64,000 nucleotides of DNA, from assembly GCF_009914755.1 (NCBI RefSeq), contig NC_060927.1, one strand, 5' to 3'. The stretch is from the human T2T-CHM13v2.0 reference genome, Homo sapiens. Position 1 is the stretch's first letter. Each line of letters starts with the position of its first letter. Shown piece by piece: positions 1 through 64,000 of this stretch. Under the pieces are notes generated by a model. It was not told where the DNA came from. It saw only the letters and a program-made list of their open reading frames with translations, and made no database searches. A program made the translations under genes and the position numbers.

Positions 1-461
1 GATCCCTTTGGCTCATACGCCTTTCTGCTAGCTTACCCTGATTCTGCTTCTGGTTCAGATAGTATTTTAATATTTCTAGTGTGTCTTTTTGTAAGATACC
101 TGAAATCTTTTTGTGGAATGAAGTGGCATGAAAAATAAACCAATAATCATTAGTAATTATGTTTCCTGCCTTTTCACTTTATTAAAATCTTCGTCTTGTG
201 CATCATGTTTAACAATTTTGAGTTATTTTAGTAAATTTGCAAGGGTTCGGTCCCATTTTATTGATATTTGGGTTGTTTCCTATTTTTGCTCTTAATAACA
301 CCGTACAGAACATATTTGTGACCATAACTTTCTCTTTAGGATTATTTTTTTAGATGTATGCCCCAGACGTGGCCTTTATTGGCTTGCAGGGAATGAACAT
401 CATACCTCCTAGACTTATTTTTTTAAAGTTATGCTGTTTTAGTCCTGGGTTAGTTACCTAA

Positions 462-632
462 TTTTGTTTGGTTTGAGACGGAGTTTCGCTCTTGTTGCCC
501 AGGCTGGAGTGGAATGGCGGGATCTCGGCTCACCGCAACGTCTGCCTCCAGGGTTCAAGAGATTCTCCCGCGGAGCTTACAGTGAGCGGAGATGGCGCCA
601 CTTCACTCCAGCCTGGGCAACAGAGCAAGACT
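462..632. mobile_element. Fused inverted Alu right-arm fragments
   Basis: Antisense Alu arm 462-568 directly joined to sense arm 570-632. Confidence 0.85.
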
Positions 633-979
633 ATATTGCTTTAATTTACTCTGCCGGCTATCTGGAGAGATGCAACCTCATCAGCAGAAATTATTTCCAC
701 CTGCTGCTTTTTAAATGTTATTTCCTATAGCCAGGTACTGAGCCCTTCAATTGAGGTCTAAACCCTCCACCCTCTCCCTCCGGGATTGCCAAGCCTGTGG
801 TTTCAGTTCCATGCTCCCAGGTAGATTATGTCAACTCAAAGTCAATGCGCTTATGAAATACTTTTTGTGGTTTTTTTCTTAATTTTAAGAGGTTTTTTTT
901 TTAAATATGTTTTTGTTTCATGGAGGCGACACCCTCTGTCTCTGAGTTGTGGGAGCCTTCCTCCTTCAGTCTGCATGTA

Positions 980-2040
980 CTGAAGCCACTGTTTGCCGTA
1001 CAGCCCCTCAGCCGCAGCAGCCCACAGTGAGGTGCAGGTGCTCACGCCATCGCCCCAGAGAGCTCCTCCATTCGCCCCTCCACCCGTAGCCCCTCGAAAC
1101 CACTGCCCTGCTCCCCGACACGGTACACTGTCTTCTCCAAGATGTCATGTGTTGGCATCCTTCGGCCTGTGGCCACCGAAACTAGCTTCCTTCACCGGGC
1201 ATGTAGCCTGGGAGACCTGGGGCATTTGGGTGCATCTTTCCACTGCTGGTTGGTGTCCCCTATGTGGAAGCATCCGCGTTGGTTCACGCCTTCTCCTGCT
1301 CCTGCCGATGGACATTTTGTTTTCTTCCAGTTATTGGCAATGAGGAATGAGGCCTAAACACTTGTGTGCAGGTTTGTGTGTGCACGTTTAAGTTTTCCCT
1401 TGGGGGACATTTCAGCAGTGGGGTTGCTGGATGACATGGTAAGGATGTGCTTAACTTCTTAAGAAACTCCCGGACCACTTTCCAGCATGGCGGGACCCCT
1501 CCCATTCCCACTGCAGCTTATGAGGGTCCCAGTTCCTCTGCATCATCACTAGAACCTGGGTTGGCCCATGGGTTTTGTCTGTTTTTAGCCATTTTAATGG
1601 ATTTGCAGAGGTACTGCTGACTGGCATTTCTCCAGCATCTCTATGATGTTGAGCCTCTTTCTCGGGCAATATGCCCTCCTTATACCTTCTTTGATGAGGC
1701 CTCCATTCCAATATTGGCCCTCTCTTTAATACTGGGGTTTTTACTTTCTTATGGTTAAGTTTTGATGGTTCTTCATATATCCTGCGTGCCAGTAGGTTGT
1801 GAGACGTGTGATTCACAAATGTTTATTTCTAGACCATAGTTTGTGTTTCATTCTCTTTGGATTTTTATATTGCTTTATAGAATTATAATTTTAAATTTAT
1901 GACTACATTTAATTTGTCAATCTTATGAATCATGCTTTTGGTGTCATGTCTAAGAACTTTTCGCCTAACCCCAGGCCATACGAATTTTCCCCTGTGTTTT
2001 TACCTAAGGGTTTGATAGCGTTAGGTTCTCCATTTAGGCC
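980..2040 (-). mobile_element. Ancient L1M fragment (ORF2 end/3' UTR)
   Basis: Degenerate L1 motifs such as GTTGCTGGATGACATGGTAA and CATGCTTTTGGTGTCATGTCTAAGAAC; GC-shifted. Confidence 0.6.
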
Positions 2041-2079
2041 TTTAATAAATGTTGTGTAACATTTTGTGACCGCCATGGC

Positions 2080-2259
2080 CATACCTTTCTCCATCTCTCA
2101 CGGTATCGTGGGCATTTGCAGCTCCCAGTGCGCCGTGCTGTTCCCGTCTTCTTGGTCTGCTCCTCCTGTCATACCTTTCTCCGTCTCTCACAGTATCGTG
2201 GGCGTTTGCAGCTCCCAGTGCCCCGTGCTGTTCCTGGCTTCTTGGTCCGCTCTTCCTGT
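2080..2259. repeat. Tandem duplication, 2 x 90 bp
   Basis: CATACCTTTCTCC...CCTGT starts at 2080 and 2170. Confidence 0.9.
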
Positions 2260-2920
2260 GAGTTCCAGGGCACGTCTTAGTGCTGGCACTGTCCTGGTCC
2301 ATCGGGGGTCCCATGAGCTTCTCCATGTGGGAAGGTTGGGACTGTGATGTTGACGGGATGCCCTGTGAGTCAGGAGGAGGTGCTGACGGGGGTTTCCATG
2401 TAGGAGAGAGAGGTGTTTGGTTTTCCGGATGGGGCAGACTTGAGAGGGGACAAACTTGAGAAATGCCACCAATGAGAAGTGCAGGCACAGCAGGTCTCGG
2501 GGCTGCCCAGCCGTGTGGGAGCCAAACGTGGATGTGTCAGTGGCCACACCAGGAGGTAAACCCTCAACCAAGGGCCTCTGGGTGTCCAAGACCAAGTCTT
2601 GCTCAAGAGGTGTGTTCAGCTGAGCCAACCATGGCAGAAATGCATAAGGGAGATCCCACGGTTCCTCTGTTTAAATCCCCTGCTAATCCCACCAGACTCA
2701 GAGAAGCAGCCAAGTCCTCACAGCAGCCTGCAACCCCCGCCTGACTCGGCCTCCTCTTGGCTCTGATTCTCTGTACCCTTCTATCCCTGTCTCTTCTTCC
2801 ATCAGAGAGGAGATCCGGCACGTTTATCCTGGTGGATTCAAACCCATCTTTGCCCCATATATAGTCACCGGAATGAATAGGTATAATCTAGAAAGAGTCC
2901 TTTTGAAAAAGAAAAAAGCA

Positions 2921-4368
<1,448 letters not shown>

Positions 4369-5599
4369 CTAACAGGGGGAGATATCATGTGACACCCACC
4401 AGACGGGCAAAAATCCCACCACCCAATCCATGCAGGTGTTGGGGAGAATGGAGAGAAGCAGGAACACCAGGCACTGCTAAGAACGCTTGTGAAGTATATT
4501 TCTGCTATGCTTGTATATGAAAGAGTGTGTGTTGTGGGTTATGAGGAAAATTACATTTCTTACCTGGGATGAAATTTTAAAACTTGAAAGCTACTGACCA
4601 GAAGAAACTTGCGCTTGTGTACAAAAGAAACGCCCAAGAACGTTCCCAACAAAACACAGTCCTAAGGGCCCCAACCTGGCCAAACCCTCATCCACGGGAA
4701 GATGAAGACATTTCCCATGCTCCCCTCAGACGACGGGAGACCATGCAGCAATGAAAATGAGCCATGTCAGTGTGGGTGGGTCTCAGGGAGAGAATGGAGG
4801 ACAAAAATAGACACAGAGCAGGTGCTCAGAGCCATGCAGTGCAGGAGCAGCCACGCAGGAGAATTCCCTCACGTCAAAGTTCAAAACTACAGCCGAGGCA
4901 ACAGAGCAAGACCCTGCCTCAAAAAGAAAACAGAAAGTTCAAAAACTAAATGGCTTATTTTTTAGGGATGTACACACACGGTGAAAGAAATGTACTATGA
5001 AGGAAAGTGTGCAAATAATAAAGACTAAGGCAAGAAGTGATTCCCTCCGTAGGAGAAGGGAAGGGACTGGGACTCAGGCAGGGCCTCCAGGGAGCATCCA
5101 AAGCTATGTCTCTTCAGATTCTCCTCCCTAAACTTGGTGGAGGTCCTCTGTGTCCAATGTGTCAATATTCTTTATACCTTACCCATACTGTACAAATGCT
5201 TTATTTCTATTCAATATTTAGAAGACAGTTATAAACAGGATGCATTCAATAGCAAGGTGGCAGATGAACATCAGGAAGGAACATCCATCAGCTTCCATCC
5301 ACGGAACCTCACCATGGATACGCTTGTGATCAAGGGCCTGGTCTCCCCTCAAGACACGGTCACAGATCAGAGGCCACACCATCCTAGCAGTGGAGCAGGA
5401 CCAGCTGGGACAGGGTCCTTCTGTGACACCTGCTGCATCACCAGGCTGGGTGAACGGACACAATTGCCAGAACTCACAGAATAGAAGTATCAGCACCGAA
5501 ACCTCACAGGAAAAATGGTAAGTTCTAAGTTTCTCCATTAATAGTAACTCTCAGATTAATCTCTGTCATCCATCGCTTCTCCAAGAAATGACTTTTTAG

Positions 5600-8025
5600 G
5601 GTGACGTGCCAGGCGCCATGTTGGAGGGCTGGTGGTAGCGGCTTGGGGAGGTGCTCACTCTGTCGGTCTCACTCTCTCACACGCTTCCCCGGCTCCCTTC
5701 GTTCCCCCCCACCCCACTTGGCCTGCGTGCTGGAGGGTGTGCGAGGGAGTGGGAGGACGTCGGGGGGTGGGGGGAGGCGTTCCGGTCCCCAAGAGACCCG
5801 CGGAGGGAGGCGGAGGCTGTGAGGGACTCCGGGAAGCCATGGACGTCGACAGGCTCCAGGAGGCACTGGAAGATTTTGAGAAGAGGCGAAAAAGAAAGTC
5901 TGTCCTGTCGTGGATCAGCTCCTTTGTCATGTAGCCAAGACTGGAGAAACAGATTCCGTGGTCCCAATTTAAAGGCTATTTTATTTTCAAACTGGAGAAA
6001 GTGATGGATGATTTCAGAACTTCAGCTCCTGTGCCAAGAGGTCCTCCCAACCCTAATGTCGAATATATTCCCTTTGATGCAACAAAGGGAAGAATACTGA
6101 AAACTGTCACTGGATTTAACCGTATCCCTTTTACTATTCAGCGACTATTGAATTGTTAACAGATCCGAGGAGAAACTATACAGGAACAGACAAATTTCTC
6201 AGAGGAGTAGAAAAGAACGTGATGGTTGTTAGCTGTGTTTATCCTTCTTCAGAGAAAAACAATTCCAATAGTTTAAATCGAATGAATGGTGTGATGTTTC
6301 CTGGAAATGCACCAAGCTATACTGAGAGGTCTAATATAAATGGGCCTGGGACACCCAGGCCACGTAATCGACCAAAGGTTTCTCTGTCAGCCCCCATGAC
6401 AACAAATGGGTGGCCTGATAGCACAGACAGCAAAGAGGCAAATTTGCAGCAAAATGAAGAGAAAACTCACAGTGACTCTTCGACATCTGAATCAGAAGTT
6501 TCCTCAGTGAGCCCTTTGAGAAATAAACATCCAGATGAAGATGCTGTGGAAGCTGAGGGGCATGAGGTAAAAAGACTCAGGTTTGACAAAAAGGCGAAGT
6601 CGGAGAAATAGCCAGTCAAGCGACTTGCAGCGAAATTTCTTCAGTTGTGGTAGAAGAAACAGAAGCATCACCTTCATCCCATGATAAAGACAAAGAAAGC
6701 CGTGGTACCCGGCAGCGCGTTCAGAAGAGGATGAAGAAGATGAAGAGGAAGAAGAAGGGATTGAGAGACCATCTGTAAAAGGGAGGAGTAAGGAGATCCT
6801 CAAATTCTTGCATTCATTGTTTTCGTGAAAGAACTGTACATCATGGAACTCCTTGTAATGCCGACGCTGGGCTTTTCTCCTACCTGTATGCAGTTGCTGC
6901 TGAATTTCAGGGGATGTGATTTGAACTACAGAACATCAGAATTCATGAAACTTAACTGTGGAGGTATTTTGAAAATAAAATTTAAGTACAACAACATTTG
7001 CTTAGTTTTAGAGTCTTTTATGACATCAAGAGAAATGATCCCAGAAAGAAATAAACAAGAAAAAGAATCTGATGATGCCTCAACTGTGAATGAAGAGACT
7101 TCTGAGGAAAATAATGAAATGGAGGAATCTGATGTGTCTCAAGCTGAGAAAGATTTACTACATTCTGAAGGTAGTGAAAACGAAGGCCCTGAAAGTAGTG
7201 GTTCTTCTGACTGCCGTGAAACAGAAGAATTAGTAGGATCCAATTCCAGTAAAACTGGAGAGATTCTTTCAGAATCATCCATGGAAAATGATGACGAAGC
7301 CACAGAAGTCACCGATGAACCAATGGAACAAGACTATTTAGAAACATTTACATGCAGTATTTTACACACAGTTCTGGTTTTAACACCGTATAAAACTTTT
7401 ATGTTAAAACGCGCACCTTTAGTTTTACAAGAAAAGCAGGTTGTAAAATAAAGTACTTTATGGATAATTCCTGAAAGAGTTGTCCATGTAAGAACTGTGA
7501 ATATCAGCTCCTCTGGGTCCTGCTTACGTTACCACTGATTTCTTTCTTTCTTTCTTTCTTTCTTTTTTTGGTCTGGGCAAATCAGTGGTTTGTATATAGA
7601 TTTTTTTTAAAAATTTAGGATTAAAGTTTTTAAACTGGAAAGTAATTATAATTTTGAACAGTTTTTTGAGATTATCACATTTAGTTTATACATATGCAAG
7701 AAGCTTTTTGTCTTGTGTCTTTCTGATAGCTCTAGCAGTTTTCATATTTTGGTCATAGTTTCAACATTTTAACATGTGAATAATAGGGTTTCATGCTGGT
7801 TTCCAGATTGTATTGTTCGGCTACATACAATGGAACCTTAAGTTGTGTATATATATATATATTATTCTAAGGGGGAAAATGTTATATTTTTCTGTTTGTA
7901 TAAGAGATGAATACAGTGGATACTTTTTCTATTGGTAATGACTGAGTTCACCTCTTTCAGAAGACATTTTCTTTCTCTTCTGAGTAACTGAAATAAAATC
8001 TGGCCTTTGTGAAACCCTGGAAATA
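5600..8025 (+). pseudogene. Processed pseudogene of PPP4R2 (PP4 regulatory subunit 2) with 5' and 3' UTR
   Basis: ATG at 5839 [16 protein letters not shown]; [32 protein letters not shown]; [13 protein letters not shown]...[10 protein letters not shown]. Largely intronless, several frameshifts (first near 5890), normal stop lost; AATAAA at 7992-7997. Confidence 0.93.
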
Positions 8026-11000
8026 CCACGACCCTCAACTAGAAACACCAATACCAGCTCCTCCGTGAGTTCCCAGCTCCACAACCTAAGACATCAGAGG
8101 CAGCATTGGTTCCTCATGTAGATTCCAGCTCCGGGACCCCCATATTTGAACCGCAAGACCATCTCATCCCTGGATCTCCAGCTGCACCACACTCAAATTA
8201 GAACAACATCAGCTCCTCCCCAGGTCTCCACCTGCACAGCCCTCAAACGGGAACGTCAGCTCCTCCCCGGGTCTCCAGCTGCAGGGCCCTAAAACTAGAA
8301 CATCAGCTCCCGCCTGGGTCGCTAGCTGCACCACCCTCAAACTGGAACATCAGATCCCCATGGGTCTCCAGCTGCAGGGCCCTCAAACTGGAACATCAGC
8401 TCCCCACCAGATCTCCAGCTGCATGGACCTCAAACTGGAACATCAGCAACCCGCCGGGTCTCCAGCTGCACTGCCTGCAAACTGGAACATGAGCTCCCTG
8501 CCGGGTCTCCAGCTGCTTGGCCCTCAAACTGGAGCATCAGCTCCCCACCAGATCTCCAGGTGCATGGCCCTCAAACTGGAATATCAGTTCCACCCTGGGG
8601 CTCCAGGTGCACAGCCCTCAACCTGCAACATCAGCTCTCCACTGGGACTCCAGATGCACGGCCCTCAAACTGGAACATCAGCTCCCTGCCGGGTCTCCAG
8701 ATGCACGGCCTGCAAACTGGAACATCAGCTCCCGTCAGGTCTCCAGCTGCACGGCCCTCAAACTGGAATATCAGCTCCACCCCGGGGCTCCAGGTGCACA
8801 GCCCTCAAACTGCAACATCAGCTCTCAGCCAGGTACCCAGCTGCATGGCCCTCAAACTGCAACATCAGTTCCCCCCCGGGTCTCCAGCTTCACGGCCCTC
8901 AAACTGGAACATCAGCTCCCCAACCAGGTCTCCAGCTCCACGGCCCTCAACCTGCAACATCAGCTCCCCACCAGATCTCCAGATGCACGGCCCTCAAACT
9001 GGAACATCGGCTCCCCACAGGGTCTCCAGCTGCATGGACTTAAACTGGAACATCAGCTCCCAGGCCCTCAAACAGGAACATCAGCTCCCAGGCCCTCAAA
9101 CAGGAACATCAGCTCCCCACAGGGTCTCCAGCTGCATGGCCCTCAAATTGCAACATCAGTTCCCCGCTGGGTCTCCAGCTGCACCGCTTCAAACTGCAAC
9201 ATCAGTTCCCCCCTGGGTCTCCAGCTGCACCACTTCAAACTGCAACATCAGCTCCCCGCTGGGTCTCCAGCAGCATGGCCCTCAACCTGGAACATCAGCT
9301 CCCCCGAACCCGGGTCTCCAGCTCCACAGCCCTCAACCTGGAACATCAGCTCCCCCCAACCCGGGTCTCCAGCTCCACGGCCCTCAAACTGGAACATCAG
9401 CTCCCTGCCGGGTATCCAGTTGCACGGCCCTCAAACTGGAACATCAGCTCCCCACCAGGTCTCCAGCTGCACGGCCCTCACACTGGAACATCAGCTCCCC
9501 ACCAGATCTCCAGCTGCACGGCTCTCAAACAGGAACATCAGCTCCCCACAGGGTCTCCAGCTGCACGGCCCTCAAACTGCAACATCGGTTCCCCGCTGGG
9601 TCTCCAGCTACACCGCGTCAACCTGGAACTTCAGCTCCCCCCCGGGTCTCCAGCTCCATGGCCCTCAACCTGCAACACTGGCTCCCCACCGGGTCTCCAG
9701 ATGCACAGCCCTCAAACTGGAACATCAACTCCCCACCGGGTATACAGCTGCATGGCCTTAAACTGGAACATCAGCTCCCTGCCCAGGTCTCCACATGCAC
9801 AGCCCTCAAACTGGAACATCAGCTCCCCGCCAGGTCTCCAGGAGCACGGACCTCAAACTGGAACATCAGCTCCCTGCCAGGTCACCAGCTGCATGGCCCT
9901 CAAACTGGGACATCACCTCCCCACGAGGTCTCCAGCTGCATGGCCCTCAAATTGCAACATCAGCTCCCATCAGAGTCTCCAGCTGCATGGCCATCAAACT
10001 GGAACATCAGCTCCCCCGTGGGTCTCCAGCTGCACAGACCTCAAACTTGAACATCAGCTTCCCGCCGGGTCATCAACTGCACGGCCCTCAAACTGGAACA
10101 TCAGCTCCACCCCCGGGTCTCCAGCTGCACAGCCCTACAACCGGAACATCAGCTCCCTGCCGGGTCTCCAGCTGCACAGCCCTACAACCAGAACATCAGC
10201 TCCCTGCCGGGTCTCCAGCTGCACAGCCCTCAAACTGGAACATCAGATCCCCACTGGGTTCAAACTATTCCAGTTTGAGGGCCGTGCAGCTGGAGACCCG
10301 GCGGGGAGCTGATATTCCAGTCTGAGGGCCGTGCAGCTGGATACCCGGTGGGGAGCTGAAGTTCCAGTTTGAGGGCCATGCAGCTGGATACCCGGTGGGG
10401 AGCTGAAGTTCCAGTTTGAGGGCTGTGAAGCTGGAGACCCGGTGGGGAGCTGATGTTCCAGTTTGAGGGCCGTGAAGCTGGAGACCCGGTGGGGAGCTGA
10501 TGTTCCAGTTTGAGGGCCGCGCAGCTGGAGACTCGGGGGTAGCCGATGTTGCAGTTTGAGGGCCGTGCAGCTGGAGACCCAGGTGGGAAATGATGTTCCA
10601 GTTTGGGAGCCATGCAGCTGGAGGCACTGCGGGGAGCAGATGTTCCAGTTTGATGTTCCTCCCTGGGTCGCCAGGTGCACGGCCATCAAACCGGAACATC
10701 AGCTCCCCGGCCCTCAAACCGGAACATCAGCTCCCCGCCGGATCTCCAGCTGCACAGCCGTCAACATCAGCTCCTCCCCGAGTCCTCAGCTGCACGACCC
10801 TCAAGTTAGAACATCAGCTTCTCCCCAAGTCTTCAGCTGCGTGACCCTCAATCTAGAACATCAGTTCTTCTCTGGGTCTGCAGCTGCAAGACCCTGAAAC
10901 TACATCAGCTTCTCTCCAGTTCTGCAGCTGCAAGACCCTCAAACTACAACATCAGCTTCCCTCCAGGTCTCCAGTTCCGTGACCCTAAATCTAGAACATC

Positions 11001-14000
11001 AGCTCCTTCCTGAGTCTCCAACTGAAAGACCCTCAAAGCGAACAACATCAGTTCCTCCCCGAGTCTTCAGCTGCACGACACTCAATCTACAACATCAGCT
11101 CCTGTCTGGTTCTCCAGCTGCACGACCCTCAAACTACAACCTCAGCTCTTCCCCGAGTCTTCTGCTGCATGACCCTCAATCTAGAACATAAGCTCCTCTC
11201 TGGGTGTCCACCTGTAGGGACCTCAAATTAGAACGTCAGCTCCTCCCAGAGTCTTCAGCTGCATGACCCTCAATCTTTAACATCAGCTCCTCTCCAGGTC
11301 TGCAGCTCCATGACCCTAAAAATACATGAGCAGCTCCTCCCTGAATCTTCAGCTGTACGACCCTCAAACTACAACATCAGCTCCTGTCTGCACCTCCAGC
11401 TGCAGGGCCCTCAAACTAGAATATCAGCTCCTCCCCGAGTCTTCAGCTGCACGACCCTCAAACTAGAACATCAGCTCCTGTACAGATTTCCAACTGTAGG
11501 GCCCTCAAACTAGAACATCAGCTCCTCCCCGAGTCGGCAGCTGCAAGACCCTCAAATTACCAACTCAGCTCCTCCCGGAGTCTTCAGCTGCATGACCCTC
11601 AATCTCGAACATCAGATACTCTCTGGGTCTGCAGCTGTAGGGCCCTCAATCTAGAACATCAGCTCCTCCCGAGTCTTCAGCTGCATGACTCTCAAACTAG
11701 AACCTCAGCTCCTCCCCGAGTCTTCAGCTGCACGACCCTTAATCTAGAACCTCAGCTCCTCCCGAGTCTTCAGCTGCACGACCCTCAATCTAGAACATCA
11801 GCTCCTCTCCAGGTTTGCAGAAGACCCTCAAACTAGAACATCAGCTTCTCCCTGAGTCTTCACCTGCATGACCCTCAATCTAGAACATCAGCTCCTCTGC
11901 AGGTTTGCAGCTGCAAGACCCTCAAACTACAACATCAGCTCCTCTCCAGGTCTGCAGCTGCAAGACCCTCAAACTGGAACATCAGCTCCTCTCCAGGTCT
12001 GCAGCTGCAAGACCCTCAAACTAGAACATCAGCTCCTCCCTGAGTCTTCACCTGCATGACCCTCAATCTAGAACATCAGCTCCTCTCCAGGTCTGCAGCT
12101 GCAAGACCTTCAAACTAGAACATCAGCTCCTCTCCAGGTCTGCAGCTGCAAGACCCTCAAACTAGAACATCAGCTCCTGCCCGAGTCTTCAGCAGCATGA
12201 CCCTCAATCTAGAACATCAGCTCCTCTCTGGATCTGCAGCTGCAAGACCCTGAAACTAGAACATCATCTTCTCTCCAGGTCTCCAGTTCCGTGACTCTAA
12301 ATCTAGAACATCAGCTCCTCCCTGAGTCTCCAACTGAAAGACCCTCAACGCGAAAAACATCATCTCCTCCCCAAGTCTGCAGCTGCAAGACCCTCAAACT
12401 AGAACATCAGCTCCTCCCCAGGTCTGCAGCTGCAAGACCCTCACACTAGAACATCAGCTCCTCTCCAGGTCTGCAGCTGCACGTCCCTCAAACTAGAACA
12501 TCAGCTCCTCTCCAGGTCTCCAGCTGCAAGACCCTCAAACTAGAACATCAGCTCCTCTCCGGCTCTGCAGCTCCAAGATCCTCAAACGAGAACATCAGCT
12601 CCTCTCTGGATCTGCAGCTGCAAGACCCTCAATCTAGAACCTCAGCTCCTCCCCGGGTCTTCAGCTGCATGACCCCCAAATTAGAACCTCAGCTCCTCCC
12701 CGAGTCTTCAGCTGCACGACCCTCAATCTAGAACATCAGCTCCTCTCCAGGTCTGCAGCTGCAAGACCCTCAAACTAGAACATCGGCTCCTCTCCAGGTG
12801 TGCAGCTGCACGACCCTCAAACTAGAACATCAGCTCCTCTCTGGGTCTGCAGCTGCAAGATCCTCAAACTAGAACATCAGCTCCTCTCCAGGTCTGCAGC
12901 TGCACGACCCTCAATCTAGAACATCAGCTCCACCCCAGGTCTTCAGCTGCACGACCCTCAAACTAGAACATCAGCTCCTCCCTGGGTCTGCAGCTGGAAG
13001 ATCCACTAACTAGAACATCAACTCCTGTCTGGGTCTCCAGCTCCATGACCCTCAATCAAGATTATCAGCTCCTCCCTGAATCACCAGCTGAAAGACCCTC
13101 AATGTGAACAACATCAGCTCCTCCCCGAGTCCTCAACTGCACCACCCTCAAACTACAACACCAGCTCCTCCCCGAGTCTTCAGCTGCAGGACCCTCAATC
13201 TAGAACATCAGCTCCTCCCCGAGTCTTCAGCTGCACGACCCTCAATCTAGAACATCAGCTCCTCTCCGCGTCTGCAGCTAGAAGATCCACTAACTAGAAC
13301 ATTAGCTCCTGTCCAGGTCTCCAGCTCCATGACCCTCAATCAAGATTATCAGCTCCTCCCTGAGTCTCTAGCTGAAAGGCTCTCAATGCAAACAACATTA
13401 GCTCCTCCCCAAGTCCTCAACAGTGCGACCCTCAAACTAGACCATCAGCTCCTCCCCGAGTCTTCAGCTGCACGACCCTCAATCTAGAACATCAGCTCCT
13501 CTCCAGGTCTGCAGCTGCAAGAACCTAAAAGTAGAACATCACCTACTCCCTGGGTCTGCAGCTGGAAGATCCACTAACTAGAACATCAGCTCCTGTCCGG
13601 GTCTCCAGCTCCATGACCCTCAATCAAGATTATCAGCTCCTCCCTGAATCTCCACCTGAAAGACCCTCAACGAGAACAACATCAGCTCCTCCCTGAGTCC
13701 TCAACTGCATGACCCTCAAACTACAATATGAGCTCCTCGCCGAGTCTTCAGCTGCACGACCCTCAATCTAGAACATCAGCTCCTCTCCGTGTCTGCAGCT
13801 AGAAGATCCACTAACTAGCACATTAGCTCCTGTCCGGGTCTCCAGCTCCATGACCCACAGTCAAGATTATCAGCTCCTCCCTGAGTCTCCAGCTGAAAGA
13901 CTCTCAACGCAAACAACATTAGCTCCTCCCCGAGTCTTCAACAGCGCGACCCTCAAACTACAACTTCAGCTCCTCCCCGAGTTCAGCTGCACGACCCTCA

Positions 14001-15260
14001 ATCTAGAACATCAGCTCCTCTCCGCGTCTGCAGCTGCAAGAACCTAAGAGTAGAACATCAGCTCCTCCCCGAGTCTCCACCTGAAAGACCCTCAATGAGA
14101 ACAACATCAGCTCCTCCCCGAGTCCTCCACTGCATGACCCTAAAACTACAACATCAGCTCCTCGCCGAGTCTTCAGCTACATGACCCTCAATCTAGAACA
14201 TCAGCTCCTCTCCAGGTCTGCAGCTGCAAGAACATAAAAGTAGAACATCATCTCCTCCCTGGGTCTGCAACTGGAAGATCCACTAACTAGAATATCAGCT
14301 CCTGTCCGGGACTCCAGCTCCATGACCCTCAGTCAAGATTATCAGCTCCTCCCTGAGTCTCCACCTGAAAGACCCTCAATGCGAACAACATCAGCTCCTC
14401 CCTGAGTCTTCAGCTGCACGACCCTCAATCTAGAACATCAGCTCCTCCCTGAGTCTTCAGCTGCAACAATCTAAAACTAGAACATGAGCTCCTCCCTGAG
14501 TCTCCAGCTGAAAGACCCTCAACGTGAACATCAGCTCCTCCCCGAGTCCTCAACAGCGCGACCCTCAAACTACAACATCAGCTCCTCCCCGAGTCTTCAG
14601 CTGCATGACCCTCAATCTAGAACATCAGCTCCTCTCCGGGTCTGCAGCTGCAAGAACCTAAAACTAGAACATCAGCTCCTCCCTAGGTCTGCAGCTGGAA
14701 GATCCACTAACTAGAACATCAGCTCCTGTCCGGGTCTCCAGCTCCATGACCCTCATTCAAGATTATCAGCTCCTCCAAGTCTCCAGTGAAAGACCCTCAA
14801 CGCGAACAACATCAGCTCCACCCCGAGTCCTCAACTGCACGACCCTCAAACTACAACATCAGCTCCTCCCCGAGTCTTCAGCTGCATGACCCTCAATCTA
14901 GAACATCAGCTCCTCTCCGGATCTGCAGCTGCAAGACCCTCAAACTAGAACATCAGCTCCTCTCCGGGTCTGCAGCTGCAGGGCCCTGAAGGTAGAGCAT
15001 CAGCTGCTCCCCGAGCTAGAACACCTGTCCCACCTGGATCTCCAGCTCCACGACCCTCACAGAAGAACAGCCACACTGGCTCCTTCATTGTCTTCAGCTC
15101 CACAACCTAAGACATCAGTGGCAGCACCGGCTCCTCCCTGGACGTCCAGCTCAACGACTCTCATAGACTTAAAAGGCAGCACCTGCTCCTCCCCAAGGCT
15201 CCAACTCCACCACCCTCGGATTTGAACAGCGGTAGCACCACCTCCTCTCCAGGTCTTCAG
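8026..15260. repeat. 47-bp minisatellite, roughly 150 units, degenerate at both ends
   Basis: Left consensus CAGCTCCCCACCGGGTCTCCAGCTGCACGGCCCTCAAACTGGAACAT; right consensus CAGCTCCTCCCCGAGTCTTCAGCTGCACGACCCTCAAACTAGAACAT (both 47 nt). Inverted block at ~10268-10659. Confidence 0.97.
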
Positions 15261-15652
15261 CCCCACGTCCCTCCCTGAACAATCCCTTCTTGTGAAATTC
15301 AGCAGTCAAGAAATCTGCAGCGAAAGTAAATGAATAAATGTTTTGTTTTCAAGTCTATGTCTCTTTTATGTTCAGGCAAGTCAGTTAACTATTCTACTTT
15401 CCATTAATCTTGCAATCTACTTATGTCCAATGTGAGATAGAAACACACCATTTGAAAACACGTTTAAAAACTTAGTAATTTTTAAAGTATGATCACACAG
15501 CTGTAGATACGATCTTATTTCTCTCTGCCTGTGCAGAAGTCTTATGAAAATTCAAACTGAATTTACCATGTTGAGATTCCCAGAATACACATTAATCCCA
15601 AATGTTACTCCCCTCCTTAAAATCTTTTAACATATTCCCATCACCCGAGCAT

Positions 15653-15930
15653 AAATGCCAGCTCCCATCCACAGCCCAAAGTGCCCAGCACGGCCCTGCC
15701 CTCTGCCCTCGCCTATGGTCTCCTCTCTGGTGCCCGGCCCGGCCCTCTCCACCCCTCTGCCCTGGCCTATGTTCTCCCCTCTTAAATGCCAGCTCCCATC
15801 CACAGCCCAAAGTGCCCAGCACGGCCCTGCCCTCTGCCCTGGCCTATGGTCTCCCCTCTTAAATGCCAGCACCATCCACAGCCCACAGTGCCCAGCACGG
15901 CCCTGCCCTCTGCCCTGCCCTCTGCTCTGG
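15653..15930. repeat. Three imperfect copies of a C-rich unit
   Basis: AAATGCCAGC(T/A)CC...CACAGCCCA.AGTGCCCAGCACGGCCCTGCCCTCTGCCCT at ~15653, ~15784, ~15860. Confidence 0.85.
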
Positions 15931-16385
15931 CCTAAGGTCTCTCCCCTGTGCCATTCCCTTCCTGACGGACAGGCCTCTGTCCGTTCCTCAAACCACACAG
16001 GCTCAGGCCTGACTCCAGGCCTTTGCACTTCTGTGCCCTCTGCCTAGGGTGCCTTTCCCGGGCTCTGCATCCTCCTCTCAACCCGCTGAGCTCCAGCCTG
16101 CTGGTCGCCCCTCAGGTGGATGAACACACGGTGTCCTCTCGCCCCACCAGCTTTTGCACAGGCTCTTCTCTGTGCCAGACACACACCCTCTCTATCGGGG
16201 TTTACTCTCTAAATACCATTCATCCTTGGAGTCTCCACTGAAATATCGCTCCCTGCCCACCCCCCTCACTTGGACTTAACCTTGGTTAGGTTGCCAACCC
16301 CCGTCTCCTGACTCCGGGAAGCTAGATGCTCTCCTAGCACTCGGAACTTGCCCATCGCCACATTTGCACACCCGTGGTTACTGGG

Positions 16386-16508
16386 TTAGGTTGGGGCACA
16401 AGTCATCGCGGGTTTTGCCATTACTATTCATGAACTGCAGCACCGGCTCCTCCCCGTTTCTTTTGTGTTTTTTTGCCATTACTTTTAATGACTGCTGCAC
16501 CAACCTGT
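16386..16508. mobile_element. Rearranged Made1 (Hsmar1-derived MITE)
   Basis: TTAGGTTGGGGCACAAGTCATCGCGGGTTTTGCCATTACT...TTTGCCATTACTTTTAATG...TGCACCAACCTG resembles the Made1 palindrome. Confidence 0.75.
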
Positions 16509-17206
16509 TAGAATCATTTATATTTATCCATCCATCATCTGCCTTCCCCTCTAGAAAGGAAGCTCCATGAGAATAGAGGCCAAATCTACTCAAATCACTT
16601 CACCTTCCCAGCACATTGTTTGTCAATAATCATTTACAAACTGACTGATAGAGAAATGCCTTCCCTGTTGCTGGGATGAGGCACATGACATGCCCCTTTG
16701 AAAGTCAATTCCATGGACAGTTAGCATTTGCTCTTCACTCCTGCACCCATGGCGTGGCTGGGCTTAGGCTGATCTAGTCTGGCCTTGACTCCAGGCTAAG
16801 GATGGGAACCATGCCTGCTCCACACGCCTCTCATCCCACAGCCAGAGCCGCCGTTCCCTGGGGCATGCACATCTCGTGGGAAAAATCAAGAGCCTTAGAG
16901 GGCAGGCCTGGCAGTGCCCACACATTCCAGGCTTCTGTTTGTGCCGTGTCTGTGAAAATCTCGTTGGCAGAAGCAAGTCACCCAGCCACGAGCAACACCT
17001 ATGGGATGGATAAGTCCATCCACCCTCCCTCAGGCCCTGGCAAGGTTGTGGCTATGTCATACTCTTATGGGGGGAGTGAAAAATTGAGGCCCAACATTAA
17101 ATCACCCAGGCAAGAAATGTCAGCCTCTGTCCCCACGCTGGAATCATTTTTCACCAGCGGGTTTGCCTGAGCTGACTTCCTTTTGCAATGGTGTCTGCAG
17201 GTTTAG

Positions 17207-18104
<898 letters not shown>

Positions 18105-20039
18105 TGAGACAATAGGTTTCTGTTGTTGAAGCCCCAGTCTCTGGAACGCTGTTAAGTAGCCCCAGGAAGCTGGCACAGAACCCGGCCGGCCCTCCTGGGC
18201 GAGCTGCTTTCTGCCAGGCTCTGGGGGTGGCGGGTGGCCTTTCAGTGATCTCCTCCAGCACTTGACCCTGTTCTGACTTGTATTTTGGGAGTGTCTTTTG
18301 TCTTCCTAATGTTGATAGCCTCACACACGTGGCATTGTACTGGCACCCGAGAACCAGCACTCATGTATGTAGCACTTTCAGAAATTAGTTATATTTATGC
18401 ATGGTCATGGTCATACTCATAAATCTAATTGGACTTCTTTTTTAAGAAAGTGAAACAAAGCCTGAATTCTCCATTGTCGTGTCGGCCTCAGTTCCCGGAG
18501 CTGTCCTGTAAGTTCCTTGAAAACAGGTGCACCCAACCTGTACGTGGGACCTCTCAACAGCTGCCTCATAGCCTGGGCCCTGGACAGCTCTGAAGTCAGA
18601 GGAGTGGGGCTTCAGTAGGTTGCGCTGGGGTTAAATCCTGGCCATTACCCACAAGGAAAGACCAATGCAGCAGAACCGTCCCTGAAGCAGCGAAACGTGG
18701 TCAGGAGCCGTCCGTCAGTGAGAGCCATCCCTTTGGAAGTTCTTCACAGGACGATACGTCTTAGAATTTTTAACACATAGTGACGTGCCACGAGGTGGCT
18801 TTCCCGCCTCATTCCTACTGACATACGTTTATATTCAAAGTAGAAACAGAAATCGTCTTCTACATAACAAAGTCCTGAAAATCGTCACAGCTCTTAAGCC
18901 ACGTGGTTCCTCAGCACCACCTGAGCTGACCCGTCCCAGCTCGTGATCACACAGACAAAGACATAACTGTAGAAGCGTCGGTATTTCATATGTATCAAAT
19001 TTCATTTTTAAAAGACATTTTTAGGGGACAGAAATGTTATAGAACAACTTTTAACGTTCCACAAAAGTATAAATAGTAGAAAAGGAAACTAGTGCGTGTG
19101 AACTAGGACTCCATGAAAAGTACCCAGTAGTTGAAGCTCCACGACTCCATGGACAGAAGTTTGCATAAATATTTAAGCGATGTTAGTTCCTGAACATATA
19201 AGCAAGCCGTGGCAGGTCTGTGGCCAGAGCCCTCTGGAGTCCTTGCTGGGAAGGCGCAGCTCAGGGGGCTCCTGTTACTGGTTGAGGAGGGGAGACATGC
19301 CACTCACCTCTCCCAGGGAGCCCCCGGCCACGGACTCTGGCAAGAACAATGGGGCAGAACATAAGGAGCAGTGGCCAGGCAGCAGGTGCACCTGCGTCCC
19401 CTCCCGCATCCCCCCTGCATCCCCTGCCCGCATCGAGGCAGCAGGGTCCACAAGCTCTCAGGGGCCACGTGCAGGACACTCCAGGAAGGACCACACAGCC
19501 TGAGCTGGGGGCCACAGAGAGAGGACTTAAGGGGAAGGGCAGACACCCCACCCCTCCCCACACCCTGCCCCCTGCCCTCTGCCCCCTGCCCCCGGCAATC
19601 ACCTGGGTCTGTGGCAGCAGCTGTGGGGACAATGGCAGAGGGCAGGACCCAGCCCCGTGGGGGAACTTCCTCTCCATGTGGGGCTCCAGCAGGATGGGGC
19701 CAGACCCACTGCTTCTTTCTCCCACGTCTTCCCAGCCCTTGGCCCAGGCCTGCCACAGCCATGGGAGTGCACAGCTCAGCAGGTAACTAAATCCCCGGCT
19801 TTCTAGCTAGAGAATGAAAATGAGGGTTCCCAGGGAGAAAGGACATTTTAGGGAGATTCGGGAGAGGGAGAGTCTTGGTAAGTGGCGTGTGGCCTCCTGG
19901 GCTGCCCTGAGCTGTTCACATGTGGATTTGAGCTCATGGGCAGACCTCAGCCTAGACCCTGGCGGTGCACACACTGGGCACATGCAAACAGCATTGAAGG
20001 CTTTGAGAAAGGAACTGGCTGGGGAAACCCAGACCACAA

Positions 20040-23000
20040 AATGTTAGTTGAAACTTACAGCCTGAATTTAATCGGGTTAATGCTCACTAAAACAAACCAA
20101 TACAAAATCAACATTCTTCATTGGAGTGAAATAAGATGCAGAGTCTCCTAACATAATATTCATGGTGTCCAGAATGCAATTCAACCTTACTAGGATATGA
20201 AGAACCAGGAAAATGGCAACTCACGCAGGAACCAGCCAGCCCATGCCCGTACCAAGATGACTGAGATGTTGTGATCCGCTGGCAAAAAACATGAAAATAG
20301 CTGTGATAAAACCACTGCAGCCCTAGTCACAAACACTCTTGAAACAAATGAGAAAGGAGAAAATCTCAGGAAGGAACTAGAAGATGTAAATATAAACCAA
20401 ATGGACATCTTAGAATGGAGGGGCAATAAGTTCTTTTTGAAAAAAACCTCACTGGATGGGATTATAGAAGACAGTAAAGAAATATCAGAATGGAACAAAG
20501 AGTCTGTGGATTTGAATATAGGTTAATGGAAATTATCCAATCTTAACAACAGAGAAAAACATGAGAAAGGAATGTTTTAAATGAGAATATCTTCTCGTGG
20601 AGACTCAGTGCGCAGACCTAGCTTGTAACTCTCCTGCCACTGGAGGGGCAGGTGAAGGAGACCTACATGAAGATGGATTCACAAATTCCAACTAGCAAAT
20701 ATGGGTTCCAGGCAAAGTGTGAAAAGTTAACTATGTACATTTTATTTCCTAGACAGTGATGCACTGTGTAAAATTAAATCACCCCAAATATAATGATAGA
20801 GATAGAATGAAAATCAAAAGGCAAAAAGTGAAGCAAACACCATGCAAACCCTCATCGAAGACAGTGGGATAAGCCACGTTAGTATCAGGCAAAGTAGGCT
20901 TTGAAGCAAACAAAATCACCAGGGATAAAGAGAAGAAAAAAATAATGACAAAAGGGTCAAGAAAACAACAATCCTAAATGTGAATTCACCAAATGCCAGA
21001 ACTCTAAAATACTTGAAACAAAAATTTAAAAACCCAAAAAGAGAAATAGACGAAGTCCACAGTGAGGTGGTAACACTGCTCTATTAATAAAGATTATACT
21101 AAAAAGATAGAAAGTTCTCAATAATGTAGGTTTCGACTTTTTAAAAGGTAGAAAAAGGAAACCAAAATGAATCAAAACCAAGCAGGAGGAGGGAAATAAT
21201 AAAGGTAAGATCAAAAAACAACAAAATTATTTTAAAATACAATAGAAAAATGAATGACACCAAACCTAATTCTTTGATTAAATTTGAATAAAATTGGTGA
21301 ACTTCTAACAATACCATTGAATAAAAAAGGAAAGGAGGGAGACACAGTTTACCAACATTGAAAAAGAAAAATGGGTCATCATTATAGACACTGCAGACAC
21401 TAAGGGATAAACAGGGAATAATATGACAACTCCATACACATGAACTCAACACTCAGGTAAAATGGACGGATTCTTCAGAAAACACAAACTCACCCCATGT
21501 GAAAGCAATACCCTCAGAGGGTTATTTGTATTCCCAAACCTTTTAACAAAGAAATCTCCAGGCCCATTTTTTTGGCTAAGAAATTCTAATAAATATTTCA
21601 CAAAGAAATGCCATCAGTTCTACATAATGTCTTCAAAAAATAGAAGAGGAGGACTCCCCAAATTATTTAATGAGGGCAAGTCATCAGGATACCAAATGCA
21701 GACAAAGAGCATTCAAATAAAGAAAGCTACAGATCAATACTCTTCATGAATATAGACATAACAGTCCTCATTAAAATGTTACCAAATTAAATCTGGCAAT
21801 AAACAAAAAGAGTAAAGAGTACCATGCTAGAGTCCAAGTGGTGCTATTTACTCCAGGAATACAAGGGTGGTTTGATAGCTTAAAAAGTAAAATCGACTAA
21901 TGCAATACATCATATTAACAGTTTAAAGAATAAAAATGACATGATAATATCAATTGATGCCAAAAGGCAGTTGACAAAGCAATATCAATTTATGATAAAA
22001 ACTCAGCCACAAAGATAAGAGGAGAACTTCTCCAACCTGAACAGGGCATCAGCAGAAGGTCTATGGCTGGCATCACACTCAACAGTGAGGGACTCATGCT
22101 TTCTCAGTGAGATCAGGCAGAAGATAGGAATGCCCAGATTTTCTAATCCTATTGGACATCACACTTAAAATCCCAGTCAGTACAAGGCAAGAAAAAGAAA
22201 TAAAATGCATATTGATTGGAGAGAAAACAGCAGTGTCCTTAGTTGTAGATGACATGATTTTACACACAGAAAATCCCAAGAAACACAAAAACAAAATAAA
22301 TAAATAACTCTCAGAAATAATGAATGAATTTAGCAAAGTAGAATTTATGATCAACAAATCATATTTCTACATTTACATAGAAAGCCAATCATATTTTTCC
22401 ATAATAGCAATGTATAATTGGAGACTCAATTTTTTAAAAAATGCCTTTGTATAACAGGTCCAAACAATGAAACATTTAGGTATGAATCTTTCCAAACATG
22501 TACAGGATCTCCAAGTTACTACAAAAGACCTATGAAGACAATTTTTGCATATATGTATGTATGTATAAATAAATGGAGAAACAACATGTTCATAGATTGA
22601 AAGACCCAACATGGTAAATACATCAGCTCTCCCCAAATTGATCTGTAGTTTAATGCAATTCCAATTAAAATCCCACAAAAATGTTTAAACCGAGCTGATT
22701 CTAAACTTTATATGGAAAGGCAAAAGACAGAGAATATGCAACTTGATACTGAAGAAGAACAAAGTTGGAGAAAACATAAAATTAAAACTACTTTATTTTA
22801 AGACTTACTATAAATCTGCAGTCATCAAGACGGTGGCATTTGCAGAGTAGCAAACGTATAGATCCTTGAAACAGAATACAGTGTCCAGAACACAAACATG
22901 CCAAATATGCAAAAGGAGTCATGGAGGGAAGGAGTCTTTCCAACAAACGGTTATGAATCATGTTGACGGGCATGTGCAAATATCTGCAATCTAAACCTCA

Positions 23001-23200
23001 CATCTTATGAATACTTAACTGAAATTAATCACAGATCTAAAATGAAAACTACAAAAGTGTAAACATTTTAGAAGAAAACATAAGGAGAACTCTTCATGAC
23101 CTATTATTAGGCAAAGAGTTTACTATAATCAGGTTAAAAAATTGATGTACTCCACAAAATGTTTAAAATTAAACTTTGTACTAAACGATATCTCAATTCA
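20040..23200 (+). mobile_element. Ancient L1M, degenerate ORF1/ORF2
   Basis: A-rich with ORF2-like motifs (CCAGGAATACAAGGGTGGTTT, GTAGATGACATGATT, GCAATTCCAATTAAAATCCCA). Confidence 0.75.
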
Positions 23201-24289
23201 ATTGCACCCTGGTAAAAAGCCAAGTCTACCTGGACATCTCAGAATCCTCTGCACCAATGTGGAAGGATGCTGGCTTCCCACACCTGCTGTAGTCAGTTAC
23301 CAGAAACCCAGGGGCTTAAAGCAATCGAAGTTTCTTCTCTCACAGCTCTGGAGGCATGAAGTCCAAAACCAAGGTATGGGCAGGGCCTGCTCCAGTCAAG
23401 GCCTCTCAGGTCTGTGGGGTGTGGCGGGCGGAGGAGGCACCTCTGGGACGGTTGCCACATCAGTCACAGCAGAAGCACCCGTGCTTCCCCCAGCATCTTG
23501 AAGAAAGCTGAGGAGGAGCAGTCAGCAGCTGTGCCCTGTCTGTTTTAGCAGGAGCCTGAATAAAGGCACAGGTGGCTGCAGCTGCGTCCAATGCCACCAA
23601 ATGGGGCCTTTGTGAGCCATGGACATACCGAAGGACCTCAGCATCTTCAAAGCCCTCAGACGTGGCAGAAAACCAGTTGGGAGGAATATTTGCTCCCGCA
23701 CCGACGCGCAAACAGCCTGACGTGTGTGAATACAGAGACCGGGGGGTTCCTTCCGAAGGCTGTTTAAATTCCCATCGTGTTTTCAATGGGCATTCATTTA
23801 GCAGTCTTGGCTTTATGAATTATAAAAATAAATGCTCTGTTTGTTTTTGTCCCTCAAACGCACTCAGTTAACCTGCTCCTGTCCCCAGAAGGCGATTAAC
23901 AAACACTTAAACTGCTGGTCAGCTTGGTCATTACTCCAACCCTGCATGACGATGGAACCATCAACACAACTTACTTTGATATTTTTTCCTCCCCAAGCAC
24001 CAGCTCAGAGGAGGCCAGCAGGCCCGGGCCCCAGGAGCTTCACCTCCTCCTGATGCGATGTGTGACTCTGGGACCCCCTCACACTCCTGGCCCTGCAGCC
24101 CCTTCCCCTGCATGCCCCCTCCTGTGAGAGTCTCAGTGACTGTCCAAGAGCACACCTGGCCTTGTCTCTCCATGACCTTCTCCTGGGCTCAGACCAACAC
24201 AAGGAGAGCCAGGATGGAGAGTTCAGGCCTCAGCTTCCCCTCAGTGTGGCCCCAGGGCCTCGGGTGGTGATTGCCCAAGCCTCCTCAAG

Positions 24290-24585
24290 TGTGGTGGGCG
24301 GGTATTGCTGCTGGTGTTGAGGTGGGGGGGGTGTTGGAGTGGATGGGTGTTGATGGGTGTTGTGGTGGGGGAGTGTTGACTTGAGTGTTGTGGTGGGCAG
24401 GTGTTGTGGTGGGCGGGTGTGGACTCAGGTGTTGTGGTGGGCGGGTGTTGTGGTGGGCGGGTGTGGACTCAGGTATTCTGGTGGGTGGGTGTTGACTTGG
24501 GTGTTGTGGTGGGCGGGTGTTGTGGTGGGCGGGTGTTGTGGTGGGCAGGTGTGCACTCAGGTGTTGTGGTGGGCGGGTATTGCCA
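24290..24585. repeat. G/T-rich minisatellite, GGTGTTGTGGTGGGCG units interspersed with GGTGTGGACTCA
   Basis: Directly visible. Confidence 0.9.
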
Positions 24586-25203
24586 CGGGTTTGTCACCTC
24601 TTCCTGTCCCAGGAAAGTGCTGGTTCCCAAGAGCACTCCCAGGTAATGGGTTGAGGTTTTCCACTATGGGCCCCAGCACCAGTTCTGGGCCCCAGGAAAT
24701 TCTCTGTGGACGCTGTGCTCTTACCCCGTGCATGGACATTGAGCTATTGGTAGGTCTTTACAAACAATCCTGGGTCCACTATTCTGAGAGGAGCTGAACT
24801 CCTGTGTGAGACACCACATCGGAAACACCAGGGCCAAAAGCACAGATGGAGTCTTCCTTTGCTTCCCCAAAGGAAGAATGCACAGGAGCCTGGCACTCCT
24901 GGACCTGAGGAAACCCTGAAATGTTGGCATCTGCAGATCCTCTCCAAAAAGAGGTCACCAGTCTCCTAACTGCAAGTCTGACCCCAGCATTCTGGGAGCC
25001 AAGAGGGAGAAAGAGTCTGTGGATCTCCCTGCTCAGTAAATTGGCTTTCACTAAATCCTCTCTGTGCATAAGCAGCATTACCCAGTGTCCTGGAGCTTAG
25101 AAAAGTCCTGTTTCAATGTCTGAAGAAAATAAATTGTTTCTTTTTCCAAAGTCAGGGAGGAGTATTTGACTGCCAGTGTGGACTGAGGGGTCTTGGGATC
25201 ACA

Positions 25204-25470
25204 CTCTTCCCAATCAGCTTTGAACCGACCCTCTGTGTCTGCCTCACCATCTCCTCTGCTTATCTAGACACTTGGGAACCCTAACACAAGCCCTTCTAGG
25301 AGTCTGTGGTGTGGCTCAGCTGCCTCTGTAGGCATGTCTCTTCCCAATGTGCTTTGAACCGACCTTTCTGTGTCTGCCTCACCATCTCCTCTCCTTACCT
25401 AGACACTTGAGAACCCTAACACAAATCCTTCTAGGAGTCTGTGGTGTGGCTCAGCTGCCTCTGTAGGCAT
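25204..25470. repeat. Tandem duplication, 2 x ~134 bp
   Basis: CTCTTCCCAAT...GCCTCTGTAGGCAT present twice. Confidence 0.9.
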
Positions 25471-25706
25471 CTCTTGGGGTTAAACATTTTCCACTCTGCT
25501 AAGGCAGTGCCATCTATTCTTCTGCTTCATCTTCAGAAGACACTGAGCCCTTCCCCACCCTCCCTTCCCCACCCCCCACACCAAGTCCGTGGCACCCTTG
25601 AGGCCACAGGGTTGCTGCCATAAGATTTTTGTACTGAGTGTTCTCTCTCCAAGCAACTGTGAGAGATTTCTATGGGCAAGGCCTCTGGGTTCCTGTTAAA
25701 TCAAAT

Positions 25707-26250
25707 TGTAGTTGAGTGTTGGGTGCTATTCAAGAAGCATCCACCTTTCTCCTTCCTAACAGAGCCCTGAGTTATTCAGTCACATGGTTTGAAACATGGG
25801 GTGAGTGCTGGTTGACTTAACCTAACCAGCACCGTCTCACCCTGTGTCACAGTTACTGGTTCCAAGGTGGGTGCATAACTGAGGCTCATGCTAGGTGCCA
25901 CACAGCACTCCCTTGGTCCCCCTAATGGACTTGGGGATGGGCAAGGGCCTGCGTTGTTCCAATTAGAGTCAAATACACATTGTGCTAAGAGTGTGCTTGT
26001 TCATGCTCCCTCTTTGATGAAGAATGCAGCCTCAGAAATTGTTCCTGGAGATTTTGCCACACTCAGAATGATTCTGACTTCACTGAAGGCAGAGCAGAAA
26101 ATTGGGAAGAGACTGAGTCCTGGGTAGCATCCATGAGCTTCTGTGCTCAGATTCACCCTGAAGCCTGGCCTGCTTCTGAACTACCCACCTGAGTCAATAA
26201 ATTGCCTTCCCATTAAAGTCAAATTGAGCTGGATTTTTAGTTACTTGCAC
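25707..26250 (+). mobile_element. Old MaLR (MLT1-like) LTR
   Basis: Ends ...TGAGTCAATAAATTGCCTTCCC...GAGCTGGATTTTTAGTTACTTGCA, typical of an MLT1 3' end. Confidence 0.55.
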
Positions 26251-26937
26251 CTGCAGGTGTTCTGTGAAGCTGGTACTGTGAGTTTGTATTTGAGAATATT
26301 TACAGTTTCTCTCATGGTTGAGTCAATCATTTCAAGGATGCTTTGAGGGTAAAAAGAATGATCAATTGTGAAGCAGTGAATTGTGCTGCCAGGCACAATT
26401 CATTGGGCAATAGAAAGCCTCATTTCCTGGGCAGTAGAAAGTTTCATTGTACATTAGTTACATATCTTGTTTCTGTCTCAACCTCCTATTTTTTCATATG
26501 CAAAGGAGGTAAGGAAGTCCACATAAGTCCAGCAGCTAATATGCCTCTCAGGCATGATCCAAAACAGAATTGAATTATGCAAGCCTTGTTAAAATTCATT
26601 GTCGTCATTCATATTTCTGAATATTTAAATTAGAAATTCTGAAAAAGTAGTTTGTTTCAGAGGTAGTTTGTGTGTATGTAGGTATTTTTTCAGGATCAAA
26701 AGTTTATTTTTTATTGTCTGATTGAGTTTAATTTACATATAATAAAATTTAGTAATTTTAAGTGTACAAATGAATGCATTTTGACAAATATATATAGTCA
26801 TGTACACAACACTACCATTGAAATACATTTCATTACCCCGAAAATTCCCTTGCATGCTGCTGTAGTCAGTGCCCCCTCCACCACAGCTCCTGGCAGTTGC
26901 TTTCTTTCACTCTGGTTTTGTCTGAGAATTTGATACA

Positions 26938-27206
26938 GGCCACGTGTGGTGACTCATGGCTGTAATCCTAGCACTAGACTGAGAAGGGAGGATCACTTGA
27001 ACAAGGAGTTTGGGTAACATAGCAAAACCCTGTCTCAAAAAAAAATACACACACACAAAAACTTAGCCAGGTGTGGTGGCACACACCTGTGGTCCCAGCT
27101 ACTCAGGAGGCTGAAGAATCACCTGAGCCTGGGAGGTCAAGGCTGCGGTGATCTGTGATCACATCACTGCACTCCGGACAGAGTGAGATGTTGTCAAAAA
27201 AAAAAA

Positions 27207-27286
<80 letters not shown>

Positions 27287-27289
27287 AAA
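26938..27289 (+). mobile_element. AluJ with (GAAA)n tail
   Basis: Degenerate Alu followed by a GAAA run at ~27209-27289. Confidence 0.85.
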
Positions 27290-27660
27290 GCATTTGATAT
27301 AAATGGAATCATACAGTAAATTATCTTATACCTGGTTTCTTTCATATATTTTAATGCCTTTGAGCTATGTCCATGTGGTTTCCAGTGTGTATGTCATTCT
27401 TCTTACGTTGGGCAGTAACCACTGCAGGAATATATTACAGCTTGTTTATCTATTCTGCAGTGATAGACTATTTTAAAAATATTTGGCTATTAAGAAGAAA
27501 GTTGTTAAGAATACTTATATTCAGGCCTTTGTGTAAACAGATTTTCACTTCTCTTGGTTGAAAACATAGGAGGAATTATTATTTTTTAAGTCATGGATTT
27601 TTAAATGATTGTCAGTTACTTTAAAAAATGTAAATTCTTAAATTAAAAAGTTTAGGATGT

Positions 27661-28947
27661 CTGACAACCCTGACAAAAGCAAGCAATGGGAAAAGGATTC
27701 CATATTTAATAAATGGTGTTGGGAAACCTGGCTAGCCACATGCAGAAAACTGAAACTGGACCCCTTCCCTACACCTTACACAAAAATTAACTCAAGATGG
27801 ATTACAGACTTAAATGTTAGACCTAAAACCATAAAAACCCTAGAAGAAAACCTAGGCAATACCATTCAGGACATAGGCATGGGCAAGGACTTCACAACTA
27901 AAACACCAAAAGCAATGGCAACAAAAGCCAAAATTGACAAATGGGATCTAATTAAACTAAAGAGCTTCTGCACAGCAAAAGAAACTACCATCAGAGTGAA
28001 CAGGCAACCTACAGAATGGGAGAAGATTTTTGCAATCTATCCATCTGACAAAGGGCTAATATCCAGAATCTACAATGAACTTAAACAAATTTACAAGAAA
28101 AAAACAACCCCATCAAAAAGTGGGCAAAGGACATGAACAGACACTTCTCAGAAGAAGACATTTATGTGGCTGAAAAATACATGAACAAAAGCTCATCATC
28201 ACTGGTCACTAGAGAAATGCAAATCAAACCCTCAGTGAGATACCATCTCACACCAGTTAGAATGACAATCATTAAAAAGTCAGGAAACAACAGATGCTGG
28301 AGAGGATGTGGAGACATAGGAACGATTTTACACTGTTGGTGGGAGTGTAAATCAGTTCAACCATTGTGGAAGTCAGTGTGGCAATTCCTCAAGGATCTAG
28401 AACCAGAAATACCATTTGACCCAGCCATCCCATTACTGGGTATATACCCAAAGGATTATAAATCATTCTACTATAAAGACACACGCACACGTATGTTTAT
28501 TGCAGCACTAGTCACAATAGCAAAGAATTGCAACCAACCCAAATGCCCATCAGTGATAGACTAGATAAAGAAATGTGGCACATATAAACCACGGAATACT
28601 ATGCAGCCATAAAAAAGGATGAGTTCATGTCCTTTGCAGGGACATGGATGAAAATGGAAACCATCATTCTCAGCAAACTAACACAGGAACAGAAAACCAA
28701 ACACCACACGTTCTCACTCATAAGTGGGAATTGAACAATGAGAATGTATGGACACAGGGAGGAGAACATCACACACTGGGACCTGTCAGGGCGGGTGGGG
28801 GCCTAGGAGAGGGATAGCATTAGGAGAAACACCTAATGTAGATGATGCGTTGATGGGTGCAGCAAACTACCATGGCACGTGTATACCTGTGTAACAAACC
28901 TGCACGTTCTGCTCATGTATCCCAGAACTTAAAGTACAAAAAAAATA
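27661..28947 (+). mobile_element. 5'-truncated L1PA (ORF2 C-terminus, 3' UTR, A tail)
   Basis: ORF2 peptides [28 protein letters not shown] and [19 protein letters not shown]; degenerate TSD AAAAGTTTAGGATGT / AAAAGTCACAGGATGT. Confidence 0.93.
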
Positions 28948-29600
28948 TAAAAGTCACAGGATGTTTGTGATAGTATCTATTACACTGATGTTAACATCAC
29001 ATGGTTGACTATGTGGAGACTCCAAGTGAAATTTCTTGCAGTTGTCAGTGCCAGGAAAATCTGTATTTCTGGATAAAACTCAAAGAGTTTAGAAAAACAT
29101 TCAAGTTTCATAGTCTAGAGGTCTAACACTGGAATCTTTTCCAAATTTAAGGTTTAATGATTTTCTTAAATCTAAAAATAGTAGGTTGCAGATGTATTTA
29201 AACAGTGTGCCTAGGTAGTATGTTTATATATTAGGATTAAAATGCTCTTCTAAAGTTTACTAATTCTAACACAGCCTTTATTGTTTCATGGAGACATATC
29301 TTTCCGATTCCCAGGTTAATTTAAACAATTAATTCAAAGCAACTATTGACTTAGTTCTAGATTGGGATACCTATTTATGCATTTGAAGCCTTAGATATGT
29401 ATTTCAAATTAGAAACGTGTGCTGGTCATGGAAAGTTGTGACTGAGAGTCTCAGGTAAGTTTTGTTTCCATGTGAACACACTGCTTCCAATTAATGTTAT
29501 GCCCAGAGCAGACAATTAATAAACACCCTTTGAAGTGAATGAGTGATTAACTGCAAATATTACAATACATCTTCTTAGTGGGCATGATAATTGGACATAT

Positions 29601-32600
29601 TTAGTCCTTGCTGTGACCTAAGAAAGGAATTGTTTTCATTAAATGTTTAATGTTTCACCCTGTTCATACAGCTGGAGTTACTGATTCAGTTTGATGTGAA
29701 TTCAGTCTTATAAAAAACCCATCATTATAACCTGCACTTATGCTTCCTACAGTATCGGAACTTCCAACTTGTAGGCAAAATAGATATGCTTCATATTCTT
29801 AAAAACCACAAGAAATCTCCCTTTATTCAGAATAAACATAGAATTAGATATTCTATTAAACTGAACAATAGGACTCACTGGGAGTAACCACATACACTAT
29901 ACCACGCATTGCCCGAGTGTCTGAAAAGGTCACTGGACCATTTCGCTCCATGCTGTGCCACGGGCCAACCACGAGGGCTGTCAGTGACTCACTGCGTGGG
30001 CCACCCAGGGCATGTGGTGCTGAGGCTGTCGAAGAGCAAGACGAGGCTGTATTTAAACTCAGGCCTCTGCTAAGTGTCAGAACTTGGGCAAGATGCCATA
30101 CACTTTAGAGCCAGTTTCCTTTTCTATGACTGGGTTATAACACTCACCCTGTCAGGTTCTCGTGTGCGTTGACAAGGCCGGCATGTGACACACCAGGGGC
30201 AGAGCTGGACGGGAACCTTCTTCCTCAGACATCAGGGTCCTCATGAGCATCAACAAAATAAGGAGAGCTGTGTCAGGACTGCAGCAGGGACTCAGCAACA
30301 ATCATTTTCTTTCTCTTGTTTCATCCAAATCATACATTTAAAAAAATAGGTGGGGTTATCATTGATGTTTATATTGATTACTGGGATCAGACAAATACAC
30401 CTTTCCTTGTCATGCTGTTTTCTCTTCCCAGATGGTTTGAAGAGCTTCATTTTGGACTTGATACTCCTGGAATGCACATGAGAAACAGTAGCCAATGATT
30501 TGCACATTTCACAGCAGTGTAGCTCTTCATTCACAAACTCAGATAGAAAAAAAAAACAAAAAAACTTCTTGTATTTTCTAATGAGTTCAGTCTTGACCCT
30601 GAGCCATCTCCCCTCCAGAATGGCAGGACACTCCACTCCACCATTGTTGTGGGGCCACAATTTCACTAATCAAGGGCTCCTTGGCTTCTGAAAAATGGGA
30701 GATGCACCTCTAATAACCAGTCTAGATTGTCACTGCTCACTTCCTTATTTTCCAATTCCACAGGGGCCCCCAAAGCCCAGAAGATCTCATTTCCGGGCAT
30801 CTTATAGACCATGGGAACCTGGTAACACTGGGAACCCCGGGGCCAGCACCCACCTCATGTTCACCCTGTTTCCATCACCTTCTAGGCATTGCTACAGAGC
30901 AGTGTTGGGACCCACTGGAGATCTGACTGCTCCCAGCCTGGAAAACTGCCTTCTCTCTCTCCACTGAGCTCATGATATTTCTGCTTTCCGCCCCACAGAA
31001 ATCCTTGAATGAAGCACAAAAGGGACTGGTAGTTACCTGGTGTGAAGCAGAGCTGAGCCTATGGGAGGAAGCAATATTGCAATGGACTCTGTCATTGATG
31101 TCACTAGTGCACAAATCTGTTACCACTATGGTCAAATTTTTATATTCACTTTAAGATTATAACTCATTCTGCTCATTGTATTCAATGCAACATCTACCCC
31201 AAAAGATACTCAGGCTTTAATTTATGCTTTTCTGTTTACAAATGAGAATTCATCAGCAAATTGAGGTAGCAAGTAGATATTTAGATATTTTTTAAATTGA
31301 AGGCAAAACAGAAGACACATACACATACATCAGTGAAACAGAACAGAGAACCCAGAAACAGAATGAAATGCAGCCAACTGATTTCTGACAAAGGAGCAAA
31401 AGCAATTCAATGGAGAAAGGAGAGTCTTTTTAACAAATGGTTCTGGAACAAGTGGGCATCCACATGCAAAAAAAAAAGAATATGTAACAGACCTTATACT
31501 TTTTACAAAAGTTAATGCAAAGTAGATATTAGACCAATATATGAAATGTAAAATTTTCAAACTTCTAGAAGATAACATAAGGAAAAAAAATCTAGATAAC
31601 TTTGGATTTGGTGTTTTTTTTTTCAGATACAACACCAAAAGCATGATCCACAAAGAAAAAAATTGGGAAGTTTAATTTCATTAACATGAAAAACTTTTGT
31701 TTTCAAAAGATACTGTTAAGAGAATAAAAAGATAAATCACAGACTGCGAGAAAATATTTGCAAAATATATCTAAGGATTCATATCTGAAATACACAAAGA
31801 ACTCTTAAAACTCAACAATGAGAAAACAAACAAAACTGGGCAAAAGCTGAACAAATCTGCAGATGGAAACTAAGTATATGAAAAGATGCTGTGTATAATA
31901 TGTTATTAGGAATTGCCAATTAAGATGCAATAAGATACCACTACACACCTGTTAGAATGGCCACAATCCACAAGAATGAAAGCACCAAATGCTGGTGAGG
32001 ATGTGGAGCAATGAGAACTCTCATTCATTGCTGTGGGAATGCAAAATGGCACAGCCACTTTGGAAGACAGTTTGGCAGTTTTTACAAAGCTCACATAGTC
32101 TTGTCATAAGATTTAACAATTGTGTTCCTCATTATTTACCCAATGGAGTTGAAGAGTTATATCCACACACAAACTTGCACACAAATGTTTATAGAAATGT
32201 GGGCAGCAAGCCACCCAGGTGCCGATGTAAGAGACCGAGGGCACGAGCTGTTCCAGTGTAATAAAATATGTAAAATAACAAGAGTTATACTAGATCTAGA
32301 TCATAGACATGATTATCTATGAATATCATTCATCATTAGTTTGTAGCAATTACTCTTTATTCCAATATTATAATAACCCTCGCTCTATAATCATAACCCA
32401 GGAAAAGCCAGGCCATACAGAGATAGGAGCTGAGGGGACATAGTGAGGAGTGACCAGAAGACAAGGGTGCGAGCCTTCTGTTATGGCCGGACCGGGCCAC
32501 CAGAGGGCTCCTTGGTCTAGCGGTAACGCCAGTGCCTGGGAAGACGCCCGTTGCCAAGCGGACTGTGGTCTAGTGGTAGCGTCAGTGTCAAGGAAAAACA

Positions 32601-35600
32601 CCCGCTACCTAGCAGACCGGGAAAGGGAGTCTCCCTTTCCCCGGGGGAGTTTAGAGAAGACTCTACTCCTCCACCTTTTGTGGAGGGCCTGACATGAGTC
32701 AGGCCCGCCTGCAGTTATCCGGAGGCCTAACCGTCTCCCTGTGATGCTGTGCTTCAGTGGTCACGCTCCTGGTCCGCTCTCATGTTCCACTCTGCACACC
32801 TGGCTCTGCCTTCTAGATAGCAGTAGCAAATTAGTGAAAGTATTAAAGTCTTTGATCTTTCTGAAAAGAGCATAGAAAAAATAATGGCATAAGCTGTCCT
32901 CTCTGTCTCTCTGACTCGGCTGCCAAACAGGGAAGGGCCCCCTGTCTGGTGGACACATGACTCCGTGACCTTATCAATCAGTTGGATGACTCACAGTCTT
33001 TACCCTGCCCCTTTTGCTTTGTATCCAATAAATAACAGCGCAGCCTGGCATTCGGGGCCACTACTGGTCTCTGCGTCTTGGTGGTAGTGGTCCCCCGGTC
33101 CCAGCTGTCTTTTCTTTTATCTCTTTGTCTTGTGTCTCTTTTTCTACAATCTCTCATCTCTGCACATGGGGAGAAAAAACCCACAAACCCTGTAGGGCTG
33201 GCACCTACATAGAAGCTTTATTCAGAATTACCAGAAACGAGGTGACCAACATGTCCTTCAGTAGGTGAATTGAGAAATAAATTCTGGTACCTACAGACAA
33301 TGGAATATCATTCAGTGAGAAAAGAAATGAGCTATCAAGTCATGAAAAGGCATACAGGGACCCAAAATGCACATTACTAAGTGAAAGAAGCCAAAAAGGC
33401 TACATACTGTAAGATTCCAATTATGTGACATTTTGGAAAAGGAAAAACTACATAGAGAGTAAAATATCTATGTAATTACGTGACATTTTGGAAAAGGGAA
33501 AATTACATAGATAGTAAAATAATCAGTGGTCGACAGGGGTTGGGGAGAGGAAAGGATGGATGGGCAGAGAGCCCCGGATGTTTAGGGCAGTGAGATCACT
33601 GTGTGCGATTTCACCACAACGGTGGACCCACGACAGTGTGCAGATGCCAACACCCACTGAACGCAGACCACAAAAAGGTATTAATTACATAAACTATGAA
33701 CTTTCATAATGAAGTAAATCATGTTTTAAAAAAGTAGACAGTTTTTTTTTTCAGTTATTGTCTACTTTCTGAAATGGAGATAGCGGAGTGCTTCCATGGT
33801 TGTGAGGATAAAAATAGCTTAGAGAATGTAATAACTAAAATAGGTGTGTAAACATTGTTAAACTATTTTATCCTCATTAAATATATTTGTAACTTTTTAC
33901 AACTGAGCGAGTAGTGCAAACACATTAACATAATTCTCCTGTAGCTCCACTCAGAAGTCAGGACTGCAGGGCTTCAGTGCAGGGCCACACAGCTCCACAC
34001 GCACCTGCCAAACGCAACAGCCTCTTTCAGCGTCATTAAAATATTTCAACAGGAGGACTGAGTTTAGACTCAACCTGTGTTTTCTCCCCTGGAAAACGAA
34101 GGTTTCATGAAGCAAGGAAGGTCTTTACTGTCCTCATCCAAAACGCTGAGGCATCTGTGATGTCTGCTGTAAGTGCCACCAGGCTCTCCGCTGAAATCTC
34201 GCAACGGGAAAATAGAGACCGTAGATTCTGCTTTTAGAAAGGGGAGAATCAGAAGTAATGTGGAAATGCCATGTCCTCGTTCATAAACATCTTCTTTTAC
34301 AAATTCCACAAGTTTAGTTACTTTGGGATTAATATGGGCTTATCTTAAAGTGCGTTTATTAACTTAGCGTGAGTTGTTCAAATGCATTCTGGATCCTGAG
34401 CCGACATCCAGCAATGCTGAGTGTGCGCCTGTGTGAGTCACCAGCCCTGATGAGCCTCAGGTTATTGTGTTCGTAAAATGAAGGGGCTTAGGCTTGCTGC
34501 GATTTTTTAAAAACCATTTTTAACAGTAAAAATTTTTTTCTTGCTACATAAAAATGTACAAGAAAAACTCAGACATTACCAATGATAAATTATAATTTTA
34601 TTAATATAAATATTTTTGTGAGCTCAATTTATATGACTTAGTTATTATAAAAGAAATAAGCAATATGAGGTGGCCATTACCATCCTGTCCCGTTTTATTT
34701 TGTTCATATGCTATTGATAAATCTTGATGTATACAGAAAAGTAGTTTCAAAGAATAATAATTTTTAAAAAGGACTTGTAATTTCAAGAGACTTTAAAAAA
34801 AATCTGCAATTGCTTTTTAAAGGTTCTAAAACAGTTTTCTATGCCTTAAAGCTAAATAACTACAAAGAGCTCACTCTTCTCACATTCTGTATTATAAATA
34901 TGTAAGTCAGAGAAACAACAGACAAAATCATAAAAACACATGCATGAACAAATGGGCCTTGGTTTACATTTAATTGGATCTTGCAATACACATGGGTTAT
35001 AGTAGTATTTCTGTGTGTAATTTTACACGAGTGGATTGCTATCAAAATAAAAATTGTCTACAATCTCTTTTCAGTGGTAAATTTGCACAAATGGTAAACA
35101 TACACATAGAGATAGTGGGAGAAATTTATTTCGTGGCTTGCAAGAAGACAGGTTAAGTTGGGACATTTAATTGTTTCATTAATGCTACATTTTAAATGCA
35201 CTTGTATGGGCATGGTATTTTAATGTATTATTATGACTTTTAAATGCTCAGTGTTACAGATGGAATATTAGAGCAAGTACTAACTTATATCTTCTTTGTG
35301 TGTGCTTTGGAGGCATCAGGAAATAAAGCAGCCCTTTTCCCTTTTCCCAGAAGCTGTGCTTCTGCAGATTAGATCTCTCTGTAACACACACACACCCATG
35401 CACGCATGAGCGCACACACACGCACACACACACGAGCACACACACGCACGCGCACGCACACACATGCACACACACGCACAACACACACGCACACGCACAC
35501 ACACGTGCACACATACACCCAATATAGCCTTTAGGGTTAAAAGGAGGAAAAGAGAATTTGCCTGGATAACTCTTACCCAGGTATTTTCTGGGGAGATCTA

Positions 35601-37801
35601 GAATAATCTAAGGGGGTAAGCTGGACTAGCCAATGGGAAATCAAAACGAAGATACTGGAGAGATGTTCCCAGAAGAGGAGCATTCCTAATGGGCTTGGCC
35701 CTAGTCACATGCAATTCCCCAGATGTGGTTGGTGTGGCCAAGGTTCCAGCATTTGTCAGCTGCTTTCTTGCCACTTCTTGTGCTGTGAGGAGTATCCCCT
35801 CCCCAATGCCAGAGGCAGTCGTCCTCTAACCCCCTTCAGAGTAAAGGGCCAGCAATTGGCAGTCACAGGAAAAGTAGTGAGACAGGAAGGTGCGGAGCAT
35901 GAAGTCCCACCATACCGGCCTCCAGTGTCTGGCACAGAATATGACGAGGAACCTCCGTGAATTGGAATCTTCCACATCTTGATATATGGGAGTTTCTGCT
36001 AGATATAATTTGACTTAAAAAAGAAAGAAATATGACCTTCTTCACCTAAATATTGTAGAAGAGGTAATGATTGCAACCTGGATGTTTTACATTCTGAGAT
36101 GCTATTAAACCAATATTCATCACAAATGTATTGATAATTTTTTAGAAGAACAGAAGAGATCCCATCATATTAAATGAAGTGTATCAATTATAAGATGCAT
36201 GCTAACTCCAGAAAAAGCAAAGCATGAAAAAAATCTGTCTTAGAATGGAAAAATACAGTAGTTAAACTATTTTTAACTGGAATTTAAATGCAACATTTTA
36301 GGATATGAAGCTGTCAACTCATTTTGAAAACTGCTGGCTCAGATGACCTCAGCGATAGGAAACCTCTAAAAGATCATGAATCTAATCAGGTAATTTTCTG
36401 TGCCTTTGCCTGAGAGTCTAGCTGAAAGTGGTGCAGTTTTTACAGAAGAGGAATAACGTGTCCCGAACTGGGAACCCTTCACCGGCCACCACTCCAGGCG
36501 GCGCTTCACTGTGGAGTTTTGGTCGCCAGAGGGCTCCAGGGGACTGCTGGGGAAGGCCAGGACATGGAAGAGGGCCTAGAGCCAGGGTTACCCGGGAGGG
36601 GGTGGACCCATTTTGCCAAGCACCTGAGGACCATACCGTACAGGATCCTCTCAAAACCACCCGCACACTAGGTGGGAATAAAGGATAAGAGAAATTAATG
36701 TGTGCTTAGCATGTGAGAGCTGACATTCAGAGTCAGCCTGAGCAAAGAGATTCATACGGAAGGACGACGCGCATGTTGTGAGACAAAGAACACCCAATTA
36801 TAAGATAGAAAACCTCGGTTCTGGGAAATTCCTGAACCTGTTTGCCCATCCATGAAAGAGTAAGAATGATACTACCTTCTCCACCTTTTTCTTGTAACAG
36901 AACTGCCCGTTTCTTTCGTGCCCACAGCTAAGTGTTTAATAGGAACAATGTGACAAATATAAGGTCATTGCTCTTACACAAAAGGTTCAAGAAAACTGAG
37001 AAAGATCTAAAAATTCCCAAAGGAATGATTTTTCAAAGTACAACATCTTAATTTACATAGAGAGAAATAATACATTTTGTCTCAAATAAAGATTTGGCCA
37101 CATCCTAAGTATAGCATTGAAGAGCAGTTAAGCTATTTCTTCAAAGAAAATATACCAAAATTAAACCTGTACTTTTTGAGCGTGAATTCTAACACACAAA
37201 CCTGGTGCAATATATTTAAAACAAAGCAGAGATTAATTAATTAATTAATGATTCCCCATCACCATTTTCAGAAAACCCAGTAACTTAGTGCCTTAAGATG
37301 TTCAAATCATCCCAAAAACTTGAGTTACTAAATATTTTCAAAACCCTTTCTCAAGCTTTGCTATTCTAGCTTTAGTTGGAAGAAGAAGCTTCCAAGTTAA
37401 AGATGGTAGACGAAATACTGACCCAGTTGTGTCCTTTCCCTCCTGAGAAACCATGGTGGCTATCCACGATGGAGAGAGAGCAGCGGAGACAAAAAGTGAT
37501 TTGATGGCCTCGCATCCGTGAGAAGGAGCATCATCTGTGGACCTTCCTGGGGGTGAGGGGCAGAGAAGTGAGGCAGGCATCAGAAAACAGGAGGGTCGAT
37601 TAAAATCTGTACATTGACAGTCAACCCTCATTATCCTCCCTCACCGATGCCAGCACCCCACCCCTCGGGTAACCAGTGAGTAGAACACCAACAACCAACA
37701 AGCAAGCAGCTGCCTTCCAGAGAGGAGAGGAGAAGGTTTTCTCCAGAGGAAGGAAACCATCCAGACCAAAGGCATCACTTACTAACATGCGGAAACCCCA
37801 T
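29601..37801 (-). CDS. Candidate unannotated 9-exon coding gene or intact gene remnant, 212 aa (exons 37801-37783, 37546-37423, 36013-35916, 34227-34075, 31058-31037, 30466-30401, 29952-29879, 29797-29732, 29617-29601)
   Basis: Manual splice reconstruction: all introns GT-AG, all eight junctions phase-compatible, 639 nt ATG to TAA without internal stop, AATAAA ~320 nt downstream (29282-29277). No family recognised; some splice sites weak. Confidence 0.4.
31290..33720 (+). mobile_element. Old L1M(C) ORF2 end and 3' UTR, split by LTR13
   Basis: ORF2-like [20 protein letters not shown]; L1MC-type 3' UTR at 33300-33720. Confidence 0.75.
32198..33209 (+). mobile_element. Solo LTR13 inserted in an old L1
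   Basis: TGTGGGCAGCAAGCCACCCAGG...GGGCTGGCACCTACA; TSD TAGAAA/TAGAAG; homologous to 2952-3968 in the opposite orientation. Confidence 0.88.
35384..35519. repeat. (CA/CG)n alternating purine-pyrimidine tract
   Basis: Directly visible. Confidence 0.9.
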
Positions 37802-37822
37802 CGACTCCCCGAAGCAAAACCT

Positions 37823-38501
37823 CTAGACGAGCCTTTCACTAATGATAACACACTCATTCTCCTTCACGTGTTACTATTAAATGTGAACAGTGAAGAATCA
37901 CCACCTAGACGAGCCTTTCACTAATGATAACACACTCATTCTCCTTCATGTGTTACTATTAAATGTGAACAGTGAAGAATCACCACCTAGACGAGCCTTT
38001 CACTAATGATAACACAGACTCATTCTCCTTCTTCACGTGTCACTATTAAATGTGAACAGTGAAGAATCACCATCTAGATGAGCCTTTCACTAATGATAAC
38101 ACAGACTCATTCTCCTTCTTCACGTGTCACTATTAAATGTGAACAGTGAAGAATCACCATCTAGACGAGCCTTTCACTAATGATAACACAGACTCATTCT
38201 CCTTCATGTGTTACTATTAAATGTGAACAGTGAAGAATCACCACCTAGACGAGCCTTTCACTAATGATAACACAGACTCATTCTCCTTCATGTGTTACTA
38301 TTAAATGTGAACAATGAAGAATCACCATCTAGACAAGCCTTTCACTAATGATAACACAGACTCATTCTCCTTCTTCACGTGTCACTATTAAATGTGAACA
38401 GTGAAGAATCACCATCTAGACGAGCCTTTCACTAATGATAACACAGACTCATTCTCCTTCTTCACGTGTCACTATTAAATGTGAACAATGAAGAATCACC
38501 A
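37823..38501. repeat. VNTR, 8 units of 82-87 bp
   Basis: CTAGAC/TGAGCCTTTCACTAATGATAAC... recurs at 37823, 37905, 37987, 38074, 38161, 38245, 38329, 38416. Confidence 0.97.
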
Positions 38502-38668
38502 GACATTGAAGGGAAACCCATCTCAATGGGAAAAAAGACCAAGGTAAACCAGCAGGCGGAATGATTGTTGAGAACCTAACATCATAGCAAAATAAGAAAT
38601 AAGAGTTTTATATTATCATTCACTTAGTGGCACTGTCTGAGGTTTCACTATACAAATATATTGCTTTG

Positions 38669-38692
38669 ATATGTGTGTGTATATATACATAC

Positions 38693-38753
<61 letters not shown>

Positions 38754-38968
38754 TTTTCTGAGTCTCGCTTTGTTGCCCAGACTGGAGTACAGTGGTGTAA
38801 TCTTGGTTCACTGCAACCAAGGTCTCCCGGGTTCAAGCGATTCTCCTGCCAATTTTCATCTTTTAAGTGGAGACAGGGTTTTGCCATGTTGGCCAGGCTG
38901 GTCTCAAACTTCTGACCTCAGGTGATCTGCCCGCCTTGACCTCCCAAAGTGCTGGGATTATAGGCATG
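38669..38968 (-). mobile_element. (TA)n plus internally deleted antisense Alu
   Basis: TA run, poly-T, then an Alu lacking the segment between CTCCTGCC and AATTTT. Confidence 0.85.
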
Positions 38969-39206
38969 ATAGAGTTTTAACTATTAGAAGAAACCAGAGG
39001 AAGCTACCATTGGAATAGATGAAACATCAGCAATACATTAAAATATCAGCAATTTCACATGTTCGAGATTACTTTTAAAAAATAAAAAGAGAACAGAATT
39101 GATTTAGTTTCTAGGCCAGCAACCAAGGAAAAAGCAAGGAATGGAAGATTTTATAATCGCATAACAATAGCAAGATCTTACATTTCTATTGAGCTTTAAA
39201 GATTAC

Positions 39207-43815
<4,609 letters not shown>

Positions 43816-43836
43816 AAATTTTTTAAAAAGTGGTGG

Positions 43837-54910
<11,074 letters not shown>

Positions 54911-54911
54911 T

Positions 54912-55586
<675 letters not shown>

Positions 55587-55652
55587 CAACAAGAGCAAAA
55601 CTCCAAGTCAAAAACAAAACAAAAAAAAATTGAGACTTGTTTTACCACCCAA

Positions 55653-56023
55653 TGTATTAGTCCATTCTCACATTGCTTTAAAGAACTACCTGAGACTGGG
55701 TAATTCATAAAGAAAAGAGGTTTAATTGGCTCATGGTTCCGCCGGCTACACGGGAAGCATGACTGGGGAGGCCTCAGGGACTGCGCCATCATGGCAGAAG
55801 GCAGAGGGGAAGCAGGCGCATCCCACACGGCTGGAGAAGGAGGAAGACAGCAAAGGCGCTGCGCACTCTCAAACTACCCGATCTCGTGGGATCTACCATG
55901 ACAGCAGCAAGGGGGCATTCCGCCCCCGTGATCCAACCACCTCCCACCAGGCCCCCTCCTCCAACACTGGGGATTACGATTTGACCTAAGATTTGGGCAG
56001 GGACACAAATCCAAACCGTATCA
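55653..56023 (-). mobile_element. MST (MaLR) solo LTR
   Basis: TGTATTAGTCCATTCTCACATTGCT...CCAAACCGTATCA; 5-bp TSD CCCAA/CCCAG. Confidence 0.85.
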
Positions 56024-57275
56024 CCCAGTATATGGTCTATCTTGCTGAATATACCACATATACCTAAAAAAAGTATATTTTGCAGTTGTTGAATGTGGTG
56101 TTCTACAAATGTCAAGTAGATTGAGGTGGCTGATACAGTGGTTCAAATAATTTGTCCTGATTTTTTTGGTCTAGCTTCTCTATTTACTGCTAAGAAATGG
56201 GTGTTAAAATCTATTTTAATGGCAGAATTTTCATTTCTTTTTCATGTATTTTAAGGTGCATACGTATTTATAAGTCTGCTATCTTCCTGAATGGCTCTCT
56301 TTACAATTATAAAATATTCCTATCTTTACGGTACTATCTGTTCAAAGTCTATTTAATCTTATATTTATATAACCATTCCAGTCATAGTATGCTAGTGTAC
56401 ATATTGTATTTTTTCCCCTTTCAATTCATCTGTCTTTAAAGTTTCTTATAGGCAGCATATAAATGGGCCTTGATTGTTTTTTAATCATCAGTCTTGATTA
56501 GAATGTTAACATGTCAATAATGTAATTATTGATATGGCTGGACTCAGCATGCCACTTCACCAGTTTTTTTGTTTGTTCCTCTTTTGGTTCCTGCCAATTC
56601 TTTCCCTTTTGAGGTCACTTCTCCAAGTTTTACTCCCCTCCACTGTTTGCCTACCTTTGTTTACATCTCAGGTTTGGGAGAGTTTTCCCCCCGTCTTACT
56701 GAGCTTCTGGCTGTAAGCAGCAGGAGGGATAGGTTGTAGGAGGCTTATGTGGTGACTGTGGAACCAGAGCCCCCATATATGCTTTTAGGAAGATCTGGTA
56801 TAGAATTCTCATTTATGCACAGACAACTTTGAAAATGTACATAAGAAATCGGTAAATGACCAGGCCCAGTGGCTCACACCTGTAATCCCAGCACTTTGGG
56901 AGGCTGAGGCAGGTGTATTACTTCAGTCCAGGAGTTTGAGACCAGCCTGGGTAATAAGGCAAAACCCCATCTCTCAAAAAATACAAAAATTAGCTTAGCT
57001 GGGCATGGTGTTGCCTGTCTGTAGTCCCAGCTACTCTCAGGAGGCTTAGGTAGGATAGCTGGAATCCAGGAGGCGGAGGTTGCAGCAAGCTGAAATCATG
57101 CCACTGCAATCCAGCCTGGGTGACAAGAGCGAGACCATCTCAAAATAAAAAAAGAAAAATTGGTAATTGTGGAGATTTAGAGGGATGACAACTCTGGAGA
57201 CTAAGAGGAAAATACTTTTTAATACAGACTTTTCTGCACTTTGACCGTATGTGAATATTTTCAAAAAAGGCATTA

Positions 57276-57601
<326 letters not shown>

Positions 57602-58099
57602 AAAATTATACAAAGCTGTCCATTTGGGGTGGATTAAGCATGAGGCAGCTTAAAGGGCAAATGCAGCAAACTGCAAAGGCTTTATTTAACTCAGCACCTA
57701 AACCTGTTGACAGCCACAAGGAAGACATTGGTATCTGATATTGAATTCTAGGCAAAGCTGTCTTGCAGATAACCAGGTGTTTTACAAATATTTGTTTAGG
57801 ACAGCTTCCTAACCCATGACCTTTCACATAGGCAGTTTCTCCCGTAGAATACAGCAGTTTAATAATCATCTTGCTTCTCAAGGGTATGAATGTGGCTAAT
57901 TTGGACACGGGAAAGCTGGGGCATAGGTGAGGCAATTAGGCTTCCAATTCTAGGGGCCACAATTTTCGTGGCCATACTTAAGAATCCTGGCTGGCACTCA
58001 TAGCAATGAGATTCAATTGTGTGATGGATTTTTTGGTAACCACACGGTAGAAGGCCAAAATAAGAAAACTCTCAACAATTACGCCTTTTGCTATAGAGC

Positions 58100-59590
<1,491 letters not shown>

Positions 59591-59629
59591 AAATTTATCT
59601 AAAGAAATGACAACTCAGTGTTTAAGTAT

Positions 59630-59635
59630 TTTATT
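59630..59635 (-). terminator. TFRC polyadenylation signal AATAAA
   Basis: TTTATT on + strand just before old L1 sequence begins. Confidence 0.8.
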
Positions 59636-60793
59636 AAATCAGACAAGGAATCTCCACACTGTTGCACATAACAGCTTTTATACAATGATAAGGACATATC
59701 ATTTGTTTACAAAGAAAGTCTAAAATTTCAAGAACATTCAAAGAGCTAACACAGTAAAGGTCATGCAAGTTCTAGAATAGTGAATCATGACAGAACTCAT
59801 TCATTTTATCCTTTACCTCCAAAAGGCCCATCTCCTTAACGAGAAGACATCTCAAGACCAGGAGCTTGTCACTAGTCTGATATTTCATTCAGGAATATTG
59901 AGCCTGTTAGCACGTACTGGCTTGATAGGAAGTAACTCAACCCTAACTGTAGAAAAGGGTTTTCTGAAGAGACTCACTGCTGCAAAATGCATGCCCTGTA
60001 TTCATATTGTGTTATACGATGAACATGCCACATGCTTTCATTTAAGTACGTGTGCGTAACACCCGAACCAGGAATCTCAGCTATGACCTATTCACTTAGC
60101 TACGCTAAATGTCAGTCCAAGATAAAAGAGGAGATTAAAGATAAAACTGAAGATTAAAGAGACTGTGAGTAGTGACACATTCAAGTGAGGCTGTAAATCT
60201 AGGTAAGTGACACTAAGAACCTGAAGAGACCCTATGAACTTTTCCCTAGGAGGCCGTTTCCAACTGCCCTATGACAAACAGCTGATCATCACGTTTATAA
60301 TGATGGTTCACTCACGGAGCTTCGAACTTATTCATACCTACATTTAATTGATCACCACGAATGGGTAGGCAGACGTGTCAGACCTTCAGGGGACTCTCCT
60401 TCCCCACAGCCCCCAAACCTTCTATACAAAGTCCCTCTGCTTTAAGTCAAAAGGTCAATTCTGGATTAAAACTTGTCCGCACTAAGTTTATAGGAGGTAA
60501 CATGCAAATAATGTGATAAAGTTAAAATGACTTGTCAATAGCAAACATTATAAATGTATGCTACTATCTCATTAAGTAGAGGACCTGGAGAAACCATAAA
60601 GGTAACAAAAACCCAAGCTAAATTTCAAATTTTGTAGTAATTTCATTTTACAGTGGTTGAATTTACCCACCCAATGCTTAATGACCACAAAATGTTTCTG
60701 CAACTAAAACTAAAAGATAGGGAATTATAGGAGTTGGGATACATGTTAGATACTAACGATCTTCAAGCTTTGAAGATGTCATTGCATGAAGAA

Positions 60794-60822
60794 AATTATG
60801 GGAAACACTGTTCCCGATAATT
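60794..60822 (-). promoter_or_regulatory. Iron-responsive element E
   Basis: mRNA AAUUAU-C-GGGAA-CAGUGU-UUCCC-AUAAUU. Confidence 0.97.
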
Positions 60823-60841
60823 ACTTACACCCTTAGTGTAA

Positions 60842-60868
60842 CATATGGAGATCACTGTCTCCGATACA
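60842..60868 (-). promoter_or_regulatory. Iron-responsive element D
   Basis: mRNA UGUAU-C-GGAGA-CAGUGA-UCUCC-AUAUG. Confidence 0.96.
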
Positions 60869-60904
60869 GACACTGTGGTAGGTAAAAACTACCTTGTTCT
60901 TTAT

Positions 60905-60935
60905 ACATTATGGAAGACACTGCTCCCGATAATGT
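60905..60935 (-). promoter_or_regulatory. Iron-responsive element C
   Basis: mRNA ACAUUAU-C-GGGAG-CAGUGU-CUUCC-AUAAUGU. Confidence 0.97.
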
Positions 60936-61307
60936 GTTAGGATTGTGACAAAGGTACTGGAAATTTTGCAAAATGGGAATTAGAGTTACACCTTGGATAA
61001 ACTGAGCTATAAAATTTTGCAGGAGTACTACCACAGCCTTTAAGTGACATTGATTTATAACTTGGTCACAATTCACTGCATTTAGGAAAACCAGCATTCT
61101 TATCTGGTCAGTGCTCGCTTCTTAGCAACCCCTAATTAAATTTAATTCATCTCTAAATCTTAGCTTCAACTTTATTCAATTACATTTGGCTGACGGCTGT
61201 TTTCTAAAACCCTTAAGTGTTGACCATAAATGCAAAACTTCCAGTATCTGTTGGGTTTTATTAGCAGATGCTGCTTTTATTTAAAAAAAACCGACAGTAT
61301 AACTGTC

Positions 61308-61340
61308 ATAATTATGGAAGGCACTGCTTCCGATAATTAT
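61308..61340 (-). promoter_or_regulatory. Iron-responsive element B
   Basis: mRNA AUAAUUAU-C-GGAAG-CAGUGC-CUUCC-AUAAUUAU. Confidence 0.97.
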
Positions 61341-61359
61341 ATTCTATTAAAAAAACACC

Positions 61360-61388
61360 ATTTATAGTGAACTCTGTCACTGATAAAT
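61360..61388 (-). promoter_or_regulatory. Iron-responsive element A
   Basis: mRNA AUUUAU-C-AGUGA-CAGAGU-UCACU-AUAAAU: C bulge, 5-bp upper stem, variant CAGAGU loop. Confidence 0.95.
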
Positions 61389-62272
61389 AAACAATAAATA
61401 TCTCAGTGCCAAAAGGACAGAAAGCTCTCCCCTAAGATTAACACTTTGGCCAAAATTTGGCAGCATATTATTCTTTAAAGTCTGACAAACTGAGTCTGCA
61501 ACTAAACACCTGAAACTGGTTCTCTTTCAATGTGCTTTGGAAGAAACAAAAATAACAAAGAACTAAATGGAGGCTTATGGGGGAAGGGACAGAGGAAAAG
61601 AAAATATACTAAGTCTTTGGCTTCTGGTCCCCTCTTTTCATAAATGACACTGAGGTTAACATATTAAGGCCTTATTCCTGCAATCAACAGTTGAACCTCA
61701 TTTTATCCAGCAGAAGGACCTCCATTTCAGACCTCATTGGCAAGAAAACAAGCCCATCTCTTCTGAAAGTTAACTGTTTCTTTCAGGAATGAGGAAACCA
61801 GCTACATTCCTTATGGAAAGGCTTAGATCTCATTTGGAGAAGGTCTTTCAACCTGGTATCTCCTATTTAGCATCAAATGAAGTTGGAGGATCACTCAAAG
61901 TAAGCGACCACTTACAACCTTCAGCAGAGACCAGCCCTTAGGATTCAGAGAGATCATTCACATAACTGGTTTCTGACATTTTCATTAACAACAACAGGAA
62001 AGAGGCAGTTCCCATTACAAAGCACTTAAAATTCTAGAGATAGGGGAATATTCCATCATGGACATTTTTTAAGTGGTTATTCACTTTAACTTGAAGTACA
62101 GGTTATCTACCCTGTATTAAAAGCTGCTGCCTAAAGACATCTAGTAGTACCAAGATGATGGGATGGAATTTTAACATCAGGTTTTGTAGCCCTACTGAAA
62201 ATTTAGCACGATCAGCACAAGTCTAGAAACCAGACTACCCTGCTGTTCTCATGGAAGCTATGGGTATCACAT

Positions 62273-63460
<1,188 letters not shown>

Positions 63461-63749
63461 TTTTTTTAAAGGAAACTGATTCATTTTACAAAGGAAAACT
63501 TTAAATGTGTTCAGATTCTTTTCCCCATTGGAGCATACATGGAAGTTTTACAGCAAGTCTCTTCCAAAAAGACTAGGTTTGACTAAGTTCTGAATTAGAC
63601 AGCAGAAACAGAAAATGACAGCTAAACCATTAATGCTCCCTTCTTAAAGGAATTCTAGACTCCTAGAGTTTGTCCACTTTGCAGAAGTGTAAGATTTATC
63701 GGTTATTTTACACATACTTTAGTTCCTCCTTTCCCAAAAGTTCACTTAC

Positions 63750-63890
63750 TCTCATGACACGATCATTGAGTTTCTTCATGACAAATCTGTCTGTTTTCTC
63801 AGCATTCCCGAAATCTGTTGTTAGTCTGGAAGTAGCACGGAAGAAGTCTCCACGAGCAGAATACAGCCACTGTAAACTCAGGCCCATTTC
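63750..63890 (-). CDS. TFRC: Transferrin receptor 1, penultimate exon (141 bp)
   Basis: Translates [50 protein letters not shown] acceptor and GTAAGT donor; joins the terminal exon in phase 0. Confidence 0.97.
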
Positions 63891-64000
63891 CTGAAACAGA
63901 CATTATTCGCTATGAGAAGTTTTATTTCTAAGGACATTCTTTTGTATGCCTTTCTAATTTAACGTGCGTTAAGTAAGATTCTGATAAAAGGAACTCGCAG

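What the first reader, a model, noticed from the sequence alone, without database searches (positions are those of the whole stretch)
29277..37873. Hidden 9-exon minus-strand gene model splicing into an unbroken 212-aa ORF, invisible in the six-frame track
Seen: non-repetitive islands on the minus strand are bounded by AG acceptors (e.g. cacttctctgcccctcacccccag, tttctttcttttttaag, attgcttcctcccatag) and GT donors. Exon lengths are 19, 124, 98, 153, 22, 66, 74, 66 and 17 nt; junction phases 1,2,1,1,2,2,1,1 all match, including a 22-nt micro-exon that supplies exactly the needed phase shift. Product: [212 protein letters not shown], followed by AATAAA at 29282-29277. The L1 and LTR13 in intron 4 are antisense to it, the usual bias for intronic retroelements (weak support). 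Inference: an unannotated gene, or the 3' part of a rapidly evolving gene carried in a duplicated block. Caveats: I chose splice sites by eye, which inflates apparent phase agreement; three donors (gttgag, gtgtat, gttata) and the exon-7 acceptor are weak; the ATG has a weak Kozak context with an in-frame TAG upstream.
Basis: partly seen in the sequence, partly recalled or inferred. Interest (0 to 1): 0.85.

Follow-up and report, generated by a model that had tools for sequence, protein, structure and literature searches.

The report
Chance ORF over known TFRC-downstream exons
The nine-piece "hidden gene" can be assembled as described, but its unbroken reading frame is what free choice among many splice-like sites gives by chance; the real part is a handful of already annotated, apparently non-coding exons downstream of the transferrin receptor gene, lying in a block of DNA present three times in the human genome.

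Summary
The chain is in the sequence exactly as described: nine AG..GT-bounded minus-strand segments, 639 nt, 212 codons plus stop, and AATAAA at 29282-29277.

The open frame carries no weight. All 21 of 21 controls also reach at least 275 aa.

Part of the model is real and already annotated. E4 and E5 are exact RefSeq TFRC alternative-transcript exons. The acceptors of E2, E3 and E6 are also RefSeq acceptors (coincidence P about 4e-9). E1, E7, E8 and E9 are not listed.

The region is a 12-15 kb duplicon with copies on chr2p and chr5p. Those copies carry nonsense codons, frameshifts, a deletion and lost splice sites. Exons diverge as fast as the surrounding sequence, and pN/pS is at the neutral value.

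No Pfam family or real protein relative was found.

Verdict: non-coding alternative exons with an artefactual ORF. A young protein specific to the chr3 copy is not strictly excluded.

The parts
37783..37801 (-). Reader exon E1 (ATG + 16 nt, donor GTAAGT). Not among the RefSeq exons listed. Lies 21 nt downstream of the 87-bp tandem array.
   Evidence: hub table
37423..37546 (-). Reader exon E2. The acceptor at 37546 equals the upper end of RefSeq exon 30854-37546. The donor at 37423 is not among the listed exon ends.
   Evidence: 64 nt and the donor are deleted in the chr5 paralog
35916..36013 (-). Reader exon E3. The acceptor at 36013 equals that of RefSeq terminal exon 34960-36013. Read on, the frame stops at 35865.
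34960..36013 (-). RefSeq-listed terminal exon. There is no GT after 34960, and ATTAAA lies just upstream of its end. It contains a CA/CACG-type simple repeat at 35384-35513.
   Evidence: hub table
34075..34227 (-). Reader exon E4, identical to RefSeq exon 34075-34227 (a 34075-34230 variant also exists). One of three frames is open.
   Evidence: three genomic copies
31037..31058 (-). Reader micro-exon E5, identical to RefSeq exon 31037-31058. Long forms 30854-31058 and 30854-31003 are also listed.
   Evidence: both splice sites are lost in the chr2 paralog
30148..30466 (-). RefSeq exon. Reader exon E6 (30466-30401) shares its acceptor but uses an unlisted donor at 30401.
29879..29952 (-). Reader exon E7. 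Not listed by RefSeq. Weak acceptor (7 of 15 pyrimidines).
29732..29797 (-). Reader exon E8. Not listed by RefSeq. AAG acceptor, donor 4/7.
29601..29617 (-). Reader exon E9 coding part (ends in TAA). Not listed by RefSeq.
28962..29068 (-). RefSeq-listed terminal exon.
   Evidence: hub table
32197..33208 (.). Solo-LTR-like insertion of 1012 bp with a 6-bp target duplication. Absent from both paralogs, so it was inserted in the chr3 copy after the duplication. Family and orientation not tested.
31285..32261 (+). LINE-1 ORF2-derived sequence, antisense to the model.
37822..38501 (.). 87-bp tandem array, 8 copies, 95% matches. The paralogs have 7 (chr2) and 14 (chr5) copies.
24840..39493 (.). Low-copy duplicon holding the whole model. 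chr5:23118-35657 matches window 24840-39493. chr2:158256-168953 matches window 27656-39207.

Best explanation
The interval lies in a 12-15 kb low-copy duplicon about 20 kb downstream of the canonical TFRC 3' end. The duplicon has three copies: 3q29, distal 2p and distal 5p.

It contains a set of genuine but probably weakly used splice sites. RefSeq already models these as alternative 3' exons of extended TFRC transcripts: 34075-34227, 31037-31058, 30148-30466, 28962-29068, 34960-36013 and long unspliced forms.

I infer that these exons are non-coding, or at most add a short out-of-frame tail to TFRC.

With hundreds of AG and GT sites in 8.6 kb, that is always possible.

Shown here:
- the chain exists;
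- it is not more than chance;
- it partly coincides with RefSeq exons;
- the block is duplicated;
- the paralogs are broken in this frame and show no coding constraint.

Inferred: the transcripts are TFRC read-through or alternative-last-exon products of low abundance with no protein function of their own.
For: (1) Combinatorics. 21 of 21 controls give ORFs of 275-799 aa.

(2) Annotation. 2 of 9 exons are exact RefSeq exons, 3 of 9 share only the acceptor, and 4 of 9 are unlisted (and hub table). The longest ATG-ORF on chains of the short RefSeq exons is 76 aa.

(3) TFRC frame. TFRC's penultimate coding exon ends in phase 0.

(4) Paralogs. In chr2, codons 33 and 90 are TGA and E5 has AG->TG and GT->GC. 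In chr5, 64 nt of E2 plus its donor are deleted and E4 has -2, -3 and +1 indels.

(5) No constraint.
- Exon versus non-exon substitutions are 7.04% vs 6.98% for chr2 and 7.72% vs 7.04% for chr5.
- Substitutions by codon position are 12/13/19 and 12/15/17.
- pN/pS is 0.74 and 0.52. The null from non-exonic pseudo-codons has median 0.73-0.75 and a 5-95% range of 0.44-1.42.

(6) No family.
- Pfam gave 0 families reaching their cut-offs for 6 ORF pieces.
- 1.84 billion representative proteins gave three matches. One is a 79-aa GTG-start ORF call that runs through intron sequence. The other two are repeat-protein matches that I judge spurious.
- A six-frame search of the own genome finds only the three copies.
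Against: The paralog test has little power for the chr3 lineage alone.

- All frame breaks are derived in chr2 or chr5. The inferred common ancestor was open at every codon that could be resolved.
This is one-sided P 0.048-0.056, uncorrected, and 5.3% of random same-length segment sets are as low.
- Those 9 changes split 4 synonymous to 5 non-synonymous (P 0.21).
- RefSeq-listed exons show no such deficit: 56 of 1715 against 109 of 4396.

Other limits:
- I could not see RNA-seq, Ribo-seq or primate orthologs.
- I could not see which RefSeq models (XM or XR) carry these exons, how they join TFRC, or the one further exon the hub table does not show.
- Splice sites were scored by simple consensus counts only, not by MaxEntScan or SpliceAI.
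Confidence: 0.85

Rival explanations
1. The exons belong to an independent long non-coding RNA gene carried by the duplicon, perhaps starting near the 87-bp array. RefSeq would then have merged it with TFRC because of read-through reads. The ORF is still an artefact.
For: The duplicon is a self-contained module about 20 kb from the TFRC 3' end. 10 of 12 RefSeq splice dinucleotides are kept in chr2 and 12 of 12 in chr5, although at about 93% identity that is expected anyway. RefSeq lists a 6.7-kb unspliced exon 30854-37546, which is typical of poorly processed non-coding transcripts (hub table).
Against: RefSeq files the exons under TFRC (hub table). No promoter evidence was obtained. E1 is not listed. 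Two paper searches found nothing on such a transcript (88 papers, of which I saw the 15 listed titles and abstract starts; 1 paper, where the phrase probably means signalling downstream of TFRC, judged from the title and abstract start).
Confidence: 0.25
2. A short product is translated from the annotated transcripts. Candidates are a TFRC isoform that lacks its last coding exon and ends in a 4-41-codon tail from this region, or the 76-aa ORF on the chain 34227-34075 | 31058-31037 | 30466-30148 | 29068-28962.
For: One search shows the frames and lengths: stop after 28, 4, 41 and 40 codons from acceptors 37546, 36013, 34230 and 34227, and a 76-aa ATG-ORF on the annotated chain.
Against: How the listed exons join TFRC is not visible to me. 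There is no constraint on these exons. Such transcripts would be expected targets of nonsense-mediated decay, or would lose the TFRC C-terminal region; this rests on general knowledge and was not tested.
Confidence: 0.07
3. One reading: a 212-aa protein-coding gene, young and specific to the chr3 copy.
For: The chain is intact in chr3. Five acceptors and two donors are real. There is a marginal deficit of chr3-specific substitutions in the nine exons. The breaks in the paralogs are derived.
Against: Searches show that chance fully explains the open frame. The model needs four unlisted exons and two donors that RefSeq exons run past, plus a third (37423) that is not among the exon ends shown. 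The ATG context is weak with an upstream in-frame stop. There is no domain or relative. Exon and non-exon divergence are equal.
Confidence: 0.02
4. The RefSeq models are themselves artefacts, for example reads from the chr2 or chr5 paralogs placed on chr3, or noise. In that case nothing here is a functional transcript.
For: The three copies are 86-95% identical, so short reads could be misplaced. The models include odd multi-kilobase exons (hub table).
Against: At 5-14% divergence most reads map uniquely. The chr2 copy lacks the E5 splice sites. The listed sites have good consensus: donors score 5-6 of 7 at three of four, and acceptors have 10-14 of 15 pyrimidines.
Confidence: 0.08

Closest known systems
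RefSeq predicted alternative transcripts of TFRC that extend about 30 kb beyond the canonical 3' end (gene span 28962..92440 in the hub table)
   Same: Same strand. E4 and E5 are identical exons. The E2, E3 and E6 acceptors are identical.
Read-through (downstream-of-gene) transcription with use of cryptic exons, giving non-coding or decay-prone isoforms (general knowledge, not tested here)
   Same: The exons lie beyond a strong gene's polyadenylation site. Long unspliced exon forms exist alongside spliced ones. There is no sequence constraint.
   Different: Whether transcription really comes from the TFRC promoter was not observable with these tools.
Chance ORFs in long non-coding RNAs or de novo gene candidates
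   Same: No homologs, no domains, neutral substitution pattern, weak start context.
   Different: Even the transcript that would carry this ORF is not annotated as a whole. Only parts of it are.
Low-copy segmental duplications shared between 3q29 and the distal short arms of chromosomes 2 and 5
   Same: Three collinear copies of 11-15 kb at 86-95% identity. They carry copy-specific insertions (LTR in chr3, Alu-sized inserts in chr2 and chr5) and a deletion.
   Different: I could not check whether this particular duplicon is catalogued. No annotation of the chr2 and chr5 sites was available.

Membership tests
Protein-coding gene (spliced ORF) | Open reading frame longer than expected by chance, given how it was found | tested here: not met
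   5.8e10 to 1.25e17 alternative chains of at least 639 nt in the same interval. 21 of 21 controls reach 275 aa or more.
Protein-coding gene (spliced ORF) | All exons and junctions supported by transcript models | tested here: not met
   2 of 9 exons are exact, 3 of 9 share the acceptor only, and 4 of 9 are absent from the RefSeq list (hub table). One further RefSeq exon is not shown to me. No RNA-seq was available.
Protein-coding gene (spliced ORF) | Purifying selection on the frame (fewer substitutions than introns, excess at third positions, dN/dS below 1, no frame breaks in relatives) | tested here: not met
   Exon and non-exon divergence are equal. Codon-position counts are 12/13/19 and 12/15/17 and pN/pS is at the locus null. 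The paralogs have stops, frameshifts and a deletion. For the chr3 lineage alone there are only 9 changes, giving a marginal deficit at P about 0.05, which is inconclusive for that lineage.
Protein-coding gene (spliced ORF) | Similarity to a known domain or protein | tested here: not met
   Pfam: 0 families at their cut-offs for 6 ORF pieces. Representative library: only a GTG-start ORF call on the same DNA and 2 repeat-protein matches that I judge spurious. The joined 212-aa peptide itself was not searched or folded.
Annotated alternative 3' exons of TFRC (RefSeq models) | Coordinates and strand coincide with listed exons and have canonical splice sites | tested here: met
   E4 is 34075-34227 and E5 is 31037-31058. 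Acceptors 37546, 36013 and 30466 are shared. All listed internal borders are AG/GT. The coincidence is beyond chance.
Annotated alternative 3' exons of TFRC (RefSeq models) | Physically joined to TFRC exons in transcripts | not testable with these tools
   Only the hub's exon list is available. There are no transcript structures or reads.
Segmental duplication | At least 1 kb, non-transposon, high-identity copies elsewhere in the same genome | tested here: met
   chr2:158256-168953 and chr5:23118-35657 are collinear with window 24840/27656-39207/39493 at 86-95% identity.
Solo LTR of an endogenous retrovirus (reader: LTR13) | Dispersed copies about 1 kb long, a target-site duplication, and an empty site in a paralog | tested here: met
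   39 dispersed copies of the roughly 1.0-kb unit at 86-90% identity are listed. A 6-bp duplication flanks 32197-33208, with a single copy at the chr2 empty site. The family name LTR13 and the orientation were not tested, as no repeat library was available.
LINE-1 fragment antisense to the model | Similarity to L1 ORF2 protein on the + strand, in order | tested here: met
   Window 31285-31515 (+) matches ORF2p residues 913-950 and 31980-32261 (+) matches 1144-1175, with E 2e-6 to 2e-4. Pfam found nothing for these pieces.

The most novel reading that the evidence does not exclude
After the duplication, the chr3 copy alone kept or acquired a translated open frame, giving a young ape- or human-specific protein (the 212-aa chain or a shorter version on the annotated exons). 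The chr2 and chr5 copies then decayed. The evidence does not exclude this. Every frame break is derived in a paralog, the inferred ancestor was open at all resolvable codons, and chr3-specific changes in the nine exons are slightly fewer than elsewhere (9 of 570 against 159 of 5778) with 4 synonymous to 5 non-synonymous.
Probability: 0.03. Interest if true: 0.5.

Novelty: already known. Interest (0 to 1): 0.1.

Why it matters
The main value is as a calibration case. A by-eye reading of raw sequence recovered several true splice acceptors: 5 of the 7 RefSeq acceptors in the interval.

It also shows that phase agreement across hand-picked exons carries no evidential weight. An 8.6-kb stretch of ordinary human DNA, and its shuffles, offers millions to billions of open chains of up to nine exons.

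Biologically the locus is ordinary: annotated, unconstrained alternative exons downstream of TFRC, inside a three-copy duplicon near the proximal edge of the 3q29 region.

If the long-shot reading were true, it would be one more young lineage-specific ORF.

Tried and rejected
- **Pfam on six stop-to-stop ORF pieces carrying E2, E3, E4, E6, E7 and E8.** Nothing apart from one match at E 0.14, below its cut-off.
- **Rfam at gathering thresholds on 28000-39000.** 0 matches, so there is no hosted small RNA to explain a non-coding host gene.
- **Pfam on + and - strand ORFs inside the L1 and LTR.** Nothing reached a family cut-off; one match at E 0.0079 scored below its curated cut-off. The L1 was confirmed instead through solved ORF2p structures.
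- **Representative-protein search with the 89-aa ORF around E4.**
  - The 99%-identical 79-aa hit starts at a GTG inside the intron and ends at the stop just past the donor.
  - The two weaker hits are internally repetitive proteins matched in 6-8 stretches. I judged them spurious.
- **Two paper searches.**
  - One search found 88 papers. I read only the 15 listed titles and abstract starts, all on the 3q29 deletion or cancer.
  - One search found 1 paper, seen as title and abstract start only. Its phrase 'downstream of TFRC' probably means signalling.
  - Neither search surfaced a description of these exons.
- **A search above 38600 for continuation of the duplicon.** It returned only dispersed repeats. 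The boundary was set instead by direct alignment of fetched flanks.
- **Considered and rejected: that the paralog breaks alone disprove a chr3 gene.** They do not, because they are derived in the paralogs.
- **Not done:** any search or fold of the joined 212-aa peptide; MaxEntScan or SpliceAI scoring; codon-usage or hexamer scoring (no human reference set was at hand).
Full report
**1. Observation**

- The exons are E1 37801-37783, E2 37546-37423, E3 36013-35916, E4 34227-34075, E5 31058-31037, E6 30466-30401, E7 29952-29879, E8 29797-29732 and E9 29617-29601.
- All internal borders are AG..GT and the phases are 1,2,1,1,2,2,1,1.
- The join is 639 nt with one terminal stop.
- AATAAA at 29282-29277, the upstream in-frame TAG and the weak start context (T at -3) are as stated.

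The description is therefore accurate.

**2. Is it more than chance?**

I scored donors by matches to the 7 variable consensus positions. I scored acceptors by pyrimidines in positions -18 to -4.

A dynamic programme then enumerated every ATG-to-stop chain of at most 9 exons (exon at least 17 nt, intron at least 70 nt).

|---|---|---|
| 5/7 and 11/15 | 333-aa ORF still possible | 6 |
| 5/7 and 12/15 | maximum falls below 212 aa (184 aa) | 6 |

Controls at 4/7 and 10/15:
- The + strand of the same interval gives 374 aa.
- Ten other interval and strand combinations of equal length give 275-799 aa.
- Ten dinucleotide shuffles give 327-534 aa.
- All 21 of 21 controls exceed 212 aa.

Phase agreement, including the 'just right' 22-nt micro-exon, therefore has no evidential value. 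The real minus strand has the highest chain count of the 22 sequences. It is close to one control (4.9e10), and I give this no weight.

**3. What is real**

I compared the model with the hub's RefSeq table.

- E4 equals exon 34075-34227 and E5 equals exon 31037-31058.
- The acceptors of E2 (37546), E3 (36013) and E6 (30466) are RefSeq acceptors.
- This is 5 of the 7 RefSeq acceptors in the interval (P 3.8e-9) and 2 of the 4 donors (P 1.2e-3).
RefSeq extends TFRC to 28962 with these exons.
- E1, E7, E8 and E9 are not in the list. One listed exon is not shown to me.
- RefSeq's version of E3 runs to 34960. There is no GT there, and ATTAAA lies just upstream, so it looks like a transcript end.
- RefSeq's version of E6 runs to a 6/7 donor at 30148.

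In the long form of E5 it stops at 31035.

The longest ATG-ORF on chains of the short RefSeq exons is 76 aa.

TFRC's penultimate coding exon ends in phase 0. The last coding part is 243 nt, and I checked the translation.

**4. Duplicated block**

The window's genome could be searched.

- The E4 region has exactly three copies: chr3, chr2 (90%) and chr5 (89%).
- The whole 29000-38600 interval is collinear with chr2 and chr5 segments near the ends of their short arms.
- With fetched flanks, chr2:158256-168953 matches window 27656-39207 and chr5:23118-35657 matches window 24840-39493 (for the lower chr5 part).

Copy-specific events:
- A 1012-bp LTR-like element at 32197-33208 is present only in chr3. 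It has a 6-bp target duplication, chr2 holds the empty site, and one search lists 39 dispersed copies at 86-90%.
- chr2 has an Alu-sized insert at about window 36017-36037, next to the E3 acceptor tract. chr5 has another at about 29417-29427.
- chr5 has a deletion of about 760 bp spanning 37487-36729.
It has 8, 7 and 14 copies in chr3, chr2 and chr5.

**5.

*chr2 copy*
- There are no indels in the nine segments.
- E5 has lost both splice sites (AG->TG, GT->GC).

*chr5 copy*
- 64 nt of E2 and its donor are deleted.
- E4 has -2, -3 and +1 indels.

*Six-frame protein searches of the genome* with the E4 and E6 ORF pieces find only these three loci. The paralogs are interrupted by stops or split between frames.

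*Substitution rates*

|---|---|---|
| chr2 | 45/639 (7.04%) | 390/5584 (6.98%) |
| chr5 | 44/570 (7.72%) | 316/4489 (7.04%) |

*Frame-level tests*
- Substitutions by codon position are 12/13/19 and 12/15/17.
- pN/pS is 0.74 and 0.52.
- The same statistic on non-exonic pseudo-codons has median 0.73-0.75 and a 5-95% range of 0.44-1.42. 51% of null samples fall at or below 0.74, and 12% at or below 0.52.

There is no sign of constraint at the protein level.

**6. Results that lean the other way**

A three-way comparison assigns each change to one lineage.

This is one-sided P 0.048-0.056, and 5.3% of random same-length segment sets are as low.
- The nine changes split 4 synonymous to 5 non-synonymous (P 0.21).
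- The chr2 stop at codon 90 and the chr5 indels are derived in those copies, so the common ancestor was open wherever it could be resolved.
- This is what one expects when the chain was chosen to be open in chr3 and chr3 sits only 1.6-2.8% from the ancestor.
- RefSeq-listed exons show no deficit: 56 of 1715 against 109 of 4396.
- chr5-specific changes are slightly more frequent in the exons (34 of 570 against 231 of 5778, P 0.036).

I treat these as noise. They do mean that a young ORF specific to chr3 cannot be excluded from paralogs alone.

**7. Homology**

- Pfam finds nothing for six ORF pieces.
- Rfam finds nothing in 28000-39000.
- The 1.84-billion-protein library gives one 79-aa, 99%-identical entry. 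It starts at a GTG within the intron and ends just past the E4 donor, so it is a gene-finder call on the same DNA.
- It also gives two matches to internally repetitive proteins, which I judge spurious.
- The joined peptide itself was not searched or folded.

**8. Side claims**

- The L1 in intron 4 is on the + strand, antisense to the model. Its pieces match LINE-1 ORF2 protein residues 913-950 and 1144-1175, in order.
- The LTR is real, but its family name and orientation were not tested.

**9. Interpretation**

*Best explanation (0.85).* These are unconstrained, most likely non-coding exons that RefSeq already models as 3' extensions of TFRC. They lie in a three-copy duplicon, and the 212-aa ORF is a combinatorial artefact.

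*Open question.* It is unclear whether the exons are TFRC read-through products or an independent non-coding transcription unit that RefSeq merged with TFRC (0.25 for the latter).

*Less likely alternatives.*
- A short translated tail or small ORF (0.07).
- Artefactual RefSeq models (0.08).

*Literature.* Two searches surfaced nothing on transcripts downstream of TFRC. I read only listings, and no paper was opened.

**10. Verdict**

- Novelty: already known (annotated exons), with an artefactual ORF on top.
- Interest is low.

Noticed in passing
window 37822-38501; L024 8208-8812; L025 7076-8285: An 86-87-bp tandem array sits near the TFRC-proximal end of the duplicon. It has 8, 7 and 14 copies in the chr3, chr2 and chr5 copies, with 95-97% matches within each array. 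This makes it a likely variable minisatellite.
   Followed up: partly
window 32197-33208: A 1012-bp LTR-like element is present only in the chr3 copy. It is flanked by a 6-bp target duplication, and chr2 keeps the empty site. It therefore inserted after the duplication and could help date both events.
   Followed up: partly
window ~36017-36037 (chr2 copy) and ~29417-29427 (chr5 copy): The paralogs carry Alu-sized (about 300 bp) insertions. These match the window's own Alu-like repeats at 80-89% identity. The chr2 insert sits in the T-rich tract just upstream of the E3/RefSeq acceptor at 36013.
   Followed up: no
window 36729-37487 (absent from chr5 copy): The chr5 paralog has a deletion of about 760 bp that removes the 3' half of E2 and its donor.
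   Followed up: partly
window 24840-39493 against chr5: Identity to the chr5 copy is mosaic. It is 94-95% for window 24840-26819, 29417-30485 and 37487-38500, and 88-90% for the stretches between. This suggests gene conversion or a composite history.
   Followed up: no
window 27656-28952: A repeat of about 1.3 kb has at least 38 dispersed genomic copies at 89-91% identity. It forms the lower limit of detectable chr2 paralogy.
   Followed up: no
P0001, matching window 34073-34309 minus strand: The metagenome-derived protein library holds a 79-aa GTG-start 'protein' that is 99% identical to intron-plus-exon sequence here. It is probably host DNA passed through a prokaryotic gene finder, and serves as a caution for reading hits from that library.
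   Followed up: partly
hub gene table, upstream of window: The table lists MUC4 on + and MUC20 on -, in the order MUC4, MUC20, SMBD1P, MIR570, SDHAP1 before TFRC. From memory, GRCh38 has the opposite orientations with TNK2 between MUC4 and SDHAP1. This assembly may therefore carry an inverted arrangement between the SDHAP-type duplications. This rests on recall and was not tested.
   Followed up: no
window 35384-35513: A CA/CACGC-type simple repeat lies inside the RefSeq terminal exon 34960-36013.
   Followed up: no
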